This document shows positions 1 to 64,000 of a DNA stretch of 64,000 nucleotides, piece by piece. The DNA is taken from the IMG/VR virus record IMGVR_UViG_2974587864_000001. The stretch is one strand, 5' to 3'. Positions within the stretch are counted from its first letter, which is position 1. Every line of letters starts with the position of its first letter. A program made the translations under genes and the position numbers. The notes under the pieces were generated by a model. That model was not told the origin of the DNA. It searched no databases and worked only from the letters and a program-made list of their open reading frames with translations. This DNA comes from a virus (lineage: Duplodnaviria; Heunggongvirae; Uroviricota; Caudoviricetes; Straboviridae).

Positions 1-2
1 AG

Positions 3-131
3 CAAATACTTGTTGAAAAGATTCTCGATAAGTATTATCCTGTTCTTGCAGTGGACGACAGGGATACACCAGTCGGGATGTGGCGAATGAACGGCATCCC
101 ATGTTTCCAGGTTGATTACGGCGACTTCTAA
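3..131 (+). CDS. 3' end (last 42 codons) of an ORF that starts upstream of the window
   Basis: open frame from window edge to TAA at 129-131; no start visible. Confidence 0.3.
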   Translation, partial: QILVEKILDKYYPVLAVDDRDTPVGMWRMNGIPCFQVDYGDF

Positions 132-137
132 AAACAG

Positions 138-173
138 TTGACAGTTAGTGCGGGTGTGATAAGATACCCGCAC
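138..173 (+). promoter_or_regulatory. sigma70-type early promoter TTGACA-N16-TAAGAT with TG extension; 6-bp inverted repeat GCGGGT/ACCCGC brackets the -10
   Basis: TTGACA 138-143, TAAGAT 160-165, IR 151-156/166-171; 25 nt upstream of ATG 191 with AAGGAG RBS. Confidence 0.45.
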
Positions 174-190
174 AAACAAAGGAGAATATT

Positions 191-457
191 ATGGTTATTC
201 GTGAAAATGAAAATGTGATGGTTGAACTGGGTGATCGTGTTAAAGTTGAGAATCCTGTTGAACTTCAACTGAAACTCAACCAGTTAGGCCAGCGCATTGC
301 TGATAAAATTCCTGCTGGTTATACAGTGAAGATTGTCCGCGATGGTCAGTTCTCCTTCCTTCTGGGTATTTTGAGTCAACGTAACATCGTTGAACAACAG
401 TTCGGGATTCAATGGAATCCGGTATCTAAATTCGTAACATGGGCGGCAGTATTATGA
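191..457 (+). CDS. hypothetical protein (88 aa)
   Basis: ORF with AAGGAG RBS directly downstream of consensus early promoter. Confidence 0.6.
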   Translation: MVIRENENVMVELGDRVKVENPVELQLKLNQLGQRIADKIPAGYTVKIVRDGQFSFLLGILSQRNIVEQQFGIQWNPVSKFVTWAAVL

Positions 458-714
458 GCGAAAATGTAAAAATCAGGAAGATCCACCAGGCGTGGCTTTG
501 TACTGAAAAACAAATGCTTCGTTATGGCTGTGTGTTTGGACTGGTTGACAATGATCCGTTACAGGACATCGCAACAAGTCCGGTTGTAGAATACGCGATC
601 CCATCGAACAAATCGTTTGTTGAAGTGGTGACCCGTTCAGGAACTACGTATCACATCGTTGACCCTGATAAACATTTCATCAAAGACATTCTGAAATACA
701 TGGATGATAAATGA
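454..714 (+). CDS. hypothetical protein (~86 aa)
   Basis: ORF; likely start at ATG 454 overlapping upstream stop as ATGA (track start 439). Confidence 0.5.
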   Translation: MSENVKIRKIHQAWLCTEKQMLRYGCVFGLVDNDPLQDIATSPVVEYAIPSNKSFVEVVTRSGTTYHIVDPDKHFIKDILKYMDDK

Positions 715-1235
715 AACTACTTCACATGATCCGCGCTATACAGCATAGCCAGGCTTCTCGTTGCATTTCTACCCGTGTAGGCGCGGTGATTGTAATGAAT
801 GGGCGTGTTGTGTCGCAGGGTTCAAACAATACAGTTGATTCTGATTGTCGTTGCGCTGATCATAACGAGCATATGCTGAACGACGAAGGAAAGCTGAAAG
901 CGGTTCATCGTCCTGAACATTCTGCATGGTCGAACGATAACGAGATCCATGCCGAAATGAAAGCCTTGTTAAGTGCGCATACTAATGGTATCATGCTTAA
1001 CAATGCGGAGTTGTACACAACCGCATCGCCTTGCCCGAACTGCGCGAAACATATCGAATGGTATGCAGCAATCGGCGCAATCACAGCGGTTTATTATCTC
1101 GATAAATACGATCGTGGTAATGATGAATGGATTTCGCGTTTACAGAAATATGGCTGTATCGTGAAACAAATTAAACGGGAAGAGTTAGAACCTCATGTTA
1201 ACTTTTCCAGATTAGTGTTTAACAACAATGAGTAA
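711..1235 (+). CDS. cd: dCMP deaminase
   Basis: cytidine/deoxycytidylate deaminase zinc motifs HAEMKAL and SPCPNCAK; overall resemblance to T4 Cd. Confidence 0.85.
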   Translation: MKLLHMIRAIQHSQASRCISTRVGAVIVMNGRVVSQGSNNTVDSDCRCADHNEHMLNDEGKLKAVHRPEHSAWSNDNEIHAEMKALLSAHTNGIMLNNAELYTTASPCPNCAKHIEWYAAIGAITAVYYLDKYDRGNDEWISRLQKYGCIVKQIKREELEPHVNFSRLVFNNNE

Positions 1236-1584
1236 AGAAATGTCTGAACTGAAAGTAAAAGCATCCGGCGAATATGTAATTATCGAAGCTACTGCGCGTC
1301 CGCAGGGTTCCGAAATCAAATCTGAATCTGGCATCGTGGTTGGTGTACGCCAGCACGGGGAACAACCTTTCTATGGTAAAGTTGTTTCTGTAGGCGCAGA
1401 TGTTCCAGAAGAAGTGGCAGAACGTATCCTGGGTAAATTTATCCCACTGCCAAGCGCTCACATGGCGAATGTTCCTGACCCTGATCTGGTTGCGGGTTAC
1501 ATTTCCGAAAAAGAAGCAAAAGAGAAGGAAACAAAATACGTTTCCGCACATTACAAAGCAATCCAGGCAATCTACGAGATCTAA
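1228..1584 (+). CDS. 31: co-chaperonin GroES-like (T4 gp31 homolog) for capsid protein folding
   Basis: GEYVIIEA...SGIVVG pattern and C-terminal HYKAIQAIYEI matching T4 gp31 C-terminus (..CHYKAIPCLYK); adjacent to cd as in T4. Confidence 0.75.
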   Translation: MSKEMSELKVKASGEYVIIEATARPQGSEIKSESGIVVGVRQHGEQPFYGKVVSVGADVPEEVAERILGKFIPLPSAHMANVPDPDLVAGYISEKEAKEKETKYVSAHYKAIQAIYEI

Positions 1585-1586
1585 AA

Positions 1587-1838
1587 ATGGCTAAATCTAT
1601 TCAAGCAATTATCGCTGATACCGTCAGCAAATCCAAAAAGCTGTTCGACAAAGGCGAAATTCTGGAAGCCCCAGCGCGTATTGACGTAATGACAGCAATG
1701 ATCATTGATGCGCATCAGGGTAAACTTAAATCCCGTGCCGATGAAGTCATGGCGTACATCGTCCAGTTCGAAGACGTATGTAAGTACGCGAAAGATGTTG
1801 ATCCGCTGGTTCGCGAAATCTATCGCAAACAGTTCTAA
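1587..1838 (+). CDS. hypothetical protein (83 aa)
   Basis: ORF starting 3 nt after gp31 stop. Confidence 0.5.
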   Translation: MAKSIQAIIADTVSKSKKLFDKGEILEAPARIDVMTAMIIDAHQGKLKSRADEVMAYIVQFEDVCKYAKDVDPLVREIYRKQF

Positions 1839-1845
1839 AAAATTT

Positions 1846-1921
1846 GCAGGTGTAGTTCAATTGGTAGAATATCTGGTTTCCATCCAGATTGTTGAGGGTT
1901 CGAGTCCCTTCACCTGCTCCA
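1846..1921 (+). tRNA. tRNA-Gly (anticodon UCC)
   Basis: cloverleaf readable: acceptor GCAGGTG/CACCTGC, D-arm GTTCAATTGGTAGAAT, anticodon loop TTTCCAT (TCC), T-arm GGGTTCGAGTCCC, discriminator T then CCA encoded. Confidence 0.85.
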
Positions 1922-2070
1922 ATTCGGGTGCGTAGCGCAATGCCGTTAAATGGTTCGGAATATGCAACCATATCCTACGGGATAGGCTCTGTTGGTATCC
2001 GGTAATAGGTTCCCCGGAATGCGGGGTGAAGTAAAGAAACTTCCAGCCCATCAAACAATGCGAGATTTAT

Positions 2071-2355
2071 ATGAAACTTCGTGAAAATACGGCGTATGAC
2101 TCTAAGTTAGACAGAACAATCCACACGTTCAAAGTGATTACGCCAGCGCAATTCAAAGAGCGGTACGGCATTACATTCAACGAATGGAAAGCGGGGTTGT
2201 GTAAAAACGATTACCGATATAAATTAAAATTCCGTGAATGTTATGTTGATGACGATCCTTATGCAGCAGATGTATGTGGTGAAACAGTACCAATTATCGA
2301 GAATTCGCCCGACGCACTAATCCAATCTTGTATAGACGCAGCATATGAAATTTAA
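2071..2355 (+). CDS. hypothetical protein (94 aa)
   Basis: ORF. Confidence 0.5.
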   Translation: MKLRENTAYDSKLDRTIHTFKVITPAQFKERYGITFNEWKAGLCKNDYRYKLKFRECYVDDDPYAADVCGETVPIIENSPDALIQSCIDAAYEI

Positions 2356-2366
2356 AAGAGAAAAAT

Positions 2367-2786
2367 ATGAAAGGTCTTCAAAAGCTGTTTGAATTAACCC
2401 CAAAAATTCGCGAAATCGTCGCTGCATCAACTGAAAAAGAAATCAACGGTAAATTGATGAAACTGTTTACCGAAGAAATCCCAGATTTCGATAACGAATA
2501 CCGTAAAGCGTTCGATGCGTATTCTGTTGATGGTTTCTTTGCATCACCGCAGGTGAATAGCAAACACGAATATCATCGACGATTCTTTGACTGGTCGATC
2601 GTCAATATCGTTCGTCGAACTGACATCGAACCTACAAACCATCAATTGATCTCTATGGATTCTTCTGTATTCTTTATCCAGTACCTTATCACTGGTGGAT
2701 TTAAAGCAGAAGGTATCCCGTTCTGTAACGAAGCTCTGGAAGAAGAGTTCGCAGAAGCGTATAAGTATATCAAAGCAGTTCGTTAA
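2367..2786 (+). CDS. hypothetical protein (139 aa)
   Basis: ORF with AGAGAAAAA-ATG spacing; followed by terminator. Confidence 0.55.
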   Translation: MKGLQKLFELTPKIREIVAASTEKEINGKLMKLFTEEIPDFDNEYRKAFDAYSVDGFFASPQVNSKHEYHRRFFDWSIVNIVRRTDIEPTNHQLISMDSSVFFIQYLITGGFKAEGIPFCNEALEEEFAEAYKYIKAVR

Positions 2787-2791
2787 TCAAC

Positions 2792-2816
2792 AGGCTATCT
2801 TCGGATAGCCTTTTTT
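2792..2816 (+). terminator. rho-independent terminator
   Basis: AGGCTATC-TTCG-GATAGCCT hairpin followed by TTTTTT. Confidence 0.65.
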
Positions 2817-2828
2817 CTGGAGAAGCAT

Positions 2829-3398
2829 ATGCGCTTTTTGAAATACGCAAGCTGGCTTGTACTGGTTCCCCTGGATATTCTTTCGGGTGTTCTGGCTATT
2901 CTGCTGGCTCCTTTCGTGGTTCCGTTCTATAGTGAAGAAACCGGACACTTACCTAAAGGGTTCCGTTGGATGGAAACATTCGATAACCCGATCGATGGTG
3001 ATGGTGGACATATCCGGCGTTGGGCTAACATCCGGTATCACTTAGGCGCTCTGGGTGTGTATGCGCAACGTGTAGGCTGGTTGTGGCGTAACAAGGCGTA
3101 TAACTTCGCTTATAACGTCTTAGGGCGTGAAGCACAATCAGACTTCGCCTGGAAGGGCAACCCGAAAACAGAAGGTGGTTCCGATCCATCACGTCACGGT
3201 TATCTGTTGATGTGGAATGATTCGGCATGGGGGCTTTATGTCTTCAAACCGTGGCTTAAAGTCGGAAAGGTTCAGTTCTGCTTACGCGTGTATTGCGGGT
3301 GGAAACTGAAACAGGAAGTAACTGACCCTAACGGGCTGGATCGTGCAATGCTGGCGTTCCATATCAACCCGTTGCGTTATTATGTCGTAGAAAGGTAA
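2829..3398 (+). CDS. membrane protein, unknown function (189 aa, N-terminal TM helix)
   Basis: ORF with GGAGAAG RBS; hydrophobic N-terminus [25 protein letters not shown]. Confidence 0.55.
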
Positions 3399-3402
3399 TA
3401 CA

Positions 3403-3765
3403 ATGAAAGCATATCAGATTTTAGAAGGTTTACACACTGGTACAATCTACCTGGAAGAAGGTAATGATGTTCGTGTGGTGGTATCCAAAACCCTCGAAAT
3501 GGATTCAGTGATCGGTAAAGCTCGCGTTGCTCCATTCGCAAAACGTGAAGTCGATATTGAATTTCAACCCACTGTTAAAGTGGAAGGTGGACAACACTTA
3601 AACGTAAACGTGTTGCGCCGTGAAACTCTGGAAGATGCTGTGAAGCATCCAGAAAAATACCCGCAGTTAACGATCCGTGTGTCCGGCTATGCAGTGCGTT
3701 TCAATTCACTGACTCCCGAACAACAGCGCGACGTTATCGCCCGAACCTTTACAGAGAGTCTATAA
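3403..3765 (+). CDS. grcA: autonomous glycyl radical cofactor (GrcA/YfiD-like; T4 Y06I-like)
   Basis: C-terminal ~60 aa ([61 protein letters not shown]) matches the glycyl-radical domain of E. coli GrcA/PflB C-terminus essentially residue for residue (from memory). Confidence 0.85.
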
Positions 3766-4046
3766 TGGCGATTGAAGACGTACAGGGCTATAAGCCCCAC
3801 TCGAAAGAAAAGATCGACAAAGTAAACCGCATCAAGGCCGCAGAAGTTGCCCTGGGCGAAATCTTCAAAGAACTGGATGAAGAGTATTCAAGTGATTATG
3901 CGGTATCCGATACCGATTCGTTCACTACAGAAGAACTCGATGCGATGCTTGAACGTATCCATCAAATCCAAAAGGCGAAAGACCGACTGAAAGAAGCCTC
4001 TATGTGGGCGTGTCGTGCGGTGTTCCAGCCAGAAGAAAAGTATTAA
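3765..4046 (+). CDS. hypothetical protein (93 aa)
   Basis: ORF, ATGA-type overlap with grcA-like gene. Confidence 0.5.
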   Translation: MAIEDVQGYKPHSKEKIDKVNRIKAAEVALGEIFKELDEEYSSDYAVSDTDSFTTEELDAMLERIHQIQKAKDRLKEASMWACRAVFQPEEKY

Positions 4047-4053
4047 AAATCAA

Positions 4054-4082
4054 GCCGTTGCCGAAAGGTAGCGGCTTTTTTC
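4054..4082 (+). terminator. rho-independent terminator (imperfect hairpin + T-run)
   Basis: GCCGTTGCC-GAAAG-GTAGCGGC followed by TTTTTT. Confidence 0.5.
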
Positions 4083-4117
4083 GTTTTTATGCAAAATAAT
4101 GCTTGCACTGAATCGTG

Positions 4118-4168
4118 AGTGTGGTAAAGTACACACATCGAAACGAAACAGAGAAAAGGAACGAGAAA
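4118..4168 (+). promoter_or_regulatory. promoter/leader cassette: extended -10-like TGGTAAAGT followed by conserved leader ACACACATCGAAACGAAACAGAG
   Basis: same 5' leader recurs at >=8 other gene starts in the window; TGCTT (MotA-box-like) at 4101-4105. Confidence 0.4.
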
Positions 4169-4369
4169 ATGATTAAATTAAACCCAATCGACGCAGCAAA
4201 ACATTTCGTAGTAGTTGATAATGGTGTTGTGGTTGCAGAAGTTAAGGAAATCGCTTTCTCTGACCCAGACGCGGAAATGAAAAGAATGGGCTACTCTTAC
4301 CGGATCGAGCACAAAAACGGTGAAGTAGAATACGCCGACGATATCTCTGACGTTCAGGCGAAATTCTAA
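4169..4369 (+). CDS. hypothetical protein (66 aa)
   Basis: ATG 4169 preceded by AAGGAACGAG RBS inside conserved leader; track ORF start 4115 lies inside leader and is rejected. Confidence 0.55.
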   Translation: MIKLNPIDAAKHFVVVDNGVVVAEVKEIAFSDPDAEMKRMGYSYRIEHKNGEVEYADDISDVQAKF

Positions 4370-4375
4370 AAAGTT

Positions 4376-4405
4376 GTTGACCTAATCTGGGGGCTGTGAG
4401 AATAT
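4376..4405 (+). promoter_or_regulatory. sigma70-type early promoter TTGACC-N17-GAATAT with IR GGGGCT/AGCCCC bracketing the -10
   Basis: same architecture (IR-gtga-[-10]-IR) as promoter at 138; followed by shortened leader CCATCGAAACGAAACTGAGG. Confidence 0.4.
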
Positions 4406-4437
4406 AGCCCCATCGAAACGAAACTGAGGATGACATT

Positions 4438-4728
4438 ATGAAAACTTACAACATGAAAGAACTGGTTTGCTTCAACACTCGTCGTGAAGCCCGTGCGTAT
4501 GTTCTGGCTGCTGGTAAAAATACCTCTGCTGTAATCGACCTGGGTACTGATAAAGATGTTGGCGCACGTTGGGCTGCTGTTGTGGTTATCGCTGCTCCTG
4601 TGACTCCTGTTAAAACTCTGGTTCTGGGTGCGCGTAAAGCCGAAACTCTGAAAACCAGCACTTGCAATAACAGAGGTGTTCATAATGTCACCGTCATCAA
4701 AAAACGTAGCTTTGGTTTGAGGGCTTAA
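4438..4728 (+). CDS. hypothetical protein (96 aa)
   Basis: ORF with GAGGATGACATT-ATG. Confidence 0.55.
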   Translation: MKTYNMKELVCFNTRREARAYVLAAGKNTSAVIDLGTDKDVGARWAAVVVIAAPVTPVKTLVLGARKAETLKTSTCNNRGVHNVTVIKKRSFGLRA

Positions 4729-4731
4729 CCA

Positions 4732-4962
4732 ATGAGTACCAAAGAATTAGAACAGAAAGTAATGGGGTTCATGAGTAACAGCGAAGATCGCTATGCAAAA
4801 CACCTCATTGTCGAACTGATCACCGCGTTACGTCGCCGCGACAAAGAGATCGAAGAACTTAAAAATGCATCGGTTCAGGTTGTCTATAAAGATCGCGAGC
4901 GTAGTAGCTGGGAAAAAGAATGGGATGCAAACCCCCAAGACCGCCACCTTTTCGGGAAATAA
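4732..4962 (+). CDS. hypothetical protein (76 aa)
   Basis: ORF. Confidence 0.5.
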   Translation: MSTKELEQKVMGFMSNSEDRYAKHLIVELITALRRRDKEIEELKNASVQVVYKDRERSSWEKEWDANPQDRHLFGK

Positions 4963-4964
4963 TC

Positions 4965-5192
4965 ATGAGTTCCATTAACACAGAAAAAGATTTTGTGATG
5001 TTTGTTGGGGTACAGACTGTAAAGAAAGATATCTTCGGTAAACTGTATCTGTCAAACGACGATCGCAACCCCGCATCATTCGAAACCGATGAAGATGCAT
5101 ATATCGCGAAGAACAACAGCGATAACGAAGACATTCGCCAGTATGCGCGGATCTATAACCGTGAAGTAACAACCCGTCTGGAGAGAGCATGA
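4965..5192 (+). CDS. hypothetical protein (75 aa)
   Basis: ATG 4965 right after upstream stop (track start 4920 overlaps upstream gene in another frame). Confidence 0.45.
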   Translation: MSSINTEKDFVMFVGVQTVKKDIFGKLYLSNDDRNPASFETDEDAYIAKNNSDNEDIRQYARIYNREVTTRLERA

Positions 5193-5440
5193 TGCGAGAA
5201 GGTATTGAAGTAAGAACGTTCCAGTTCGAAATGCGTCGTATCCCAGAAGCATCAATGAATCTCATTCGAGAACACAACGTGAAAATCGTAGAAATTGATG
5301 CATACGCGGGTACTGATCTTTATAATGATGCGAAGATTGACAGCATTGATTTAGACCTTGAGGGTGATATCGGGGATCTGAATAAGCTGGCTATTGCATT
5401 GAATGCAGAAACCAACAAATACGGGTATACAATCAAATGA
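5189..5440 (+). CDS. hypothetical protein (83 aa)
   Basis: ORF, ATGA overlap. Confidence 0.5.
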   Translation: MMREGIEVRTFQFEMRRIPEASMNLIREHNVKIVEIDAYAGTDLYNDAKIDSIDLDLEGDIGDLNKLAIALNAETNKYGYTIK

Positions 5441-5667
5441 AATATATTCTCGAATATCATGAGCATCAAATTACCGAAGCAATGATCGATAAGATGCGGG
5501 TATATAACCAAAACATTACCAGCATCAAACCGCTATCAGTGTGTCGTGAATTTGGGGGATACTCCTTCGCGATGTACACAAATTCCGAAGACGACGCAAC
5601 CGCGTATCTGAAAAGTATCGGTGCAATATTCGACAAATTCGAAAAAGTATGGAAGGTAGGTTTCTAA
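5437..5667 (+). CDS. hypothetical protein (76 aa)
   Basis: ORF, ATGA overlap. Confidence 0.5.
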   Translation: MKYILEYHEHQITEAMIDKMRVYNQNITSIKPLSVCREFGGYSFAMYTNSEDDATAYLKSIGAIFDKFEKVWKVGF

Positions 5668-5828
5668 TGAAAAAGTATTTTATTGAAGCGGCAGATCGTA
5701 TCGTTCTTGCTCTGTTGAACTGGAACCGTCGCCAGGATGTCTCTATCATGGCATCAACCAACGGGACAACATATGACCGTTATGATCCGGCGCGTGGACT
5801 CCATAAACCTTACGAGGTGAAAGAGTGA
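5667..5828 (+). CDS. small hypothetical protein (53 aa)
   Basis: ORF below track threshold; ATG overlaps upstream stop (TAATG). Confidence 0.3.
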   Translation: MKKYFIEAADRIVLALLNWNRRQDVSIMASTNGTTYDRYDPARGLHKPYEVKE

Positions 5829-6129
5829 ATGTCGAAACGATGGATGTAATGTTGGTCATTGTATCTTTTATTTTGGGTTATTGGGCGGCATCATGAAATA
5901 CTATGGATTCAAAACGAGTCATTTCGGTAAAGCATACCGCACTGACAACATCGATCGCAAACGTCCGTACTATGATTCACTGGTACGCGCAGGGCGCAAA
6001 CGTGCTCGCCAGGAAGGGAAGAAGCAAGGAGAATCCGAGTTATGAACTGGAAACAAATAGTCGGAATTATTGCAGGTGTTATCATCGGGCGCGGTTTGTA
6101 TGATCTAATCTTTTCGGCGGGGGTTCATT

Positions 6130-6570
6130 ATGGACATTGGTTCGGGTAGTCAATATCCATCATGCGCATTGAGCAACTTCTCCCCGCATCCGTTCACGTT
6201 CGACGGGGTAGAGTGTGCATCAATGGAGGGCTTTTTACAAAGCCTGAAATTCAGTAATCCAGATATGCAAGCGCATGTGTGTACGCTGGTTGGTAAAGCC
6301 GCCAAGTTCAAAGGCAAGAAAAAGAAATGGTATCGCGATCAGACCTTATACTGGAAGGGTACACCGATTCACCGTGAGTCCGAAGCGTATCAGATTCTTA
6401 TCGAAAACGCGTACAATGCTCTTTTCCTGAATGACGGGTTCCGCCGTGCGCTGGCTGCAACCGGAAAAAGTACCTTGACTCATTCAATGGGAAAGAATAA
6501 GATGAATGAAACGGTACTCACTGAACGCGAGTTTGTCCGAAATTTAACCCGATTGAGAGATCTGTTATGA
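6130..6570 (+). CDS. NADAR-domain protein (YbiA/DUF1768-like; NAD- and ADP-ribose-associated, putative ADP-ribosyl hydrolase)
   Basis: motifs FSNFSPHPF..DG...S.EGFLQSLKF ... KF.. ... ENAYNALFLNDGFRRALAATG characteristic of NADAR/YbiA family. Confidence 0.65.
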   Translation: MDIGSGSQYPSCALSNFSPHPFTFDGVECASMEGFLQSLKFSNPDMQAHVCTLVGKAAKFKGKKKKWYRDQTLYWKGTPIHRESEAYQILIENAYNALFLNDGFRRALAATGKSTLTHSMGKNKMNETVLTEREFVRNLTRLRDLL

Positions 6571-6845
6571 TAGAGTATAAAGATTATGATGAAAGAGTAG
6601 AATGCGCGTTCCTGTTCAAAGGCGCGATTAACCCGCTGGCATTACTCCACGCGCAGGGCGCTTTGAGTTCTACCCTGATTATGGGTGTTATCTACAAAGC
6701 GGGTGTGTATTACGTTACCATCGGCGCGAACAACATTAACGTGATCAACAGCTACGTTGAAAAATGTAAGCTGAGAGATATTGTTTTCGATAAAGTCGAA
6801 ATGGATGTTCCGGGCTTCGATGCTGTTTATATGTACAAGGGTTGA
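6567..6845 (+). CDS. hypothetical protein (92 aa)
   Basis: ORF, ATGA overlap. Confidence 0.5.
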   Translation: MIEYKDYDERVECAFLFKGAINPLALLHAQGALSSTLIMGVIYKAGVYYVTIGANNINVINSYVEKCKLRDIVFDKVEMDVPGFDAVYMYKG

Positions 6846-7096
6846 TAATGGAATACGCAGTTATTTTCGAATGTAGTGATATTGATTCTGTCGTGTTCTC
6901 GCTTGCGCGTAAGTGCAATCAGGATGTTGTGTCTGTAGAGACATATCGCCGTGATATGCGCCCATCACCAGAACCGACTACATTCATTCGTATTGGGTTC
7001 AAATCGAATCGTCGTTTTGAAATGGATATGTTTCTTGCGTCATTAAATGCTCGCAAATCTGAAATATTTTATGACCGTTATGAGGTTAAATCTTGA
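6842..7096 (+). CDS. hypothetical protein (84 aa)
   Basis: ORF, ATGA overlap. Confidence 0.5.
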   Translation: MIMEYAVIFECSDIDSVVFSLARKCNQDVVSVETYRRDMRPSPEPTTFIRIGFKSNRRFEMDMFLASLNARKSEIFYDRYEVKS

Positions 7097-7710
7097 AACC
7101 AGTTATTCTTACCGACATTGACGGGATCGTCGTAAAATGGCAAAGCGGCCTCCCGTTCTTTTTGTCAAAACACAACATGCCGACCGATATTGCCCTGGAT
7201 ATGGTTACGGATGAAAAGTTCCGTGATATGACCGAAATCTTCGGGTGTGATCATCAACTGGCGAAAATCTTAATGGAAGAATACAATAACAGTTCGTTTA
7301 TTCGCTATCTAAGCGCGTATGACGATGCGTTAATTGTGATCAACCGTCTGAAAACCAAATACGATTTCGTGGCTGTCACGGCGCTGGGAACCACTCCTAC
7401 GGCAAGCCTTAACCGTATTGCGAACCTGAATACGCTGTTCCCTTCTGCATTCAAAGAAGTGATGGTTGTCGGGCATGGTGAAACCAAAGTACACCGCTAT
7501 CTGGAAGCGAAAGCCAAATATGGTAATCGTCTGGTTTGCTTCGTTGATGATCTTGCGGTAAACTTAAACGAATGTCATAACGTCATCAGTCAGTTGCCGT
7601 TATTCCATATGTTGCGTGGTGAACGTGAAACCCCGTGGTCGCCTCACCAGTCAGTTAAATCATGGTTTGAAATCGAAGAGAAATTAAATGATCTTACAGA
7701 TTCTAAATGA
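7093..7710 (+). CDS. HAD-superfamily hydrolase, 5'(3')-deoxyribonucleotidase-like
   Basis: N-terminal ILTDIDGIV (DxDG nucleophile motif) and later VDD motif typical of HAD phosphatases/NT5C-type nucleotidases. Confidence 0.5.
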   Translation: MKPVILTDIDGIVVKWQSGLPFFLSKHNMPTDIALDMVTDEKFRDMTEIFGCDHQLAKILMEEYNNSSFIRYLSAYDDALIVINRLKTKYDFVAVTALGTTPTASLNRIANLNTLFPSAFKEVMVVGHGETKVHRYLEAKAKYGNRLVCFVDDLAVNLNECHNVISQLPLFHMLRGERETPWSPHQSVKSWFEIEEKLNDLTDSK

Positions 7711-9211
7711 ACTCGCTTCGACTCTGAAAATCTCAGAGAAGGAAGCGATCCTGAAACGTAATGCAGGTAATGACCTGCTGAAAGAGATTTTCCGCATTAC
7801 GTACACGAAACAGATTATGTTTCACATTAAGAAGTTTCCGCAGGTGGACGGCAAGCCAGGCACAACCCCGCTATCGAATGCTATCGCGGATTTGATGTCT
7901 GATTTGGCAACGCGCAAATATACGGGTAATGCAGCCCGTGATCGTCTGCTGGATATCGTATCATCAGTGAATGAGAATGATCGCGAAGTTCTTCGCCGTA
8001 TCATTAACCGCGATCTGGAATGTGGTGCTGGTACAACGTTACCAAACCGCGTATGGAAGAAACTCATTCCAGAACAGCCCCAATGCCTCGCTACGCCGTT
8101 TAGTGAGAAAGCCTTAAAACGTATTCGATTCCCTGCTTACTCGCAGCTTAAAGCCGATGGTGCGCGTTGTATGTCCGATCTGTTAGAGAATCAGATCCGC
8201 AAAGCAACCCGCGCGGGAAATGAGTATGAAGGTTTGGTGAATCTGGACAAGGATCTGAAAAAGATTCGTGAATATCTGGGTTATGATGTTGTACTTGATG
8301 GAGAACTGATTTATGTCCCTGCTGAAAAAACTGCTGTCGTTCCTTCGAACAGCGTTCCATTTAGTCTTGCTGGGTTTATGGGCGATGACGACGATTCTGT
8401 TTCTGAACTTGTGGCAGATGTTAGGCGGGAAGCTACCGAGAACGAGACACAAGCGGAAGCGAAACGCGAAGAGGGCAACGGGATTGTAAACAAATCCCTG
8501 AAAGGCACTATCAGCGACGAAGAGCAGCGCAATATCGTTTATGTTGTCTGGGATATCGTACCGTATGAAGTATACTATGGCGATGCTCCGAGTGTTCAAC
8601 CATATTGCGATCGTTTCTCTATCCTGGAAGGTGCGCTGGCTGGCTCTGGTGTAACATCGGTTAAGCTGATCCCTTCTATCCTGGTGCAGAACTATGCGGA
8701 AGCGAAAAAGGATTACAACAATTACCGCAATGACGGTAAAGAGGGTTCAATCCTGAAAAACGTTGATTTCAAATGGAAGGATTCACGCGTTGCGGATCAG
8801 GTGAAGTTGAAGAACAAAACCCCGATCGAACTGCGAATCATCGACGTGTACGAACACACCAAAGAACCTCATAAGGTTGGCGGGTTCGTGGTTGAGGACT
8901 TATCAGGAGAAGCCAGAACAAACACAGGTTCCGGTCTGACTGATACGGACTACCGATACGATGAAGACGGTATTAACCGCGTGTACATCCCGTTAGAAGA
9001 ACGTGGTGAACTGGATCGCGAATACATCATGGCGAACAAAAATGACTATATCGGCGCTATCGTCGAAATGGAAGTTGACGGACTCCAGAAATCGAAAACG
9101 CGTAAGAAAGGCGAACCTGAGTTCAGTTTCTTCCTGCCAATCATCAAGAAGATTCGACGCGATAAGACCGAACCGGATGATATTCACGTTATCTTCGCTG
9201 ATCTGTTTTAA
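7688..9211 (+). CDS. 30: ATP-dependent DNA ligase (T4 gp30 homolog)
   Basis: N-terminus MILQILNELAS..EKEAILKRNAGNDLLKEIFRITY parallels T4 ligase MILKILNEIAS..KQAILEKNKDNELLKRVY; adenylation site QLKADGARC; LIPEQPQ. Confidence 0.9.
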   Translation: MILQILNELASTLKISEKEAILKRNAGNDLLKEIFRITYTKQIMFHIKKFPQVDGKPGTTPLSNAIADLMSDLATRKYTGNAARDRLLDIVSSVNENDREVLRRIINRDLECGAGTTLPNRVWKKLIPEQPQCLATPFSEKALKRIRFPAYSQLKADGARCMSDLLENQIRKATRAGNEYEGLVNLDKDLKKIREYLGYDVVLDGELIYVPAEKTAVVPSNSVPFSLAGFMGDDDDSVSELVADVRREATENETQAEAKREEGNGIVNKSLKGTISDEEQRNIVYVVWDIVPYEVYYGDAPSVQPYCDRFSILEGALAGSGVTSVKLIPSILVQNYAEAKKDYNNYRNDGKEGSILKNVDFKWKDSRVADQVKLKNKTPIELRIIDVYEHTKEPHKVGGFVVEDLSGEARTNTGSGLTDTDYRYDEDGINRVYIPLEERGELDREYIMANKNDYIGAIVEMEVDGLQKSKTRKKGEPEFSFFLPIIKKIRRDKTEPDDIHVIFADLF

Positions 9212-9232
9212 ATAGCACTTTTTGCTAAAGAA

Positions 9233-9303
9233 GCCCCTTGCATATGTGAGGGGCTTTTTGTATATTACACACATCGAAACGAAACAGACAAAAGGAACAT
9301 CCC
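9233..9303 (+). promoter_or_regulatory. stem-loop + extended -10 (TGTATATT) + conserved leader ACACACATCGAAACGAAACAGACAAAAGGAAC cassette (PeSL-like)
   Basis: hairpin GCCCCTTGCATATGTGAGGGGC + TTTTT (terminates ligase) immediately followed by promoter-like element and the repeated leader. Confidence 0.5.
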
Positions 9304-9576
9304 ATGCAAATCACTAAAGAACTCGAAGGCAAAGTAATCGTTCTGGTAAATGAAGACCGTTTGGCACAACTGGGTAACGGTGGTGAAAAACTGCCAGCGG
9401 ACGCACTCGAAAGCCTTTCTAAAATGCGTGTGATGTGTGTTACTGACGGTTGGGTTACTTGTCTGCCTCTGAACGACGAAGACAAAGCCGTATACGATGC
9501 ACAAGCGGATTCATGGGATATCGAAGTACCTCTGGTGAACATCGAAGTTGAAGAGTGCTACGAAATCGAAAAATAA
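9304..9576 (+). CDS. hypothetical protein (90 aa)
   Basis: ORF after conserved leader. Confidence 0.55.
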   Translation: MQITKELEGKVIVLVNEDRLAQLGNGGEKLPADALESLSKMRVMCVTDGWVTCLPLNDEDKAVYDAQADSWDIEVPLVNIEVEECYEIEK

Positions 9577-9644
9577 TGCTTGCTTCCTGGGTAGTGTAGT
9601 GATACATTACCCACATCGAAACAACACGGAAAGAGGAAAATATT
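9574..9644 (+). promoter_or_regulatory. possible middle-type promoter (TGCTT box) with degenerate conserved leader CCACATCGAAACAACACGGAAAGAGG
   Basis: AATGCTTGCTT at 9574-9584; leader variant before ATG 9645. Confidence 0.3.
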
Positions 9645-9887
9645 ATGTCAATGGCTCACTTAACTAAGAAAGCGGATTTTCTGGCTCTGATTGCTGGCAT
9701 GAACGCACCGCGTTTAACTCGTAACAACATTCAGGTGTTTGTGTATGACGAGAAGCCAAGCAATAACGAAGTTCAGTTCCCGACTCTGATCTATTGCGCT
9801 TCTAATTTCCGTGAAGAAAGCTACATCGCAGCACAGAACAAATTGTGGAAATTCCGCGATTGGATGAACGAGGCGAAAAATGGTTGA
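9645..9887 (+). CDS. hypothetical protein (80 aa)
   Basis: ORF. Confidence 0.5.
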   Translation: MSMAHLTKKADFLALIAGMNAPRLTRNNIQVFVYDEKPSNNEVQFPTLIYCASNFREESYIAAQNKLWKFRDWMNEAKNG

Positions 9888-10164
9888 TATGAGTAAAGAA
9901 GCCGTTGAAGCACGGGTTGCGGAAGCGCTGAAAGATATTGATTTCGGTCGCTTCCTTGATAATGCTCCAACGATACCGGACACAATCTGCCTTAATTGTG
10001 GGCGTTGTGTTATGGTTGGAAAATGCTGTGATAACCCGAATATTGTTATCATGGAAAGGAAAGAAGTTTCGGAAGAAGTCTGGAATCAGATTCAGGAAAT
10101 CATTAAGAATCCACCAGAACCGACGAAGCGTTTGCGTGAAATCATGAGCAGGAATAAATTATGA
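9880..10164 (+). CDS. small Cys-rich protein (94 aa; CLNCGRC...GKCC)
   Basis: ORF; probable zinc-binding cysteine cluster. Confidence 0.5.
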   Translation: MVDMSKEAVEARVAEALKDIDFGRFLDNAPTIPDTICLNCGRCVMVGKCCDNPNIVIMERKEVSEEVWNQIQEIIKNPPEPTKRLREIMSRNKL

Positions 10165-10535
10165 AATCAGAACCAAGTAAAACTATCCGCCTGATCCGTT
10201 GGGAAGGGCAAGAAATCCGTTATGAAGACGACGATCGCGAATTCGTTCATGAAATGCTTGCTCATAATCTGGGGTTCAAAAACGCCGCGCTGGTGATGAT
10301 GCAGCAAACCAGTGATGAAGACACCTGGCAATGCGTCATTCTCGATCTGGACAAAAACAAGGATTACACCGAAGATGAACTGTTCGCGCTCACAGAGAAC
10401 GCTACAGCGCGTCAGAAGTGCTTCATGATCGATATGCCTCGCGAGAACTACGAGAATATCAAGAAAGCCCGTAAACAGAACAAGAACAACGTGTTCGACC
10501 TGTTCATGGGCTATCATGAAGAAACTACGGCCTAA
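10161..10535 (+). CDS. hypothetical protein (124 aa)
   Basis: ORF, ATGA overlap. Confidence 0.5.
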   Translation: MKSEPSKTIRLIRWEGQEIRYEDDDREFVHEMLAHNLGFKNAALVMMQQTSDEDTWQCVILDLDKNKDYTEDELFALTENATARQKCFMIDMPRENYENIKKARKQNKNNVFDLFMGYHEETTA

Positions 10536-11635
10536 GCCTCACTGGTTTTACTGGTGTCGTTCGTAGCCGCTGCCACCTGTACACATTCCAATGTTTGCAG
10601 GTGGAAATCTTTTGATACATCGCGGATACATTCAACGATCAGATACTTCCCTGAATATTCATCCCCTAACACCTCAATCAATGCCCCCACTTTAACATCC
10701 ATTCGACCCTGATTGATATCAAACCGAATACGTTTTTCATAACTGGATAACGTCTGACACTTCACAGCCTGGAACGGTTGACCCTGTTTGTCTGGGTTCT
10801 GGAAGTTGTTCTCATATACCGCGTTCCGGTTCATGGTGATCCATGCGTTTTCAATATCGGTACTCGCAAGGATATCACTGTACAGTTTTTTATCCGTCAT
10901 CGAGAAACTAAAGAAACTTGCATCCCCTAACAGGGTAGTGTTATCCTTATGGGTAATGTATTCTGCTTTAGTGAATACCAAAGCGTCACCTAAAAACGGG
11001 TTACTTACGTTGAACTTGTAAGCCTTTAACGGGGTTTGTGCGAGGATCTCCGTATTGCTTTTCATAAAGATACCGGAACCATCTTCCCACAGATAACAGA
11101 AGTCAGACGAATCTACGCTCTGCCCGTTGTCACGGATGTAATCAAACACGGTTTCATACGTCCCGCTCAGGCAAGCCGGAGGAATACGCACGTTTGATGC
11201 GTCGATAGGCGGCGTAATCAACTTCATATCGTTATACAGTGCCGTCATGCACTCTGTAATCGTCTGTACGGCGTTGTTACTGAACGAACGGGAAAACTTA
11301 CGACGAAACACCGTATGCACCGGAGAAAGGTTTAGGCGCAGTATAGAGCGGTTCATATCATCGGTTTCGACGTTTGAATACAGAACACCGTAGTAATGCT
11401 GTTCTAACGTTTCGTTATACTGGAAGGATACCTGAATAATCGGTTTCTCTGTCAACTGATAGATTAACTGGTTATCATAGATCTGCATCAATGTTTCAGA
11501 AGTACCGTTAATGATGGTTTTCTCACTCATTGAGACAAGGGCAGGTAACAATTCAAGATAGACGTTATCAGCGAACTTTTCATATGTTGGATATAATTTA
11601 ACCGACACGACGCGGTTTATAACTTTACTGGACAT
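10532..11635 (-). CDS. 27: baseplate hub subunit (T4 gp27 homolog)
   Basis: N-terminal VKLYPTYEKF...TLMQIYDN resembles T4 gp27 VKLFDSYDAW...GMLQFYDS; C-terminal ...IVECIRDVS vs T4 VDEVIHELS; size 367 vs 391 aa. Confidence 0.65.
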   Translation of the reverse strand: MSSKVINRVVSVKLYPTYEKFADNVYLELLPALVSMSEKTIINGTSETLMQIYDNQLIYQLTEKPIIQVSFQYNETLEQHYYGVLYSNVETDDMNRSILRLNLSPVHTVFRRKFSRSFSNNAVQTITECMTALYNDMKLITPPIDASNVRIPPACLSGTYETVFDYIRDNGQSVDSSDFCYLWEDGSGIFMKSNTEILAQTPLKAYKFNVSNPFLGDALVFTKAEYITHKDNTTLLGDASFFSFSMTDKKLYSDILASTDIENAWITMNRNAVYENNFQNPDKQGQPFQAVKCQTLSSYEKRIRFDINQGRMDVKVGALIEVLGDEYSGKYLIVECIRDVSKDFHLQTLECVQVAAATNDTSKTSEA

Positions 11636-11657
11636 TAGACATCCTCCCTTTATATTC

Positions 11658-11677
11658 TATTTACTAAATAGTAAATA
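11658..11677. promoter_or_regulatory. 20-bp near-perfect palindrome TATTTACTAAATAGTAAATA in divergent gp27/gp28 intergenic region; candidate bidirectional late-promoter (TAAATA) element
   Basis: palindrome read directly; TAAATA-type motifs also precede gp53/gp4, gene 3, gp2 and 55554 gene. Confidence 0.35.
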
Positions 11678-11697
11678 TCGGGATACTTGAGGCGATC

Positions 11698-12276
11698 ATG
11701 AAAGAGAAGAAAAACACACTTGATAAATTTATGGTTACGCGTTTAAACATCAAGAACAGCAAAAATAAAGTAGTCACGTTGCCTACTGGTGAACAGGTTA
11801 CGATCCCCCGTCTGGGCTATCGTCATTTCACCCAGATTAAAGCAATGAAAGACCCAATGCAGTTGCTTGAGTATATCATCAAAGAGATTCAACCGCGCGA
11901 ATTAACCGCAGCAGAAACCGAATTCCTTTTGATTCACCTGCATTATCATAATGACGATAAAGCAATGGCTGTATTGAAAGAGATCGGTATTAATCTGGAT
12001 GATATGAAAATCAGCGAAGCTAAGTATGAACATACTTTTGATAACCTTCGATTGGTCTTCAACAAACCGACCCTAATGCTGGATGATCTGGCATTACTGC
12101 TTAAAGAAGCGTATGACAACGGGAAGCCGATCGAACTGACGGACGAAAACCGTATTCAATTAATTAACTGCCTGTATCGTTATGAATATGACGATGTAAA
12201 ACGTGGCGTACTCCAGGAAGTCTATATTGTGCATGAGGGGAAAACCATTAAAGGGCTTAACATCATCGGTGAATGA
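11698..12276 (+). CDS. putative baseplate hub distal subunit (gp28-like, by position/size)
   Basis: first gene of gp28-29-48-54 block; 192 aa vs 177 aa in T4; no motif-level confirmation. Confidence 0.4.
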   Translation: MKEKKNTLDKFMVTRLNIKNSKNKVVTLPTGEQVTIPRLGYRHFTQIKAMKDPMQLLEYIIKEIQPRELTAAETEFLLIHLHYHNDDKAMAVLKEIGINLDDMKISEAKYEHTFDNLRLVFNKPTLMLDDLALLLKEAYDNGKPIELTDENRIQLINCLYRYEYDDVKRGVLQEVYIVHEGKTIKGLNIIGE

Positions 12277-14021
12277 TAATGGCTAGCAATCCATATTTTA
12301 ACGAAGAACAACGTCGCCGGATGCAGAATCCACCAAAACCACAGGCGCAACCGACTGTTCGTAAGATCCAGGCAACGTTAGATAAAGATTCGATGCGCGA
12401 GTTAAAGGATATCAATGATAATACCCTTGAAACCGCGCTGAATACACTGGACATCAAAGACAGTGTGAAATCCTTTGAGGATCGTTTCAAAGAGAAATTC
12501 GCTGGCTTCCAGGAACAATACGAACAGGATCAGCAACCACTTGCTGAACAGTTGCCCGATTTTGTTGGGCCAGCGCGTCCACCATCATTAACAGACAACA
12601 GCACAACCAGTGTTGATAACTCCGTCAGTGTATCGAACCAGCATAACCCATTTGCGAAAATCGAAACATACACCGGAACGATTGCAGAAGCAATCACCAA
12701 GTTTATCGAACTCGCTGAAAAGAAACCAGCCCCCGCGCCGGAACCTGAACCAGTACCGGAAGAGGAACCGGAGGTCGATCGGGACAAGAAGAAGATCCGC
12801 GATAAGGATAAAGACGAGAAGAAATTCAGCAAGAAAGTATTGTCTTTGCTGGGTGCAATCAAGGATAATACATCCGGTCTTCTGGCTCGCTTTATCGGTT
12901 ATTCTCTCGAAGCGCTGGCGAAGTTTGCAAAATGGACTCTGATTATCGGTAGTATCGTATTTGCGATCGACGTACTGAGTAAGGTTGTTCAGAAGTGGTT
13001 CCAGGATATTCTTGCAGAGGGTGAAGCCTCGAAAGATTTGTTTGGTTCATACTTCGGGAATATCAAAACCCTTGCTGAGAAAATCAACGAAGGTCTGCAA
13101 AACTTCGATATGAGTAATTTGGGCGAATCGCTGAAAAACTTATTCCTTGAACCGTTTAAGGTTCTGGGCGATACCATCAAAACCGCAATCACGGAAGGTA
13201 TCGGTAATCTGATTTACGCTCTGGGTGAATATACCGGATCTGAAACGATTACCAACGCCGGACGCGGAATGAAAGTATCAGCACTGCGCGACAAACAAAA
13301 ATACGGTCTTGAAATTGATCCCGATGATCTGATTCTGCTGAAACAGCAGGAGATCCAGGATCAGAATGATAAAGTGGTTGAGGCACGTTCTAAGGTTGTC
13401 GAACAGGTTAAGGCTACCCAGGGCGCATTCTCATATAGTTTCGGGCAGCAAACAGACGCACAGAAAGCATTGTCTAAGCAATTGGAACAGATGCGCGATC
13501 GTGTGGCTATTGAAGAAAAGATCACCGAAGAGAAGAAGAAAGAACTGAAAGCATTGCAGGAAAACCCCGCACTGTTACAGGCTGAGGTTGATAAAGAGAA
13601 TACCGCTAACCGTAAGCGCGTGGACGAAACCAAACAGATCGAAGCAGCACAAAAGGCTGAGAAGCCGAAAGCGGAAAATGATTTCGATCGTGGTGATCAG
13701 ATTCTTGATAAAGAAAATATCACCAACGAAGACAAGAAAGCAATGGAGAAAATTCTTGAATCACTTGAAGAGAAAAACAACTCCAAGAAACTTGACGAAG
13801 ACGATAGCGAACGATTCCGCTCAATGCTTGACCAGTGGCAGAACAAGATCGCCGCAGTACCGGAAAGCAGTGCAAGTATTGACAAGCAACCGGAACCTGT
13901 GAAATCACCTGTTCAGCCTACAACGCCTAACAGCGTTCAGGTCAACAACAAAACAGTAAACAACACGGTTCAGCATTCAGTACAACGAACTGACCGTAAA
14001 CCATTGATTGCATTAGCTTAA
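12273..14021 (+). CDS. 29: baseplate hub subunit / tail tube length determinant (gp29-like)
   Basis: 582 aa (T4 590 aa), long low-complexity coiled-coil regions (PAPEPEPVPEEEPE, KK/EE repeats) typical of tape-measure-like gp29; synteny. Confidence 0.55.
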   Translation: MIMASNPYFNEEQRRRMQNPPKPQAQPTVRKIQATLDKDSMRELKDINDNTLETALNTLDIKDSVKSFEDRFKEKFAGFQEQYEQDQQPLAEQLPDFVGPARPPSLTDNSTTSVDNSVSVSNQHNPFAKIETYTGTIAEAITKFIELAEKKPAPAPEPEPVPEEEPEVDRDKKKIRDKDKDEKKFSKKVLSLLGAIKDNTSGLLARFIGYSLEALAKFAKWTLIIGSIVFAIDVLSKVVQKWFQDILAEGEASKDLFGSYFGNIKTLAEKINEGLQNFDMSNLGESLKNLFLEPFKVLGDTIKTAITEGIGNLIYALGEYTGSETITNAGRGMKVSALRDKQKYGLEIDPDDLILLKQQEIQDQNDKVVEARSKVVEQVKATQGAFSYSFGQQTDAQKALSKQLEQMRDRVAIEEKITEEKKKELKALQENPALLQAEVDKENTANRKRVDETKQIEAAQKAEKPKAENDFDRGDQILDKENITNEDKKAMEKILESLEEKNNSKKLDEDDSERFRSMLDQWQNKIAAVPESSASIDKQPEPVKSPVQPTTPNSVQVNNKTVNNTVQHSVQRTDRKPLIALA

Positions 14022-14032
14022 AGGAAATTTAA

Positions 14033-15118
14033 ATGAAAATTACAGTATTGCAAGACACTGTACAATCATTTGCTGAAATCAAAAATGCTGGCATCCCCTC
14101 TGGGGGTGCTGCAACAACTAAAAACGCGTTGACTCAACCGATCGTAACAGCGGAATTTCCTTCCCAACGTGCAGCAGGTATTGATAACGCTTATAATGCA
14201 TCAAGCCTGTATAATAACGGCTTGCTGTTCACAGCATATGATTTCACGGGTGGACTTGCACCAGGCAGTAAAGACAACTACCGCTCATTACGTCAGGCAG
14301 CACAGAACGCGCAACAGATCCTTAGTGCTAACACTGGGAACGTTCGATACAAACAGGTTTTGAATACCCGTACTATGGGTACACTTAACCCCATTTGTCA
14401 AATACTTTTACCGCGAAGCCTGAACGATAACGAAGTGAACTCACACCGTTATCAGGATGCAACCGATAGTATTGTTGCTAAAGGTTTATCCCGTGCGGTA
14501 TCAAACGTTATCTGGGGCGCTGTAGAATCCGTTTCTGGTGGTATTCTGGCAGACCGTAGGGAAGCAATCGACATCGGTACTAAAGCAGCGTTTCAAGGCT
14601 CTGATAAGCGCACAAAGATGTATTACAATACATTCGTTATCGAAAGCCGTTATGACCTGCTGGAACTGATTAAAATCTATTACCTGTTCACGGTGCTGGG
14701 TTATGGTACTACTTCGGGCGGTACTCCAGCAGAATTAGCCGGACTGGTTAAACAAGCGTATAATTCCAGTGCTTCGAAGGTTGCAAACGTTTTTGCACCA
14801 TCAACAAACCAGACGACAGCAAGCGATTTCAACGGCAGTATCGGGGATCAGATTGTTGACTTCGTATCGAACGTTGAAGTTATTAAATCGCCTCCTGTGT
14901 GGTTTATTCGTGACTTCCAGACAGGTGACAGTTTGCGGTTCCCTCATTCCACGTTCGGGCCAGCAGGTATTACCAGCGTTCGTTTCGGGCGTACAATGGA
15001 CAACATTGTAAATACGTTGAGAGAATCACCGAACACCCCGATCGCAGTTGAAATCGAAATTCAGTTTATGGAACTGATCGATATGCGTCAGGATTCGATT
15101 TTTGATACGCAGTATTAA
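14033..15118 (+). CDS. 48: baseplate tail-tube cap (gp48-like)
   Basis: 361 aa (T4 364 aa), position after gp29. Confidence 0.5.
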   Translation: MKITVLQDTVQSFAEIKNAGIPSGGAATTKNALTQPIVTAEFPSQRAAGIDNAYNASSLYNNGLLFTAYDFTGGLAPGSKDNYRSLRQAAQNAQQILSANTGNVRYKQVLNTRTMGTLNPICQILLPRSLNDNEVNSHRYQDATDSIVAKGLSRAVSNVIWGAVESVSGGILADRREAIDIGTKAAFQGSDKRTKMYYNTFVIESRYDLLELIKIYYLFTVLGYGTTSGGTPAELAGLVKQAYNSSASKVANVFAPSTNQTTASDFNGSIGDQIVDFVSNVEVIKSPPVWFIRDFQTGDSLRFPHSTFGPAGITSVRFGRTMDNIVNTLRESPNTPIAVEIEIQFMELIDMRQDSIFDTQY

Positions 15119-15127
15119 GGGGGAACA

Positions 15128-15991
15128 ATGTTCTATAGCGTAGATGAATTTTTGTCAGGAATGGCAAATAGAGACTTTCAGCGAAGCAACCTGTTTAGTG
15201 TTGTATTCGCAACCAGTCCAGCATCACGCATTCTCGACAGCACGATCGGGAGTATCCGCGATACTTTAATAGATGGTACTATGAGTTCCATTAACGCGAA
15301 TAACCCGAACGAGTTCATGAACGCTATTACAGGGGGCGTAAGCAAGCTATTCAGCTATACGGTTGATAAAGCTATTATGTCCCTGAACAAAACAGGTTTC
15401 AGTAAAATCATGGGGGCGTTAAGCCCTCGTTTAATTACTTCCCTGTTTGGTGATAGTGTTTACGGACAGATGCTAACAGAATTCCGTGACAAAATGATGT
15501 ATAATATGGGGTTGAGCATCGTTGGTGTTCAGTTGCCTGGTAAAACACTGGGTTATGAATACGTGTATAATGGCGGTGTACCCCAGATCCGATTCACCCG
15601 ACCGGAGAATGGTGAATTATCGCTAACGTTCCGTGTGGATTCAGAAGCGCGTAACCTGAAAGTATTCAACGAATGGTTATCAGCTATTCGTGATGATGTC
15701 TCAGGCCAGTTCGCATTCATTGATGAAGTATCAAGCGCGATCCAGGTAAACTTACACAATCGCGATGGTGTCCCGCACAGCACGTATGTATTCCAGAAGT
15801 GTTTGCCTGTTAAAGTCAGCAACCCAGAACTGAGTTATGAAAGCAATAACGAAATCTGGACATTCACTGTTGACTTTGCTTATAAAACAGGCTGGCTTGT
15901 TGAAGCAGATAAAGAAGGTTGGGACGGATTCAAACAATCACTTATCGAAGGTGCAGCAATTGCCGTTCGTGGTGTGGTTACAGGACAATAA
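15128..15991 (+). CDS. 54: baseplate tail-tube initiator (gp54-like)
   Basis: 287 aa (T4 320 aa), position after gp48. Confidence 0.45.
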   Translation: MFYSVDEFLSGMANRDFQRSNLFSVVFATSPASRILDSTIGSIRDTLIDGTMSSINANNPNEFMNAITGGVSKLFSYTVDKAIMSLNKTGFSKIMGALSPRLITSLFGDSVYGQMLTEFRDKMMYNMGLSIVGVQLPGKTLGYEYVYNGGVPQIRFTRPENGELSLTFRVDSEARNLKVFNEWLSAIRDDVSGQFAFIDEVSSAIQVNLHNRDGVPHSTYVFQKCLPVKVSNPELSYESNNEIWTFTVDFAYKTGWLVEADKEGWDGFKQSLIEGAAIAVRGVVTGQ

Positions 15992-16010
15992 GGGGCGAAA
16001 GCCCCTTTTG
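15991..16010 (+). terminator. short hairpin + T-run
   Basis: AGGGGCGAAAGCCCCT followed by TTTG. Confidence 0.4.
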
Positions 16011-16018
16011 AGGTTAAA

Positions 16019-16762
16019 ATGATTGATATAATCCGCGTAAAACTCCCTGGTGGAGTGAAGCGATTCCCTATGTTTACCGTGCGCGATCAGTTGAGTTTCT
16101 TACTCACAAGCGCGGACATGGAAGGGAAGACGCTCACAGAACAGCAAGAAATGCTGGATGAAATTTTAGATATTCTGTATCCGGGTTATTCCCGCACCGA
16201 ACAGGAAAACATTTTCACTAAGGTGTATTGTGTATCGTTCGGTAAGAACGCAATAAAGATCCGAATCAAAGGAAGCAGCGGACAATCAGAAGCATTCATG
16301 CATGTAACTGATTACGTTTTGCAAAATGAATATGCCCTTGATGATTCGCTTACTCTGGGATTCAAATTCCCGAAACATCGTAACAACAGTGAACAATTAT
16401 TCCTTGAATGTATCCAGTATGTCAAGCAGGACGGCGAAAGATACGAATGGAATGCATTAGACGAGGATACAAAGAACGCGATCCTGGATCTGGTGTCTAT
16501 TGAAGATATGGAAAATATCGTTAAACTGTTACGCAAGTCCTGTCATGTTACCGTGCGTGATATTGAGTTCAGCGACTTATTGACACTGTACAAAATCCTG
16601 TTCAACAAATCAGAACTGAATGAGTTCTTCAAAACCAACTATTTGTTAAATAAGAATACCGTACAGATTGAACCTATAATGAATGGAAGCCCGATGGAAC
16701 GTTCAATTTACGTTGCATTGCTGGCGGAAGACTTGAAACGAAAAGAGAATGCAAATGCGTAA
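16019..16762 (+). CDS. hypothetical structural-module protein (possibly gp51-like baseplate hub assembly protein, by size/position only)
   Basis: 247 aa vs T4 gp51 249 aa; located between gp54 and gp25. Confidence 0.3.
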   Translation: MIDIIRVKLPGGVKRFPMFTVRDQLSFLLTSADMEGKTLTEQQEMLDEILDILYPGYSRTEQENIFTKVYCVSFGKNAIKIRIKGSSGQSEAFMHVTDYVLQNEYALDDSLTLGFKFPKHRNNSEQLFLECIQYVKQDGERYEWNALDEDTKNAILDLVSIEDMENIVKLLRKSCHVTVRDIEFSDLLTLYKILFNKSELNEFFKTNYLLNKNTVQIEPIMNGSPMERSIYVALLAEDLKRKENANA

Positions 16763-17312
16763 ACATACACCCCGACATATCCCAAAATATAATGTGACTT
16801 ATCGCCCGTTAACCATTGGCGATCTTGATGACACGGATAACTTCATTATTGAAGGTGATGTGTTCAAGCATCAGCGCGATTATGTTTACATTATGGCTCT
16901 GTTCGACAGTATCAACAAAGAGACTGTAGATCTCCAAATCAAATGCCCTGAATGCGGGGAACTGATTAAGTTTGTGCTCAATCGTCATCATATCATGGTG
17001 GATGAATACGAAGAAAAGCTGTACGGCAATGAGATCAAGATTTCAGTCGAACCACACCGCACCGGAAAGGAAGAGTTACCCGAACTGATTAAGTTTGTAG
17101 TCATCGACGGTGAACAAATCTTATGGGATGACTGTAAAGAGTCAGAGAAAGAAGCCGTTCTGGATAGTATCGACTATCCGGTCTTTAAATCAATAAATAG
17201 CGCTCTGGATAAGCCAGCAATCGTTGCAAACATTCCGGTAAGGTGTTCGTGTGGCTACGAGCATATCGTTGCACTGAGAGGCTTAGAGGCGTTTCTAAAG
17301 GTGGTTGGATAA
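16749..17312 (+). CDS. hypothetical structural-module protein with CxxC...CxC zinc-ribbon (possibly gp26-like)
   Basis: 187 aa; CPECGE...CSCGYEH; position before gp25. Confidence 0.3.
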   Translation: MQMRKHTPRHIPKYNVTYRPLTIGDLDDTDNFIIEGDVFKHQRDYVYIMALFDSINKETVDLQIKCPECGELIKFVLNRHHIMVDEYEEKLYGNEIKISVEPHRTGKEELPELIKFVVIDGEQILWDDCKESEKEAVLDSIDYPVFKSINSALDKPAIVANIPVRCSCGYEHIVALRGLEAFLKVVG

Positions 17313-17313
17313 A

Positions 17314-17706
17314 ATGGGTGTTAACCTTCGCTTACTGTATAGCGATATCGATCCCAACTTAACAAAAGACTGGAACAATGACGTAACCGCCTCGAAAGGG
17401 GCGGCAGCGGTAAAGAATAGTCTGATCGGTATCGTAACAACACAAAAAGGCACACGGCCTTTCGATAGCAACTTTGGTTGTGAGATCGGGGAACAGATTT
17501 TCGAGAACATGAACCCGCTAACAGCGGAAGCAGTAAGGACTTCGATTGTCTCCGCGATCCGCGCATACGAACCCCGTGTTTACAATCTGGATGTTGAAGT
17601 GATTCCGCAGTATGACGAAAACGCAATCACCGTGACGATTTACTACAGCATCATTGATGAACCGGAAGAAGTAGAAAGAATCAAACTCCAGCTATCATCC
17701 TCATAA
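17314..17706 (+). CDS. 25: baseplate wedge subunit (T4 gp25 homolog)
   Basis: LYSDIDPNLTKDWNNDV...KNSLIGIVTTQKGTRPFDSNFGCEIGEQIFENMNPLTAE...IKLQLSSS parallels T4 gp25 nearly colinearly. Confidence 0.85.
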   Translation: MGVNLRLLYSDIDPNLTKDWNNDVTASKGAAAVKNSLIGIVTTQKGTRPFDSNFGCEIGEQIFENMNPLTAEAVRTSIVSAIRAYEPRVYNLDVEVIPQYDENAITVTIYYSIIDEPEEVERIKLQLSSS

Positions 17707-17731
17707 CAAAAAGCCCCGAAAGGGGCTTTTC
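17707..17731. terminator. bidirectional rho-independent terminator between convergent genes
   Basis: AAAAAGCCCCGAAAGGGGCTTTTC. Confidence 0.65.
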
Positions 17732-18229
17732 TTATTCCATCACGATCCAGCCCATTAGCTGTTGATATCGCAATTCGAACGGGGTGATGAAAGAGCGGTT
17801 ATTGATAACCTTCGTCCCGTTGTAGGACTTAATCACTTCCTCACCACGAAGCACATATTCATATACTTCGTCCATAGTGTCGTAACGCACTTCTTCGACT
17901 TCGAAGCAGAAGTTGGAATATTCAATCATTCCGATCTTGTTCGCGTAACGGCGTTCGATGCAGCCCTGTTTTTCAATCTGAGTGATCGCAGTATCAATGA
18001 ACTGCGCAAGTGCTTGCATGAAATTACCACATTCGACTTCACGACCCCCGCTTGAGATAGCCAGGTAAACGCGGCTCAATCCATCATTGCCGATGTAACC
18101 GATACAGTCACCGCCAATATAGACAGACCAGACTTTACCCATCGGCCCCATACCCATACGATTCTCACTACGAGAAACACCTTTCAGTAACAGTGCCATG
18201 ATACCGCCGCGAACGTAATTCATTTTCAT
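17732..18229 (-). CDS. hypothetical protein (165 aa)
   Basis: ORF. Confidence 0.5.
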   Translation of the reverse strand: MKMNYVRGGIMALLLKGVSRSENRMGMGPMGKVWSVYIGGDCIGYIGNDGLSRVYLAISSGGREVECGNFMQALAQFIDTAITQIEKQGCIERRYANKIGMIEYSNFCFEVEEVRYDTMDEVYEYVLRGEEVIKSYNGTKVINNRSFITPFELRYQQLMGWIVME

Positions 18230-18239
18230 GATAAGCCCC

Positions 18240-18470
18240 TTATTTTTTCAGGTTGATTAACCAAGATGGTTGGGTTTCTAAACTAACCGCTTTCCAAGCA
18301 TATGCAACACTATAACCGGAATACGTCTGACATACAACAGCATTTTCATTTAAATATTTCACTTTGTGATCTGCCTCTTGTTCATCCAGGGCAGCACACA
18401 CGATATTCTTTTCATACACTCCGCCGTTTGGCTGGATAATGGTTTCTTCAATCAGATAAACGCTGTTCAT
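18240..18470 (-). CDS. hypothetical protein (76 aa)
   Basis: ORF. Confidence 0.5.
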   Translation of the reverse strand: MNSVYLIEETIIQPNGGVYEKNIVCAALDEQEADHKVKYLNENAVVCQTYSGYSVAYAWKAVSLETQPSWLINLKK

Positions 18471-18682
18471 GCTAATTCCTTCTCGATTGCTTCGATGATG
18501 TGGAGAACGTAACCGTTCAGTTCTTTTGCTTTATCAGCGGCTTCAACCATACCGTAACGAGGAACTTCTAAAACGTTCGCACCTTCGAGCAGGTTGCTTT
18601 CGATGTCTACGATTACGTAGCTCTCACCGATTACTGCGCCTTTTCTCCAGTCTTTTACGAACTTCACCATTTTAGCTTTCAT
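18467..18682 (-). CDS. hypothetical protein (71 aa)
   Basis: ATG 18682 preceded by AAGGAACGAG RBS within conserved leader; track start 18739 lies inside the leader/promoter. Confidence 0.55.
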   Translation of the reverse strand: MKAKMVKFVKDWRKGAVIGESYVIVDIESNLLEGANVLEVPRYGMVEAADKAKELNGYVLHIIEAIEKELA

Positions 18683-18760
18683 GTTCTCGTTCCTTTTGGC
18701 TGTTCCGTTTCGATATGTGTAATATAACAAAGCCCTCACGCGAACGCAAGGGCTTTTTTG
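18683..18760 (-). promoter_or_regulatory. stem-loop + TGTTATATT extended -10 + conserved leader cassette (PeSL-like)
   Basis: minus-strand reading: GCCCTTGCGTTCGCGTGAGGGC-TTTGTTATATTACACATATCGAAACGGAACAG..AAGGAACGAGAAC-ATG. Confidence 0.5.
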
Positions 18761-18762
18761 GA

Positions 18763-19416
18763 TTAACTGAATTTATTATAGAGAGTGAAATTAATCCCTA
18801 TAGAATTCAATGCTTTACATGTTGCATCAAGATCGGTTGGTTCGATTTCGATGATGTATTTCAACGCTGTGTTTACTGGAATGGTTTCTGGTTCTTCGAA
18901 AGATGCCAGGGTTGGCGCTTTCACCGTTTCTGGTTCAGCAAGCGCGGTTTTCTTTACGTCAAACGCTTCTTTGAACTTGTTGATCCTTTTTAGCAGATCA
19001 TCAATCAATTCGATGTTGGCTCCGTCGAATTGTTTGGTTTGTTCCAGCATACTCGTAATCTTTCCGTATGTAGTGCGTCTGGTTTGTTCCGTGTAATTCC
19101 CTACTTCATAACGGTCGATCCGGTCGATGATTGCCCGAACATGTCCAAGATTCGCGCGATCGAAATACGCAATCAACTTAGATTTTCTGAACACGAACAT
19201 ATATGGAGCATTACCGACAATGTAATGAGTTGCCGTTAGACCAAAACTAGGATCGATCAGAATTTTAACCGTGTTGAAATACGGGATTAAATTTATTTCA
19301 CGTTCAGGCAAACGGAAAACTTCATCTTTAAAGTTCTTCCCAATCCGGTCGATCTCTTCCAGAGTTTTACCCATCATCGACGAAATTATTTCAATTTTTT
19401 TAGATACATAAGCCAT
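18763..19416 (-). CDS. hypothetical protein (217 aa)
   Basis: ORF. Confidence 0.5.
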   Translation of the reverse strand: MAYVSKKIEIISSMMGKTLEEIDRIGKNFKDEVFRLPEREINLIPYFNTVKILIDPSFGLTATHYIVGNAPYMFVFRKSKLIAYFDRANLGHVRAIIDRIDRYEVGNYTEQTRRTTYGKITSMLEQTKQFDGANIELIDDLLKRINKFKEAFDVKKTALAEPETVKAPTLASFEEPETIPVNTALKYIIEIEPTDLDATCKALNSIGINFTLYNKFS

Positions 19417-19434
19417 TTTTCAATTCTCATTTAA

Positions 19435-19725
19435 TTAATGCATAAAAGATTTGACGTACTTCACGATTTCTTCACGACACATATCGACCGGAGTATCCTC
19501 AGCAATAGCAGCATGACAGAAGATTTCACCATCCAGCCAGAACGATAGCATGTACTGAATATCCCGACCTTCGTTTTCTTTCTGGTGTTTCTTGATGCGA
19601 TCAAATGCATCATCCATGCTTTCGGTAGCTGTAAGCATTTCAGATTCACCCGCTACAGCAGCCATTTCCCCAGCTTCATCACTGAATTCGCTTTCCAGTT
19701 CTTCCCAGTATAATATCGTTATCAT
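19435..19725 (-). CDS. hypothetical acidic protein (96 aa)
   Basis: ORF. Confidence 0.5.
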   Translation of the reverse strand: MITILYWEELESEFSDEAGEMAAVAGESEMLTATESMDDAFDRIKKHQKENEGRDIQYMLSFWLDGEIFCHAAIAEDTPVDMCREEIVKYVKSFMH

Positions 19726-19858
19726 GGATTACCCCAAACAGATTTTACATTTACAGAGAGGACATTCCGCCTCTTTAACGCGCAAGCGCTTTGTTGCTGT
19801 TCGCTTCGCTGTGTTGTGATCATACACATGCAAACAGCGATAACAGATCACCAATCGT

Positions 19859-20332
19859 TTAGCCGTCATAACCACCACCGCAACGAACATCACCTTCAAT
19901 GAACAGTTCGCGGTTATCTCTCAGGAGATTGTATTTCTTTTCGAGTTCCGGCCCGAATGCGTCCGCGTCGTCATACCAGTCATAGTTATAACTTCCGGTT
20001 TCCTCGTCGTATTCCGGTTCGTCGCCGCACTCATTGAAGTGAACGATTTTAACATCATCCAGATTCAGTTCTTTCAGCTTGTCCCAGATGCGGGTTATTT
20101 CGACGCTATTACATCCGAACGCTTCCAGTGTGATTGTACCGTCATCATGTACTTGAGGAACACCCCAGCGCGGACGATGATGAATTTCGGTGATCATATC
20201 CATCAGCGATTCAACGTTTGACTCACCGTAAATCTTTGCAACTTCCTGTTCTTTACCAGGGCGGACAAGTCCTATCCCGATAATGAAACTACTGCTTGAG
20301 CTATTGCTCACGAACCCAGAACGGATCTTCAT
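19859..20332 (-). CDS. hypothetical protein, paralog B of MKIRSGFVSNSSSSSF family (157 aa)
   Basis: N-terminal 16 aa identical to product of 23770..24282; last gene of vWA operon. Confidence 0.55.
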   Translation of the reverse strand: MKIRSGFVSNSSSSSFIIGIGLVRPGKEQEVAKIYGESNVESLMDMITEIHHRPRWGVPQVHDDGTITLEAFGCNSVEITRIWDKLKELNLDDVKIVHFNECGDEPEYDEETGSYNYDWYDDADAFGPELEKKYNLLRDNRELFIEGDVRCGGGYDG

Positions 20333-20520
20333 CGCCTTGCCTCGTATTTCGCGTTATCTGCGATTTTCTCATGATACAGGTTGTATGACAACACCAGCGG
20401 GATACAAGCTACTATAAGCCCGATGATAGCCAGTTGATATTCGCGTTTATCGAACGCCATGAATGTAATCGTAGCGCCCAGAATAAACACACCTAACGCA
20501 ATGATGAAGAATAATGTCAT
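20329..20520 (-). CDS. small membrane protein (63 aa, two predicted TM helices)
   Basis: LFFIIALGVFILGATITFMAF ... IIGLIVACIPLVLSY. Confidence 0.5.
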   Translation of the reverse strand: MTLFFIIALGVFILGATITFMAFDKREYQLAIIGLIVACIPLVLSYNLYHEKIADNAKYEARR

Positions 20521-21143
20521 TTTGGCAGGGTATCCATTTCACGAGATTTTGCTTTCAGGATGTCAATCACAGTAGTCATCGCCTGTTCTACATCACCATC
20601 ATAGTGAACCAGGAATGTTTTGTGAAGTCCCATGATCAGACGATTGATGATATAAGCCATTTCTGACGGTAACAGTTTACCATTCTGACGATCGTACTTT
20701 CCAAACAAGCGGTAGAGTTCTGCGCTGTTGCCTGGCTTCTCAATGCTGAAATTATGCATCCCAGACAGAATACCATCCAGATACAGAACAGTTTTGTTAT
20801 CACTACGCAGGTGTCCGCCGACCTTGTAGTAGTTGCTGAATACATACGGTTTTTCGCGGATATCTTCGATATCGAAATCACCATGATCTTCGATGTTGCC
20901 AACATGGGCGAAGAAATGATGATCTTCCAGTTCGAGAAGGATTGCACCCTTTTTGTATGGGAATCCGACTAAATCGATCTGCCAGCCATTTTCACCGACA
21001 AAGACATCATCGACAACCACGAAATCCGGCAGCATAGGCGCGTATGCGTGGTTCTTTTCGTTGTTTTCACGATAGGCTTGTGGTTCGGACAGATACAGGA
21101 TATCGCCTTTTACAACTTCACCCCAGAATACGTTACGTGACAT
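20517..21143 (-). CDS. hypothetical protein (208 aa)
   Basis: ATG 21143 with GAGGAAAATAAT spacing (track start 21182 rejected); directly downstream of vWA gene. Confidence 0.5.
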   Translation of the reverse strand: MSRNVFWGEVVKGDILYLSEPQAYRENNEKNHAYAPMLPDFVVVDDVFVGENGWQIDLVGFPYKKGAILLELEDHHFFAHVGNIEDHGDFDIEDIREKPYVFSNYYKVGGHLRSDNKTVLYLDGILSGMHNFSIEKPGNSAELYRLFGKYDRQNGKLLPSEMAYIINRLIMGLHKTFLVHYDGDVEQAMTTVIDILKAKSREMDTLPK

Positions 21144-21184
21144 ATTATTTTCCTCAATATGCCCCCTTTCGGGGGCGGTCATTG

Positions 21185-23431
21185 TTAGATTTTGACTTCT
21201 TTTTCTTCCAGGACGATTTCACATTCGAATGATGTGGTTTCCCAGACTTTCCAGAAATCGGATGGAATATTATCTTCTTTCGGAAGAATATCTTTTGCAG
21301 CGATAGAAACTTTGGTTTCTTCGAAGTCCAGATCCGCGAACCATGCATGGGCTACTACAACACCGTACATTACGCGACTTAAACGGGCATTCAGTTTACG
21401 GACTTCCTGAATCGTTGCCTTTGTCTGCTTATCAAGATACTCGACTACCTGATCTTTGTCAAGCGCATCCAGTTCAGATTTCACCTGATCGTAAGCCCAC
21501 AGGATAATCAGGTCGCCGTTGTTCAGTTTCTTCTTACCTTCTTCACGCTTCGCGACGGTAGCCGCTACAGCAGGAAGGGAGGAAACACCCTTGATTTTCA
21601 CGTTCAGTTCTTTCGACATGTAAACATCAGTCGATTCTGTGCGCTCAACCTTCGGAGAGAACCCGTAATCACGAATACCCTGTTCAGACAGCCATTCACC
21701 CGCAGCCTCACCAAAGCGCTGTTTCAGCCCTTCTGCGTTGCGCAGTCCGATCGCGTTGTCACGGAAGAACTTCATAACCTTCTGACGGCCTTTCAGGATT
21801 TCCAGACGCACGTTATCAGTCACGAACTCTTTACCGCTTAACCCGCGAGTCATGCCACGGTTAACCAGAGGCAGAGAGGTAAAGTCTACCAGAACCGACA
21901 TACGATCATCACCGATTTTTTCCAGCGGCTTGATAGTCAGGCCAGAAGCACGAAGGTTTTTCAGTGTCGGAATATCGGTTTCCAGCGGCAGAACTTTAAC
22001 GTTCACGATACCATCTTTAACGATGGTGAAGTTACGCACCTGCTTAGTTTCGACTTTTTCCGGCAGACCGAATTCTTTCTGTTTGCTTTCTGGGATAGTC
22101 ACATACCCTTCCAGATCCGTGTTGATGGAAATGTTCGGACGGGAACTGTTACCCACCAGATGTTTAACCGATACTTTGGTTGTGGTTTGGGTAAATTTCG
22201 GTGTCCAGACTTCATGCGCTACCATTTGCGCCGCCAGTGCTTTACGTTCTTCTGGGGTTGCAGCGTTTGCGATCTGTTCGGTCAGTTGATCCAGTGTATC
22301 ATCTTCTTTCTGTACAGTCTGACGGCCTGTGCGGTTATACGCCCAGTGCTCAGAAGACAGGTCGATCACTGTGTCAGTTTGTGCCAGCAGTTCGAGCGCA
22401 TCAACCAGAGTAAACGCGTTTTCGTCTGGAACCATGTTGTAATCAATACCATCAACGAAACGCTGTGATGGATCTACAACAGCCTGTGCAATCAGGTCTT
22501 TCGCGTTGGAGTAGTCCTGTTTGGTAAAGCAGTTGTCATACGCTTTGATCAGACGGACATCACCCAGCTTTTGAAGCACTTTCCATGCCAGATCAGGGTT
22601 CATTGTGTGCAGTGCATGATAAAGCACGACATACAGAACTTGCTGTTCGCTGGCGATGTTCGGATCGAATCCGTCAACATCATTAATCGCGTTTTCACCC
22701 AGCGCCCAGATGTTTTTGATGTGTTCTGGAACCAGCACAACACCGTTTGCAGCGTTCAGGACATACACGCGCCCTTCGTCCAGGTAGATCGCATGGGTAG
22801 CATCAGCAACTTTGACTTCGATACGTGCGGAAGTCTGCGCGGTGATGATTTCGTTAAATGCTGGTTCGTATGCGTCGAAACCTTCAACGAATTTGTGCAA
22901 TGCGTTGGTTGCTTCTGCCATTTTTTCCAGCAGAGGACGGTTTACATAATAACCGTATTCCAGGAACGCGATACTGTTGAAAGTCAGTGGCAGAACCGCA
23001 CACGCTTTCAGAATATCATCGGTACGCCAGCAGTTATCATAACCGTCTGTCAGGAAGATCAGGCTGTTCAGGTTGCCGTTTTCGGATTGCAGGTCGGTAG
23101 CGATTTCCGCAGCCAGATTCAACGGCTCAACAAAGCCAGTGCAACCCGTAGGTTTCAGATAACGGTCGATAGCCGCGCAGATGTTAGACAGGTCAGACAC
23201 ATTGCTAACCTTCTCACCACGGAACACCGTGCCGTAATCGCCTTTGCTGGAGAAGTACAGGATTGAAACGGTATCATCCTGTTTAACCAGACTCGCCAGG
23301 TTTGCTTTCAGATGTTTACGGATCTTAGGCAGTTCGTTATACATTGAACCGGATACGTCACACACGAAAACATGGTTTGTCGGGGTTGGCTTCGATACAG
23401 CGTTTTTGAATTCGATATTTGTGATTGACAT
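21185..23431 (-). CDS. von Willebrand factor A (vWA/MIDAS) domain protein, 748 aa
   Basis: N-terminal VFVCDVSGSMYNELPKI ... DTVSILYFSS ... TGCTGF ... LIFLTDGYDN = DxSxS...T...D MIDAS pattern. Confidence 0.7.
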   Translation of the reverse strand: MSITNIEFKNAVSKPTPTNHVFVCDVSGSMYNELPKIRKHLKANLASLVKQDDTVSILYFSSKGDYGTVFRGEKVSNVSDLSNICAAIDRYLKPTGCTGFVEPLNLAAEIATDLQSENGNLNSLIFLTDGYDNCWRTDDILKACAVLPLTFNSIAFLEYGYYVNRPLLEKMAEATNALHKFVEGFDAYEPAFNEIITAQTSARIEVKVADATHAIYLDEGRVYVLNAANGVVLVPEHIKNIWALGENAINDVDGFDPNIASEQQVLYVVLYHALHTMNPDLAWKVLQKLGDVRLIKAYDNCFTKQDYSNAKDLIAQAVVDPSQRFVDGIDYNMVPDENAFTLVDALELLAQTDTVIDLSSEHWAYNRTGRQTVQKEDDTLDQLTEQIANAATPEERKALAAQMVAHEVWTPKFTQTTTKVSVKHLVGNSSRPNISINTDLEGYVTIPESKQKEFGLPEKVETKQVRNFTIVKDGIVNVKVLPLETDIPTLKNLRASGLTIKPLEKIGDDRMSVLVDFTSLPLVNRGMTRGLSGKEFVTDNVRLEILKGRQKVMKFFRDNAIGLRNAEGLKQRFGEAAGEWLSEQGIRDYGFSPKVERTESTDVYMSKELNVKIKGVSSLPAVAATVAKREEGKKKLNNGDLIILWAYDQVKSELDALDKDQVVEYLDKQTKATIQEVRKLNARLSRVMYGVVVAHAWFADLDFEETKVSIAAKDILPKEDNIPSDFWKVWETTSFECEIVLEEKEVKI

Positions 23432-23770
23432 TTAAATTTTCTCGTATTTGAATTTTTCTAAAATTTCGTTAACTTTATTGCTTACTGCTTCGACTGTACG
23501 ATCACACCCGAACTTACGCGCCAGGAGTTCAACGTATTCATCCATCGTCGTGAGTTTGGATTCTGCAATGTCAAACGCAAGCGCATACATTACTGGATTC
23601 CATACCCGAACGATTTGGAGAGTATACTCGTTCAGTTCAAAACGTTCAAGATATTTTCGCAAAGAAAATACATCAAACGGTGCGGGGCGATCCTGGCTAA
23701 AGGGGATCGAATCCCCTAATGCATAGCGAGGCATAACAACACAGACTTCGGTTTTCAGTTTATTATCCAT
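23432..23770 (-). CDS. hypothetical protein (112 aa)
   Basis: ORF, stop/start overlap with neighbours. Confidence 0.5.
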   Translation of the reverse strand: MDNKLKTEVCVVMPRYALGDSIPFSQDRPAPFDVFSLRKYLERFELNEYTLQIVRVWNPVMYALAFDIAESKLTTMDEYVELLARKFGCDRTVEAVSNKVNEILEKFKYEKI

Positions 23771-24282
23771 CAGTGATGACTCTTTGATGTGTGTTCAAGG
23801 TTACGGAAGATGTTTCCATGTTCCAGTTGAGTTCCGATCGGGCCGCATTCATCGGAGTACGTGAATTCATAGATAAACACGCCGTCCTGATTGCCATACT
23901 TCGCGTTGTACTCTTCATACAACCACATTTTGATCAGAGCGTCTTTCTCTTCTGTTTCCAGATCGTACCAGTCTCGCCCGTCATACGCAAGCGCAATTTG
24001 AGGGTTTGAACGGTAACGGTTTTCCGCGCTTTCTTCGGTTTCCCAGTCATAGCGCTTATCGTCGTAGAACGATTCAAAGCTATTACCCAGATGACCGCCT
24101 AAGTCACGATGAACGTGATTGACCACTTCTTCCGCTGTCAACGGCGGATCGTAGTAACCACAATCAGGGACGCAATCGCCCATCATTTCGCGCAGGTTGT
24201 CGATATTAGTCGGATCTTTCGGGAACCGGACGATGAAACTACTTGATGAACTATTGCTCACAAAACCAGAACGGATTTTCAT
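23770..24282 (-). CDS. hypothetical protein, paralog A of MKIRSGFVSNSSSSSF family (170 aa)
   Basis: N-terminal 16 aa identical to product of 19859..20332. Confidence 0.55.
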   Translation of the reverse strand: MKIRSGFVSNSSSSSFIVRFPKDPTNIDNLREMMGDCVPDCGYYDPPLTAEEVVNHVHRDLGGHLGNSFESFYDDKRYDWETEESAENRYRSNPQIALAYDGRDWYDLETEEKDALIKMWLYEEYNAKYGNQDGVFIYEFTYSDECGPIGTQLEHGNIFRNLEHTSKSHH

Positions 24283-24512
24283 TTTACATCCTCAAATTGT
24301 AAGTTTTCTTTGGTTGCGTTCGCAATGGCTTTTTCGTTGCTCAGTGTTACTATGCGCAGACGTTCGCCAGTAAAGCCGTCGCATTCAGTGATACTCACCC
24401 AGTCAAAAGGTTTAGCCATTTCAATCGCACGTTCCAGCGATACGGTAGAACCGACCAAATCACTAAATGTATAGTAATCTTCGCTTAAACTTTCAACAGT
24501 ATAAATTTTCAT
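24279..24512 (-). CDS. hypothetical protein (77 aa)
   Basis: ORF, ATGA overlap. Confidence 0.5.
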   Translation of the reverse strand: MKIYTVESLSEDYYTFSDLVGSTVSLERAIEMAKPFDWVSITECDGFTGERLRIVTLSNEKAIANATKENLQFEDVK

Positions 24513-24751
24513 GATACTTTACCCTTTGTTTCGGATTTCAGGACGATGTTACTGTAAGGATCTTTTGCTACCAGTTCCCACAGGTCGCCAGGATGTTCCC
24601 CGCTACGGTAGACGGATGAACGGATGATTTCGTTAAACTTGCTCAGGGCTTCGTCGATGTCGTCATACCCGCGTTTGAGGGGCTTACGATTGCAACGAAT
24701 GAAGAACATTTCGTTGGTATTCTCCCCGCGTTCGGCGTTTTTATTTTTCAT
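24509..24751 (-). CDS. hypothetical protein (80 aa)
   Basis: ORF, ATGA overlap. Confidence 0.5.
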   Translation of the reverse strand: MKNKNAERGENTNEMFFIRCNRKPLKRGYDDIDEALSKFNEIIRSSVYRSGEHPGDLWELVAKDPYSNIVLKSETKGKVS

Positions 24752-25020
24752 TCGATCACCATTTTACCAATAACTTCTTCGTAGGTCACAGGGTTCGGTT
24801 CATAACCGTTAGCGCCTATTGTATCGCCTACTCTGTTCCCCACCAATACAGCAACCGCAACTTTCTTACCGTCTTTCCATGCGATGAATTCGAGATCATC
24901 GGCAACATACGGGAAGGTTTCGTGATTGTTCACTGCGTCGATACAGTCCAGAATAGTATCCGATGCGCAAATCAGATTACCAGGCTCACAATCAACAAGA
25001 CATTCAACAGTATAGATCAT
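24748..25020 (-). CDS. hypothetical protein (90 aa)
   Basis: ORF with GAGGAAG RBS. Confidence 0.5.
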   Translation of the reverse strand: MIYTVECLVDCEPGNLICASDTILDCIDAVNNHETFPYVADDLEFIAWKDGKKVAVAVLVGNRVGDTIGANGYEPNPVTYEEVIGKMVIE

Positions 25021-25034
25021 AATAACTTCCTCAC

Positions 25035-25056
25035 GAAAAAAGCCCCTTTCGGGGCT
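25035..25056 (-). terminator. rho-independent terminator (minus strand)
   Basis: GCCCCGAAAGGGGC + TTTTTT on minus strand. Confidence 0.6.
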
Positions 25057-25063
25057 TGATTAA

Positions 25064-25342
25064 TCAGTGTCCGAACACACCACGGATAGACTCTGCGAAA
25101 GCGTACAGTTCAGGGTTTTTCGCTTTCACTGTTTCGATTTGTTCCAGGATGTAATCTGGTTTGTATTTCGCACCGAACCAGCAGTAAGAGAAAGAACGAT
25201 CCCACATGAACACGTTGTAGTATTCACCGTTACGCACTTCAACCATCACGTAACCTGGATTAGAACCCAGCGGGTAATCTTTCAGGAGATTGAATTTCGC
25301 ACCAGCGCCAGTACATCCGTTAAACAGGTCATTAAAAGTCAT
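25064..25342 (-). CDS. hypothetical protein (92 aa)
   Basis: ORF. Confidence 0.5.
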   Translation of the reverse strand: MTFNDLFNGCTGAGAKFNLLKDYPLGSNPGYVMVEVRNGEYYNVFMWDRSFSYCWFGAKYKPDYILEQIETVKAKNPELYAFAESIRGVFGH

Positions 25343-25384
25343 TGGTATGTTCCTTTTCAGTTTCGTTTCAACAAGGCCAATATA

Positions 25385-25600
25385 TTACACTTCGTTAAAC
25401 CATGCAAGATATTTCTTCTCTTGTCTGTTCAAAACGTCATAACAAGAGGCGACACAAACGGTTTCCCACACAACTTCATCGTAAGCATTCACGAAGCGAA
25501 TGATCAGAGTTTTGCCATTAGTCATCAAAGCCGGAGTGAACCCAAGTTCTTTAACCGCTTTTACTTTCTTCTGGAATAACGCTTTAGTCATGTTAGCCAT
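25385..25600 (-). CDS. hypothetical protein (71 aa)
   Basis: ATG 25600 with AAAGGAGG RBS and partial conserved leader (CGAAACAAAGGAGG). Confidence 0.5.
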   Translation of the reverse strand: MANMTKALFQKKVKAVKELGFTPALMTNGKTLIIRFVNAYDEVVWETVCVASCYDVLNRQEKKYLAWFNEV

Positions 25601-25646
25601 TTTGTGCCTCCTTTGTTTCGGTAAAGCTAAGGTATCACTATCCTGG

Positions 25647-26183
25647 TCAGTATGCAATGTTTAATTTTGCAAATTTACCAAAATGTTTTATCGCTTCCCG
25701 ATCGTATGCTTTTGCAGCCTCGTATTCATCACGATAGGAACCGATATGTTTAACCTTACCATCAATCTTTATCTGTGCAATGTAACGTATTCCTGTTGGT
25801 TGATTGCGCACACATACACCCTTGAATCGACTGGTTGCTACTTTTCGTTTAGTTCGGTTCTGGCAGTTTCGAGATTGATCCGCTTCACGCAAGTTGTCAA
25901 TCCCGTCGCCAGCCTCAACACCATTTTTGTGATCAATCACATCAGGCAGTTTTCCGGTTGCAACGTAGTATATGATTCGATGACGTAGATAGTTTTTCCC
26001 ATCAACTTTAAGACGGGTATACCCTTCTTTCATCTTCGTGCCTGGTTCAGTACCGACGAGTGTAGATTTCTTGTGTTTAACCCAAACAATCTTACCCGTC
26101 TGTACGTTTACCGCAACGTTTTCAAGAAGGGCATCAATGCCCCTCTTTTCCTCTTCAATTGTTCTTAACCCGTTATGTGACAT
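25647..26183 (-). CDS. HNH homing-type endonuclease with AP2-like DNA-binding domain
   Basis: HNH_3-like DVIDHKNGV...DNLREADQSRNCQN motif; C-terminal FKGVC...IRYIAQIKIDGKVKHIGSYRDEYEAAKAYDREAIKHFG AP2 signature. Confidence 0.75.
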   Translation of the reverse strand: MSHNGLRTIEEEKRGIDALLENVAVNVQTGKIVWVKHKKSTLVGTEPGTKMKEGYTRLKVDGKNYLRHRIIYYVATGKLPDVIDHKNGVEAGDGIDNLREADQSRNCQNRTKRKVATSRFKGVCVRNQPTGIRYIAQIKIDGKVKHIGSYRDEYEAAKAYDREAIKHFGKFAKLNIAY

Positions 26184-27088
26184 AATGCTTTCCTGATTTG
26201 TTTCGCTATGGCTTCGATCACGGGTATTGAAACTGAATTTCCCGCTTGACGATATGCCTGTTTTTTACTATCCGGTATGATAAATGAATCAGGGAATCCC
26301 TGCAAACGAAAACACTCACGGGGAGTAAGTCTTCTGGGGTTCTTTCCTTCCTGCAACACCAGACATTGAACGCCGTCCTTGTAATACTGCTGGGTGATAG
26401 TCCCAGTGTGCGCAGAATCGCTTGTGACGGCCTGATAACCGAAACCCTTACCGTTTGCCTTATTTCGTTCCTTACGCTCTCTAAAGCCTTTCCATGCGTT
26501 ATCTGAGAGGGTGAATGAATCATCAGCATCTTCGAGGATGTCGCCTACTCGCGTAGGGGTGCGCGGGGGAACCGGAAACGAAAAGAACACGTCATCCAGG
26601 AAGCAGACAATAAACACGCGTTCGCGTCTTTGAGGTAGTCCGAAATCCTTTGTGTTCAGACGTTGATAGAATACATTGTATCCTTCGGCCTCCAGAAGCC
26701 CGTAAATCGTTCTGAATGTCTTCCCCTTGTCATGGGTTAGCAGTTCAGGCACGTTCTCAAAAAACAGCACACGGGGCTTTTTAGCGTGTATAATGCGGAG
26801 GATTTCGAAGAACACCGTACCGCGTACATCATCGAATCCCAGTTTCAATCCGGCTTTACTGAACGCCTGACACGGGAACCCCGCCAGCAGGATATCATGA
26901 TCCGGTACTTTGTTTTCATCAATGGCGAATAGATCACCCTGTAGGTTATCATCGCCCCAGTTTTCGATATATGTTTGCTGTGCGAACTTGTCGATTTCAG
27001 ACGTTAAAAGGCATTCGACACCGCCGAACGCCTTATCAAATCCTAATCGAACCCCGCCCACACCAGCGCAGAGGTCAATTATTTTCAT
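26165..27088 (-). CDS. DNA (cytosine-5)-methyltransferase (Dcm-type)
   Basis: motif I DLCAGVGG, motif IV GFPCQAFSKAG, ENV motif, QAGNSV near C-terminus. Confidence 0.85.
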   Translation of the reverse strand: MKIIDLCAGVGGVRLGFDKAFGGVECLLTSEIDKFAQQTYIENWGDDNLQGDLFAIDENKVPDHDILLAGFPCQAFSKAGLKLGFDDVRGTVFFEILRIIHAKKPRVLFFENVPELLTHDKGKTFRTIYGLLEAEGYNVFYQRLNTKDFGLPQRRERVFIVCFLDDVFFSFPVPPRTPTRVGDILEDADDSFTLSDNAWKGFRERKERNKANGKGFGYQAVTSDSAHTGTITQQYYKDGVQCLVLQEGKNPRRLTPRECFRLQGFPDSFIIPDSKKQAYRQAGNSVSIPVIEAIAKQIRKALCHITG

Positions 27089-27354
27089 ACGTCAAAATCA
27101 ATCTCGTCAATTTTGTATGAGTTTTCATCAATGTCCGCCCATAGGGTTACATTAACGTGTTTGCTATCTTCGTACAACTGGCGACCATCAATCCCGCCCG
27201 TGTAATTGCTTTCGGTACGTTCAGTAACTTCCAGTCGGAGGCTATCGCGCATGATCTGAACAACAGCCTGTTCCAGTGTAACCGCGTCTGGGTTTTTGGT
27301 ATCGCCCAGTACAACATCTTTAACGTTCAAAATAACATCAGTCATTAGTGCCAC
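27085..27354 (-). CDS. hypothetical protein (89 aa)
   Basis: ORF. Confidence 0.5.
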   Translation of the reverse strand: MALMTDVILNVKDVVLGDTKNPDAVTLEQAVVQIMRDSLRLEVTERTESNYTGGIDGRQLYEDSKHVNVTLWADIDENSYKIDEIDFDV

Positions 27355-27587
27355 TCCGTTTTAATACCGTGTCGGTATGCGTCAATCCCCAGTGGGGTAA
27401 TCAGCAACCATGCTTTCGAATTATCGTGATAACCCGTTACCCTTCGAGCGTAACCTTTTTGAATCAGGGCATCACGCCCTGATTTGCTGGGTACGTCATC
27501 GAAATCTAAGTCTAGCACTTTAGTTGCGTATCCGTAAAGTTTATACAGAACATCAATTTCAGCGCCGGACAATTTAGGATACATCAT
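27345..27587 (-). CDS. hypothetical protein (80 aa)
   Basis: ORF. Confidence 0.5.
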   Translation of the reverse strand: MMYPKLSGAEIDVLYKLYGYATKVLDLDFDDVPSKSGRDALIQKGYARRVTGYHDNSKAWLLITPLGIDAYRHGIKTEWH

Positions 27588-28585
27588 TTGTAATACCCCA
27601 CAACATGATCGCTGTATACGCGTTCGATGAAATCGTTCCAGAATTCGCGATCAACTTCTTTCGGATATGTTGAAATCGCTGCAAGGCGTTCGACTTCACC
27701 CATGACTTCTTCCAGCTTTTCCTGTACGGTTGCAAACGGTACGCCGCCAGCTTTAACCAGTTTCAGGAATGCGCTATCAGGCAGAGGATAAACGATATCA
27801 CCATCTTTGTAAATCTGGATCAACTGCATACCGCCGCGCAACGCGTGACTTAATGCTTTCCAGTCGATCCCGTTGTTGGCTTCTGCTTGTCGTGCGCGTT
27901 CTCCGTATTCATCCCAGAGTTTATACACAGACTTGCGCATTTCATTGGCTTTGATCGTGAACTGGAATTTACGCCCCAGCACTTCATAGAAGTCCTGACA
28001 ACCAGATTTCATTGTTGTGTCGGTAACGAATCGACAGAACTCGTTTGTAGGGAAACGATCCTTGATGTCAGACACTTTCACTTCACGCGTATAGCGTTTC
28101 ATATCTGGTGTGAATTCCTGAATACCGCCGATCGTTTCGGTTTCTTTCAGTACATCGACAACTTCGCGCAGTGCAGCCAGTCGGGAACCCTTCACACCAT
28201 ATTTCGCGGCTTGCTTACGAACATAACCGAACAGGCCAGTTAGTTCAGTGGTGTAAAAACGCCAGCGGTTAGCGCGGATATACTGCCAGATTTCAGAGTT
28301 AGCGATCAGCTTGTCATCCGAAGCGTGAAGCATATCGAGCGCTACGGTATCACCATCACACGCAAGACTAATGAACTTAGTCAGACTATACAACTGACGG
28401 TCAACGTCGTCTACGGTGTTTTTAGAGCTTTTATCGCCTGTGCTGGTGTCAATAGTCTTCGGGGCTTTCCCCAGGAGAATATCGCGCGGGTGCGGGAGAA
28501 AGATCCCTTTATAGTCTTTGTCGCTTGTCGGTGTGTTCAGTCCGTACAGGTGAGAACCGAACACGGTTTCCATTACAGTTTTCAA
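27584..28585 (-). CDS. Pol-beta-superfamily nucleotidyltransferase-like protein (333 aa)
   Basis: N-terminal FGSHLYGLNTPTSDKDY = [GS]-x10-DxD nucleotidyltransferase motif. Confidence 0.5.
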   Translation of the reverse strand: MKTVMETVFGSHLYGLNTPTSDKDYKGIFLPHPRDILLGKAPKTIDTSTGDKSSKNTVDDVDRQLYSLTKFISLACDGDTVALDMLHASDDKLIANSEIWQYIRANRWRFYTTELTGLFGYVRKQAAKYGVKGSRLAALREVVDVLKETETIGGIQEFTPDMKRYTREVKVSDIKDRFPTNEFCRFVTDTTMKSGCQDFYEVLGRKFQFTIKANEMRKSVYKLWDEYGERARQAEANNGIDWKALSHALRGGMQLIQIYKDGDIVYPLPDSAFLKLVKAGGVPFATVQEKLEEVMGEVERLAAISTYPKEVDREFWNDFIERVYSDHVVGYYK

Positions 28586-28980
28586 AATTCAACCCCCAGG
28601 GTTTTTGCGATACCGCGCAGTTCAGCGGTAGTGATATTTGGTACACGCGTTACATGTCCACGACCGAACGCGTCTTTGATTTTATCAGTAAGTTCGACAC
28701 GGTACAAATGTTCTTTGTATTCGTCTTCGCTGTGATAACCCTGTGTATGGTTATTCCAGTCATTAGCGCTACCAGTTTTTCGATCCAGTCGCTCAACACG
28801 GAAATCTTTGATATCGGTAATATTCGGATCTTCCGACGCATACAGATATTGACGGGCAACCTTGATCACATGCAGGGTGCGCGGTCGTGGGGTGTTGTGA
28901 TGACTGTATCGACGAATACCAGGATCAAAAAGGGTATCACCCACTTTCACATCAGTTAAATCTATCATTTCATTTTCCAA
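28582..28980 (-). CDS. hypothetical protein (132 aa)
   Basis: ORF. Confidence 0.5.
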   Translation of the reverse strand: MENEMIDLTDVKVGDTLFDPGIRRYSHHNTPRPRTLHVIKVARQYLYASEDPNITDIKDFRVERLDRKTGSANDWNNHTQGYHSEDEYKEHLYRVELTDKIKDAFGRGHVTRVPNITTAELRGIAKTLGVEF

Positions 28981-29216
28981 CGTTTTGACTTTTCACAGTA
29001 GAACACCGGAAGACGTGCCAGAACTGGCTTCACTACGTCTTCCCCTGTGTTCGTGTTATGAACTACTTCGATTGTAAGGGATTGCCCTTCGGACGGCCTT
29101 ACTATGTCCAGTTCCAGGATCTCACGATTACCCTTTGTATTGATTTCCGCTACGTAGTAATCGTGTCCGTTGATGTTTACGACATCACCCATAATAACGC
29201 TAATTGTGTGAATCAT
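28965..29216 (-). CDS. hypothetical protein (83 aa)
   Basis: ORF. Confidence 0.5.
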   Translation of the reverse strand: MIHTISVIMGDVVNINGHDYYVAEINTKGNREILELDIVRPSEGQSLTIEVVHNTNTGEDVVKPVLARLPVFYCEKSKRWKMK

Positions 29217-29770
29217 GAGTATGCAAACTTAATTTTAACATTCAGGGAATCCAGCAGGATCGCATCACGTCCATCAATGATAGTCAATCCCATGTATTTG
29301 TTATCGTCTGCGCTCTTACGGGAGTACATGCGACAAACCAGAGAACCATCTTGTGCGATGTATTCAACGTGGTATTCACGGCGTTCTGACGTGAAGATGT
29401 CACCAACTACAACAGGACGATCAACACTTTGGCGTTTAGTCCCTTCATAGGACAGTTTGCCGTTACCGTCTGGGGTACATTCCGCGCCTTTCAACAGGAT
29501 TTGTGTCACTCGGACAGATTCTACGGTTCCCGCAATCAACATTGCTGGATCAGCGGTTCCCATTTTCAGGATCAGCGTTGAACTTGTTTTGTATCGTGAT
29601 GGTTCAGTGACGAACACGTAAACCATATCGTTCTTATCACGGGCAACAGATTGCAGCGTGAATTGCATTTGACCCGGAATACCCGACATCGCAATGTGAA
29701 CACGATTACCAGGTTCCAGCGCCATACGACATTTTACATCAGTGATCCCGCTAAGGGTTGCTACTTTCAT
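29213..29770 (-). CDS. hypothetical protein (185 aa)
   Basis: ORF. Confidence 0.5.
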   Translation of the reverse strand: MKVATLSGITDVKCRMALEPGNRVHIAMSGIPGQMQFTLQSVARDKNDMVYVFVTEPSRYKTSSTLILKMGTADPAMLIAGTVESVRVTQILLKGAECTPDGNGKLSYEGTKRQSVDRPVVVGDIFTSERREYHVEYIAQDGSLVCRMYSRKSADDNKYMGLTIIDGRDAILLDSLNVKIKFAYS

Positions 29771-30039
29771 GATTTAATTCCTTCAAAGTCTTCATTAGAT
29801 TTCCAGTACACGTTAAAGTTACGGCAATCGTGATCAGAAGTCAACGTATATTTTTCTTTTGTTTTCTCGTCGGTGATCACCATCGTTTCATTTTCGATGG
29901 AATCCACGCCATAGACGAACACTTTATCACCGCGCTTATTCAGGAACGCGTCACCTGTTTGAATCAACTGCCAGCAGTTGACAGGTAAACCACCCGCGCA
30001 GATAGGACGGGTTACTAAACAGTAAGGGTGTTTCATCAA
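29767..30039 (-). CDS. hypothetical protein (90 aa)
   Basis: ORF. Confidence 0.5.
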   Translation of the reverse strand: MMKHPYCLVTRPICAGGLPVNCWQLIQTGDAFLNKRGDKVFVYGVDSIENETMVITDEKTKEKYTLTSDHDCRNFNVYWKSNEDFEGIKS

Positions 30040-30221
30040 TCAGCCAGCCTTATATTGTTTGGATCAGGAACGAATGTATCTTTCTGGGTAATCATGAACA
30101 CCAGGAAAGCAGCGACTTCGGGATCTTCAATCACATTGAACTTGCGATTGCCTTTCCAACGTACCGCGATTTTACCATCATCGAGTTTTCTGATTTCGGC
30201 TACTTCTGATTTCTTGCTCAT
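30036..30221 (-). CDS. hypothetical protein (61 aa)
   Basis: ATG 30221 with GAAGGAGG RBS inside conserved leader. Confidence 0.5.
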   Translation of the reverse strand: MSKKSEVAEIRKLDDGKIAVRWKGNRKFNVIEDPEVAAFLVFMITQKDTFVPDPNNIRLAD

Positions 30222-30290
30222 AATTACCTCCTTCGTTTCGATGCCCCTAATATAACAAAAGCCCTCACGCGAACGCAAGGGCTTTTTTCA
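30222..30290 (-). promoter_or_regulatory. stem-loop + TGTTATATT + leader cassette (PeSL-like)
   Basis: GCCCTTGCGTTCGCGTGAGGGC-TTTTGTTATATTAGGGGCATCGAAACGAAGGAGG on minus strand; hairpin identical to that at 18733. Confidence 0.5.
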
Positions 30291-30297
30291 TCTTTTA

Positions 30298-31353
30298 TCA
30301 GAGTCCCGTAAACGCTACGATAATCTGATAGTGGTCATCGAAGAACTCACCACGATTTTGTTTGACTTCGTGCATAGGCATCCAGAACGCGTCTAACGCA
30401 TCGTCAGAACCGCCCATAATACGGGGCAGACTTCCATCATTGTTAGGTTCTAACTTGATGTACTGCGCCACAGTCGGTTTTGAGAAGTATACGGAACGTT
30501 TCGGATGATCGAACAGCATCGAATTACGGATTGAACCACGAATAACCTTTTCAGGAACCTTGATTCGTACCTCTTCGAGCAGTTCGCGGATTGCACAATC
30601 CAGGAACGTTTCATTTGCGTTTTTGTGTCCACCAGGAAGGGCTAACGCGTCTTTACCTGGTGCGAACTTACGACGAATTACCAGCAGGTGATTGTTACAC
30701 ACAACCACACTATCACCCGTGCAGCAGTTCAGCGCGTCGGGGTATGGGTAGTTTTTGAATTTCTCCAATTCGCTTTCCCATTTCTCGTATTCGTAGAATA
30801 AACGCCAGAACGTGTCTTCCATCATCCATTTGTCGATATAATCGACGGTTGCTTGAGGAACAAAGCGCAACAGTTTCTTATCCCATCCGTTTTTGTGGTT
30901 GAAGATAATCGGACGCAGATCGGTTGCTGATAGATCCTTGCCGTCAACCTGAACAGGATCAACAGGTACGTGTGTCCATCCGAACGCTTTAAGCCAGTAT
31001 GAACCCGCATCTTTTTCGTAACCGTAGATAGCGATTTTGTCGCCTTTGGTTTCCCTGATAGCAGTACGAACAGAGGTTTTCCATTTCTCTTCGTTGTAAA
31101 GATAATCTGGAATATGTTCAAACTGAACACGAACAACATCTTCGATCGGGAAGTTAGCGTTTAACCATGAGAAGATCATCGTTTGACGCTCACGCGCTGT
31201 CAGAGGGTTTAAAACGTTAGGGTAAGCATATGCTGAACCCAGAAGGATGTAAACGATCTTTGCTTCTTCGAGTGCTTTACGCACCATTGCTGCATGACCA
31301 TTATGGAAGGGTTGGAATCTGCCAATTACGACAGCTTTATCAAATTGTTTCAT
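30298..31353 (-). CDS. bifunctional nicotinamide-mononucleotide adenylyltransferase / Nudix ADP-ribose pyrophosphatase (NatV/NadM-Nudix-like)
   Basis: N-terminal VIGRFQPFHNGH (HxGH nucleotidyltransferase motif); C-terminal Nudix box GGHKNANETFLDCAIRELLEEV; start moved to ATG 31353 (GGAG RBS). Confidence 0.8.
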   Translation of the reverse strand: MKQFDKAVVIGRFQPFHNGHAAMVRKALEEAKIVYILLGSAYAYPNVLNPLTARERQTMIFSWLNANFPIEDVVRVQFEHIPDYLYNEEKWKTSVRTAIRETKGDKIAIYGYEKDAGSYWLKAFGWTHVPVDPVQVDGKDLSATDLRPIIFNHKNGWDKKLLRFVPQATVDYIDKWMMEDTFWRLFYEYEKWESELEKFKNYPYPDALNCCTGDSVVVCNNHLLVIRRKFAPGKDALALPGGHKNANETFLDCAIRELLEEVRIKVPEKVIRGSIRNSMLFDHPKRSVYFSKPTVAQYIKLEPNNDGSLPRIMGGSDDALDAFWMPMHEVKQNRGEFFDDHYQIIVAFTGL

Positions 31354-31529
31354 AACGTGCTCCACGTTTAAAGGTTAATCATAAAACAGACGCAATCACC
31401 AATACACCAAGAAAACCGCCAATAAAGCCGAAGAATAGCGAAATGAAGATAGTAAGGATGATCTGTTTTATGTTCATTATAGTATTCTCGTTTTAGGAGT
31501 CAAGCCCCCAGAGTGGGGGCTTTAAAACC

Positions 31530-32456
31530 TTATTTACGAGAATCGAAAATCACTTGTCCATCGTAACCCGCACCCATTACGGTATGTGGAACACCGCCCT
31601 GGTATTTCTCTGCGCGTTTCATCTGAACGTCAAGTTCTTTCCAGCGAATCATTTCTGGTGTAATGGTACGCTGTAACACGGCGTTCGCTTCGGCTTCTTT
31701 CTTAGCCGCATACAGACGGGCATCAGCATCACGCTCGTTAGCCTGTGCAGCATTGCTACGGGCTTCTTTATCGGCAATTGCCTGAACAACTGCCTGTTGA
31801 GCGATTTGCTCTTTACGTGCCAGTTCTGCTTTTTCTGCGTTCACCTGTTCTTCACGAATTTTCGTGTTTTCAACCTGTTTCTTAATCGCTTCCGGCAGGT
31901 CGATGTCCTGCAAGAATACCTGTTTCACGGTGTAACCGTAAGGACGGGCATACTCTTCAACTTCCTGCTGAATTGCGATCTGTAGCTGGCTTTGAACTTC
32001 TGCGTTATACAGATCCTGTGCTTTCGGTACAGATTTACCGAACTCACGGACGGTAGACAGAAGTTTTTCGGTCACGTACTTATCAAGCGCCTGATCCTGA
32101 TTACCCGCGTTGATACGGTTGATCGGGGCTTTGTTACCATCGAACTGCAACATCACGGTCATATCCACAGTGGATTTGAATTTATCCTGGGACGGAACCT
32201 GCAATTTGTCAAACTTCATTGCGATGTCTTTGGTGTTGAACACCTCGAAATCAGCCAGTGGGTTTACCAGGTGGAAACCAGGCAGAACAGGTTTCGGTGA
32301 AACTTTACCCATGAAGGTTTGAGTTTTTACCGTACCATCCTGAACGATGGTGTACGAGTTCGGAATCAGCCACAGTGCAGCGATTACGCCCAGAGCGATC
32401 AGAGTGGTTTTCTTTGGGTTGTTTACGATAGTGTTTAAGTTCATCATTATTTCCAT
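31530..32456 (-). CDS. SPFH/band-7 (stomatin/prohibitin/HflKC-like) membrane protein
   Basis: N-terminal TM helix then TVKTQTFMGKV...LQFDGNKAPINRINAG... followed by long coiled-coil EEQVNAEKAELARKEQIAQQAV. Confidence 0.65.
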   Translation of the reverse strand: MEIMMNLNTIVNNPKKTTLIALGVIAALWLIPNSYTIVQDGTVKTQTFMGKVSPKPVLPGFHLVNPLADFEVFNTKDIAMKFDKLQVPSQDKFKSTVDMTVMLQFDGNKAPINRINAGNQDQALDKYVTEKLLSTVREFGKSVPKAQDLYNAEVQSQLQIAIQQEVEEYARPYGYTVKQVFLQDIDLPEAIKKQVENTKIREEQVNAEKAELARKEQIAQQAVVQAIADKEARSNAAQANERDADARLYAAKKEAEANAVLQRTITPEMIRWKELDVQMKRAEKYQGGVPHTVMGAGYDGQVIFDSRK

Positions 32457-32517
32457 TGGGTTTATGTTTCAATTCGATAGTTATTCTATCATCACTTTTT
32501 CGCTTGTCAAACTCTTT

Positions 32518-32907
32518 TTAAGAAAGTTTTGTCAGCTTGTAAATCGTTTGATAGCACAAGCCTTTGATCTCGTCCAGGACGTTCTTCAATGAACTATCTA
32601 CTGAATCATAGATTGTGTCGGCTTCGGTTGCTATTTTACGGAGATACACCACCGTGTCAAGCACATTTTCTGTTTTTAATACGGGTTTATATCGACCAGT
32701 GATACCAATATGGATTTCGGTGAATTTATCAACCAAATCCTGCATATCTTCGTAAAAACTCTCAAACGCTTTATGTTGAGAATACGATCCGGTCGCAAAG
32801 TGTGCGCTGTGCATGTACGTTACTGACATCAGACACATACCGATAAAGGCATCTACTTTGCTTGAGTTATCACGATCCGTTACTTCGTTAAATGTTTGCA
32901 TCTTCAT
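32518..32907 (-). CDS. hypothetical protein (129 aa)
   Basis: ORF. Confidence 0.5.
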   Translation of the reverse strand: MKMQTFNEVTDRDNSSKVDAFIGMCLMSVTYMHSAHFATGSYSQHKAFESFYEDMQDLVDKFTEIHIGITGRYKPVLKTENVLDTVVYLRKIATEADTIYDSVDSSLKNVLDEIKGLCYQTIYKLTKLS

Positions 32908-32910
32908 CCC

Positions 32911-33201
32911 TTATGAACGATGAATAGCGGCAAATTCACTTGCAACCCGTAGCCCTAAACGTTTACATTCGGGTTCAGATTTGCATTGTTTTTGCTGCCA
33001 TTTTCGTTCCATGTAATTATAGAATAGTTCACTGGTATTTACGCTGGGAGGGATGGTGTCAAGATATACCTGTAGCGCCGCGTTGATGTAGTAATCGAAC
33101 TCTTTGGCGACTACGGATCTATCATCAGCATGTGATGACGGAGACAAGATTAACAAACCAAACATCAGCGCTTTAGATATGCGTTTAATGTTCATAAGCA
33201 A
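32911..33201 (-). CDS. small secreted protein (signal peptide ...SPSSHA-DDR)
   Basis: N-terminal MLMNIKRISKALMFGLLILSPSSHA signal-peptide-like; 4 Cys. Confidence 0.5.
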   Translation of the reverse strand: MLMNIKRISKALMFGLLILSPSSHADDRSVVAKEFDYYINAALQVYLDTIPPSVNTSELFYNYMERKWQQKQCKSEPECKRLGLRVASEFAAIHRS

Positions 33202-33302
33202 TTCTCTACGTGCTTACGGATCAACAATAGATCCGTTCCTGTATATATTTATAGCAAAAAAGGGGCGAATCGCCCCTTATGTAAAATTAGTCTAAAAATA
33301 CA

Positions 33303-33695
33303 TCAAGTTATCTCATACCAGCATAAGCTACGCTCAAAAGCGCGGATCTTATTTGCGTTCTCGATATTTTCATCCCATCCAATCACGCCAGCTTTCATCC
33401 GGCGTAACTCCTGACGCATTTTAGCGCGTACTTTCGAATCAATCTTTTTGACTGCGATCGAAAGCATCGCGGAGATATCACCATGAGCTTTGTTACCGTC
33501 ACGATTCAGGTTTTTATCGAATCGGATATATGCACAACCTGATTTGTGTTTCCAGTTGGTTGTGTACCAACGCAAACCATCAGGGCTTTCTCCGTGCTGT
33601 GCATAATACTGTGAAAATGCTTTTGTCTCTTCGATTTGTTCGATAGAGGACTTATCACGGACTGGAACATATTTCTTACGGTAAGTACGGCTCAT
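33303..33695 (-). CDS. hypothetical basic protein (130 aa)
   Basis: ORF. Confidence 0.5.
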   Translation of the reverse strand: MSRTYRKKYVPVRDKSSIEQIEETKAFSQYYAQHGESPDGLRWYTTNWKHKSGCAYIRFDKNLNRDGNKAHGDISAMLSIAVKKIDSKVRAKMRQELRRMKAGVIGWDENIENANKIRAFERSLCWYEIT

Positions 33696-33725
33696 AGTGT
33701 TCTCCTTTGTTTGTCTGAATACACC

Positions 33726-34310
33726 TTAACAGTTCAGACCAACATTATCAAGAAGTTTTTCGTGATAATGTTTGCGACAGAGCGAAACGTATTTGTCTTC
33801 GGCTCCGATCTCAACCTGCGCCCCTTCGGTTACGAAGTTGCCTTGTGCGTCGATACGTGCAACCGTAGTTGCTTTACGCCCACAGTGACACATTCCCCGC
33901 AGTTCTCGGATCTCGTCTGCCCAGGCCAGCAACCAGTAAGAACCCTCGAACAGATTCAACTGGAAATCAGTACGCAGACCGTAAGCCATTACAGGGATTT
34001 CGAGTTCATCGACAACGCGACATAGATCGAAAACGTTTTTCTTCGAAAGGAATTGCGCCTCGTCAACGAAGATGCAAGCAATTTTATTCCGGCGCTGAAT
34101 GTCCCAGAACAGATCCATATCAGGCGCAATCAATTCACACTTTTCGTTCAGCCCGATACGCGAACTCACTGTGTTTGATGTGCGGGTGTCGATTGCTGGC
34201 TTATAGATTACAACACGCATACCGCGTTCTTTGTAATTGTGTGCGTCCGTCAACAGTCGCGCACTCTTTCCAGCGTTCATTGATGCATAGTGATAATACA
34301 GTTTAGCCAA
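33726..34310 (-). CDS. tk: thymidine kinase
   Basis: LAKLYYHYASMNAGKS...VDEAQFL...YGLRTDF...CHCGRKAT parallels E. coli Tdk over the whole length; probable TTG start at 34310 aligned to Tdk N-terminus. Confidence 0.85.
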   Translation of the reverse strand: MAKLYYHYASMNAGKSARLLTDAHNYKERGMRVVIYKPAIDTRTSNTVSSRIGLNEKCELIAPDMDLFWDIQRRNKIACIFVDEAQFLSKKNVFDLCRVVDELEIPVMAYGLRTDFQLNLFEGSYWLLAWADEIRELRGMCHCGRKATTVARIDAQGNFVTEGAQVEIGAEDKYVSLCRKHYHEKLLDNVGLNC

Positions 34311-34563
34311 TTGTAAACCATCCGTTACCCATGAGTTTTTTGTTACGTCGCGCAAGATGCTCTTTGATTTCTGGCATCTGGATCGCAATATCATACTCTT
34401 CTTTCGTCATAGTATGATTTGCGCAACCCATACACCCGCACACCTGCGCGTTACACCAACGGAGTGTTCCGTATGTCGCAATCACCTTCATTGCTTTAGC
34501 TTTGATTTTGTCAGTCATGATTATAACCGCCCATTTCGCTATCTTGTGCTTTATGGATATCAA
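34303..34563 (-). CDS. small Cys-rich protein (CNAQVCGCMGCANH)
   Basis: ORF; start uncertain (possibly ATG 34518). Confidence 0.45.
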   Translation of the reverse strand: MISIKHKIAKWAVIIMTDKIKAKAMKVIATYGTLRWCNAQVCGCMGCANHTMTKEEYDIAIQMPEIKEHLARRNKKLMGNGWFTIG

Positions 34564-34798
34564 GATACCACATATTGATTTTGCTTTTTAGTTCGCCCAT
34601 TTCTTTATCCAGCCCATCATCAACAAGACAGAGAATGTCAACCACCGTTTTACGTTGGGTGATGTTGATTTTGTTTGCTTTCATGGACTGCGCCAGCGCT
34701 TCACAGGTTTTCACCAGTGCGGCGCGTTGCCCTTTGATTGTGGCGATCCGCTTGTTCGCTTTCTTGATCGCCCGACCTGCTTTGATAGGATCAATCAT
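34511..34798 (-). CDS. hypothetical protein (95 aa)
   Basis: ORF. Confidence 0.5.
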   Translation of the reverse strand: MIDPIKAGRAIKKANKRIATIKGQRAALVKTCEALAQSMKANKINITQRKTVVDILCLVDDGLDKEMGELKSKINMWYLDIHKAQDSEMGGYNHD

Positions 34799-35003
34799 GA
34801 TTAGCTCTCTCCACTGCTACCGCATCACGAACAGCATCTTCGATTTCATTTTCAACGAAATCCAGGATATCCGCTGTAATGTCGTCGATACAGGATTGAT
34901 TATAGTTGCGTGAATCAGGATCATCATCTTCGGCATAATCCTGATACGCTTCGCCCAGTTGTTTCAGCTTGTGTTTTAACAGCTTTTGTTCTTGCGGTCT
35001 CAT
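34791..35003 (-). CDS. hypothetical acidic protein (70 aa)
   Basis: ORF. Confidence 0.45.
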   Translation of the reverse strand: MRPQEQKLLKHKLKQLGEAYQDYAEDDDPDSRNYNQSCIDDITADILDFVENEIEDAVRDAVAVERANHD

Positions 35004-35500
35004 GATAAATCCGCCTTACGTGGATCAACCGATGGATCGAAGTGAACAACGATGATCGGGTAATCTCCCGTACACTCGTCAATAATAGCGCTAATACGCA
35101 GCCAATCGCCCCCAGCAAGCCCCGCACCGATAAGAGGGGTAACGATAGGCAATTTTTCAGGAAACGCACTGGCGCGTTCTACGGCGCTCACAAAGCATGA
35201 CCGGATTGCATCATAATCCACTTGTGGGCCAGTACCCCAGAATTTAAACTGAGTGTAGGCATTGAAGACAATCTGACCTTCTTCCGTCATGTAGATGGAG
35301 TTAGTGCCTAACTTACGCTGATCGCCTTTCATCGTCAGCGCATCAATTTTGAACGCACCAGGGATTTTGTGCTTCACTTCTTTAGCAATACCCGCGCCCA
35401 TGTTGCAATAGCAGTTACACCCGTGAATCAAGTGTACTTTTCGTTTCAGGAACAACTCTACAGCGTTCCCTTTGATTTCTTTAATAATCATTTTCATCAC
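35000..35500 (-). CDS. macro-domain protein (ADP-ribose binding / ADP-ribosyl hydrolase family)
   Basis: HGCNCYCNMGAGIAKE ... TPLIGAGLAGGDW match macro-domain ligand-binding loops. Confidence 0.7.
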   Translation of the reverse strand: MMKMIIKEIKGNAVELFLKRKVHLIHGCNCYCNMGAGIAKEVKHKIPGAFKIDALTMKGDQRKLGTNSIYMTEEGQIVFNAYTQFKFWGTGPQVDYDAIRSCFVSAVERASAFPEKLPIVTPLIGAGLAGGDWLRISAIIDECTGDYPIIVVHFDPSVDPRKADLS

Positions 35501-35579
35501 CTGTATAGTGGCGGTAAGCCAGCACAGCCAGCCCCGCGATCACAACAATAACACACATTAAGATATAACCTGTGTTCAT
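35481..35579 (-). CDS. tiny membrane protein (32 aa)
   Basis: MNTGYILMCVIVVIAGLAVLAYRHYTGDENDY; ATGA overlap with next small ORF and overlaps macro start. Confidence 0.3.
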   Translation of the reverse strand: MNTGYILMCVIVVIAGLAVLAYRHYTGDENDY

Positions 35580-35722
35580 TTAAATTCGTCGTCCCATCTT
35601 TGCCACGCTTCCAACTCGTCATCATATACAGGGAACGAGCTTTCGTTTGGCTTTTTAACGTAATACCAGATAATGATTGCAGCAGCAATCACACACCCGT
35701 AAAAGATTACTAATCCCATCAT
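35576..35722 (-). CDS. small membrane protein (48 aa)
   Basis: MMGLVIFYGCVIAAAIIIWYYVKKP...; replaces spurious track ORF 35497..35688. Confidence 0.3.
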   Translation of the reverse strand: MMGLVIFYGCVIAAAIIIWYYVKKPNESSFPVYDDELEAWQRWDDEFK

Positions 35723-36042
35723 CAGTATAATCCTATGCCAGCAACATATTCATCAACCAGGTAAGTACGGAGTTTTTCACAACGTTCCTTATTTGGCGCA
35801 TTGGTACAGAGGTTCATCATTGGTTCAGACTGTAAAAACTCATGCAGTTTAACCAACTTCTGACGCTTGAAGAGGTGCGCGTTTTCTTCGCCCCATACAT
35901 AAGCCGCGTCCAGTTGTTCAGCGATTACCTGTTCACATACCGCAACGTCTTTAATGTCGCGATGGTTGCAGAGTTCAGCCAGTCGATCATCAGCATGTGC
36001 AAAGCCAGCAAACAGAGTGAGCAACAGCGCAAGTTTTTTCAT
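35722..36042 (-). CDS. small secreted protein (signal peptide ...FAGFAHA-DDR)
   Basis: MKKLALLLTLFAGFAHA signal peptide; 6 Cys; same HADDR junction as 32911..33201 product. Confidence 0.5.
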   Translation of the reverse strand: MKKLALLLTLFAGFAHADDRLAELCNHRDIKDVAVCEQVIAEQLDAAYVWGEENAHLFKRQKLVKLHEFLQSEPMMNLCTNAPNKERCEKLRTYLVDEYVAGIGLY

Positions 36043-36051
36043 CGTTTTACC

Positions 36052-36663
36052 TTAGTATGAATCTTCTTCGATAGGGGTATAATAATGGGTTTCGCAGATA
36101 TACGCAAGCACTGATCGCAAACTATCGCTTTCAAATTCCGGCTTTTGATTGCGTTTCAGGCTCCAGCCAGTGAAACACATCCAGCGTTCTTCCGCAATAT
36201 CAAAGGCTAGCCAATATGTGCTGAACTGTGAACATGTATGTTCGAAGATATCGAACAGCAATTTACCGCCGATCGGCTTCACATATGGCTTCACGCGTTG
36301 AAGCGATTTCAGGACTGTTTCGAGGTTACTGCGATCCTCATTCATCGCGATACGAAGAATATGCTGATTGGTTTCTGGGTTGTATCCATCAATCCCCAAA
36401 CCCATATCCTGGAAGAACTTAGTCGCATCACGGAAAATTTCATGTCCGCTGTTCGGTGAATTGATGTAAAACTCCATACGTTGTTTTGGAGTCATCGCAC
36501 GGACGCGGGACGCGGTAGCCTTGTCGATCTCTTCTTTGATCTCCTGACGGCCTTTCAGTAACCCGTTCAGCTTTTCCTGATAGGGTTTCATTACCGCCCT
36601 GATCTCGTCGATACGTTCATCAACGATCGCTAACTGCTGTTCCGGTGTCAGTTTAGTTTCCAT
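36052..36663 (-). CDS. hypothetical protein (203 aa)
   Basis: ORF. Confidence 0.5.
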   Translation of the reverse strand: METKLTPEQQLAIVDERIDEIRAVMKPYQEKLNGLLKGRQEIKEEIDKATASRVRAMTPKQRMEFYINSPNSGHEIFRDATKFFQDMGLGIDGYNPETNQHILRIAMNEDRSNLETVLKSLQRVKPYVKPIGGKLLFDIFEHTCSQFSTYWLAFDIAEERWMCFTGWSLKRNQKPEFESDSLRSVLAYICETHYYTPIEEDSY

Positions 36664-36664
36664 G

Positions 36665-37069
36665 TTAAGCCCCTACGCGCACAAAGCGATCTTCAATTGC
36701 ATCATTAACACATTCGTAAATGCTAACGTCATTCGGGACGTGCTTACGAATACCCACTTTCACGATATCCATGATCTCTTTGTTGCTACCCCACACGTTC
36801 AGGTTGAAGTAAACACCGCCGCTATGAATTGTGTTGTTGCCAACATCAAGATACGTATCTTGACTTTCGCAGATAAACAGTTTGCGTTTTTCTTCTCCAT
36901 ATGCAAAGTAGATACTGAACGATTCCATACGATGACGATCGACCGTGATGGTTTCCACTTTAACCTTTGGATCTTTGTTCAGTTCATCTAACACACCCTG
37001 AATGATGTGCAGCATGTTCGGCTTGATGATAGTCGGGTGACTGGTAATAACTCGATGTGATGTGCTCAT
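36665..37069 (-). CDS. hypothetical protein (134 aa)
   Basis: ORF. Confidence 0.5.
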   Translation of the reverse strand: MSTSHRVITSHPTIIKPNMLHIIQGVLDELNKDPKVKVETITVDRHRMESFSIYFAYGEEKRKLFICESQDTYLDVGNNTIHSGGVYFNLNVWGSNKEIMDIVKVGIRKHVPNDVSIYECVNDAIEDRFVRVGA

Positions 37070-37102
37070 AATTTAATCCTCAATAGTTGGTACACACATA
37101 AT

Positions 37103-37135
37103 AAAAAAGCCCTTGCGAAATTGCAAGGGCTTTTT
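37103..37135. terminator. bidirectional rho-independent terminator
   Basis: AAAAAAGCCCTTGCGAAATTGCAAGGGCTTTTT. Confidence 0.65.
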
Positions 37136-37136
37136 A

Positions 37137-37784
37137 TCAGATAATGCGTTTTTCTTCTAACAGCTTCGCGGTATGGTTAACCATGCGAGCATAATCACGG
37201 GCTTCTTTCTTTGAATACTTGAATCCCGCGTTGTAACTCGCCAGCGCCTTTTTCAAGTCGCCTTTGTGGTAATCAAGCCAGTATTCCAGTTCGTGAAGTG
37301 CATACTTGGAACCACCCCGAAGGGTTTCGAGCTTATTGATTACTACGCGTTTGGAATATGATTTATCCATTCGTGCGGACGCGCTACGGGCTGTTACTTG
37401 AAAACAACCATAAGCATGATGATTCTTTTTGCCTTTCCCTACGTTCTCACATGCGCGAGACTCGATCCAGGCAATAGCCGCTAAATGATATCCCAAACGT
37501 TTCGATGTTTCCGATTCAACTGGCTTTGCAGTTTTGCGATCGTACTCATTTCCGATCCTGAAAGCGTACTCCAAAACCTTTTTCTGCTTTGGTGTAATAT
37601 CGTCCAATTCCTTAACATAACTGGGGGCATTGGCTGGCGCTTTCTTCATTACTGTTGCTTGTTGTAGCGGTAAAGTTGACTTCACAGAAGGGAGTGTTTG
37701 GATAAACTCTCCTAACGGATCGGTCGCCGCGTTGCCAGAAAAAGAGCATAAGAAAATGCTGGCAGCAAAGATAATTTTCTTCAT
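37137..37784 (-). CDS. secreted soluble lytic transglycosylase (SLT domain) with signal peptide
   Basis: MKKIIFAASIFLCSFSGNA signal peptide; SLT motifs AIAWIESR, GCFQV, ALASYNAG. Confidence 0.65.
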   Translation of the reverse strand: MKKIIFAASIFLCSFSGNAATDPLGEFIQTLPSVKSTLPLQQATVMKKAPANAPSYVKELDDITPKQKKVLEYAFRIGNEYDRKTAKPVESETSKRLGYHLAAIAWIESRACENVGKGKKNHHAYGCFQVTARSASARMDKSYSKRVVINKLETLRGGSKYALHELEYWLDYHKGDLKKALASYNAGFKYSKKEARDYARMVNHTAKLLEEKRII

Positions 37785-37848
37785 TGTAATACCTATTTGT
37801 AACAAGAGAGGGCTATGATACCCTCGTCTTATTATTTATGCAACCATT

Positions 37849-38406
37849 TTAAATGGTTTTCGCATCGCTCAGTTTGTTCTCGATGAATTCAGCAAGATTA
37901 TAGTTCGAAATTGATACGTTCGGATCGTATAGTGCAACGATTTCATCGAACGACACCATAACAGCCCGTTTAAAGTAAACGCTCCAGCTAGTCGTAAAGA
38001 TTTCGCTGTGATCAAATCCACAATTAGGACTGAACAAGGCGCGGTATTGGTATCCGCTGTATTTGGTCAGACGGCTTGTGCTGTGCGCGTTACTGGTGAT
38101 CAGGAATTTCCCTGTGTGAGTCTCAATCACGAAGAAATAACCCAGACGTTCTTTATTGTCCAGCATAGTTTCAAACTTACGATTGTTTTCTTCGCGGTCA
38201 ACACGGGTTTCGATCATCTTCCAGACCTGTTCATATTCAGGCCAATCATGCTCGACAACAACCCCTTTTATGGGTTCTTTGCCTTGCTCTTTACGATAGC
38301 GATCAATTTTATTCACTACCGCAGAGAGAAGCAGTTTGTCGCTATCACTTAACGCGGCATCAATATCCGCATATTTAAACACTGCATAACGTTCTTCGCG
38401 TTTCAT
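37849..38406 (-). CDS. hypothetical protein (185 aa)
   Basis: ORF. Confidence 0.5.
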   Translation of the reverse strand: MKREERYAVFKYADIDAALSDSDKLLLSAVVNKIDRYRKEQGKEPIKGVVVEHDWPEYEQVWKMIETRVDREENNRKFETMLDNKERLGYFFVIETHTGKFLITSNAHSTSRLTKYSGYQYRALFSPNCGFDHSEIFTTSWSVYFKRAVMVSFDEIVALYDPNVSISNYNLAEFIENKLSDAKTI

Positions 38407-38573
38407 ACTACTACATCCTTATCACAGACCGGACACCGGATCACACGATACACATCACGACCGCCAGTGTAATCGGTTGATACCTTTTCTTTGACATCCT
38501 GCGCAGTGTATGACAGGACAGCACCACAACGACAGGTAGTTTGTTTTGGGGTAATGCTTACAACTTGAACCAT
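38403..38573 (-). CDS. small zinc-ribbon protein (56 aa; CRC...CPVC)
   Basis: ORF below track threshold, ATGA overlap with downstream gene. Confidence 0.35.
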   Translation of the reverse strand: MVQVVSITPKQTTCRCGAVLSYTAQDVKEKVSTDYTGGRDVYRVIRCPVCDKDVVV

Positions 38574-38580
38574 AATAACC

Positions 38581-38775
38581 TCACAAGAATAGTTTCACTT
38601 CGCTACCGCATTTCGGGCAGACGATATGTTTTTTCACGATGTAATCAGCAGCACGGAAGAAACCGTTATAGAACACTTCGTTTTTCTTCTGTACATCAGA
38701 CAGTTCATACTCTAACCCACTTTTGCAGTTAGCGCAAACGGTAATTAGCTTTGGACTAACAATAACGGTGATCAT
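38581..38775 (-). CDS. small zinc-ribbon protein (64 aa; CANC...CPKC)
   Basis: ATG 38775 with GAGGT RBS after the phoH terminator. Confidence 0.45.
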   Translation of the reverse strand: MITVIVSPKLITVCANCKSGLEYELSDVQKKNEVFYNGFFRAADYIVKKHIVCPKCGSEVKLFL

Positions 38776-38785
38776 GTATACCTCA

Positions 38786-38809
38786 CGAAAAAAGGGGCCG
38801 AAGCCCCCT
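38786..38809 (-). terminator. rho-independent terminator after phoH
   Basis: GGGGGCTTCGGCCCC + TTTTTT on minus strand. Confidence 0.6.
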
Positions 38810-38812
38810 TGA

Positions 38813-40210
38813 TTAAAAGTTCTCTTCGACGAATGCAGCCAGTCGCCCACGATATACGGTATCCAGGATCACATGACTTGAATGTCCGTACTCTTTAAGT
38901 TTTTCAACCGCATACACAAATCCGTTGTTAACAGCAGTGTTGCGCGGGTTGTCAATCTGTTTAATGTTCCCGCATAGTATCAGAAGGGTGTTCTCACCGC
39001 AACGGGAAATGATGGATTTGATTTCGTGATTGCTCAAGTTTTGACATTCATCAACAATCAGAACCGAACCTTTACCCGGATCAGGATGCCCGATTGAGCG
39101 CCCACGGAAGTAATACAGGCTAGGGAACTGGACAACGTTTTTCTCCAGCAGCCCTTCTACATATTTGTCAACTTCCGGTTGATCCTTAAACAGAATGTTC
39201 AGGCTCGTAATACATGGTTCCACAGCAGGACGCAGTTTTTCGCCCAGAGTACCAGGTAAGAACCCGATTTCGCCCGACAGAGGACTATCCGATTTAACAT
39301 ACATCAGGTTTGCAAAGTGTCCGGCGTTAACCAGGTGCATTGCACCAGCAACAGCCAGCATTGTTTTACCTGAACCAGCAGCGCCCATAATGGTCACCAC
39401 ATCTGTATTTTTATCCATAATTGCATCAATGAATGATGCTTGCAGTGCATCGCGAGGCTGAATTGTTTTCATCAGCTTACGTTTCATCGCGGATTCGTGT
39501 TTGATTGGTAAGAGTTCAAGCTGATACTCTCCAGCAGCCACTACACGCCCTACAAGTTCACCATCCGATAGAATGTATTGGTTCGGGTAATAATCGCCGT
39601 CAGGAAGCGAGGAATAGCTTATTTGGGCTACTTCCCCAACATATCCTAACACCTCGACATCATCCCAGAATCCAGGGATATCGACATAACCAGAATACAA
39701 CACATCGCTATCTTTCAGCGAGTCATCGCCCGTGTATTGTTCAACAGGACATCCCTTAGACATCGCGATCAACAGCATGTTAATGTCGCGGGTGATCAGG
39801 GTTGCGTTTTCCTGCATACAGGTTGCAATGATTCGCGCATCTTGTTTATCAAGCGGGAACTCTTCTGAACCGATATAATCAACGATACGGAGTTTCACGC
39901 TTTCCGGCAGTGCTGGGTTCGTCAGGTTCAACGAAACCCCTGTTTGGGTAATTGCTTCGTACTTCTGCCCCAGGATTACTTTAGACAGGAGGCGGATCGC
40001 CAATCGTGCTTCATGAGCGGTTCGCTCTTTGCTTTTCAGGTGATCCAGTTCTTCCATTGTCGCAGAGGTGATAATGATTTCAGTATCCGCCTCAACGAAT
40101 GAGAAGATTGAATATGGGTTCGAGATTAAAACGTTGGTATCTAGAACATATTTCATAGAAGTTTTCCTGTTAATTGCGGGGTACGCGGATTCGCACCCCG
40201 CGCACTGCAA
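38813..40210 (-). CDS. phoH: PhoH-like ATPase with N-terminal PIN domain (PhoH2-type)
   Basis: N-terminal YVLDTNVLISNP (PIN); Walker A GAAGSGKT, LIVDECQN. Confidence 0.8.
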   Translation of the reverse strand: MQCAGCESAYPAINRKTSMKYVLDTNVLISNPYSIFSFVEADTEIIITSATMEELDHLKSKERTAHEARLAIRLLSKVILGQKYEAITQTGVSLNLTNPALPESVKLRIVDYIGSEEFPLDKQDARIIATCMQENATLITRDINMLLIAMSKGCPVEQYTGDDSLKDSDVLYSGYVDIPGFWDDVEVLGYVGEVAQISYSSLPDGDYYPNQYILSDGELVGRVVAAGEYQLELLPIKHESAMKRKLMKTIQPRDALQASFIDAIMDKNTDVVTIMGAAGSGKTMLAVAGAMHLVNAGHFANLMYVKSDSPLSGEIGFLPGTLGEKLRPAVEPCITSLNILFKDQPEVDKYVEGLLEKNVVQFPSLYYFRGRSIGHPDPGKGSVLIVDECQNLSNHEIKSIISRCGENTLLILCGNIKQIDNPRNTAVNNGFVYAVEKLKEYGHSSHVILDTVYRGRLAAFVEENF

Positions 40211-40681
40211 TTACATACCCAAACGGATAATATGGATATATGGGAACGGATGAAGATGACTTGAACGCATACACAAGGTCAGCGTTTTTGCCAGTTCAAA
40301 CCGTTCGTCGATCGTCGTGTCACATTCATCGAAAATCAGGTTGATTGCCTGATACTTGATCGTTTGTCCACGGAAAATGGAAGTCAGATCTTGACGTTTC
40401 GACAGAATGAAAGACGAATCAGCGCCCTTATCCAGTCCATGTTCTACCGCAGCACAAATACCCATCTGCTTTGTCGGTGCAACGTAGATATTCAGTGTCC
40501 CTTTAGACTGCTTGATGATATCGAAAGCCGCTTTGGTTTTACCCGACATCCGACCCATATCCAGCGCAGTTTCGAAGATAGACACACCGCCGCATTCTTG
40601 CCCCCAACGCCCATCAATGATTCGCGCAAGGTGCAGGTTACGTGACTGCTTTACAGCGTCAACATAGAATTGTGAAATCAT
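40211..40681 (-). CDS. small P-loop NTPase (156 aa)
   Basis: Walker A GRMSGKTKAA, Walker B LIFDECD. Confidence 0.45.
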   Translation of the reverse strand: MISQFYVDAVKQSRNLHLARIIDGRWGQECGGVSIFETALDMGRMSGKTKAAFDIIKQSKGTLNIYVAPTKQMGICAAVEHGLDKGADSSFILSKRQDLTSIFRGQTIKYQAINLIFDECDTTIDERFELAKTLTLCMRSSHLHPFPYIHIIRLGM

Positions 40682-40690
40682 GTTGTCGCC

Positions 40691-41086
40691 TTATGCAAGT
40701 TCAACGTGTGGTGCGTCGATAAATTTCGTTTCAATCGGAAGGTTTGGATCGTTCTTCCAGTTGATGCCGTAGCGCAGTTTTACACCCAGTTCATCAGCGG
40801 CTTGTTTCACTGCATTCAGGACAGGCAACCACACTTTCGGGTTAGTCTGCCAGCCAGCAGGGAGAACGCTAGGATACAGATCCACAGCATCACCAGTGAT
40901 GTGTTTTGAGTTCATGGTCTGGGAAACACCCTTGCGGACGTTCTCGCGCTGTTGCTCTACGGTGCGCAGACCTTCGCGTACACCAAAATCAACAGGCGAG
41001 AGTTCCAGAGCACGTTTTACCACCTTAACCAGTTCCGGCTTCACGCCTTGCAGGTTGTTCAGGCTTTTCTGACTAAATTTAAACAT
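40691..41086 (-). CDS. endolysin, L-alanyl-D-glutamate peptidase (M15 family, T5 Lys-like)
   Basis: KPELVKVVKRALELSP.DF...GLRT...SKHITGDAVDL...LGVKLRYG...HVELA parallels phage T5 endolysin. Confidence 0.8.
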   Translation of the reverse strand: MFKFSQKSLNNLQGVKPELVKVVKRALELSPVDFGVREGLRTVEQQRENVRKGVSQTMNSKHITGDAVDLYPSVLPAGWQTNPKVWLPVLNAVKQAADELGVKLRYGINWKNDPNLPIETKFIDAPHVELA

Positions 41087-41153
41087 ACATACCTCTTTAT
41101 GAAAATACCCTATGGGCTACACAGGGTATTTACGGTTTAAGAGGCGCAACGTT

Positions 41154-41579
41154 TTACATGTAACCCCAAATTGCATCTTCCGCGCGATCGCGTTTCCAGC
41201 GAATCGTCATTTCAACACTCTCCTGTTTGTCATCAGGAGGAAGTTTATCATTATTGATTTGTTCAATATATGCTTGCGCATCTGCTTCGCTACGGAACAA
41301 CGCATGGAAATTATAATGGTTGCGCCCAGTTACGTTACGATCATCCAGAGAGAATTGACCTTTATTTTCCCAATCATCATACACAGTGATTCCGTTAACA
41401 AACAGCCCCAGCCCACGATGTTCACGCGGGAAGCCAGTGATGATATGTTTTCGACCCATCTGTGCCTTTTCACCAGTGATACTGATTACTTCGTACAGGA
41501 TTGCGCCAGGTTTGATATCTTTCAGGACAGCACGTTTTTCAAAAGCGTTCATAATGTATTCCTCACAATTAGTTTTCAT
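41154..41579 (-). CDS. hypothetical protein (141 aa)
   Basis: ORF. Confidence 0.5.
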   Translation of the reverse strand: MKTNCEEYIMNAFEKRAVLKDIKPGAILYEVISITGEKAQMGRKHIITGFPREHRGLGLFVNGITVYDDWENKGQFSLDDRNVTGRNHYNFHALFRSEADAQAYIEQINNDKLPPDDKQESVEMTIRWKRDRAEDAIWGYM

Positions 41580-41607
41580 ATACAGATTACCACAATCTGT
41601 TTTGATG

Positions 41608-41928
41608 TCAACAAGGTCTATCGTTTTTATTTGGGAAAGTTAACGTGAACAGGCGATCGTGTAATGCTTCGATCCGTTCATACGCTTGTTTCAGGATCGT
41701 CTTATCTTCTGGGTTCGTTGTCTCGATGCAGATCAGTTCGTCCGAGTCGATAGCAATCACATCATCCATCAGTGAAGCGAATACGTTCACGTCAGGGTGA
41801 GTCAATTCCTTTATCTCCGCTTCCATCCCGTCATGCTGGGATAACAGTTCGATGATATCGCGCTGTAAATCTCCCTGGTACGGGAATCCGGTTTGAAGAT
41901 GGTTGATAATTCTTTCTGCTTTGGTCAT
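41608..41928 (-). CDS. hypothetical protein (106 aa)
   Basis: ORF with AGGTGA RBS. Confidence 0.5.
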   Translation of the reverse strand: MTKAERIINHLQTGFPYQGDLQRDIIELLSQHDGMEAEIKELTHPDVNVFASLMDDVIAIDSDELICIETTNPEDKTILKQAYERIEALHDRLFTLTFPNKNDRPC

Positions 41929-41940
41929 ATTTCACCTACA

Positions 41941-41961
41941 AAAAAGCCCCTTTCGGGGCTG
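41941..41961 (-). terminator. rho-independent terminator
   Basis: GCCCCGAAAGGGGC + TTTTTT on minus strand. Confidence 0.6.
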
Positions 41962-41964
41962 GGA

Positions 41965-42228
41965 TTAAATGTCTTTGCACTGGCAAACACCATATTTGGT
42001 GAAAGGCTTGTCACCGCTCAGGTAAGACCAGAAATCACAAGCCTGTTCAGCGGTTTCGAAGATTGCAGCATCATAGAAGCCGTGTTCTTCGTTACCGTCT
42101 TTATTGAGGAACACAGGAAGCCAGCTTTGCGGTTTGAAGCAGTCAGTAACAACTACCCAACCTTCTTTCGCTTTCATTGCTTCTTTGTTCGCTTCAACCA
42201 TTTCCAGCATTTCGTTCAGTAAGTTCAT
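41965..42228 (-). CDS. hypothetical protein (87 aa)
   Basis: ORF downstream of consensus early promoter. Confidence 0.55.
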   Translation of the reverse strand: MNLLNEMLEMVEANKEAMKAKEGWVVVTDCFKPQSWLPVFLNKDGNEEHGFYDAAIFETAEQACDFWSYLSGDKPFTKYGVCQCKDI

Positions 42229-42261
42229 TTTAATCCCCTTGTTTATCTGTTTCGTTGTCTA

Positions 42262-42295
42262 CGAGAGAGATATTATCACAACGGGGATTAGTGTC
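42262..42295 (-). promoter_or_regulatory. sigma70-type early promoter TTGACA-N16-TAATAT (TG-extended) on minus strand
   Basis: minus-strand reading TTGACACTAATCCCCGTTGTGATAATAT; followed by partial leader GACAACGAAACAGATAAACAAGGGGATTAAA-ATG. Confidence 0.45.
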
Positions 42296-42300
42296 AACAG

Positions 42301-42564
42301 TTATTCGAAACGAATTGTGCTATTTTTGAAAAACATTCCAGAGCACACAGATCCTTTGATCTGCTTGCCGTTCACACCAGTTGCTTCGAATCCGGTTGAA
42401 TATGTGTCTTTTTCGGAACACGCAAACCACTTGTAACCCGTGAACTGGATGTTCGTATAACCCTGTGCTTCTAGGATACGCTGTGCCTCTTTCTCGTCAG
42501 TACAGCTTGACTGCAAGAACACAACAACGACAACCATCAAAATACACACAACAATTTTCCACAT
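42301..42564 (-). CDS. small putative lipoprotein/exported protein (87 aa)
   Basis: hydrophobic N-terminus ending LQSSC (lipobox-like); 5 Cys. Confidence 0.45.
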   Translation of the reverse strand: MWKIVVCILMVVVVVFLQSSCTDEKEAQRILEAQGYTNIQFTGYKWFACSEKDTYSTGFEATGVNGKQIKGSVCSGMFFKNSTIRFE

Positions 42565-42567
42565 AAT

Positions 42568-43026
42568 TTATACTCTTTTAAGGTTAGTTTTGCTGGCTTC
42601 GATCCAGCCTGAATAGTTCGGGGAGAAATCCTCCGCCATACCCAAACAAACGGTAGTATGTCCTAATGGGTTCGGTGTCGTTACTTTACTATTGGGATTG
42701 ATCGGAAGTTCACTAGCCCCAACACTGGTTGCAAACACCATACCACCAGTTACGTAAATGGTTTGAATATGCCCGTAAGCGTCACCAGGCCACTTGAAAC
42801 GGTATTCAGTGTTCCAGACCTTGACGTTATACACGTCATATTCATCGAAGAGGGGATCGTTGCCCTTTGTCGCTTCGTAAAGCGCACCGCGCCATTCAAC
42901 TAAATCCGCTTCGATATCACTTACACAAAACTCTTCTTTTGCGCTCAGTTTATCAAGCATCATTTCAATAGTGCGGATAGCCATGCTTAATTCACGATCG
43001 AGTTTCATAATCAATTTCCTTAACAA
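42568..43026 (-). CDS. hypothetical protein (152 aa)
   Basis: ORF. Confidence 0.5.
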   Translation of the reverse strand: MLRKLIMKLDRELSMAIRTIEMMLDKLSAKEEFCVSDIEADLVEWRGALYEATKGNDPLFDEYDVYNVKVWNTEYRFKWPGDAYGHIQTIYVTGGMVFATSVGASELPINPNSKVTTPNPLGHTTVCLGMAEDFSPNYSGWIEASKTNLKRV

Positions 43027-43222
43027 CGGTTAAATGTTTTTCCGTTCTTAGTCTGAATAATTCCAGCGCTTCTTCTGGGGTTCTTCCATCGTATTGGATA
43101 GTATGAATACCAGATTTAAAAGTCAACGGAACCCAGAAAAACCCAAATACTCGTTTCTCTAACTTGTATGTTCTTTCAGGAACCCATCCAGGCGTATGAA
43201 CTTCAACTACCCGAATTTTCAT
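42992..43222 (-). CDS. hypothetical protein (~76 aa)
   Basis: likely start ATG 43222 (ATGA overlap); track start 43282. Confidence 0.4.
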   Translation of the reverse strand: MKIRVVEVHTPGWVPERTYKLEKRVFGFFWVPLTFKSGIHTIQYDGRTPEEALELFRLRTEKHLTVVKEIDYETRS

Positions 43223-43632
43223 ACAATACCCTCTTCTTCGAGCACTTCCCAGATCAGGCGATCCAGGTGCATCAGGTTCCACATAACCGAGTCATACGAA
43301 CCCAGCGAGCGGGAGTAAATCACTCCCCATGAACGATAAGCCTTTTGGAATGATTCAGCACTGTTTTCATCGTGCGGCATATCGTCACCCGAAGCGATCA
43401 GCAGTTTCAGAACCATCAGGCTATTGAGCGCCTTTGGCGTGAATTCCTGTTCGCTTAACTTCATCGCGTACCGTTCGATGACCGCGATTGACTTCGGATC
43501 TTTAATACGCCCATCTGTACGGCGCGTTTTAAACGCGCTCATTAATTCATCGACTACGGCGGTACACTTCATATGCTTCATCCTTTTCCTGTGCAGACAT
43601 CCGATTATAGCGGATCTCTTCGCGCTGTTCAA
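43219..43632 (-). CDS. hypothetical protein (137 aa; start uncertain)
   Basis: ORF. Confidence 0.45.
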   Translation of the reverse strand: MNSAKRSAIIGCLHRKRMKHMKCTAVVDELMSAFKTRRTDGRIKDPKSIAVIERYAMKLSEQEFTPKALNSLMVLKLLIASGDDMPHDENSAESFQKAYRSWGVIYSRSLGSYDSVMWNLMHLDRLIWEVLEEEGIV

Positions 43633-43927
43633 CTTCTCTCACGGCTTCGGCTTTCTTTTCAGCGGTCAGTATGTGATGTACTACAGCGTTTCGGATTCCC
43701 CAGAGATATTCAATCATCTGCATATCTTCAACGGTGTGATAGCCTTTCGTATCACATTCAAATACAATTTCATCGCGTTCTGCCATTGCCACCTGTGCGG
43801 TAGAAGGACAAATAACCATTCCAGAGTATTTTTCAATCAACGATTCCAGTGTACGCGGTTTTGTTGGAATGTCAATAGATACCGGAACCATTCGCATCGT
43901 TGAATCATTATGGGATTGATAAATCAT
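43547..43927 (-). CDS. hypothetical protein (126 aa)
   Basis: ORF. Confidence 0.5.
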   Translation of the reverse strand: MIYQSHNDSTMRMVPVSIDIPTKPRTLESLIEKYSGMVICPSTAQVAMAERDEIVFECDTKGYHTVEDMQMIEYLWGIRNAVVHHILTAEKKAEAVREVEQREEIRYNRMSAQEKDEAYEVYRRSR

Positions 43928-44220
43928 CAGAATGTGATCTCCGCAAACTGCATTCTACGCTCAATCGCATGGATAGCGTTATCACGCTGTTCTTTGTTTT
44001 CATATCCAGCCCAGGTAATCGGGGTTGAACAGATCAGGTGAAAAGTGATTGCTGGGTGTCTCTTCCCTTCAACAACGATTGTTGCATCATCTTCGATCCA
44101 GGTTACATGATCCAGATTCACCGGATAGTTTCTTACGGTAACAGTTTCACCAACCATAGGCGACACATCCAGAATATCACGATCGCGGACATATGATTTA
44201 ATACGAGATACGATTAACAT
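43927..44220 (-). CDS. hypothetical protein (97 aa)
   Basis: ORF. Confidence 0.5.
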   Translation of the reverse strand: MLIVSRIKSYVRDRDILDVSPMVGETVTVRNYPVNLDHVTWIEDDATIVVEGKRHPAITFHLICSTPITWAGYENKEQRDNAIHAIERRMQFAEITF

Positions 44221-45371
44221 TATTTCAACTCCACTGCATATACATCGGTTTCAGGGGCTTTGTGTACGCGCATATCTTTACCACATACCGCATAAGCCGG
44301 ACAATTACGGCAACCGTTATGATCCTTGTTGCCAGTCAGTTCTTTACGGAACTGTTTTGTTTTCGGGTGTTCCCAGATATCCTTCACAAAATCTTCGGCT
44401 TCCAGAACATCCAGACCTTCTTCCCAGCCACCTTCAACCCAACGTTCGGTAAACGAGCAAGGGAAGAACTGACCACGTTCGTTGATGTAAGAGCTAAACA
44501 TCGTCGCTTCACAGTCTTCGGCGTATTGCTTGTACTGTTCGAAGTTCGGGTGTCCCTCCATCGCTTCAACGAAAGCGGGGGCTGAACAGCTATCGAATCC
44601 AAATCCTACACCAGAATCGAGGCAATATTCAACAAGTTTTTTATATTGTTCGCGGGTAACGGTGTCCCAGTTCTTACCGCGTCCTTTTTGTTTCAGTCCC
44701 AGGAACACGATCGCGTTGACTTGTTTCAGGCGCGGATCATTCTTCACGGCATCAACCACGTTAAACGCATCATCATAGGTTTTCGAGCTAACCATGAAGT
44801 GAAGGTTGATTTGCTGTTGTCCGGCTTCTGTCAGGTTCGCTACTGAGTCGAAAGCGACATCAAAACCAGCGTGTTTATAAACCGATACCGCAACAGCCCC
44901 AGCAACCGCCGCTAAACGCGCTGCAACGTCTTTTGATACGTCAGCAATGGTAAGGTTCGGCACAATGCCTTTAGAACGCGCATACGCCATCATATCGAAC
45001 ATATCGGGGTTTGTTTGCCCCTGTGCATCAGCACCGAGTGCGCATTGAGTAAGCCAGGGCATTTTGTCGATGATTTTTTTGAAGTTGGCAAGATCCATGT
45101 TGAACCCGTTCGGGTTATTGGACTTGTAGCAGAACCCGCAGAGTTTACCCGCTGGCCCGTTGCATTTGGTAGTGATCTCGATATCGAGAATTTCGGGGAA
45201 TGGTGCGTATTCTGGATCGTGGGAATATGTTGCACCCCAGCGAGCGAATTCACCAGTATCAACGTTGAAATTATAGTTGTAGAACTTCGAGCGAGCGAAG
45301 CGCATATTGCCGTGTTGATAGATGAACAGGGACGGCGCTTTGATGCTGGTAACGATATCGACAGTTTTCAT
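44220..45371 (-). CDS. radical-SAM-like enzyme with non-canonical CX7CX2C cluster and C-terminal SPASM/twitch-like Cys cluster
   Basis: EITTKCNGPAGKLCGFCY (radical-SAM-like context with 7-residue insert); C-terminal CSF...GCRNCPAYAVC; start set to ATG 45371 just after upstream stop (track start 45488 overlaps neighbour). Confidence 0.45.
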   Translation of the reverse strand: MKTVDIVTSIKAPSLFIYQHGNMRFARSKFYNYNFNVDTGEFARWGATYSHDPEYAPFPEILDIEITTKCNGPAGKLCGFCYKSNNPNGFNMDLANFKKIIDKMPWLTQCALGADAQGQTNPDMFDMMAYARSKGIVPNLTIADVSKDVAARLAAVAGAVAVSVYKHAGFDVAFDSVANLTEAGQQQINLHFMVSSKTYDDAFNVVDAVKNDPRLKQVNAIVFLGLKQKGRGKNWDTVTREQYKKLVEYCLDSGVGFGFDSCSAPAFVEAMEGHPNFEQYKQYAEDCEATMFSSYINERGQFFPCSFTERWVEGGWEEGLDVLEAEDFVKDIWEHPKTKQFRKELTGNKDHNGCRNCPAYAVCGKDMRVHKAPETDVYAVELK

Positions 45372-45381
45372 AATATAATTC

Positions 45382-45588
45382 TCAAAATTTAACATGGGAT
45401 TGGAAGACAGCGCGAGCAAGGCTTTCATTGTCGAACGGTATCGACTGGTGTTTCTCTTTGCTGTCAATGTTAACGCGCCAGAACTCACTCGAACCGTTTT
45501 TGGTGGAGTAATGCATCAGCGTTACCGTTTTATTCTTTTCCAGGAAAGTACGTTTGTCAATCTCTGTTTTGATTTCGTGCTGCATCAT
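45382..45588 (-). CDS. hypothetical protein (68 aa)
   Basis: ORF. Confidence 0.45.
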   Translation of the reverse strand: MMQHEIKTEIDKRTFLEKNKTVTLMHYSTKNGSSEFWRVNIDSKEKHQSIPFDNESLARAVFQSHVKF

Positions 45589-45845
45589 TTTACACTCCGT
45601 TTCAGTTTACGTTCGTCAGCCAGTTCTTTTTTGTACGTTTTGATGTACTTCCCGTTAAGGATGCGAAGCTGTTGGAAAACCTTGTTACACAAAGCACGTT
45701 TCGCTTTGTATTCCGGCGTATTGCGGATTGATTCGATCGTCATACCCATTTCGTTTTTAGGGTACGCGCTCAACTCCCTGCCGATCTCTCTGTGCCAGTT
45801 GCTTAACTGATCACGCTGTGCTTTGTACTCTTCAAAAGTTAACAT
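45585..45845 (-). CDS. hypothetical basic protein (86 aa)
   Basis: ORF. Confidence 0.5.
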   Translation of the reverse strand: MLTFEEYKAQRDQLSNWHREIGRELSAYPKNEMGMTIESIRNTPEYKAKRALCNKVFQQLRILNGKYIKTYKKELADERKLKRSVK

Positions 45846-45990
45846 TATAACTGATCTCCGTAATCTTTCGCTGCATCTTCGGGGGTTGCGTCCAGTCGGT
45901 AAAGCTCAACGGCTAACGGACTGGGTTTGATTTCGCGGTTCAGGATCTCACTGATACCGCGAAGGAATTCGATATAAGGACGGAATCTCA
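45843..45990 (-). CDS. small hypothetical protein (49 aa)
   Basis: ORF below threshold filling gap; ATGA overlap with upstream gene. Confidence 0.3.
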
Positions 45991-46239
45991 TTTGATACGT
46001 ACCGCGTTAAAAGCCTGGTTGCGAAGTTCATAAGCCTGTTCAAGCTGTTCTGTAGTGAACAGAGGACTATCGGTATTAGTGGTGAAACTGCAAATGGTTT
46101 TGTTGTCGGCGTTTACTTCTTCAACAACGATTTCATAACCCCAGATCCCGCTGTACTCACATTTCACGTTACGGTACTTGATGTAAACCGCAGCAACATC
46201 TTCTTTTTTGTAGTTCTTGCTTTTGTATATGATTTCCAT
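45988..46239 (-). CDS. hypothetical protein (83 aa)
   Basis: ATG 46239 with GAAGGAGG RBS after conserved leader variant. Confidence 0.55.
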   Translation of the reverse strand: MEIIYKSKNYKKEDVAAVYIKYRNVKCEYSGIWGYEIVVEEVNADNKTICSFTTNTDSPLFTTEQLEQAYELRNQAFNAVRIK

Positions 46240-46290
46240 GATTTCCTCCTTCGTTTCGATGTGTGTACAATAACAGATCAGGGTTATCGA
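46240..46290 (-). promoter_or_regulatory. leader/promoter variant (TGTTATTGT-ACACACATCGAAACGAAGGAGG) without upstream stem-loop
   Basis: minus-strand reading CTGTTATTGTACACACATCGAAACGAAGGAGGAAATC-ATG. Confidence 0.4.
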
Positions 46291-46310
46291 GTTTTAGCAA
46301 TTCGTGCTAA

Positions 46311-46589
46311 TTATGCCATTTTCTTAGCGATTTTCCAGGCAGCTTTGAACGCCGGAACATCTTCAATCTCAACCCAGAAACCAGAACCGAAACCATCATT
46401 GTAGCAAGGGCAACCGTCGCAGTAGTTTTCCCAGGTCATCACTTTACCACCAACAGAAGCACCAGTTTCCATCGCACGTAATGCATCTTCAACCTTTTCC
46501 AGTTTTTCTGCATTGTCGTCATAAATGATGAAGTACCATTTTCCGTTATATTCGTTACCCAGTTTGATTGCTTCGCGAACAAGTTTCAT
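46311..46589 (-). CDS. hypothetical protein (92 aa)
   Basis: ATG 46589 (MKLVREAIK) after conserved leader; track start 46637 lies in leader. Confidence 0.55.
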   Translation of the reverse strand: MKLVREAIKLGNEYNGKWYFIIYDDNAEKLEKVEDALRAMETGASVGGKVMTWENYCDGCPCYNDGFGSGFWVEIEDVPAFKAAWKIAKKMA

Positions 46590-46668
46590 GATGATTTCCT
46601 TTTTGTCTGTTTCGTTTCGATGTGTGTAATATAACAAAAGCCCCTGGCGGTTGCAAGGGGCTTTTTAA
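46590..46668 (-). promoter_or_regulatory. stem-loop + TGTTATATT + leader cassette (PeSL-like)
   Basis: GCCCCTTGCAACCGCCAGGGGC-TTTTGTTATATTACACACATCGAAACGAAACAGACAAAAAGGAAATCATC-ATG on minus strand. Confidence 0.5.
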
Positions 46669-46678
46669 ACAAAAAGTG

Positions 46679-46927
46679 CTATTTTGTTTCTTCGAGGATT
46701 CGAAGGATTTCGGCGCGGGTGATCGGATGTTTTGCCAGCTCACGGATCGCATGATCAACATGTATCTTACACATCAAAAACTTCTCCCCGCACTTGTCGC
46801 ATGTTGCATACATATCGCCATGTATACGCCCGATCCCATCGGTTACGGAATGATGCATCCAGGCGTAAGGAGTTCCCCGCATCCATCCGGTAGCAACATG
46901 TTTACATTCTCGTTTTCGTCCGAACAT
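46679..46927 (-). CDS. small Cys/His-rich protein (82 aa; CDKCGEKFLMCKIHVDH)
   Basis: ORF. Confidence 0.5.
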   Translation of the reverse strand: MFGRKRECKHVATGWMRGTPYAWMHHSVTDGIGRIHGDMYATCDKCGEKFLMCKIHVDHAIRELAKHPITRAEILRILEETK

Positions 46928-46928
46928 A

Positions 46929-47531
46929 TTACCACCCGTTAGGATTACGGAAATGTGTTTGCCAGTAGCGCAGTTGTTCGCGGTTCATGTTTTGGGTATC
47001 AATCACCATACCCTGAATCATCTGCAACATCATGCGGGTTTGATTGACATCCTCCAGGCTCGCTATACGCTGTTTTAAGGCTTTGTTTTCCTCTTCTAAC
47101 TCAACCATACGGTTGTATGCGTTGACGCGCTCCAACGGCATATCAGGACGCTCTTTGAGGACACGGGCGCGGGATACTTCACATTCATGATTTGCTTTCC
47201 AGTGTGCGGCTTCTGATTCTGCTTTTTGCTTGTCTCGAAGCGCGAGTGATAGATCGCTAACCAGATCCAGAACCGTTTGCGGATCTACGGTTTCCAGATA
47301 TTTTCCGAGACCCTCTTCCCAGCTTTTAATCTGTGTAGGGCTGTCGCCATATGGAACACCATATGAGAACGCGCGTTTATACTCTTTGCCCCTGAAACCA
47401 TATTCCTGATTTCCCTGGATGCTCATATTTTCAACGAGAGTCCACTTACTACCCATCATAGAAGAAATCGAACGGGCTGATTTTTCAATTTGTTCAAGTT
47501 TTTCACTTGTTACTTTCATTTTGTACTCCAC
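46929..47531 (-). CDS. hypothetical protein (200 aa)
   Basis: ORF. Confidence 0.5.
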   Translation of the reverse strand: MEYKMKVTSEKLEQIEKSARSISSMMGSKWTLVENMSIQGNQEYGFRGKEYKRAFSYGVPYGDSPTQIKSWEEGLGKYLETVDPQTVLDLVSDLSLALRDKQKAESEAAHWKANHECEVSRARVLKERPDMPLERVNAYNRMVELEEENKALKQRIASLEDVNQTRMMLQMIQGMVIDTQNMNREQLRYWQTHFRNPNGW

Positions 47532-47932
47532 AAATCATGTTGTGCGCGAAGGATAGCGTAAAGGCTACCGATATTGATTGAGTCGACCGGACACTGGAAC
47601 ATATCAGAGCGCATCATATTGAACTCGATACTGTTCTGTTCAATGAAGTTACCAATCATTGATGTCCAACCCATTACCAGGTTATATCCGTCTTCGGATA
47701 ACCCATAAGCCAGATTAACCCGGATACAACGCTTATCAGCCAGTTCTACGCTGATACAGTTACTTGAATGCATAGAATTGCATGGAAATTTGCTAGGAAA
47801 CTTACGGAACATCTGGGTAAGGAGTTTAGCCGTTTCAATGTTGATTGCGCGTTCCTGATCCCTTTGCGCCTGGTTGTCATGACGGCGATTCAGATACTTT
47901 TCCATTTTTGGGTTGAGATTCACATGTTGCAT
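47516..47932 (-). CDS. hypothetical protein (138 aa)
   Basis: ORF. Confidence 0.5.
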   Translation of the reverse strand: MQHVNLNPKMEKYLNRRHDNQAQRDQERAINIETAKLLTQMFRKFPSKFPCNSMHSSNCISVELADKRCIRVNLAYGLSEDGYNLVMGWTSMIGNFIEQNSIEFNMMRSDMFQCPVDSINIGSLYAILRAQHDLWSTK

Positions 47933-48141
47933 AATATATTCCTCACAGGTTTAAAGCGTTCTTTTCCGGTTCCATTACATGAACTGCATTTCGGAGATCG
48001 GTCGCTATCATATCGCCCCGATCCGTTACATGCAACACATTTCCGTAATTTCCAGCCATACACGAACCGCATGTAATAATCGGTTCGTGCGGCCTTGCGT
48101 TCGTGGAAGTTCATACTTTGTTGTAAACCTGAACCAGCCAC
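47920..48141 (-). CDS. small zinc-finger protein (73 aa; CVACNGSG...CSSCNGTG)
   Basis: two CxxCxGxG motifs (DnaJ-type zinc finger-like). Confidence 0.5.
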   Translation of the reverse strand: MAGSGLQQSMNFHERKAARTDYYMRFVYGWKLRKCVACNGSGRYDSDRSPKCSSCNGTGKERFKPVRNILCNM

Positions 48142-48314
48142 ATTTCGATGTTCGGCGCGTAAGTAACGTTTACCATCGGCATAGTGCGGTATTTGTAAGC
48201 GGCTTTGTACGCATCGAGTTCAGTCGGAACACAGAAAGAGAAACCGTTGTCATAACGTTCTGCGTTAGAAACTTCACAACCAACTACAGCGGCAATGTTT
48301 TTGTTCATGTTCAT
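48111..48314 (-). CDS. hypothetical protein (67 aa)
   Basis: ATG 48314 (MNMNKN) with AAAGGAAAAC RBS in conserved leader. Confidence 0.5.
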   Translation of the reverse strand: MNMNKNIAAVVGCEVSNAERYDNGFSFCVPTELDAYKAAYKYRTMPMVNVTYAPNIEMWLVQVYNKV

Positions 48315-48390
48315 GATGTTTTCCTTTCTCTGTTTCGTTTCGATGTGTGTAATATAACAAAGCCCCTGCATTGCTGCAAGGGCTTTTTCA
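48315..48390 (-). promoter_or_regulatory. stem-loop + TGTTATATT + leader cassette (PeSL-like)
   Basis: GCCCTTGCAGCAATGCAGGGGC-TTTGTTATATTACACACATCGAAACGAAACAGAGAAAGGAAAAC on minus strand. Confidence 0.5.
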
Positions 48391-48392
48391 CT

Positions 48393-48701
48393 TTAATCGA
48401 ATTTTTCTGGCAACTGATCTACAATTACCTGAGTTTGATGGATTTCTTCACTCAATTTATCGCGGTAATGAACCAGTTCACGGGTTCTTGATGCGGAATA
48501 GCTAATGATTTTATCAGCGGTAGCGGTGTAACCGTAACCAGCACACGCGATTTCCAGTTTTGCGTTATCGCCATTCGGTACGCGGATATGAGCATACGTC
48601 AGCAAGTTTTTAACCGCTTGTAACAGTTCATGATCTTCTTTACCGATGATAAACTGATTTGGTTCTACTGAATCAACATTCAGTTCTTCGTCTTTGTTCA
48701 T
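48393..48701 (-). CDS. hypothetical protein (102 aa)
   Basis: ORF. Confidence 0.5.
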   Translation of the reverse strand: MNKDEELNVDSVEPNQFIIGKEDHELLQAVKNLLTYAHIRVPNGDNAKLEIACAGYGYTATADKIISYSASRTRELVHYRDKLSEEIHQTQVIVDQLPEKFD

Positions 48702-49231
48702 TTTACAGCCTTATACATTTCAAGGACGCGGTTCATATGCTCTTGTGATTGAGGCACACCCGCGAAGTTCAGTTTGATGAAGAATTCCAGACGATCCTTT
48801 TTGGTGCATTCATCCAGCCCCAGGGCAGGTAATGAAATGTTTTCAAAGGCTCTCTGTTCGTGTCGTGGCATTTCGTCCCAGAACAAACGGGAACCGTCCG
48901 GCATAGGAATCCCAATTTCACCTTCGTAGACTTTGATAATCGTCGTCAGGCGTTGTTTGCCGTCGATCACTTCTACCCAGTGAGTTTCGTTGAACTGGCT
49001 ATCAACCGCGATCGCGATGATACCGCAAGGGAAACCACTGATCAGAGTAGTCAAGAACGCATCTTGCTCTTTCTGCGTCCACACATAGGGGCGCTGGTAA
49101 GATGGATTCAGATCCAGATCTTTATGCTTCCACCAATGCAGATAACTCCCAACCATGATCGCGTGATCGCGACTGCGAAAAGTTAACTGATCGCGGATAC
49201 GGTTATGAACCGGAATATCATCTTTAGACAT
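48698..49231 (-). CDS. DUF262 / ParB-like nuclease-domain protein (GmrSD N-terminal domain-like)
   Basis: NPSYQRPYVWTQKEQDAFLTTLISGFPCGIIAIA ... VIDGKQRLTTI = DUF262 hallmark (QR..VW, DGQQRLT). Confidence 0.6.
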   Translation of the reverse strand: MSKDDIPVHNRIRDQLTFRSRDHAIMVGSYLHWWKHKDLDLNPSYQRPYVWTQKEQDAFLTTLISGFPCGIIAIAVDSQFNETHWVEVIDGKQRLTTIIKVYEGEIGIPMPDGSRLFWDEMPRHEQRAFENISLPALGLDECTKKDRLEFFIKLNFAGVPQSQEHMNRVLEMYKAVK

Positions 49232-49553
49232 GATTCACCACCAACCAGAGCAAGCCAGTATTGACAACAGCAACAGTCAAGCAGATCACCGCATACACCC
49301 GCGCGTTGTGGACTTTGGTTTTCAGTTCTGCGATCTCCTGATCCTTTTCACTTTCGAACTCTTCGCGGGTTCCATAGTAACCAGGATCAGCAGCGGTTGC
49401 CGGACGTACTGCATCCTTTTCAACGATGGTTGCATAACCGCTCGTTACTTTAGTTGCGCCGTACCAGTCACCGCGATCGTTGTTGATGATCAGGTGATCA
49501 CCCTTCGCGTTATGCTTCGACTTGCCAACGACAACTACACGTTCACCATTCAT
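49224..49553 (-). CDS. hypothetical protein with C-terminal TM helix (109 aa)
   Basis: ORF; VYAVICLTVAVVNTGLLWLVV. Confidence 0.5.
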   Translation of the reverse strand: MNGERVVVVGKSKHNAKGDHLIINNDRGDWYGATKVTSGYATIVEKDAVRPATAADPGYYGTREEFESEKDQEIAELKTKVHNARVYAVICLTVAVVNTGLLWLVVNHV

Positions 49554-49559
49554 AATATA

Positions 49560-49820
49560 TCACTCTTTCACGTTTTGTTGTAAGAACTCTAACAGCTTTC
49601 CTTCGGCCTGTAAAGCATAAAGTTTATTCAGCTTTGCGATGTTCTCAAAGTCTGATTTTTCGCTGAACGACCAGACCCCATCATCGGAAACCATCGCACC
49701 GATTGATACGCCAGTTTCAGGATCACGCGTCAACGCCAGCCCCAGTGGATGCAGGATATCTTTATTGATTTTCCAAATCAGCCCCAATTGGGATAAGGTG
49801 TTGAAATCAACGTGACTCAT
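49560..49820 (-). CDS. hypothetical protein (86 aa)
   Basis: ORF. Confidence 0.5.
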   Translation of the reverse strand: MSHVDFNTLSQLGLIWKINKDILHPLGLALTRDPETGVSIGAMVSDDGVWSFSEKSDFENIAKLNKLYALQAEGKLLEFLQQNVKE

Positions 49821-50197
49821 TTAGGCAATGCCCCGAAAGACAGCAGCCCCATACGATGATCGTTATCTGATTCACCAGTGCTAAATTCAAATTCTTCACC
49901 GCTGATACTGATAGCGCGGAAACCGTCTTTCAGGTATGGCAACAGATACAGAGGGATCAGCATCATGTTTGAATCGTCGCTCCACTTACGGAAGCCCAGA
50001 TTTTTCATTTCTTCCAGCGTCAAATCATTCGGATCGACGGGTTCGAAATCAGGGGAAGCGTAAAGGCGTCCAGGCAGATCGCGAATATTTTTCACGGTGA
50101 ATGAATCACCCCATGACTGATACGCGATAGGTTCAGCGGCGCGGGTTGCGGTAGCCAGAAGGATCATTTGACAGATTTGAAAAGTTGTTGCTTTCAT
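49817..50197 (-). CDS. secreted protein (126 aa, signal peptide)
   Basis: MKATTFQICQMILLATATRAAEP. Confidence 0.5.
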   Translation of the reverse strand: MKATTFQICQMILLATATRAAEPIAYQSWGDSFTVKNIRDLPGRLYASPDFEPVDPNDLTLEEMKNLGFRKWSDDSNMMLIPLYLLPYLKDGFRAISISGEEFEFSTGESDNDHRMGLLSFGALPK

Positions 50198-50607
50198 GAT
50201 GTATATCCCACAAGTTTAGATAGAAGGTGTCCCATAGTCTTACGCGCATGATCGCGGATCTGGCTATACGGAACATATTTGAAACCGTCCATTTCTGTGA
50301 TGGTTCGCCCGTTCTTCACGAACGTTGACGCACAGAAGCATTTATCGGCTTCGGGGTAATTATCGCCTTTATACACGAATAAGTAAAGCTCTTTTTTACT
50401 GGTATAATCCAGTCTTCCGAGGCTTTCCAGTTCGTGCGGTTCAACAAGAACTCCGGTTTCTTCGAAGCACTCACGGATCGCAGCGTGAATAGGTTCTTCG
50501 CCTTTTTCGATATGCCCCTTTGGGATGTCCCAATGAGGCGTTTCGGTTGCGTGACCCATCAAAACGCTGCCGTTATTCAGGAAGAGAATACCAGCAGACC
50601 GTTCCAT
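50194..50607 (-). CDS. Nudix hydrolase
   Basis: Nudix box GHIEKGEEPIHAAIRECFEETG. Confidence 0.75.
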   Translation of the reverse strand: MERSAGILFLNNGSVLMGHATETPHWDIPKGHIEKGEEPIHAAIRECFEETGVLVEPHELESLGRLDYTSKKELYLFVYKGDNYPEADKCFCASTFVKNGRTITEMDGFKYVPYSQIRDHARKTMGHLLSKLVGYTS

Positions 50608-50846
50608 TACTGCGCCCTGAACTTGCGATCGTATGCTGCCAGCGCTTTATCTGCTGCATCAACAGCCTGGGTGTGTTTGTTAGCGGATTTTTCGCTAAAC
50701 ACTTCGCGGTAAATGCTAACCCAGAGAGATCGGCGGGTATGTTCGCTTTCTTCGTTGACGCGAGAAGCCGCAAAAGCGTTATGCTCTTTGATTAGTTGCG
50801 CCAGTTGCACATCATGATTGTTTTGTTGAATAGCTGTAGAAGTCAT
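50607..50846 (-). CDS. hypothetical protein (79 aa)
   Basis: ORF. Confidence 0.5.
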   Translation of the reverse strand: MTSTAIQQNNHDVQLAQLIKEHNAFAASRVNEESEHTRRSLWVSIYREVFSEKSANKHTQAVDAADKALAAYDRKFRAQ

Positions 50847-51109
50847 AATTCACCTATTTCTTTCAGTTCAGTTTTCAGTTTTTCGAGGGTTGATTGGTAC
50901 TGAATGCCGTTTTCTGGGTTTGGCAGACGGGCATAATACAGCGTACCAGTTTTGTTGATTTCCGACAACACCTCTTGATCGAGGGTAGCCGGATCAATAC
51001 CGAAAGCCATTTTAAACATGGTTTCAGCGTCTGGGGCGAATCCGTGAGAGAATGCAAACCCCAGATTTTTATCAAACTGCATCAGGGATACTTTATTCAC
51101 TTTTTCCAT
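50843..51109 (-). CDS. hypothetical protein (start uncertain: ATG 51109 or 51082)
   Basis: track ORF 50843..51229 overlaps 51093..51410 by 137 nt in another frame; shortened to internal Met. Confidence 0.35.
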   Translation of the reverse strand: MEKVNKVSLMQFDKNLGFAFSHGFAPDAETMFKMAFGIDPATLDQEVLSEINKTGTLYYARLPNPENGIQYQSTLEKLKTELKEIGEL

Positions 51110-51410
51110 AATGTTCTTCGTAGTCATCGCATTCAGGGAGATAAGTTTCGCAGAACATGCACAGCGTGAAGAAAGTAGGCTGGCGAATCCCGATATTATC
51201 AGGTAAGTACATCCAGAACGTGTTAGCAAACACGATGAACGTTTTCAGGTTTTCAACGGTTACGGTACTGACACCATCATAACCGGATTGAGCAATTGCG
51301 CGTTCCAGGGGAACAGGATATTGCTCACAGTAGTTGGCGTAATGTTCGCTTGTTACCAGCGAATTAGCCGCCTTTACGAGATCGGTAATTTTCATTCGAT
51401 ATAACCCCAA
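51093..51410 (-). CDS. hypothetical protein (105 aa)
   Basis: ORF. Confidence 0.45.
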   Translation of the reverse strand: MGLYRMKITDLVKAANSLVTSEHYANYCEQYPVPLERAIAQSGYDGVSTVTVENLKTFIVFANTFWMYLPDNIGIRQPTFFTLCMFCETYLPECDDYEEHYGKSE

Positions 51411-51658
51411 CGAATTTTTACGTTATCGCTTGATGCCGGACTTGTAGGAGTCGGGTACGGATAGCTTTGCGCTTCCCACAGATAAACAACAGCATGTTTT
51501 GTCAATTCTTCGATAACTTCATCGAAAGTCCCGACACTGGTTTGTAAAGGCAACGCGAACGGTTTATCACTGGTTTCGACTTGAGCGATCGGCCCATCTA
51601 CCAGGATGACACGAACCGTTGTATGCTCAATCATATGAGCGTATATTTTGTTTTTCAT
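51392..51658 (-). CDS. hypothetical protein (88 aa)
   Basis: ORF. Confidence 0.5.
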   Translation of the reverse strand: MKNKIYAHMIEHTTVRVILVDGPIAQVETSDKPFALPLQTSVGTFDEVIEELTKHAVVYLWEAQSYPYPTPTSPASSDNVKIRWGYIE

Positions 51659-51993
51659 CCTCTTACATATTCCACTTTGACAGGTTTTGCAATAAGGCGT
51701 TCTTTGGTGAAGCCTTGCCCGTTACAGATATCACAGGTAACGTTGAAATCTTCCATCTGGTCAACCCAGCCAGAATCCGGTAAACCAGAAGGATACGTGT
51801 TAACACGCACAACTTCGAACCCTTTACCCTCGCATTTCGGGCATTTGTGTGGGTACTGGGATTTAACCATACTCAGCAGTTGCCCCAGCGTTGTTGAACG
51901 ATCGAAGCGTTCGACCAGTGCCATTACATCAGCAATACGAATCGAACCAGCATCAATAACGGTATACAGGTTTTTCGGTACATTTGAGCGCAT
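51655..51993 (-). CDS. zinc-ribbon protein (~112 aa; CPKCEGKG...CDICNGQG)
   Basis: likely start ATG 51993 (MRSNVP); track N-terminal extension to 52107 overlaps small TM ORF. Confidence 0.45.
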   Translation of the reverse strand: MRSNVPKNLYTVIDAGSIRIADVMALVERFDRSTTLGQLLSMVKSQYPHKCPKCEGKGFEVVRVNTYPSGLPDSGWVDQMEDFNVTCDICNGQGFTKERLIAKPVKVEYVRG

Positions 51994-52003
51994 AGTATAT
52001 TTC

Positions 52004-52144
52004 TCACTTAAAAATTTTTTTGATGAAAGAGAGGAACAATCCACCACCGAACATGATCCAGTATCCAGCGCCGTCACCGTTAAACAGGACATACACAGCG
52101 ACACCATAGCAAAAGATTTCCGCGATATTCAGTAAGTTTCTCAT
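52004..52144 (-). CDS. small membrane protein (46 aa)
   Basis: GGAGGGAGTT-ATG RBS; MRNLLNIAEIFCYGVAVYVLFNGDGAGYWIMFGGGLFLSFIKKIFK. Confidence 0.35.
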   Translation of the reverse strand: MRNLLNIAEIFCYGVAVYVLFNGDGAGYWIMFGGGLFLSFIKKIFK

Positions 52145-52233
52145 AACTCCCTCCTTTGTCTACACCAGGTATTTTACCAGAAAGTAGATTACTGTCAACA
52201 ACAAAGTTTTATCAACCCACTTATCACCAGTCA

Positions 52234-52374
52234 TTAGTAATCCTCTACAGGTTGAGAAGATGCAACGCTCAGGATACGGAAAGAGCATTCATTCCATTTG
52301 CAGTAAGTTTTCGCACAGTGAACAGTGCCTTTCATTACAAACCCGTTTGAGAACACCAGCCAGTAAAGTTTCAT
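52234..52374 (-). CDS. small hypothetical protein (46 aa)
   Basis: ATG 52374 with AAAGGAGG RBS in conserved leader. Confidence 0.45.
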   Translation of the reverse strand: MKLYWLVFSNGFVMKGTVHCAKTYCKWNECSFRILSVASSQPVEDY

Positions 52375-52446
52375 GATTGCCTCCTTTGTTTCGACACCCC
52401 TAATATAACAAAAGCCCCTGCACGAATGCAAGGGCTTTTTTCAAAT
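52375..52446 (-). promoter_or_regulatory. stem-loop + TGTTATATT + leader cassette (PeSL-like)
   Basis: GCCCTTGCATTCGTGCAGGGGC-TTTTGTTATATTAGGGGTGTCGAAACAAAGGAGG on minus strand. Confidence 0.5.
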
Positions 52447-52680
52447 ATTTTTCAACATATGCAGTTGAGGCGGACAATCTTTTGAAGCAATCAGGCGATC
52501 CAGGCGTGACATAACGCGTCTGTAGCCGTCATACTCAAACTTGATTTTGGGTGTGCAAGGGCTTTTTTCAAATATTTTTCAACATATGCAGTTGAGGCGG
52601 ACAATCTTTTGAAGCAATCAGGCGATCCAGGCGTGACATAACGCGTCTGTAGCCGTCATACTCAAACTTGATTTTGGGTG
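52427..52680. repeat. perfect tandem direct duplication, 2 x 127 bp
   Basis: 52427-52553 and 52554-52680 identical; unit = last 35 codons of gene 52568..53125 plus half of its terminator hairpin. Confidence 0.85.
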
Positions 52681-53125
52681 CGATGTAGTTCACATGGATC
52701 GCGTTTCGCGTGTTCAGGCTCAACGTGTACTCAGGGATAACGGTTCGGAATCGTACAGCAATCACTGGTTTTTCGTGAGCAACCGAATCATCCATGTTTT
52801 CGAACATCTGGACGGTGAACGCACAGGCAAACACTTTGCCATTGATCCGGCGATATGCAATGACTTCCTGCATACCTTCGTTTTTCGCTTTCACCGCGTA
52901 ATACAGAACGTTACACGAATAATGTTTAGCGAGACTATTAAGAATTTCACTGTAGATCGCAAAGTCTTTTTTGACTGACGCGGAACGATCCAGGAATCGG
53001 TCTGCGATGTGATCTGTAGTCATTGAAACCTTTGTCACATACCAATCACTTAACGCTTTACTGAAATTTTGGTTAACTTCTCTGCGTAAGTTATTGATAA
53101 AATACATCAATCGTGCTCTGTTCAT
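52568..53125 (-). CDS. hypothetical protein (185 aa)
   Basis: ORF; 3' end duplicated downstream. Confidence 0.5.
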   Translation of the reverse strand: MNRARLMYFINNLRREVNQNFSKALSDWYVTKVSMTTDHIADRFLDRSASVKKDFAIYSEILNSLAKHYSCNVLYYAVKAKNEGMQEVIAYRRINGKVFACAFTVQMFENMDDSVAHEKPVIAVRFRTVIPEYTLSLNTRNAIHVNYIAPKIKFEYDGYRRVMSRLDRLIASKDCPPQLHMLKNI

Positions 53126-53128
53126 AAA

Positions 53129-53752
53129 TCACCCATTATGTTTAAAGTATTCGATCTGACGCAGACGTTTTTCCGCTGCCTCTTTCGAATCATATTCACC
53201 AAGTTCTTTCGTGCGATCATGGTTCAGCACAACCCACTTATCGCCGCGATGTTCGATGTGCTCCGTGATGTCTTCGACTTTCTTATCAAGATCCAGCGGT
53301 TCAGCATCTTCCTCGATAATAGTCAAATCTACGGGCAATGTCAACAGTCTTTTAACTCCGCTGATATCTTCGATGCGGGAATCATACGCGAGGGTTACAT
53401 GTGGTTTGTAATCGTCATAATCGTATGTTGCTCCAGCATCCATTGCATCTTTGAAGCGGCTATGGAGATAATCAGACTCCAGAACGCCCACGATCGTATT
53501 ACCGTATTTCGTTTCCCACTTCTCCACGTCAACCAGTCGGGCAGGTTCAGAGATACCGGATGCAGGGAACAGATCAACCGTCTTACGGCTATACACAATC
53601 GTTGTATGCAGCTTTGCAGCGGAAACAGGATTCTCTACACCCAGAAGTTTTTGCACCTTCGCGAGCGCTTCACAGGAAGCCTGATCGAACTTCGCACACA
53701 TATAGATCCCCGGATCAACTACGGGTTTCGCTACTTCAATAAAACTTTTCAT
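53129..53752 (-). CDS. 2H phosphoesterase (LigT-like; anti-CBASS Acb1-like candidate)
   Basis: two H-x-T-x motifs (LHTTIVYS, PHVTLAYD); occupies the 57B position next to 57A-like and gene 1. Confidence 0.6.
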   Translation of the reverse strand: MKSFIEVAKPVVDPGIYMCAKFDQASCEALAKVQKLLGVENPVSAAKLHTTIVYSRKTVDLFPASGISEPARLVDVEKWETKYGNTIVGVLESDYLHSRFKDAMDAGATYDYDDYKPHVTLAYDSRIEDISGVKRLLTLPVDLTIIEEDAEPLDLDKKVEDITEHIEHRGDKWVVLNHDRTKELGEYDSKEAAEKRLRQIEYFKHNG

Positions 53753-53764
53753 GTGTACTCCGAA

Positions 53765-53787
53765 TGAAAAGGGGGCTTTCGCCCCCA
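53765..53787 (-). terminator. rho-independent terminator (minus strand)
   Basis: GGGGGCGAAAGCCCCC + TTTTC on minus strand; second IR AACGCTTAGGCGTT adjacent. Confidence 0.5.
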
Positions 53788-53810
53788 GTGGTTAAACGCC
53801 TAAGCGTTAA

Positions 53811-54077
53811 TTATGCTTTTGATGCATCAATCGCTTCATCGTCGCCAGCGGTTTCTGCTGTTGCTGGCAGAAGTGCTTTGATCGCGCCGACCAGTGCATC
53901 AGGGGATACACCCTGCGAACCGTCGATTTCCAGAAGACTGCAAATTTGGCCTACGAGTTGACGGTGATTTGCCAGTTCTTGTTCTTTACCCTGAATGATT
54001 TCGTTCAGGTCGAATACACGGGCTTTCAGGATCAGGACATCGTTTTGAAGCTGTTGGGTTTGGTTTTGTTCAGTCAT
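53811..54077 (-). CDS. gp57A-like tail-fiber assembly chaperone candidate (88 aa coiled-coil protein)
   Basis: small acidic coiled-coil protein immediately downstream of gene 1, as 57A in T4. Confidence 0.45.
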   Translation of the reverse strand: MTEQNQTQQLQNDVLILKARVFDLNEIIQGKEQELANHRQLVGQICSLLEIDGSQGVSPDALVGAIKALLPATAETAGDDEAIDASKA

Positions 54078-54080
54078 TGT

Positions 54081-54749
54081 TTACACTCTTAAAAGATTGA
54101 ATACATTAAGCACGTTACGTTTCAAATCGTCTAACGTACCATTATTTAGGATTGTATAATCACTCAAGCCAGGTGTCAAACCTTGCTCCGTTGAATGATT
54201 ATCTTCAATACCAGTTTCACGTTCAAGGAACACAAAGCGAGTCCCGAACTTGCTCAGGTATTTATATTCATGCGGTTGACGCACATCGGTAATGATAAAG
54301 TGATCCGCGTAGGATTTCAACATTTTTTGAAGCGCAATTGAAGTCCAGATAGACGGATCTATTTTACAAACAATATCAGTCCCGAACACCTGCATCAAAC
54401 GGCGAATCGTCCAGGGCTGGCTGTTTTCTTCGCAAATTTTATGAGCGATAACATCTGCGTTACTCATGAAGAACCCGCGAGAACTTAATTTTTTGATACC
54501 GCTAGAAAACAGCGCGTATGCATCGTTATTGGACATCACCAGCGGGGCTTCACGATCACCCTCATAGAATGGGTTCTTCGCTGCCAGCGCTCGCAATTGC
54601 GTGTTATCGTGATGTTCCATAGAACGTTTCAGGATAGCTTTGATTTCGTCGGCTAACGCGATAACTTCAACATTACGGAAGTTATGCACAACCATTTGAG
54701 CAACGGTATCTTTACCCGTTCGCTTTTTACCACAAATACCATAAATCAT
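54081..54749 (-). CDS. 1: deoxynucleoside monophosphate kinase (T4 gene 1 homolog)
   Basis: GKKRTGKDT P-loop, WTIRRLMQVFGTDIV, DVRQPHE parallel T4 gp1 SGKDT / RRLMQALGTDL / DTRQDHE. Confidence 0.75.
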   Translation of the reverse strand: MIYGICGKKRTGKDTVAQMVVHNFRNVEVIALADEIKAILKRSMEHHDNTQLRALAAKNPFYEGDREAPLVMSNNDAYALFSSGIKKLSSRGFFMSNADVIAHKICEENSQPWTIRRLMQVFGTDIVCKIDPSIWTSIALQKMLKSYADHFIITDVRQPHEYKYLSKFGTRFVFLERETGIEDNHSTEQGLTPGLSDYTILNNGTLDDLKRNVLNVFNLLRV

Positions 54750-55297
54750 TTTTGCGTTTTCCGTGGAGTAGGCACGATCACCCGTCCGTCGATCTCAATT
54801 TCCATGTGAGCGAAGTTGAACATCGTCATACAGGATACGGCTTCATCCGAATCATTGGTATACATAAGCTCAAGCTCTCCGAGGTTGGAGGGCCAAGCGC
54901 CATAGAAGCGAAATGTCGCTACAGTTTTTGACTGCGAGTTATCCAGGATATGCAAAGCCATTGCTTGTTGTGGTTCACTCCAACGCACGGAATCGAAGGT
55001 GTTAAAATCGACAGTACCGAGCATCCAAAGGTAAACCCCAAGATACGATCGCAGTTCTTCATCAACAGCAAAACGAATAGTCAGTGGATCGAACTCCATT
55101 GCAGATCCTGGGATCTTCCCTCGAATCATTGGGTTCAGTGGGACATCCGTAATTGGAATGTTGATAGCAGGTAGTGTAACACCCTGAACTTGTAGTTTCA
55201 ACCCTTTTACATAATCATTGTCAGGAATATCTAACATGAAGTTAGTAGGTGAAATCTGGTTCAGGATCATAGCAGTTGTATTCATGATGATCTCCAT
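54746..55297 (-). CDS. tail completion / sheath stabilizer protein candidate (gene 3 position)
   Basis: 183 aa (T4 gp3 176 aa) between gene 1 and gene 2 homologs. Confidence 0.4.
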   Translation of the reverse strand: MEIIMNTTAMILNQISPTNFMLDIPDNDYVKGLKLQVQGVTLPAINIPITDVPLNPMIRGKIPGSAMEFDPLTIRFAVDEELRSYLGVYLWMLGTVDFNTFDSVRWSEPQQAMALHILDNSQSKTVATFRFYGAWPSNLGELELMYTNDSDEAVSCMTMFNFAHMEIEIDGRVIVPTPRKTQK

Positions 55298-55553
55298 TTT
55301 ATAGATATTTAGATCAAGACCGTGAGCGAAGCGAACACACGAACGAAGTGAGTGTTATGTACGATGTACTGTTTATAATATTTATATTTTATATATAGAG
55401 AAAACAGTACATTTCCGTATACTTTTTATACAATCGTTAACTATCCGTCTTCGCTTCGCTTGACGGAACTCGCTTCGCTCGCGATCTAATTTTTAGTTGA
55501 TCTATTCAATAAATAGGTATATCATACCTATACTTTCAAAAGAGATTGAAAAC
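55298..55553. promoter_or_regulatory. 256-bp divergent intergenic control region: AT-rich core (55355-55444) flanked by inverted GCGAAGCGA-type repeats; TAAATA late-promoter-like motifs on both strands
   Basis: left arm GAGCGAAGCGAAC 55324-55336; right arm CTCGCTTCGCTC 55467-55479 plus second copy TCGCTTCGCT 55451-55460; palindromes GTACGATGTAC, ATAATATTTATATTTTATATAT. Confidence 0.45.
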
Positions 55554-56339
55554 ATGAAATCATTCAAAGAACTACTTTCTGAATCTGTTCAGAACAAAAA
55601 ATTTGCTAAGACCGTTGATCTGGTTGACCGTGGTAACGCTGCAAAAGGTCAGATTGGTTTCCTGCATTTTGCACATGGTGCTGATTACGATGTGTATGCG
55701 CCGGACTCCCACGATCTCGCTTACTTCGGTAAAGGTGTTGTCCGCCTGAAAGGTAAAACCACTGGCAAGACTCAGGCAGCGTATATTGACTGGGCGAAAG
55801 GTACTGTTTCATTCTACAGCGGTGATCCTGCTGATGACCTGAAATTCGACAAGCCACTGAAATTCAAAGGCGCTTCTCTGTACAAAGAAGCAGAAGAAAA
55901 CCTGGATCTGTATAATCAGTTGGCGGAAGATTTCGAAATTGATCTGCCTCTGGATGAAGCATTGGTGAAAGGAAAGGTGTACAAGCTCCCAAGTAACGAT
56001 ATGTGCTTGCTGTATACCGGACGTACCAAAACCAAAGAAACAGGTGAATACGCCGTGTTTACGGTTGTAGATGTCTCTGGTAAGCCTCGTCTGGTATCGG
56101 GTAAACGCTTTACCCAGGAATACAAAGGCGATGTTCTGTCTAAACTGGTTCTCGCTGAATCGGAAGATCTGAACGAAGCCGCTAAAGATATTCGCGAAAA
56201 AGTTATTGCGGTGTTGGTGAAACGTGGGTTTAACGAAAAAGACGCAGAAAAGATGGTTGATAAAAACCTGAAAGATGCGATGAAGGTTCGACCTGGCGCA
56301 ACCCCTGGCAAACTCGCGGAAATCGTGAGTACCCTGTAA
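55554..56339 (+). CDS. hypothetical protein (261 aa), lineage-specific insertion between genes 3 and 2
   Basis: ATG 55554 (MKSFKELL); even, host-like codon usage; strong terminator downstream; antisense track ORF 55809..56462 rejected. Confidence 0.55.
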   Translation: MKSFKELLSESVQNKKFAKTVDLVDRGNAAKGQIGFLHFAHGADYDVYAPDSHDLAYFGKGVVRLKGKTTGKTQAAYIDWAKGTVSFYSGDPADDLKFDKPLKFKGASLYKEAEENLDLYNQLAEDFEIDLPLDEALVKGKVYKLPSNDMCLLYTGRTKTKETGEYAVFTVVDVSGKPRLVSGKRFTQEYKGDVLSKLVLAESEDLNEAAKDIREKVIAVLVKRGFNEKDAEKMVDKNLKDAMKVRPGATPGKLAEIVSTL

Positions 56340-56344
56340 AAATA

Positions 56345-56374
56345 AAGCCCCTTCCTTTCGGTTGGGGCTTTTTG
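56345..56374. terminator. bidirectional rho-independent terminator
   Basis: AGCCCCTTCCTTTCGGTTGGGGCT + TTTTT. Confidence 0.65.
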
Positions 56375-57229
56375 TTAATATCTGTTCCAAACTTTCTTCG
56401 CGCTGTATGGTTTTCCTTTGGACTGGAAAGCCTGTGTAGGCAACCAAACTGCTTTCGCCCAATCTTTTGGGGCGATCTCTGCAAGTGGTGAACGTAGATG
56501 GGCTGGCAGATATGCTTTGATCATTTGATCAGCCCCACGCATTCCCTTCACGTTGTTCCAATTGATTTTCAGTCTGGTTTTGTTAGAAAGTCGATCTGTT
56601 GATCCGTAGCCACGTTTCAGGAGTTCTTCTAAAAACTCTTGACGTGCTCGCGGTGGCGCATAGTGCAAGTTCAGCCCGTACAGAACCAAGTTACCCGCTT
56701 TCGAACGTCCTGAACCCAGGAAAATGATCAGCGGGAACCGATCCCAGTATGGAAGGGTGTCTTTGTATTTCGCATCGTAGATGAACGTATACAAGCGACC
56801 CGTTGCTGGTTTCGCAACCCTGTGCGTCTTAATGCTGGTTTTGATGAAATCACCAAACCAATCGGTCGAATCTTTCTGACGTTTCGCAGCGGTTACACCA
56901 ACAGTCATTTTCTTCAAACTGTTGCGGAAATCGTTTACGATATCAACCGCGTGTTTTTTACGATAGTCATTACGTTTGCGTCGGGCTTCGGTTTCTGCTT
57001 TACGGCGTTCGATTTCATCATCAATCTGCTGCTTATAGCGGTGCATAGACTTTGTGAACGTTGCGTATGCAATCCCGTTTTCGTCCGCGAACTTTTTGGC
57101 TGTCATGCCTTTTAATTTTGCGCGTCGGAATTTGATACCAAGTTCAACCCATTCACCCAGCTTTCGCTTCGGTGGCGGTTTTGGTTTGTCTTCTTCTGCG
57201 ATGATCTCGAACTCAAAAATAAAACTCAT
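56375..57229 (-). CDS. 2: DNA end protector protein (gp2-like)
   Basis: 284 aa basic protein (T4 gp2 274 aa) between gene 3 and gene 4 homologs; AATAAATA late-promoter-like motif upstream. Confidence 0.55.
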   Translation of the reverse strand: MSFIFEFEIIAEEDKPKPPPKRKLGEWVELGIKFRRAKLKGMTAKKFADENGIAYATFTKSMHRYKQQIDDEIERRKAETEARRKRNDYRKKHAVDIVNDFRNSLKKMTVGVTAAKRQKDSTDWFGDFIKTSIKTHRVAKPATGRLYTFIYDAKYKDTLPYWDRFPLIIFLGSGRSKAGNLVLYGLNLHYAPPRARQEFLEELLKRGYGSTDRLSNKTRLKINWNNVKGMRGADQMIKAYLPAHLRSPLAEIAPKDWAKAVWLPTQAFQSKGKPYSAKKVWNRY

Positions 57230-57250
57230 AATTCCCTCCGTTTAGGGTAT

Positions 57251-57718
57251 TTATTGCCCTTTCCATCCGAACACACGTTTCAACGTGTCCTCTGTGATGA
57301 TTTTGAACTCCCAGCCCTTTTGTTTTGCTGCTGCATTCGCGGCTTTCCATTTGTCAATGTTTACCGCATAAGTATACAGCGCATCAACAAATTTCTTTTT
57401 GTTGTGAACGTTGTTGTTCGCTGGCTTAGGTGGGGGCAACGTTTCTTTCATCGGTTTGACTTCCCAAAGGTAGGTCACGCCGTTATCCATTTCAACATAG
57501 AAATCCATGAAGTAGCGCCGTCGCTTTCCGTCTGCGTTGCTGAAATAAGGGATCACAACCTCTTCACTGTTCCAGCGTTTCACATGCGGGTTTCTATCAA
57601 GCCAGTTCATAATATATTTTTCCCAGCTTGAACGATACGTTATCTTTCGCGGATCTCCCTTATATTTCTGTATGTTCTGGGGCATAAAAGACCCCTTGTA
57701 TGTCTGTCTTCCAGCCAT
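57251..57718 (-). CDS. 4: head completion protein (T4 gp4 homolog)
   Basis: MAGRQTYKGSFMPQNIQKYKGDP.KITYRSSWE...W.SEEVVIPYFS...YLWEVKPMKETLPPP parallels T4 gp4 MAGKHYRGSFKPRNPEKYRGN..IIYRSSWE...EWSSEEFFIPYVS...EVKPKAETMPPT. Confidence 0.8.
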   Translation of the reverse strand: MAGRQTYKGSFMPQNIQKYKGDPRKITYRSSWEKYIMNWLDRNPHVKRWNSEEVVIPYFSNADGKRRRYFMDFYVEMDNGVTYLWEVKPMKETLPPPKPANNNVHNKKKFVDALYTYAVNIDKWKAANAAAKQKGWEFKIITEDTLKRVFGWKGQ

Positions 57719-57761
57719 TTTAGATCCTAAATATAGTAAACATTAGATAGGGGAAATTACA

Positions 57762-58316
57762 ATGTTATTTTCGTTCTTTCCACCAGTTGATTACAAAGGC
57801 ACACCAACTACTGATATCTACCGCGATTATCGTTTTTACTTTAACCGCGTGATCAGGAATTATAAGCCGCGTACATATCAACTGACAGGTTCATTAAGAC
57901 CCGAACAATTAGCGGAAACGCTATACGGAAACCAGCAATACTACTGGGTTATCCTGATGCTTAACGATAATTACGATCCGTTTTACGGATGGATTACCGA
58001 TCAGGAAACGGCTTATCAATGCGCTATCCAGCGTTATTCAAAAGCAGGTGGCGAACAGGTTCTTTATCATATGGATGGTAAGGGCAACCGTTATTACAAT
58101 TTGGTTGAAGACCCTACGAATCCCGGTCATTGGTATGACAAAGGCGATAAGAACATGCGTTATTTGCAGTACCAGGGAACATTAGTCCCTGTAGATATTT
58201 ATGAAGATGCGGTGCTTCAAAATGAAGCAAAACGAACCATCAAGATTATTAACCCCTCTGATATTCAATCGTTTGTAAGCGATTATATCAAGGAAATGGA
58301 AAAGGCAAACCTATGA
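57762..58316 (+). CDS. 53: baseplate wedge subunit (T4 gp53 homolog)
   Basis: MLFSFFPP..YK..TDIYRDYRFYFNRV...RTYQLTGSLRPEQLAETLYGNQQYYWVILMLNDNYDPFYGWITDQETAYQ parallels T4 gp53. Confidence 0.85.
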   Translation: MLFSFFPPVDYKGTPTTDIYRDYRFYFNRVIRNYKPRTYQLTGSLRPEQLAETLYGNQQYYWVILMLNDNYDPFYGWITDQETAYQCAIQRYSKAGGEQVLYHMDGKGNRYYNLVEDPTNPGHWYDKGDKNMRYLQYQGTLVPVDIYEDAVLQNEAKRTIKIINPSDIQSFVSDYIKEMEKANL

Positions 58317-60073
58317 AATACGGTGGAAATAAATACTCCCCTTTCTTTGAGGGGGTGGTCGAAGAAGTCGATGATCCTCGTCTACTGGGGCGTGTTCAGG
58401 TGCGTGTATTCGGTGAGCATCCGGCACAGAAACAAAAATCTGAAACTATCGGTATTCCTGTTGAGGAATTACCGTGGATGATGCCTATTCAGGATATTCG
58501 CAGCGCCGCTATTTCCGGTGTTGGTTTTTCTCCGACTGGTATCACGCGCGGTAGTTTCGTTATCGGTTACTGGCGCGATAAATGGCACCAGGACGGCGTT
58601 ATACTGGGAACCTTTGCTGGTGAGTACCGAGAGAAACCGGACACCCAGAAAGGCTTCTGTGACCCGTTTGGTGAGTATCCTCGCTATGTGGGTAACGATG
58701 TTAACGTTCTGGCTCGCGGTGGCGCAGAAGGGCGCGGTTCTTCAAGCGTCATTATCCGTGATGCAAACAGTTCGTTAGCAGTCAACCCAGACGATCGCCC
58801 ACTTGACGAGATCCCAGAAGATAACCGTCCCGATACTGGCGGATTCACTATTGAAACCATGCTGAAACAGGATGAAGGTATCCGCACGAAATGGTATATT
58901 GATAGTGAGGGTTATCCGACGATCGGGATCGGGCATTTGCTTATCATGGAGAAAACCCGTGATACTGCGAAGATCAACGCCGCGATCAGTAAAGCAGTTG
59001 GTCGAGAAGTAACCAACGGGACTATCACAGCGGAAGAGGTTTCGACTCTGTTCGCGCAGGATTTAGCAAAAGTCCGACAGGGGATCAGCAACACTTCGAA
59101 CGTTCGGGAAGTGTATGTGACGTTAAACCGTCCTCGTCAAATGGCTATTGAAAATATGTGCTTCCAGATGGGTGTTGGTGGTGTTGCCAAATTTACTAAT
59201 GCTCTGGCTGCTATGAAGCGTCAGGACTGGCAAACCGCTTACAACGAACTGCGAAACTCTACATGGGCTAACCAGACGCCAGGACGTTCTTCACGCGTAT
59301 CTAAAATCGTGCTGACGGGCAACCTTGAATCATACGGTGTTCAGGTTCCAGATCCAGAAGGGCGTTCATTGAGTGCTGCTTATAATGCGGTGGTTCTGCA
59401 AGCAAGCAACCCAGAAGATCCTTTTGTTCCTGGTGATACCCGCGTAATGTTCGAGGAACCTAAATCCGCATACAATGCTGAATATCCATACAACATGGTA
59501 TTCGAATCCCGTTCTGGACACATTCAGGAATTCGACGATACACCAGGCTTTGAACGTTACAACCGTGTTCACCCAGCAGGATCATACGAAGAAATTCGTC
59601 CTGATGGAACCCGTGTCGTTAAAATCGTTGGTGATGATTATCAAATCGTCATGCAAGGCCGCAAATTAAACGTCAAGGGTAATTTACAGGTTGTCATCGA
59701 AGGTGATGCGTTCATTTACAATATGGGTAACGTTCAACAAACTGTTGATGGTAACGTGACCGAGTTCGTGCGCGGTAACGTGAATCAAACCGTTGAAGGT
59801 GAATATGTGGGGCTGATTAAAGGCAACGCAGAATTAACCGTTGAAAAAGATGCAACCGTAAACGTGAATCAGAATTTAATGGCTAACGTTAAACAGAATG
59901 CAACCGTTGCCGTAACAGAAGATGCAACAATTACCGCAAAAAATGCTCTGATTGATATTGAACAAGATTTGGATATTGGCGCACGTAATATCAACATGCG
60001 AGCATCGAATAATACTTTCATTGATTCCGGCGCACTGACTAAGATCACTGGCGGAACAGTCCAGGTAGGCTAA
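58313..60073 (+). CDS. 5: baseplate hub subunit and tail lysozyme (T4 gp5 homolog, cell-puncturing device)
   Basis: N-terminal GVVEEVDDPRLLGRVQVRVFGEH (gp5 OB domain); internal T4-lysozyme domain (DEGIRTKWYIDSEGYPTIGIGHLL...MCFQMGVGGVAKFTNALAAMKRQDWQTAYNELRNSTWANQTPGRSSRV); C-terminal beta-helix VxG repeats. Confidence 0.9.
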   Translation: MKYGGNKYSPFFEGVVEEVDDPRLLGRVQVRVFGEHPAQKQKSETIGIPVEELPWMMPIQDIRSAAISGVGFSPTGITRGSFVIGYWRDKWHQDGVILGTFAGEYREKPDTQKGFCDPFGEYPRYVGNDVNVLARGGAEGRGSSSVIIRDANSSLAVNPDDRPLDEIPEDNRPDTGGFTIETMLKQDEGIRTKWYIDSEGYPTIGIGHLLIMEKTRDTAKINAAISKAVGREVTNGTITAEEVSTLFAQDLAKVRQGISNTSNVREVYVTLNRPRQMAIENMCFQMGVGGVAKFTNALAAMKRQDWQTAYNELRNSTWANQTPGRSSRVSKIVLTGNLESYGVQVPDPEGRSLSAAYNAVVLQASNPEDPFVPGDTRVMFEEPKSAYNAEYPYNMVFESRSGHIQEFDDTPGFERYNRVHPAGSYEEIRPDGTRVVKIVGDDYQIVMQGRKLNVKGNLQVVIEGDAFIYNMGNVQQTVDGNVTEFVRGNVNQTVEGEYVGLIKGNAELTVEKDATVNVNQNLMANVKQNATVAVTEDATITAKNALIDIEQDLDIGARNINMRASNNTFIDSGALTKITGGTVQVG

Positions 60074-60075
60074 TC

Positions 60076-62163
60076 ATGATCATGGATTATGAAACCATCA
60101 TTGATGGGATTATGCAAAATTTTCAGCATCCTTGCGATGCTGAGATCCCCGCTGGATATTACAGACGCGTTATCTGGCAGGGACACACAGAAAATTACCC
60201 CGCTGTTGGGGTAGAATGGGCGACCGAAATCATCCCGATCGGAACTCACCTGTATACGAGTTCCCCTTTCGGGCAGAAAAGCGATCCGCTTCCGGTGGTG
60301 AACTCTCCAAACGTACCAACGAATCCAGACGGAACCCCAGGGGTTTCTACTGACATTTTGGTTACGAAGATTGGTTATTATTTCGCCACTCAAGCAGATA
60401 TTGATGCCTATATCACATCGATCGGGGCTACGAAGCTCGCGGGTAATGACTGGTACGGGGCTGATCTGTCAAAAGCAAACTTGTTCAAGAACCCTGGCGA
60501 ACTCGCGATGTACAAGGTGGAAAACTCCGGTGGTTACTTGCTGACTTCCGGTCCCCGTTGCGATCCGCGAATCCGACAGGTATACAACCAGACTACAGGC
60601 GCGTTTACCAGCATTGATTATTACTGGAATGGCAACCGTATTGCGTACATGAAACACGACGAATCCCCCGCGCACCAGTGCAAATATACAGGGATGTCAG
60701 TAAACACGAACGCAGATACCAGCATTCCTCCGGTTCCTCCTGCTCTCCCGTCAACGTATGGGGCGCTACCGAGTGAAGCCAGATTGTTTTCTGCTCGCTC
60801 TGGATTGGGCTGTATTCCGGCGACCGTAGGGTTCCCGTATACGAATATCAGCGATGCTATGCTTTCCGCGTGGAACGAGACTCGTAAAACGTTCAAGCTG
60901 GCTTTCGATATGCTGACGGGTACAATTAAAAATGGCTCTGGTATCGCGACGATGTTTGACGGGCTTTCGATCGGGATGGAAGAAATCACAGCGGGTGCTC
61001 TGGCATTGTCACAACAAGCATGGCAAACCGCAATGAAGGTATTCCGGCAGATCATTAGCTCTGCGTTTAACATCGTGGGTGGGGCATGGAGTCTGATCAA
61101 TAACTTCCTCCCGACTGTTGCGATCCTGGGTGTTGCAATCAACATTTACGATCTGGTGTTTGGTGATAGTTCGGTTCAATCCCTGAAAGATTCTTTCCAG
61201 GCTCTGATTGACTCCGGCGCACAGACGTATGAAAGCGTCATAAACGCAATCTACGGGGCTATAGGCAGTTCTTACAATTATACCGTTGAATACGTCAAGG
61301 CTGGCGCTCGCGACCTTGTAGACGCTTGTAGCGCGTTATTTGACTGGTGTTTGACTATGTTCCAAAACGGTTGCGTTGCTCTGGTGGATTTGTACGGGCG
61401 TATGATGCAGATCTGGTCAATGCCTCCCGAAACACCAAACCCGCTTTGGTCTGCGGTGCTGGCTATCCGTAACATCATGCGACAGATTAAACCTCTTGAT
61501 GTGATTCTGGGCGGTAACTTCCCAGGGTTTACAGCAATGGATCTGTATCAGCAAGCGCAAGCGAAAGTGAAAGCGTTCATTGATGCATCCTATGCGCAGA
61601 TCTCCGCACTGTATGATCAGGGGCAAGAACTATTCAACACCCTGAAAGCACAGACACAGGAAAGGGATTCGATTAAACGCAAGTTCGATCAGTACCTAAA
61701 CTGGATGTGGGAACCTGTAACGGAAGCAACAACCGCTGCTTATCAGGCTGCACTTGATGCCGCTAACGCTGCTGTGAATGCGACTAAGGCCGCATATGAG
61801 GGAATCAAAGCACAGATTGCTACTCTGCAAGATGGGATGAAAGACACCTACAGCATGGCAATGACTGAACTCAAAAAACTGCCTGTAATGGCTCAGATTA
61901 ACCAGTTCTTAGGTTACTGTGGGGTTGCATTCGATGACCTGTTAAAAACGTATGAGAACGCGCTGACGGGCGCACAATCGCTATATAAAAACTTTGTTGA
62001 TAGTTCCCGCTCGTTTAAGGACACATGCAAGGTGATTTATAACCAGATTTGTACGCTTGCTCTAAGTAAGGTAACTCAATACGTAAACAAATTACTGTCA
62101 TTAATCGGACTCGCGATCACATTCGGTTCAATTAGTGTTTGCGTCCCTATGGTTCAATACTAA
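60076..62163 (+). CDS. large hypothetical protein (695 aa) with hydrophobic segments, inserted between gp5 and gp6
   Basis: ORF in same operon (4-nt gap after gp5); hydrophobic stretches AWSLINNFLPTVAILGVAINIYDLVF and LSLIGLAITFGSISVCVPMV; no T4 counterpart of this size at this position. Confidence 0.55.
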   Translation: MIMDYETIIDGIMQNFQHPCDAEIPAGYYRRVIWQGHTENYPAVGVEWATEIIPIGTHLYTSSPFGQKSDPLPVVNSPNVPTNPDGTPGVSTDILVTKIGYYFATQADIDAYITSIGATKLAGNDWYGADLSKANLFKNPGELAMYKVENSGGYLLTSGPRCDPRIRQVYNQTTGAFTSIDYYWNGNRIAYMKHDESPAHQCKYTGMSVNTNADTSIPPVPPALPSTYGALPSEARLFSARSGLGCIPATVGFPYTNISDAMLSAWNETRKTFKLAFDMLTGTIKNGSGIATMFDGLSIGMEEITAGALALSQQAWQTAMKVFRQIISSAFNIVGGAWSLINNFLPTVAILGVAINIYDLVFGDSSVQSLKDSFQALIDSGAQTYESVINAIYGAIGSSYNYTVEYVKAGARDLVDACSALFDWCLTMFQNGCVALVDLYGRMMQIWSMPPETPNPLWSAVLAIRNIMRQIKPLDVILGGNFPGFTAMDLYQQAQAKVKAFIDASYAQISALYDQGQELFNTLKAQTQERDSIKRKFDQYLNWMWEPVTEATTAAYQAALDAANAAVNATKAAYEGIKAQIATLQDGMKDTYSMAMTELKKLPVMAQINQFLGYCGVAFDDLLKTYENALTGAQSLYKNFVDSSRSFKDTCKVIYNQICTLALSKVTQYVNKLLSLIGLAITFGSISVCVPMVQY

Positions 62164-62186
62164 ATACCCGATAACGAGGGGTAATA

Positions 62187-64000
62187 ATGGCTACTACAAA
62201 GAAACAAATTAATCAGATCCCCGATATCTTTGTCGGGGCTACTTTTGACGAAATCAAATCTGACTTAATCAACTGGCTCCGAGGTCAGGACGAATTCAAG
62301 GATTATGATTTCTCCGGCTCGCGCATGAACGTACTTGTGGATCTGTTATCATACTGTACACTGTACATTCAGCAAATGAGTAACACCGCACTGTTCGAAT
62401 CGTTTATTCGTACCGCTGCATTGCGTAGTTCTGTTGTCCAACAGGCTCAGGATTTGGGCTATATGCCGGACTCCCGCACCGCTGCAAATACTGCGATCCT
62501 GATCACTGCGAAAAACCCACTGAACCCAACATCGATCCGTATTCCACGCGGTACGAAATTCATCGGTACAGTGAAAGAAACAAACAGTTTCCCGTTCGTC
62601 GTATCCGATGACGTGGTGATCGTTCGTGACAAAGACAATAACTATGTTTCGATGTTGAACATCGTTCAGGGGCGTTTAGTCCGTACCGAAGTCATCTTTG
62701 ATGGTTCGACTATCCTGATCCGCGATCCAAACATCGACCGTAGCCAGGTTCGTGTTACCGTCAACGGCGCACAATGGGATGACTGGACAAACGAAAGTAT
62801 CGTAAATGCAACGGGCGCATCAACTGTTTTCTATATGCGTGAAACTGTTGATGGACATACCGAAGTTTACTTTGGTGAAGGTGAAACCAGCCAACAGGTC
62901 GCGGGTGGTGCTCTGACTGCTGATTACATCGGGGGCTTGAAACCTGCAAACGGTTCAACCGTTGTTATTGAATATATTTCAACCAACGGCGAAGAAGCAA
63001 ACGGTGCTGAAAACTTTGTTTACGTGGATACGTTGACAAACATTAGCATTACGAGTATTGTTGAGAACCCGACTAATTCAGCGGACTATGTAGGCGCTGA
63101 TGGTGGTGGTGAACCGGAAGATATCGAACGTATTCGCGAACTCGCGCCTATCATGCGTGAGACACAGCGCCGTTGTGTTACTGCATCGGATTATGAATCG
63201 TTCTTGTCTCACCGCTTCGGTTCTGTTATTCAGGCGGTTCAGTGCTTTACTGATAAAGAAAAACCTGGCTATGCGTTCATCGCGGTTAAACCGAAATCAG
63301 GGTTGCGCTTGACCTCTGTTCAAAAAGAGGACATGCAAAACTATCTGGCGAAGTATAACCTTGCGACTATTACGCCGTCGATCCTTGACCCGAACTATCT
63401 GTATATCGTACAAAGCATCAAAGTAACGTATGATATCAGTAAGTTGGTTGAATCAGAGGAATGGTTGCGTGGTCAAGTAATCAACGAGGTTGACAGATAT
63501 TATACTGATAACGTTGAAATTTTCAACAAATCATTCAGTAAGTCCAAAATGTTAACCTATGTTGATAACGCGGACGTGTCGATTATTGGTTCTTCTGCGA
63601 CTATTCAGCTATTGCGTGAACTTGATAACTATTACAGCGCTCCGATGTCTGGTATTCACTTCTTAAACCAGGTGAAATCACGTTCTGTTGTTTCGAACGG
63701 GTTCAAATACACAAACGCTGCTGGTGATTCGTATGATGTGCGTTATGCATCAACCGATATGAACACTACAACCGGACGTGCAAAAATTGTTATCGGGCCA
63801 TTCAAAAACGGTGATATCAGTATCGCAGCCTATACAGGAACCGATTTTGATAAATATCCTGGAGTGACCGATCGTAATAAATATTACGAAGTCGGATATG
63901 TGGAACACTACACCGATTTCATTAGTTTCGATCTGGGTGTCCTGAACGTTCCATCCGAGCGATTCAGCGCTGCTTATATCGAACTGACTGGTACACCATT
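62187..64000 (+). CDS. 6: baseplate wedge subunit (T4 gp6 homolog), 5' 1.8 kb; continues beyond window
   Basis: N-terminus IPDIFVGATFDEIKSDLINWLRGQDEFKDYDFSGSRMNVLVDLLSYCTLYIQQ..NTALFESFIRTAALRSSVVQQAQDLGYMP parallels T4 gp6 IPEIFVGGTFAEIKQNLIEWLNGQNEFLDYDFEGSRLNVLCDLLAYNTLYIQQ. Confidence 0.85.
   Translation, partial: MATTKKQINQIPDIFVGATFDEIKSDLINWLRGQDEFKDYDFSGSRMNVLVDLLSYCTLYIQQMSNTALFESFIRTAALRSSVVQQAQDLGYMPDSRTAANTAILITAKNPLNPTSIRIPRGTKFIGTVKETNSFPFVVSDDVVIVRDKDNNYVSMLNIVQGRLVRTEVIFDGSTILIRDPNIDRSQVRVTVNGAQWDDWTNESIVNATGASTVFYMRETVDGHTEVYFGEGETSQQVAGGALTADYIGGLKPANGSTVVIEYISTNGEEANGAENFVYVDTLTNISITSIVENPTNSADYVGADGGGEPEDIERIRELAPIMRETQRRCVTASDYESFLSHRFGSVIQAVQCFTDKEKPGYAFIAVKPKSGLRLTSVQKEDMQNYLAKYNLATITPSILDPNYLYIVQSIKVTYDISKLVESEEWLRGQVINEVDRYYTDNVEIFNKSFSKSKMLTYVDNADVSIIGSSATIQLLRELDNYYSAPMSGIHFLNQVKSRSVVSNGFKYTNAAGDSYDVRYASTDMNTTTGRAKIVIGPFKNGDISIAAYTGTDFDKYPGVTDRNKYYEVGYVEHYTDFISFDLGVLNVPSERFSAAYIELTGTP

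Follow-up and report, generated by a model that had tools for sequence, protein, structure and literature searches.

Comparative analysis places a macrodomain gene of a Cronobacter T4-like phage with T4 tk.4 (adfM), a candidate anti-DarTG2 gene group

Results

Gene order between vs and tk

The window, meaning the whole stretch of 64,000 nucleotides that was analysed, has 100% identity to Cronobacter phage vB_CsaM_leE, a T4-like phage of the genus Pseudotevenvirus (Straboviridae). Its positions convert to those of KX443552 by adding 48464. The sister phage leB was rejected as the identity of the window in favour of leE, since leB gene coordinates distant from the region of interest ran into stop codons when applied to it. 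All of the features described below lie on the minus strand, and a long leftward gene block houses the macrodomain gene together with its neighbours.

The upstream anchor of the conserved gene order is a vs homologue at 35722..36042, which is annotated in RefSeq as a valyl-tRNA synthetase modifier and encodes 106 aa (PHROG 1256 at 1.1e-21), with an N-terminus that resembles a signal peptide. All of the Vs homologues that we inspected carry signal peptides or lipoboxes. Next come two tiny ORFs taken from the ORF list, orf48 (35576..35722, 47-48 aa, PHROG 10683) and orf32 (35481..35579, 32 aa, PHROG 34526). The vs stop and the orf48 start have 1 nt in common (TGATG), and the two tiny ORFs share the ATGA at 35576-35579. 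The original prediction had described two small transmembrane-peptide ORFs with these coordinates and this overlap, and it was exact on both counts. The macrodomain gene follows (35000..35491, 163 aa when read from the ATG at 35491), and its stop shares an ATGA with an acidic 70-aa ORF at 34791..35003 (PHROG 12899). Two further small ORFs separate the acidic ORF from tk, the thymidine kinase gene at 33726..34310 (Pfam TK at 2.1e-49, in agreement with its annotation), which is the downstream anchor.

In terms of transcription, a leftward unit of about 3.8 kb with vs, the small ORFs, the macrodomain gene and tk probably starts at 37098..37135, where a terminator-like hairpin overlaps a sigma-70-like promoter match, and ends at a terminator-like hairpin at 33260..33278; both sites come from a consensus scan whose matches are at or below the shuffled-sequence background, which makes them weak context. 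The scan joins the ORF at 36665..37069 to tk and the next ORF (33303..33695) in one unit, and it found no promoter-like site on the minus strand between vs and the macrodomain gene. The genes from vs to tk may thus be co-transcribed as part of a 12-gene early unit.

Start of the macrodomain gene

The longest form of the macrodomain ORF runs from a GTG, at 35000..35500. Three starts are possible, namely this GTG at 35500, the ATG at 35497 chosen in RefSeq and the ATG at 35491, and orf32 overlaps them by 20, 17 and 11 nt, respectively. The predicted overlap of the second tiny ORF with the macrodomain start therefore holds whichever start is used. A Shine-Dalgarno-like AGGTGAT, read from the sequence, lies at 35496..35502 inside the orf32 coding sequence. 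Its GG core is 8 nt upstream of the ATG at 35491 and too near to the other two starts. Since this spacing fits only the ATG at 35491, homologues begin with MIIKE or MIVKY and one sister-phage annotation uses the same codon, we consider it the most likely start. The ORF that had been predicted from the GTG at 35500 is thus real, with its start probably moved to 35491.

Family, fold and class of the macrodomain protein

As for the protein itself, it scores 28.7 bits with Pfam Macro (PF01661), above the cut-off of 22, and also matches PHROG 335 (2.9e-60; labelled “phosphatase”) and the PADLOC DarG model (4.7e-8). The two motifs from which a macrodomain had been recognised at the outset, HGCNCYCNMGAGIAKE and GAGLAGGDW, are both in the ORF, and they fall in invariant or nearly invariant columns of an alignment of 57 family members. 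The same is true of the phosphate-binding loops MGAGIA and IGAGLAGGDW. Homologues were found by tblastn in 2,724 of 50,697 phage records, with one place per record, so the gene is single-copy. Those in T4-like phages are annotated as tk.4, phosphatase, macro domain or Poa1p-like.

An AlphaFold (AF2) model built from the 57 homologues is a single-domain macrodomain (pLDDT 92, pTM 0.89). Its best PDB matches in Foldseek are TARG1, Poa1p, DarG, BT1257 and SCO6735, that is, the ALC1-like class, with MacroD-type and viral macrodomains ranking below them. Among proteins of solved structure, SCO6735 and BT1257 are the closest in sequence; hhalign gave E-values of 3.9e-13 for SCO6735 (28% identity), 1.3e-11 for DarG and 1.2e-8 for TARG1. 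Structure prediction had been proposed as the way to settle the subclass, and together with the sequence alignments it places the protein in the ALC1-like/TARG1 class, SCO6735 (Gln) type. An assignment to MacroD or Af1521 was rejected, given the lower rank of those structures.

Catalytic positions

The sequences of TARG1 and of Mycobacterium tuberculosis DarG were checked against the PDB before alignment. Both hhalign and MAFFT set an invariant Gln (in NAYTQ) opposite FPTK, LITK and MIGQ. This Gln occupies the column of the catalytic Lys (K80 of DarG, K84 of TARG1); it is present in 57 of 57 family members and in all of the Tk.4 orthologues inspected. Furthermore, the column of TARG1 Asp125 holds Ala, and the Lys84/Asp125 dyad of TARG1 is therefore absent.

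The same Gln occurs in SCO6735. In that protein Q85A abolishes activity, N27S nearly abolishes it and His24 is also needed (PMC9411070). The counterparts of His24 and Asn27 are kept in the phage protein, where HGCN aligns with HVCN; the Asn is invariant and the His at least 90% conserved. The original prediction had named missing catalytic loop residues as evidence against an active hydrolase. The Lys of DarG and TARG1 is indeed missing, but its absence says little about activity, because the Gln that replaces it is a functional residue in SCO6735. Two SCO6735 positions are not retained. Val25, a residue described as specific to SCO6735 that would place the catalytic water through its backbone (PMC9411070), corresponds to an invariant Gly rather than Val or Ile, and the DNA-binding residue Lys34 corresponds to Ala.

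Overall, SCO6735 (PDB 5E3B) and BT1257 (2AFC/2FG1) resemble the phage protein in having Gln at the catalytic-Lys position, the supporting His and Asn and an IGxGLAGGxW loop. They differ in being bacterial housekeeping proteins or orphan antitoxins rather than phage gene products, at about 25-28% identity, and the mobile loop is shorter in the phage protein than in SCO6735. TARG1 (human, also OARD1, PDB 4J5S) is the top structural match, with a TM-score of about 0.7-0.8 and similar MGAGIA and IGxGL loops, but its Lys84 and Asp125 are replaced by Gln and Ala.

DarG (PDB 5M3E, 5M3I and 7OMU) has the same fold, belongs to the same ALC1-like class and presumably acts on the same substrate. Nevertheless, the phage protein is not a DarG. 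It has Gln in place of Lys80, it lacks the C-terminal DarT-binding domain and its gene has no darT neighbour, and it scores 24.1 bits against a cut-off of 250 with the NCBIfam DarG equivalog, which it covers over positions 11-155 of 338.

Correspondence with T4 tk.4

The phage protein and T4 Tk.4 share 36% identity along the full length (residues 3-155 against 1-153, E 4e-30). Both are single-domain proteins of similar size, encoded between vs and tk, with HGCNC, YTQ and IGAG-x-GG-W motifs. The order regB, vs.1, vs, a variable slot, tk.4, small ORFs and tk is common to T4, JSE, CC31, 44RR2.8t, Cronus, Kp122, RB43 and the window phage. In T4 itself, vs abuts tk.4, followed by tk.3, tk.2, tk.1 and tk, whereas two peptide genes intervene in the window phage, which also belongs to another genus, has another host and encodes a protein that has diverged considerably from Tk.4. 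By homology and synteny, we assign the macrodomain gene as the Pseudotevenvirus orthologue of T4 tk.4.

For T4, the function of the gene has been addressed genetically. In a screen of T4 transposon mutants on a host with DarTG2, tk.4 was the sole significant hit (HIDEN-SEQ preprint, bioRxiv 10.1101/2025.11.20.689424). Its clean deletion made T4 sensitive to DarTG2, and the gene was named adfM, for anti-DarT factor Macrodomain (a genetic result from the same preprint, 10.1101/2025.11.20.689424). An enzyme that removes ADP-ribosylation, as first predicted for the window, therefore has a published candidate function, the stripping of DarT-placed ADP-ribose from phage DNA.

The name AdfM has also been given to PhiKZ gp104, a free-standing phage macrodomain that biochemically removes DarT2 ADP-ribose from DNA and is imported into the phage nucleus (PMC13309987), a structure that PhiKZ has and T4-like phages lack. 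It is only 25% identical to the protein of the window and of the Lys type (FPTKDNW, as in DarG). On this evidence the single name covers two sub-lineages, which sequence comparison would set apart as a T4 type (Gln, SCO6735 lineage) and a PhiKZ type (Lys, DarG-like) with the same proposed task.

Proposed activity and alternatives

The reading that we favour, and hold to be reasonably but not overwhelmingly probable, is that the tk.4 orthologue is a free-standing ADP-ribosylglycohydrolase of about 160 aa, ALC1-like and of the SCO6735 (Gln) type, which counters DarTG2, and that the peptides upstream have no specific functional tie to it. An enzyme that binds or hydrolyses ADP-ribose and acts against ADP-ribosylation, as originally predicted, is probable from the loops and from the SCO6735-essential His, Asn and Gln, all of which are invariant or nearly so. 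Among the activities then listed, the removal of marks left by host ADP-ribosyltransferases fits best with the requirement for tk.4 against DarTG2 in T4.

We propose that, early in infection, the enzyme would bind the ADP-ribose that host DarT2 puts on thymidines of single-stranded phage DNA. It would then hydrolyse the bond between base and ribose, so that replication could continue despite DarTG2. Catalysis would probably be like that of SCO6735, with Gln81 (Gln83 in RefSeq numbering), held by Asn26, positioning the distal ribose in an enzyme that has no catalytic Lys. SCO6735 is an efficient hydrolase of thymidine-linked ADPr-DNA and protects cells against DarT (PMC9411070). It also de-ADP-ribosylates proteins (PMC9411070), and the phage enzyme may do the same.

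Whether proteins or RNA might be the main target has to be weighed with this in mind. The macrodomain would in that case chiefly reverse phage marks of the Alt, ModA or ModB type, or those of other host ADP-ribosyltransferase toxins, such as CmdT-like marks on mRNA. T4-like phages themselves carry ADP-ribosyltransferase genes, TARG1 is the top fold match, and the closest characterised relative is SCO6735 with its activity on proteins. However, the TARG1 dyad for Glu- and Asp-linked protein substrates is missing, and DarTG2 sensitivity is the sole phenotype found for the T4 orthologue. T-even phages, moreover, are reported to be sensitive to CmdTAC although tk.4 is present (PMC11618068). We consider this alternative unlikely.

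Small molecules are another conceivable target, among them ADP-ribose-1''-phosphate (as for Poa1p), O-acetyl-ADP-ribose and ADPR-derived immune signals, or the protein might feed NAD+ reconstitution. Database labels such as “phosphatase” and “Poa1p_like” point in this direction, but the former derives from a motif (“contains A1pp phosphatase motif”). Similarly, Poa1p ranks high by both fold and sequence, but the sequence match is limited to the N-terminal 44 residues (7-50). There is also a weak match to the Pfam family ThsA_Macro, which at 17.4 bits falls short of the 25-bit cut-off and was disregarded. Finally, in Vibrio phage 184E37-2 a homologue with 25% identity has a Prs-like gene on one side and a Nampt-like gene on the other, and such distant Vibrio phage homologues inside NAD-salvage-like gene pairs hint at other roles for the fold. 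Here vs and tk, rather than NAD genes, make up the neighbourhood, and T4 genetics indicate DarT2, which leaves a small-molecule substrate distinctly improbable.

Two small membrane-peptide genes

Both orf48 and orf32 encode a single strongly hydrophobic segment, with Kyte-Doolittle maxima over 17 residues of 2.66 and 2.93, respectively. The predicted product of orf48 has an N-terminal transmembrane helix followed by KK and by a conserved acidic, Trp-rich tail, DDELEAWQRWDDEFK. The orf32 product, MNTGYILMCVIVVIAGLAVLAYRHYTGDENDY, is a predicted single-pass membrane peptide. Judged by the KK or R residues beside the hydrophobic segments, both would sit in the inner membrane with the N-terminus out and the acidic tail in the cytoplasm.

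Both ORFs are already annotated in GenBank and RefSeq records of sister phages, and their PHROGs (10683 and 34526) have no function assigned. No described family was matched in Pfam, NCBIfam, PADLOC or the PHROGs of known function; a sub-threshold PetG Pfam match on orf32 (15.2 bits, cut-off 23.7) was disregarded. We found orf48 in 62 phage records, all of them Pseudotevenvirus-like, and an intact orf32 in 45. In a set of 5.8 billion proteins orf48 forms a single cluster with no wider family, and a scan of viral contigs yielded Pseudotevenvirus loci only.

Selection on orf48 is clear, with pN/pS of 0.11-0.17 in the coding frame and 1.1-2.0 in the two alternative frames (pS 0.65-0.86). Thus, orf48 is a real gene under strong, frame-specific purifying selection. 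An alternative-frame ORF of 63 aa at 35497..35688 was rejected with a pN/pS of at least 1 in its own frame. For orf32 the values are 0.40 in its own frame and 0.48-0.62 in the others; since they are not frame-specific and rest on 14-16 substitutions, we make no strong coding claim, and orf32 is probably a gene with moderate coding evidence.

RB43, RB16, Lw1, CfP1 and IME-CF2 have a different hydrophobic peptide of 31 aa (MSIGLQFALL...) at the orf32 position, whose pN/pS lies at 0.16-0.24 in most pairs, with one pair at 0.43. No BLASTP alignment was obtained between it and orf32, and phage vB_EcRAM-01 has all three peptides. The BLASTP match of orf32 to a 38-aa peptide of Slopekvirus (E 0.029) is unconvincing.

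Could one or both of these ORFs be untranslated, arising by chance in a spacer? Neither has a Pfam or NCBIfam match, and orf32, with 14 differences, lacks frame-specific selection and has a 3' end that carries the macrodomain Shine-Dalgarno and start and is constrained anyway. Against this stand the selection on orf48, the persistence of both ORFs, intact in all of the 45-62 records that carry them (save IME-CF2, where the end of orf48 is frameshifted), and the conserved 31-aa peptide in the same position in sister clades. Nor is there a spacer, as ORFs cover every base from vs to the macrodomain gene. Chance ORFs are therefore a poor explanation, to which we assign a low probability.

Relation of the peptides to the macrodomain gene

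The original prediction took the overlapping starts and stops as a sign that a membrane peptide is translationally coupled to the macrodomain enzyme, and the comparison of genomes did not bear this out. Overlap statistics were obtained for the sister phage leB, which is identical to the window over 34500-36700. In its gene block 40 of 81 same-strand junctions overlap, 24 of them by 4 nt. Because overlap is the default packing there, as is typical of T4-like phages, it is not a signal of coupling. In addition, the macrodomain gene has a strong Shine-Dalgarno of its own. No obvious one precedes orf32, which may thus rely on orf48 for being translated.

The slot from vs to tk.4 differs in content between genera. 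It is empty in T4 and JSE, where vs abuts tk.4, and T4 Tk.4 functions nonetheless. In CC31, Cronus, Kp122 and 44RR2.8t it holds a protein of 130-146 aa with a signal peptide. Slopekvirus has TM ORFs there, separated from the macrodomain gene by a soluble ORF of 62 aa, and Pseudotevenvirus has two to three tiny TM peptides, with the RB43, RB16, Lw1 and CfP1 clade having its dissimilar peptide beside the macrodomain gene. The junction that is conserved is that of vs with the peptide, where Pseudotevenvirus and Slopekvirus alike have a 1-nt overlap (TGATG), and not that of the peptide with the macrodomain gene.

We also surveyed 79 diverse viral loci with a macrodomain homologue for a small hydrophobic ORF ending at the macrodomain start. 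The four Pseudotevenvirus loci were positive. Outside this genus such an ORF was present at two of 75 loci (2.7%), both chance-looking, against 4.1% for other large ORFs of the same loci, that is, with no enrichment.

Comparative genomics thus suggests that orf48 and orf32 are genus-restricted genes in a variable slot after vs, with no special coupling to the macrodomain. That the peptides are coupled to the enzyme in translation and function, for instance as its anchors or regulators at the membrane, is very improbable, even with a TM peptide directly upstream of the macrodomain gene throughout Pseudotevenvirus, the overlaps themselves, the lack of an obvious orf32 Shine-Dalgarno and the acidic tails predicted to be cytoplasmic on both peptides. 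If they are part of anything, they belong to an envelope-directed group after vs, given the signal peptides or lipoboxes of Vs and the secreted proteins that fill the slot elsewhere. We give hardly any credence to the more specific ideas that they are dedicated macrodomain partners, holding or activating the enzyme at the site of phage DNA entry in the inner membrane, or that they form an envelope module with the signal-peptide-bearing Vs.

Discussion

The macrodomain gene of the window joins the already known Tk.4/AdfM group of T4, most probably as an anti-DarT2 factor that is mechanistically SCO6735-like, and in this respect the finding is largely ordinary. What it adds is the observation that AdfM of the T4 type belongs to the Gln-type SCO6735 lineage, while that of PhiKZ is of the Lys type. 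The small peptides, for their part, extend the catalogue of conserved phage micro-proteins, with nothing that singles them out.

In T4-like phages of Cronobacter, Enterobacter and Klebsiella, a gene that carries the label “hypothetical protein” gains a candidate role in countering DarTG2. Some of these phages are candidates for therapy or biocontrol, and counter-defence against DarTG2 bears on the prediction of their host range.

Gene content between vs and tk.4

Among the Straboviridae loci compared, the space between vs and tk.4, the T4 orthologue of the macro gene, is a site where insertions vary. Secreted proteins of 130-146 aa are encoded there in Karamvirus, Roskildevirus, Jiaodavirus and Biquartavirus (comparison loci L099 1088-1507, L100 1064-1504, L101 1091-1507 and L103 1100-1492). 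The Slopekvirus slot is composed of transmembrane (TM) peptides and a 62-aa soluble ORF (L007/L008 2558-3017), and at the loci read for T4 and JSE there is no gene between vs and tk.4.

Enterobacter phage vB_EcRAM-01 has three consecutive tiny TM ORFs of 48, 31 and 32 aa from vs to the macro gene (L092 1266-1599). Since the alternative peptides of two sister clades are both found here, this arrangement suggests modular gain and loss through recombination. In Citrobacter phage IME-CF2, the homologue of orf48, the 48-aa ORF of the window, is frameshifted close to the 3' end, and readthrough extends it to 72 aa (L091 1501-1719), which may reflect a sequencing error or gene decay. A 63-aa alternative-frame ORF across both tiny ORFs of the window (35497..35688, minus strand) was rejected as spurious, with pN/pS of at least 1 in its frame.

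Macro gene integrity and downstream genes

In the RB43 reference record NC_007023 (L090 1736-2228), the macro gene is broken into fragments of 30 and 132 aa by a frameshift after HLIHG. The gene is whole in the RB43-GVA isolate HE858210 (L097 1136-1624), and the small ORFs upstream are intact in both; the split is due either to a sequencing error or to loss in a laboratory stock.

Directly 3' of the macro gene, many sister phages, namely EC-F2 (L098 601-777) and approximately 10 others, have a 173-bp indel with an additional annotated ORF of 58 aa. Phages leE and leB are without this segment and its ORF. At the same position, Lw1 has an ORF beginning MINADKEKLY (L009 3477-3653), and Slopekvirus has a similar ORF on the upstream side of its macro gene. 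Small genes thus shuffle around tk.4.

Vs proteins and the upstream gene

All Vs homologues read (window, T4 in L003, L099, L101, L102 and L103) have an N-terminal Sec-type signal peptide or lipobox, and share conserved Cys residues. The signal sequence is MKKLALLLTLFAGFAHA ahead of DD in the window protein (35722..36042, minus strand), and MTKILVLCIGLISFSASASA ahead of DT in T4 Vs (L003 4887-5234). These homologues are annotated as “valyl-tRNA synthetase modifier”, an odd label, since a predicted secretion-type N-terminus would be at odds with the alleged binding to a cytoplasmic enzyme.

Just upstream of the probable leftward transcription unit that includes vs and tk lies a gene for a 222-aa protein (37137..37805, minus strand). 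The protein begins with a hydrophobic leader and contains an SLT lytic transglycosylase domain (Pfam, 24.9 bits).

Macrodomain sub-lineages

The name AdfM was given by two groups to different proteins, PhiKZ gp104 (PMC13309987) and T4 Tk.4 (bioRxiv 10.1101/2025.11.20.689424). PhiKZ gp104 is Lys-type like DarG, with the motif FPTKDNW, whereas the motif YTQF marks T4 Tk.4 and the window protein as Gln-type, as SCO6735 is; PhiKZ gp104 is only ~25% identical to these two. Vibrio phage 184E37-2 (L104 2166-5107; also match H66) has a distant macro homologue with 25% identity, flanked by ribose-phosphate-pyrophosphokinase-like and nicotinamide-phosphoribosyltransferase-like genes. Such neighbours resemble a gene set for NAD+ salvage or reconstitution, a hint that this macro sub-lineage may have another role.

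What the first reader, a model, noticed from the sequence alone, without database searches (positions are those of the whole stretch)
44220..45371. Radical-SAM-like enzyme with non-canonical CX7CX2C and C-terminal auxiliary Cys cluster
The segment EITTKCNGPAGKLCGFCY resembles the radical-SAM core (xIxxTxxCNxxCxYC) but has a 7-residue insert between the first two cysteines. Further Cys residues near the C-terminus (CSF...GCRNCPAYAVC) resemble SPASM/twitch auxiliary-cluster domains. Such domains are typical of protein- and peptide-modifying maturases (anSME-like, RiPP maturases). No radical-SAM enzyme of this size is part of the T4 core. In a phage whose lineage has been reported (from memory) to carry an uncharacterised DNA modification, a radical enzyme is a candidate for DNA or nucleotide hypermodification. 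It could alternatively modify a virion or host protein.
Basis: inference. Interest (0 to 1): 0.65.

Follow-up and report, generated by a model that had tools for sequence, protein, structure and literature searches.

The report
Phage radical-SAM enzyme with tagged partner proteins
The gene encodes a real iron-sulfur radical enzyme, and its genomic partners suggest it modifies a very large, undescribed family of proteins that all begin with the same 16 amino acids, rather than modifying phage DNA.

Summary

The X7 spacing is one state of a loop that varies from X3 to X17 among homologs. The SPASM domain is reduced to a twitch-like form with one auxiliary cluster.

The new result concerns context. 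In at least 66 of 84 related phage loci, the enzyme gene lies within 10 kb of 1-13 same-strand genes. Their products all start MK(I)RxGFVSNSSSSSF and then diverge completely. The window holds two such genes (19859-20332 and 23770-24282). The association also holds in reverse: 28 of 79 and 49 of 93 tag-seeded stretches contain the enzyme. In bacteria the order is antiviral-STAND protease, 136-aa protein, tag protein, radical-SAM/SPASM enzyme. The tag family has about 10,800 cluster representatives and no Pfam, NCBIfam or literature record.

I infer that the enzyme modifies the tag post-translationally. The chemistry is unknown, and the DNA-hypermodification idea is not supported.

The parts
44220..45371 (-). 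Radical-SAM / reduced-SPASM (twitch-like) enzyme, 383 aa (leN N_169)
45129..45164 (-). Codons for C70-X7-C78-X2-C81, the predicted radical-SAM [4Fe-4S] ligands
   Evidence: All three Cys are conserved in 28 homologs. The first loop varies in length (3, 5-13, 17) among about 130 homologs, with CX3 in 36 and CX7 in 34 of the 32-50% identity group. It is the canonical CX3 in the bacterial clade.
45237..45329 (-). N-terminal four-stranded beta domain (residues 15-45); candidate docking site for the tag (inference)
   Evidence: AF2 strands E15-20, E23-27, E32-36 and E42-45. The motif Y..F....G...R is invariant between the phage and bacterial clades. No RRE/PqqD Pfam hit.
44283..44588 (-). Auxiliary-cluster region: C262, then C287-X12-G-X4-C305, then C354-X2-C357-X5-C363
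   Evidence: Pfam SPASM at residues 287-358, 24.5 bits. C262, C287, C305 and C357 are conserved family-wide. The X3C and the final Cys of the full SPASM motif are absent here but present in 26 of 28 bacterial-clade relatives.
23770..24282 (-). Tag protein 1 (170 aa, leN N_122, phrog_7397): MKIRSGFVSNSSSSSF + variable body + C-terminal YSDExG..LEHGNIFRN..SHH. Predicted substrate.
24235..24282 (-). Codons 1-16 of tag protein 1 (the invariant tag)
   Evidence: The degenerate DNA pattern matches 24235-24267, with 0 matches expected by chance. Positions R4 and S9-S13 are 100% conserved across the 253 tag ORFs in the standard register.
19859..20332 (-). Tag protein 2 (157 aa, leN N_117): MKIRSGFVSNSSSSSF + different body ending GGGYDG. 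Predicted substrate.
   Evidence: These are the only two tag genes in the whole leN genome.
20285..20332 (-). Codons 1-16 of tag protein 2
   Evidence: The pattern matches 20285-20317. Its codons differ synonymously from those of tag protein 1.

Best explanation
The gene encodes an active radical-SAM enzyme. C70, C78 and C81 hold the SAM-cleaving [4Fe-4S] cluster on a loop four residues longer than usual. A reduced SPASM (twitch-like) domain holds one auxiliary cluster, ligated by C262/C287/C305/C357 and possibly C354.

Its substrates are most likely the exposed N-terminal tails of phage-encoded proteins that begin MK(I)RxGFVSNSSSSSF. In this phage these are N_117 and N_122. The tail would dock on the enzyme, perhaps on its conserved N-terminal beta domain. 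The 5'-deoxyadenosyl radical would abstract a hydrogen from a tag residue, and the auxiliary cluster would take the second electron. The product would be either an intramolecular cross-link, as made by SuiB, PqqE and WgkB, or an oxidised Ser/Thr, as made by anSME and BtrN. Either would give a -2 Da product.

Shown: the fold, the Cys conservation, the two-way gene association, and the invariance and predicted disorder of the tag. Inferred: that the tag is the substrate, the docking site, and the chemistry.

The biological role is probably in phage-host conflict, because the bacterial version of the pair sits in an operon with an antiviral STAND protease.
For: Fold and cofactor sites are covered.

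- **Nearest relatives:** a bacterial-clade relative has Pfam Radical_SAM (49 bits) plus SPASM. It matches SuiB by sequence at E 2.7e-13 and is nearest, below threshold, to the MftC, WgkB and PqqE models.
- **Forward association:** 66 of 84 enzyme-seeded loci hold at least one tag ORF within 10 kb, 261 ORFs in all, 1-13 per locus, every one on the enzyme's strand. A looser search finds tags in five more loci.
- **Reverse association:** 28 of 79 IMG/VR stretches and 49 of 93 GTDB stretches seeded only by the tag DNA pattern contain the enzyme.
- **Operon structure:** in bacteria the tag gene abuts or overlaps the enzyme gene, ranging from a 1-nt gap to a 22-nt overlap. The fixed order STAND-protease, p136, tag, rSAM appears in about 15 loci from several phyla.
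- **Co-variation:** the bacterial clade pairs T14 in all 21 aligned tags, and T9 in 15 of them, with a full-SPASM enzyme. The phage clade pairs S9/S14 tags with a reduced-SPASM enzyme.
- **Protein-level selection on the tag:** all six Ser codons are used, and nucleotide identity is 0.78 at codon positions 1-2 against 0.51 at position 3.
- **Payload diversity:** the regions after the tag fall into 88 unrelated clusters.
- **Accessibility:** the tag's first 10 residues are predicted to be flexible.
- **Co-occurrence in isolates:** 175 records carry the tag protein and 174 carry the enzyme, from the same genera.
Against: No biochemical data exist, and no co-fold of enzyme and tag could be run. 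In this phage the enzyme gene lies 20-25 kb from the two tag genes. No RRE-type leader-binding domain is detectable. The substrates would be whole proteins of 51-270 aa, which is unusual for SuiB-like enzymes, although anSME also acts on whole proteins. The RB43 ortholog is truncated, and one Klebsiella phage has the gene split (PMC9960720), so the gene is dispensable at least in the laboratory.
Confidence: 0.6

Rival explanations
1. The tag is a docking handle rather than the substrate. The variable bodies of the tag proteins would act as adaptors that bring different host or phage targets to the enzyme, or regulate it, and the radical chemistry would happen on those targets.
For: The gene association is the same as for the main explanation. 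The bodies are extremely diverse, with 88 clusters, as expected of specificity modules. Residues 13-20 of the tag region are part of the folded core.
Against: Twelve consecutive residues are invariant, including a run of five Ser. That is more than a docking strand usually needs and is typical of a recognition-plus-modification site. The nearest characterised enzymes act on the peptide they bind. In bacteria a single tag protein of uniform length, about 137 aa, accompanies the enzyme.
Confidence: 0.15
2. This is the first reader's idea: the enzyme modifies DNA, a nucleotide or another small molecule, and its linkage to tag genes is incidental.
For: Twitch-type enzymes such as BtrN, MoaA and BlsE act on small molecules and appear among the fold matches. 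A conserved basic patch, LKQKGRG, follows beta-6. Restriction-resistant DNA has been reported for KP27 (PMC5219037).
Against: No nucleotide- or DNA-modification gene is a conserved neighbour. KP15, whose DNA is restriction-sensitive, and KP27, whose DNA is resistant, both carry the gene. leN has a separate NrdD and NrdG-like gene and ordinary Dam/Dcm-type methylases. The two-way association with tag genes is far above chance.
Confidence: 0.08
3. The protein is a degenerate radical-SAM relic. The expanded CX7 loop and the truncated SPASM domain would have abolished cluster binding.
For: Pfam Radical_SAM does not detect it. The RB43 copy is truncated and another phage has the gene split.
Against: All cluster Cys are conserved across homologs of 47-88% identity, and overall identity stays at 35-70% between very distant phages. 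Loop length varies while the Cys stay fixed. From memory, an expanded loop (CX14CX2C) is tolerated in Burkholderia QueE.
Confidence: 0.03

Closest known systems
SuiB (streptide Lys-Trp cross-linking radical-SAM/SPASM maturase, PDB 5V1Q) and kin (PqqE, SkfB, CteB, WgkB, MftC)
   Different: There is no RRE/PqqD-like leader-binding domain, only a small all-beta N-terminal domain. The phage enzyme lacks the full 7-Cys SPASM motif. The first Cys loop is X7. The presumed substrates are whole proteins whose conserved element is the extreme N-terminus, present in up to 13 copies per genome. No curated family threshold is reached.
anSME / AtsB (anaerobic sulfatase-maturating enzyme)
   Different: The substrate motif is different: (C/S)xPxR in sulfatases against GFVSNSSSSSF here. 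anSME has two fully ligated auxiliary clusters. There is no sequence-level family match.
BtrN and other twitch-domain radical-SAM enzymes
   Same: These carry a single auxiliary cluster on a shortened SPASM-like domain. BtrN is the only PDB hit of the family profile, and it falls on the C-terminal region (E 0.025).
   Different: BtrN acts on a small molecule (2-deoxy-scyllo-inosamine). The twitch subfamily model NF033640 scores 23 bits against a cut-off of 170.
FxsA/FxsB-type 'peptide-processing' modules of STAND/vWA conflict systems (Kaur, Burroughs, Iyer, Aravind 2020, PMC7159879)
   Same: Both involve a rapidly diverging small protein with a conserved terminal motif containing FxSxx, plus a radical-SAM/SPASM enzyme, linked to STAND NTPases and vWA proteins. 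Here the tag contains F7-V8-S9-N10-S11, the bacterial operon has a STAND protease, and a vWA gene lies between the two phage tag genes.
   Different: In Fxs systems the conserved motif is at the C-terminus and is released by a zincin peptidase. No FxsB model appears among the listed NCBIfam hits (only the best 25 of 54 were shown for the bacterial relative). The resemblance may be coincidental.
Avs2-trypsin-MBL antiviral STAND systems
   Same: Upstream of the tag-enzyme pair, the bacterial operon carries an MBL-fold protein (PADLOC LmuA/Avs1a-like, E 2.8e-62 and 4.9e-52) and a trypsin-like protease fused to a NACHT/STAND NTPase (Avs2 E 9e-16).
   Different: The published systems (abstracts; PMC12642450) are described without a radical-SAM enzyme or a tag protein. 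The phage has neither the STAND nor the MBL gene.

Membership tests
Radical SAM superfamily | Three-Cys motif (canonically CX3CX2C) ligating the SAM-binding [4Fe-4S] cluster | tested here: met
   The motif is C70-X7-C78-X2-C81 with an aromatic residue (F80) before the last Cys. It is conserved in 28 homologs. The spacing is a variant: relatives range from X3 to X17.
Radical SAM superfamily | Partial (beta/alpha)6 TIM-barrel core | tested here: met
Radical SAM superfamily | Score above the Pfam PF04055 gathering threshold | tested here: not met
   There is no PF04055 hit for the window protein. The threshold is met by homolog P0086 (CX3 form, precomputed) and by the bacterial relative (49 bits against 29.5).
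Radical SAM superfamily | SAM-binding motifs (GGE-type, ribose and GxIxGxxE motifs) | tested here: inconclusive
   ALGAD (G113 and D115 invariant) aligns with ALGGGNP of the bacterial clade at the GGE position.
Radical SAM superfamily | Reductive cleavage of SAM | not testable with these tools
   This needs anaerobic reconstitution.
SPASM domain (PF13186 / TIGR04085) | Profile score above the curated cut-off | tested here: inconclusive
   Pfam gives 24.5 bits against a cut-off of 21.5, which passes. TIGR04085 gives 24.5 bits against 27, which fails.
SPASM domain (PF13186 / TIGR04085) | Seven-Cys motif CX9-15GX4C ... CX2CX5CX3C ... C for two auxiliary clusters | tested here: not met
   C287-X12-G-X4-C305 and C354-X2-C357-X5-C363 are present. 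The X3C and the final Cys are absent. Only C262, C287, C305 and C357 are conserved family-wide in phages. The full motif is present in 26 of 28 bacterial-clade relatives.
Twitch-domain radical SAM enzymes | Shortened SPASM-like domain with one auxiliary [4Fe-4S] cluster | tested here: inconclusive
   The Cys count fits: four are conserved, and CX2C is retained in 70 of about 100 members of the 32-50% identity group. The profile gives a weak BtrN match. NF033640 scores far below its cut-off. Cluster stoichiometry needs spectroscopy.
RiPP radical-SAM maturases with RRE | PqqD-like winged-helix RiPP recognition element | tested here: not met
   There is no Pfam or NCBIfam hit in residues 1-60. 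The AF2 model shows four beta strands and no helices there.
RiPP radical-SAM maturases with RRE | Substrate gene encoded beside the enzyme gene | tested here: met
   Tag genes are adjacent in most phage loci and overlap the enzyme gene in bacterial operons. In this window they are 20-25 kb away.
Glycyl-radical activases (NrdG / PflA) | Small activase without a SPASM domain, paired with a glycyl-radical enzyme | tested here: not met
Phage DNA-hypermodification radical SAM enzymes (QueE; thymidine-hypermodification isomerases) | Co-occurrence with deazapurine or 5-hmdU pathway genes, and family-level similarity | tested here: not met

The most novel reading that the evidence does not exclude
The enzyme-plus-tag pair may be a mobile effector module of bacterial antiviral STAND (Avs-like) immunity that large phages have captured and expanded. 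In bacteria, the trypsin-like STAND protease would cleave the radical-SAM-modified tag protein, for which the invariant K2 and R4 are plausible sites, to release or activate an effector or signal. Phages would then deploy arrays of up to 13 modified, hypervariable, acidic tag proteins as decoys, inhibitors or mimics of that pathway. This would be a post-translationally modified anti-defence arsenal, with more than 10,000 sequence clusters that currently have no annotation.
Probability: 0.15. Interest if true: 0.9.

Novelty: new variant of a known kind. Interest (0 to 1): 0.7.

Why it matters
Database records already call the enzyme a radical-SAM protein, so that part is not new. Its constant pairing with one invariant N-terminal 16-residue tag is absent from Pfam, NCBIfam, PADLOC and the searchable literature, and PHROGs lists it only as 'unknown function'. 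The tag heads a protein family of about 10,800 clusters at 50% identity.

This gives a concrete, cheap experiment: co-express two genes and weigh one peptide. That test could assign a chemistry to a large block of phage 'dark matter'. It could also define a new class of radical-SAM-modified proteins that are whole proteins, tagged at the N-terminus and multi-copy.

Because the bacterial version sits in an operon with an Avs-like STAND protease, it may connect radical-SAM protein modification to phage-host immunity. The result also removes this gene as a candidate for the reported DNA modification in the KP27 lineage.

Tried and rejected
- **PDB sequence search** with the single protein found nothing meaningful. 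The family profile gave only a weak BtrN match.
- **Pfam Radical_SAM** did not hit the window protein.
- **First neighbour comparison.** BLASTP across four loci found no shared neighbour. The tag proteins share only a 16-residue, Ser-rich N-terminus, so clustering across 84 loci was needed to see them.
- **Word-indexed homolog search** with a tag protein returned only 35 proteins. The exhaustive profile search was needed to size the family.
- **Libraries.** Pfam, PHROGs, NCBIfam and PADLOC scans of tag proteins gave no annotated family. Cluster-member look-up gave no informative names.
- **Literature.** Searches for the motif strings returned nothing relevant. Searches for phage radical-SAM systems returned unrelated cases: Campylobacter phages, a cyanophage, and Ophion.
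- **DNA-modification reading** was rejected for the reasons given under the rival explanations.
- **NrdG identity** was rejected because the phage has a separate NrdG-like gene.
- **Bacterial partners in phages.** HMMs of the p136, STAND and p304 proteins found no counterpart in the window or in the phage loci.
- **Immediate neighbours.** The ORFs flanking the gene (43927-44220 and 45382-45588) are conserved only in close relatives and carry no tag.
- **Tool failures.** One alignment call failed on a frame error.

Full report
**Identity of the window.** The 4 kb around the finding is 100% identical to Cronobacter phage vB_CsaM_leN and leE (Straboviridae, Pseudotevenvirus). Window position x corresponds to KX431560 position x + 47243. 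The target ORF is N_169, already annotated there as 'putative radical SAM protein'.

**The observation.** The ORF runs from the ATG at 45371 to the TAA ending at 44220 on the minus strand and encodes 383 aa.
- Residues 65-82 read EITTKCNGPAGKLCGFCY, which gives C70-X7-C78-X2-C81.
- The C-terminal third holds C262, C287, C305, C354, C357 and C363.
- In an alignment of 28 homologs (47-88% identity), C81, C262, C287 and C305 are invariant, and C70, C78 and C357 are at least 90% conserved. C354 and C363 occur only in the longer-tailed subset.
- Pfam detects only SPASM (24.5 bits against a cut-off of 21.5). PHROGs places the protein in phrog_7293, 'unknown function'. NCBIfam gives only sub-threshold hits.

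**Fold.** AlphaFold2 on that alignment gives pLDDT 90.8 and pTM 0.89. The model has a four-stranded N-terminal beta domain (residues 15-45), an alternating strand-helix core, and a C-terminal Cys-rich domain.

**The 'non-canonical' motif in context.** In the 32-50% identity group, CX3 occurs 36 times and CX7 34 times. The distant bacterial clade has the canonical CX3CX2C. X7 is thus one state of a tolerated loop insertion.
- The bacterial clade carries the full SPASM CX2CX5CX3C motif (26 of 28).
- The phage clade mostly keeps only CX2C (70 members) or a single Cys (25 members). This amounts to a twitch-like, single-auxiliary-cluster form.
- A bacterial member (Veillonella parvula, L273) passes Pfam Radical_SAM and SPASM. 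It is nearest, below threshold, to the MftC, WgkB and PqqE models, and it matches SuiB by sequence at E 2.7e-13.

**What travels with the gene.** The family is large: 1140 clusters at 90% identity in the word-indexed search.
- Four contexts compared by BLASTP showed no shared neighbour.
- I then fetched 80 IMG/VR loci with 10 kb of flank and clustered all ORFs.
- The dominant neighbour clusters all begin MK(I)RxGFVSNSSSSSF.
- In total there are 261 such ORFs in 66 of 84 loci, with 1-13 per locus and every one on the enzyme's strand. Median length is 129 aa (range 51-270) and median pI is 4.7.
- A looser search adds five more loci, including a variant with F or Y in place of G6.
- Positions R4 and S9-S13 are 100% conserved, and K2, G6, F7, V8, S15 and F16 are 96-98% conserved. 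After two hydrophobic residues, conservation vanishes.
- The regions after the tag fall into 88 BLAST clusters, 53 of them singletons.

**The tag in the window.** No tag gene lies within 10 kb of the enzyme gene. Two lie further off on the same strand: 19859-20332 (N_117) and 23770-24282 (N_122).
- A degenerate DNA pattern for the tag hits exactly these two sites, with none expected by chance.
- They are the only two tag genes in the whole leN genome.

**Reverse test.**
Of the 79 stretches examined (a few kb each), 28 contain an enzyme homolog.
- Scanning 185,579 GTDB species genomes gave 93 stretches, of which 49 contain the enzyme.
- Among isolates, N_122 homologs occur in 175 records and the enzyme in 174, from the same genera. 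This agreement is not independent evidence, because these phages are closely related.

**Protein-level constraint and family size.**
- Over 454 distinct gene starts, every Ser position uses both the TCN and AGY codon families, and Arg uses both AGR and CGN. Nucleotide identity is 0.78 at codon positions 1-2 against 0.51 at position 3. The peptide is conserved, not a DNA element.
- A profile of tag proteins searched exhaustively against 1.84 billion cluster representatives finds 10,807 proteins at E up to 0.001 and 1,966 at E up to 1e-10. In all but 3 of the 150 listed hits the match starts within the first three residues.
- No Pfam, NCBIfam or PADLOC family covers these proteins, and the only PHROG is of unknown function. 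No paper in the searchable library contains the motif in a relevant context.

- Subfamilies share C-terminal motifs, for example YSDxDG..LEHGNIFRN..SHH in N_122 relatives, or a terminal W/Y-[DN]-G.
- The picture is an exposed N-terminal tail on otherwise diverse small acidic proteins.

**Bacterial version.** In roughly 15 loci from Lachnospiraceae, Veillonella, Verrucomicrobia, Sulfuricurvum, Terriglobales and others, the order is fixed, on one strand, and overlapping or abutting:
1. a trypsin-like protease fused to a NACHT/STAND NTPase (PADLOC Avs2 E 9e-16), sometimes preceded by an MBL-fold protein (LmuA/Avs1a-like, E 2.8e-62 and 4.9e-52);
2. an unknown protein of about 136 aa;
3. one tag protein of about 137 aa (MKIRxGFVTNSSSTSF ... 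YFN.....W);
4. the radical-SAM/SPASM enzyme;
5. sometimes a protein of about 304 aa.

This rests. The tag and enzyme genes range from a 1-nt gap to a 22-nt overlap. Avs2-trypsin-MBL is a known antiviral system (PMC12642450), described there without these extra genes. None of the other bacterial components has a counterpart in the phage loci.

**Interpretation.** The fold, the nearest relatives, the operon structure, the invariance and predicted accessibility of the tag, and the parallel change of tag and enzyme between clades all point the same way. The phage clade has S9/S14 tags with a reduced SPASM domain. The bacterial clade has T14 in all 21 aligned tags and T9 in 15 of them, with a full SPASM domain. 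Together these indicate a protein-modifying maturase whose substrate is the tag.
- The chemistry is not determined.
- The closest relatives make intramolecular cross-links. The tag offers K2, R4, F7, F16, N10 and a Ser run.
- A fully Cys-ligated single auxiliary cluster would also fit alcohol oxidation of the anSME or BtrN type.
- I put the substrate assignment at about 0.6 and any single chemistry well below that.

**The DNA-modification idea.**
- The lineage memory traces to KP27, whose DNA resists restriction while KP15's does not (PMC5219037). Both phages carry the gene.
- leN has its own NrdD and NrdG-like gene, a dCTPase and ordinary methylases, but no hydroxymethylase or deazapurine genes are annotated.
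- No such gene is a conserved neighbour of the enzyme.

**Comparison with known systems.** Functionally this looks like a SuiB/PqqE/anSME-type maturase. It fails membership of every curated family tested (see the membership table).
- Thematically, the nearest described thing is the FxSxx-peptide plus radical-SAM/SPASM 'peptide-processing' module of STAND/vWA conflict systems (PMC7159879).
- The tag contains FVSNS, a STAND protease heads the bacterial operon, and a vWA protein (21185-23431) sits between the two phage tag genes. A 28%-identical vWA homolog lies beside the enzyme and tags in one unrelated 307-kb contig.
- In Fxs systems, however, the motif is C-terminal and the enzyme family is different.

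**Verdict.** The enzyme annotation already exists. The tag family and its pairing with the enzyme appear to be undescribed and can be tested directly.

Noticed in passing
window 21185-23431 (-): A 748-aa vWA-domain protein (Pfam VWA, VWA_2 and VWA_3; phrog_2426, function unknown) lies between the two tag genes, together with three small ORFs (20329-20520, 20517-21182, 23432-23770). A 28%-identical homolog sits about 4.4 kb from the enzyme gene in an unrelated 307-kb viral contig (L075/L120). The association is sporadic, not general.
   Followed up: partly
L210, L217, L226, L228, L238, L243, L251, L257, L258, L265, L266, L272, L273, L299 (GTDB genomes): A conserved bacterial operon: (MBL-fold) - trypsin-like protease/STAND (Avs2-like) - ~136-aa unknown - ~137-aa tag protein - radical-SAM/SPASM enzyme - (~304-aa protein with a Pfam M1E1E6-like C-terminus). 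It occurs across several phyla.
   Followed up: partly
L219 (NZ_JBHSCL010000010.1, 'Flagellimonas marina', contig 178,077 bp): This contig is 97% identical to window 17790-25857 and has the length of a Pseudotevenvirus genome. It is probably a phage contig inside a bacterial assembly.
   Followed up: partly
Escherichia phage RB43 (NC_007023 92715-93843; P0003) and Klebsiella phage Kpn35c1: The RB43 ortholog is annotated as 340 aa with a divergent C-terminus that lacks C354, C357 and C363, and tblastn needs two pieces. This indicates a frameshift or a sequencing error. A paper reports the gene split in Kpn35c1, with a GIY-YIG homing endonuclease in the region (PMC9960720).
   Followed up: partly
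L237 784-2307, L294 2376-4490, L215, L229, L235, L284, L290: This is a third arrangement, in which the tag gene lies downstream of a distant enzyme homolog. Some of these tag-bearing proteins are large (507 and 691 aa).
   Followed up: no
L072 11057, 11678, 12046: A tag variant with F or Y in place of the otherwise 96%-conserved G6 (MKSRNFFVSNSSSSSF).
   Followed up: no
window 19859-20332 and related loci: Subfamilies of tag proteins share C-terminal end motifs: ...W[YF][DN]G, G[RY][DN]G, or a terminal W in the bacterial 137-aa form. Another large subfamily (30 members, 23 loci) has CxxC pairs like a zinc ribbon. The C-terminal half of N_117 hits phrog_132 ('head-tail adaptor', E 4.5e-9), a label I did not verify.
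   Followed up: no
window 44220 and 43927-44220 (-): The enzyme's stop codon overlaps the start of the downstream 97-aa ORF by one base (TAATG), which suggests translational coupling. That ORF is conserved only in close relatives.
   Followed up: partly
window ~38800-41100 (KX431560 86056-88329; N_157-N_160): GenBank annotates two adjacent 'PhoH family' CDS and two adjacent 'endolysin' CDS. These could be split genes or paralogs.
   Followed up: no
P0298 (Vibrio owensii, 794,527-bp contig) and L006 (Vibrio harveyi, 97-kb contig): 70%-identical enzyme homologs occur in Vibrio assemblies with no tag gene within 8 kb. The neighbours include SIR2, ARPP and exonuclease VII-like genes. These may be a prophage or a phage-plasmid.
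   Followed up: no

Follow-up and report, generated by a model that had tools for sequence, protein, structure and literature searches.

An exact 127-bp tandem repeat in the deposited genome of Cronobacter phage vB_CsaM_leE is very probably an untrimmed assembly overlap

Several papers describe an overlap of 127 bp, or 'pseudo terminal repeat', that the assembler SPAdes leaves where the contigs of circular or circularly permuted phage genomes begin and end. Two biological systems also offer models for a short tandem repeat in a T4-type genome. The duplications and amplifications known from T4, such as those of rII, Hp17 and dmd-tifA, are head-to-tail repeats of kilobase scale that usually comprise whole genes under selection, and their boundaries lie at microhomologies of 2-10 bp (typically 6-10 bp, with 2-10 bp given in older studies) (PMC9391042). 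The PeSLs of phages RB49 and phi1 are GC-rich stem-loop cassettes, whose shuffling is a process of homologous recombination with the crossover between two cassettes (PMC2839356).

The repeat studied here, from the phage vB_CsaM_leE (leE), resembles the SPAdes overlap in being exactly 127 bp long, perfectly identical, free of microhomology and arbitrarily placed with respect to genes, and in occurring in a circularly permuted T4-like genome whose relatives have a single copy. It differs from that overlap in being internal rather than at the record ends, and it should be noted that we infer the use of SPAdes for leE. With the T4 duplications it shares the head-to-tail arrangement and the T4-type genome, but not the homology (0 bp), the size (127 bp) or the content (a promoter-less gene tail). 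Like the PeSLs, the locus includes a GC-rich GGGC/GCCC stem-loop terminator that recurs between small genes, and one of its breakpoints lies inside this stem-loop; unlike in PeSL crossovers, which involve two cassettes, the second breakpoint lies inside an ORF that has no cassette.

The repeat was found in the window, i.e. the whole stretch of 64,000 nucleotides that was analysed, whose positions are used below unless stated otherwise. The 2.2 kb around the repeat are 100% identical to the genome of Cronobacter phage vB_CsaM_leE (KX443552.1 / NC_048646.1), a T4-like Pseudotevenvirus (Straboviridae) with a record length of 181,570 bp. Window position w corresponds to position w + 48464 of the leE record, and the repeat (window 52427-52680) thus occupies record positions 100891-101144. 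The identity of 52427-52553 and 52554-52680, claimed in a preliminary description made from the sequence, was confirmed by TRF (100% identity, period 127, 2.0 copies, no indels, score 508). The limits of the repeat are exact, with no further matching base on either side (a/T on the left, G/c on the right, the slash marking the break). The features of the locus are as follows.

52234-52374, minus strand: downstream gene for a 46-aa protein, PHROG 7770, HWB01_gp189; untouched by the repeat
52410-52439, minus strand: intrinsic terminator, AAAAGCCCUUGCA-UUCG-UGCAGGGGCUUUU; 13 pairs, 6 of them GC, followed by a U-tract
52427-52553, no strand: copy 1 of the 127-bp unit, the gene-distal copy in the minus-strand sense; identical to 52554-52680
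52549-52558, no strand: junction GGGTG/TGCAA, with the break at 52553/52554 and 0 bp of microhomology
52554-52566, minus strand: orphan terminator half at the junction (one arm and A-tract), unable to form the hairpin
52554-52680, no strand: copy 2 of the 127-bp unit, which runs on into the intact gene 52568-53125
52568-53125, minus strand: ORF for a 185-aa protein, PHROG 7718 (phrog_7718 match, E 2.9e-106)

The sequence across the junction is GGGTG/TGCAAGGGC, or in longer form GATTTTGGGTG/TGCAAGGGCTTTT. This is the only tandem repeat that TRF detected in the window, and in the stitched whole genome of leE (181,570 bp) no exact direct repeat is longer; the second longest is dispersed and measures 70 bp. 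An exact repeat of 127 bp cannot have originated by chance.

The gene at 52568-53125 is intact despite the repeat, and its last 36 codons and stop codon lie inside the unit. It is annotated as HWB01_gp190 (52568-53107), and its start is ambiguous, because the ORF begins with an ATG at 53125 (185 aa) while the GenBank/RefSeq start is at 53107 (540 bp, 179 aa). A Pfam search of the 185-aa protein gave no match. The preliminary description was correct in placing the 3' end of this minus-strand gene in the unit, but not in counting 35 codons there: the unit contains 36 complete sense codons and the stop codon, plus 2 nt of codon 149, and even the peptide typed out in that description had 37 residues. 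The right breakpoint interrupts codon 149 after its first position. At its other end, the unit includes one half of the stem-loop, as had been described, namely the 9-nt arm TGCAAGGGC of the terminator hairpin 52410-52439. Likewise, the description of a second copy of the gene tail that has no promoter, with the complete terminator present only after the distal copy, holds. If the repeated sequence were real, the complete terminator would be reached only after transcription of this second gene tail, which would not be translated.

Next to this gene, the 207-aa protein encoded at 53129-53752 (minus strand), named 'RNA ligase' in RefSeq (HWB01_gp191), showed a strong match to Pfam Acb1 (PF23474, E 3.8e-49), a family of anti-CBASS cyclic-nucleotide phosphodiesterases, and a weak match to the 2'-5' RNA ligase family that was under the cut-off of that family. 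Judging from these matches, the label of HWB01_gp191 is probably misleading.

The terminator at 52410-52439 has a predicted folding energy of -21.2 kcal/mol (z = -4.2), and the left breakpoint of the repeat (52426/52427) is the exact boundary between the hairpin loop and one stem arm. The junction region lacks the terminator stem and has a much weaker predicted fold, at -7.8 kcal/mol (z = -1.3). Further copies of the stem AAAGCCCTTGCA...TGCAGGGGCTTT, with TTATATTA downstream, are present at 48359-48386 and 37105-37134, and looser ones elsewhere. The full hairpin sequence, searched for with up to three mismatches in the 64-kb window, occurred only once, and no cassette was found 127 bp away from the one at the left breakpoint. 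In a wider description, the recurrent terminator cassette consists of AAAAAGCCCTTGCA, a 4-nt loop and TGCAGGGGCTTTT, at 48359-48386, 37105-37134 and 52410-52439; in its two minus-strand copies, TTATATTA..ATCGAAAC comes next after the stem-loop. Near-palindromic in sequence, the copy at 37.1 kb could end transcription on both strands.

Comparison with related genomes showed the single-copy arrangement everywhere except in leE. Most of the close relatives covering the whole of a 2,201-bp query do so with about 2,074 bp of sequence, i.e. 127 bp less; two of them span about 2.56 kb in three pieces as a result of an insertion elsewhere in the region. The comparison with sister isolates, which the preliminary description had proposed, was performed with the genomes of leN and leB: both aligned with a single copy and the same flanks, and the duplication is not shared. 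In agreement with this, BLAST of the 127-bp unit gave two matches in leE, and one each in leN, leB and two IMG/VR relatives. A 131-bp query spanning the junction aligned in one uninterrupted piece to the two versions of the leE record alone, while in the other 49 matching GenBank records it aligned either as two pieces on one 127-bp stretch or as a half match; among these 49 is Dev_CS701, with 100% identity to the query. The exact junction sequence was not found in viral, metagenome and bacterial genome collections. As a positive control for this search, the wild-type boundary was used, and it recovered two IMG/VR relatives, both single-copy.

On this evidence, it is very probable that the repeat is an overlap left untrimmed at the ends of a circular short-read assembly, of the SPAdes type with k = 127, and not a recent duplication; for an end-overlap artefact in general, including a variant from an assembler other than SPAdes, the probability is equally high or marginally higher. 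An assembly artefact was one of the three alternatives listed in the preliminary description, and it is the one favoured by the evidence. The course of events would be the following. The short reads of a circularly permuted T4-like genome would assemble as a circle, which a de Bruijn assembler would linearise in such a way that the first k bases are repeated at the contig end (127 bp at the largest k of SPAdes). The submitters would then have re-opened the circle at the rIIB stop codon, as for leN and leB, and in doing so would have fused the two former contig ends with the overlap still in place, leaving two adjacent units inside the record at 100891-101144. The junction 52553/52554 would be the joining point of the two contig ends, and copy 1 would be one of the original ends. 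This model supposes that SPAdes, or another assembler, was used with k = 127, and that no reads span the junction. The phage itself probably has one copy of the unit, in 181,443 bp of unique sequence.

Several observations are consistent with this model. The period of the repeat, 127, equals the largest k-mer of SPAdes, and a length equal to the final k is what would be expected of the artefact. The first base of the leE record is the last of the rIIB CDS, and the leE, leN and leB records agree in their first 30 and in their last 30 bases; these shared ends at the rIIB stop codon indicate that each of the three genomes was re-opened by hand. Because the record was rotated to this point, the end overlap would now be internal instead of lying at the record ends. 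No terminal overlaps were found in the leE, leN and leB records, which would be because all three have been rotated, and a second k-sized duplication, sought in leN, was not found. The microhomology at the junction is 0 bp on the left and 0 bp on the right, which is also the commonest outcome (56%) for arbitrary 127-bp segments of the window. In addition, the copies are 100% identical and meet at a junction with no indels or junk, as fits a closed de Bruijn cycle.

The breakpoints appear arbitrary with respect to the genes, the right one being within codon 149 and the left one at the boundary between loop and arm. The position of the left breakpoint is a mild coincidence, which by a rough estimate would be expected for a few per cent of random cuts. 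It counts mildly against the artefact, considering that a model of stalling at the hairpin would predict such a position. However, GC-rich inverted repeats may give rise to Illumina errors and coverage dips, and these to branch points in the assembly graph. One may speculate that a contig end at a hairpin would be unsurprising under the artefact model, too.

Further information comes from the sister genome leB (KX431559.1), whose record shares with that of leE the same host strain, sample source and location, and a near-adjacent accession number. At record positions 92717-93036, leB has an insertion of 179 bp when compared with leN and leE, composed of a 141-bp exact duplicate and of 38 bp of junk between the twins. 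The junk consists of ACAAAACCCGGCTTTTTAAAAACCCGA and a long C homopolymer, and there are base differences directly upstream of the insertion. As a result, the radical-SAM gene, which is a single gene in leN (N_169), is split in leB into B_169 and B_170. To judge from its sequence, this insertion is an unmistakable contig-join scar, and it shows that the overlap between contig ends was not removed in a sister genome of leE. It should be noted that, with 141 + 38 bp instead of 127, the scar is evidence of careless joining, and not of k = 127 specifically. In a separate region of the leE record (152634-154056), the gene for a nicotinate phosphoribosyltransferase appears as two overlapping ORFs (E_250 and E_251), while the same gene is one 1,434-bp gene in leN and leB; the split may be either a frameshift error or a real pseudogene.

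If the repeat were instead a real and very recent duplication in the leE stock, it might have formed when a replication fork stalled at the terminator hairpin and the preceding 127 bp were re-copied after a template switch, or by illegitimate end joining, for example mediated by a topoisomerase. We regard such an event as unlikely. The placement of the left breakpoint, precisely where loop and arm meet in a hairpin of -21 kcal/mol, is what this explanation would lead one to expect, and tandem duplications and amplifications arise readily in T4-type phages (PMC9391042). Moreover, the duplication would be tolerated, because the gene and the complete terminator stay intact. Against this, a microhomology of 0 bp is at variance with the direct repeats of 2-10 bp that mark T4-type duplications, the length coincides exactly with that of the SPAdes k-mer artefact, and the junction is absent from the 49 other GenBank records, from the two IMG/VR relatives and from the metagenome and genome collections. 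Duplicating a promoter-less gene tail would bring no obvious selectable benefit. A perfect 127-bp tandem repeat would also be unstable in a recombination-proficient T4-like phage. A homology-free template switch at a stalled hairpin is possible, although it has no positive support, and it appears improbable that the record captures a physically real, microhomology-independent, hairpin-anchored tandem duplication just after its origin in a T4-like phage. The length equal to k = 127, the lack of microhomology, the contact of just one breakpoint with the hairpin, the other being within a codon, the lack of any relative with the junction and the scar in leB leave unsupported the earlier suggestion of a 'very recent' biological event. 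Slippage at the TGC triplet common to the start of the unit and the right flank was considered as well, and was rejected, as it predicts a period of 125, not 127.

The preliminary description had also noted that the stem-loop recurs across the genome, and had seen in the position of the junction a sign that these cassettes are recombination hot spots. The recurrence is real (48359-48386, 37105-37134 and looser copies, between small genes), and the PeSLs of RB49 and phi1 are known to mediate insertion, deletion and formation of mini-circles (PMC2839356). However, modular shuffling of the PeSL type between promoter/terminator cassettes would require homologous cassettes at both breakpoints, and here the hairpin is touched only by the left one; the right one lies in the middle of codon 149, in a sequence with no similarity to the stem-loop, and the window offers neither a second full hairpin (up to three mismatches) nor a cassette 127 bp away. 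Because only one breakpoint is in a cassette, recombination of this kind is rejected as an extremely remote prospect, and the hot-spot interpretation is not borne out. Still within the range of technical causes, the repeat might be the end overlap of a different assembler, or of a manual merging of contigs, and match 127 by coincidence. The scar in leB, with its overlap of 141 bp and its junk, shows that joins of variable overlap occur in a sister genome deposited together with leE, but an exact fit to the one artefact length of SPAdes is unlikely to arise by chance, and the junction in leE is clean, with no junk bases, as predicted by a closed de Bruijn cycle. We therefore consider this variant very unlikely, and an untrimmed overlap of the SPAdes type remains the preferred explanation.

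The 70-bp repeat mentioned above is an AT-rich element (GTACGATGTACTGTTTATAATATTTATATTTTATATATAGAGAAAACAGTACATTTCCGTATACTTTTTA) at window positions 55359-55428 (record 103823-103892), found also at leE record positions 139504 and 31444. It is exact at these three dispersed intergenic sites, over shared lengths of 70, 52 and 48 bp, and includes the inverted repeat GTACTGTTT...AAACAGTAC. At least two of the sites (the one in this window and the one near record position 31.4 kb) coincide with a switch in annotated gene direction, and leN and leB carry the element, conserved, at the corresponding sites. It might act as a promoter or regulatory cassette.

In conclusion, the 127-bp repeat does exist in the deposited sequence, but the phage itself almost certainly lacks it. 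Its biological significance is negligible, and its value is that of a curation note. Were the duplication real after all, it would follow that a strong PeSL-like terminator hairpin can by itself start illegitimate template switching, with no need of a partner cassette. As it stands, 127 bases are probably spurious in both the GenBank record and the RefSeq reference of the species Pseudotevenvirus lee, and the scar in leB introduces a false split of the radical-SAM gene into its deposited and RefSeq genome. Such scars are open to misreading as recent duplications, pseudogenes or recombination hot spots; in later scans of rotated circular genomes, exact tandem repeats whose period is one of the k values commonly used by assemblers (55, 77, 99 or 127) could usefully be flagged automatically.
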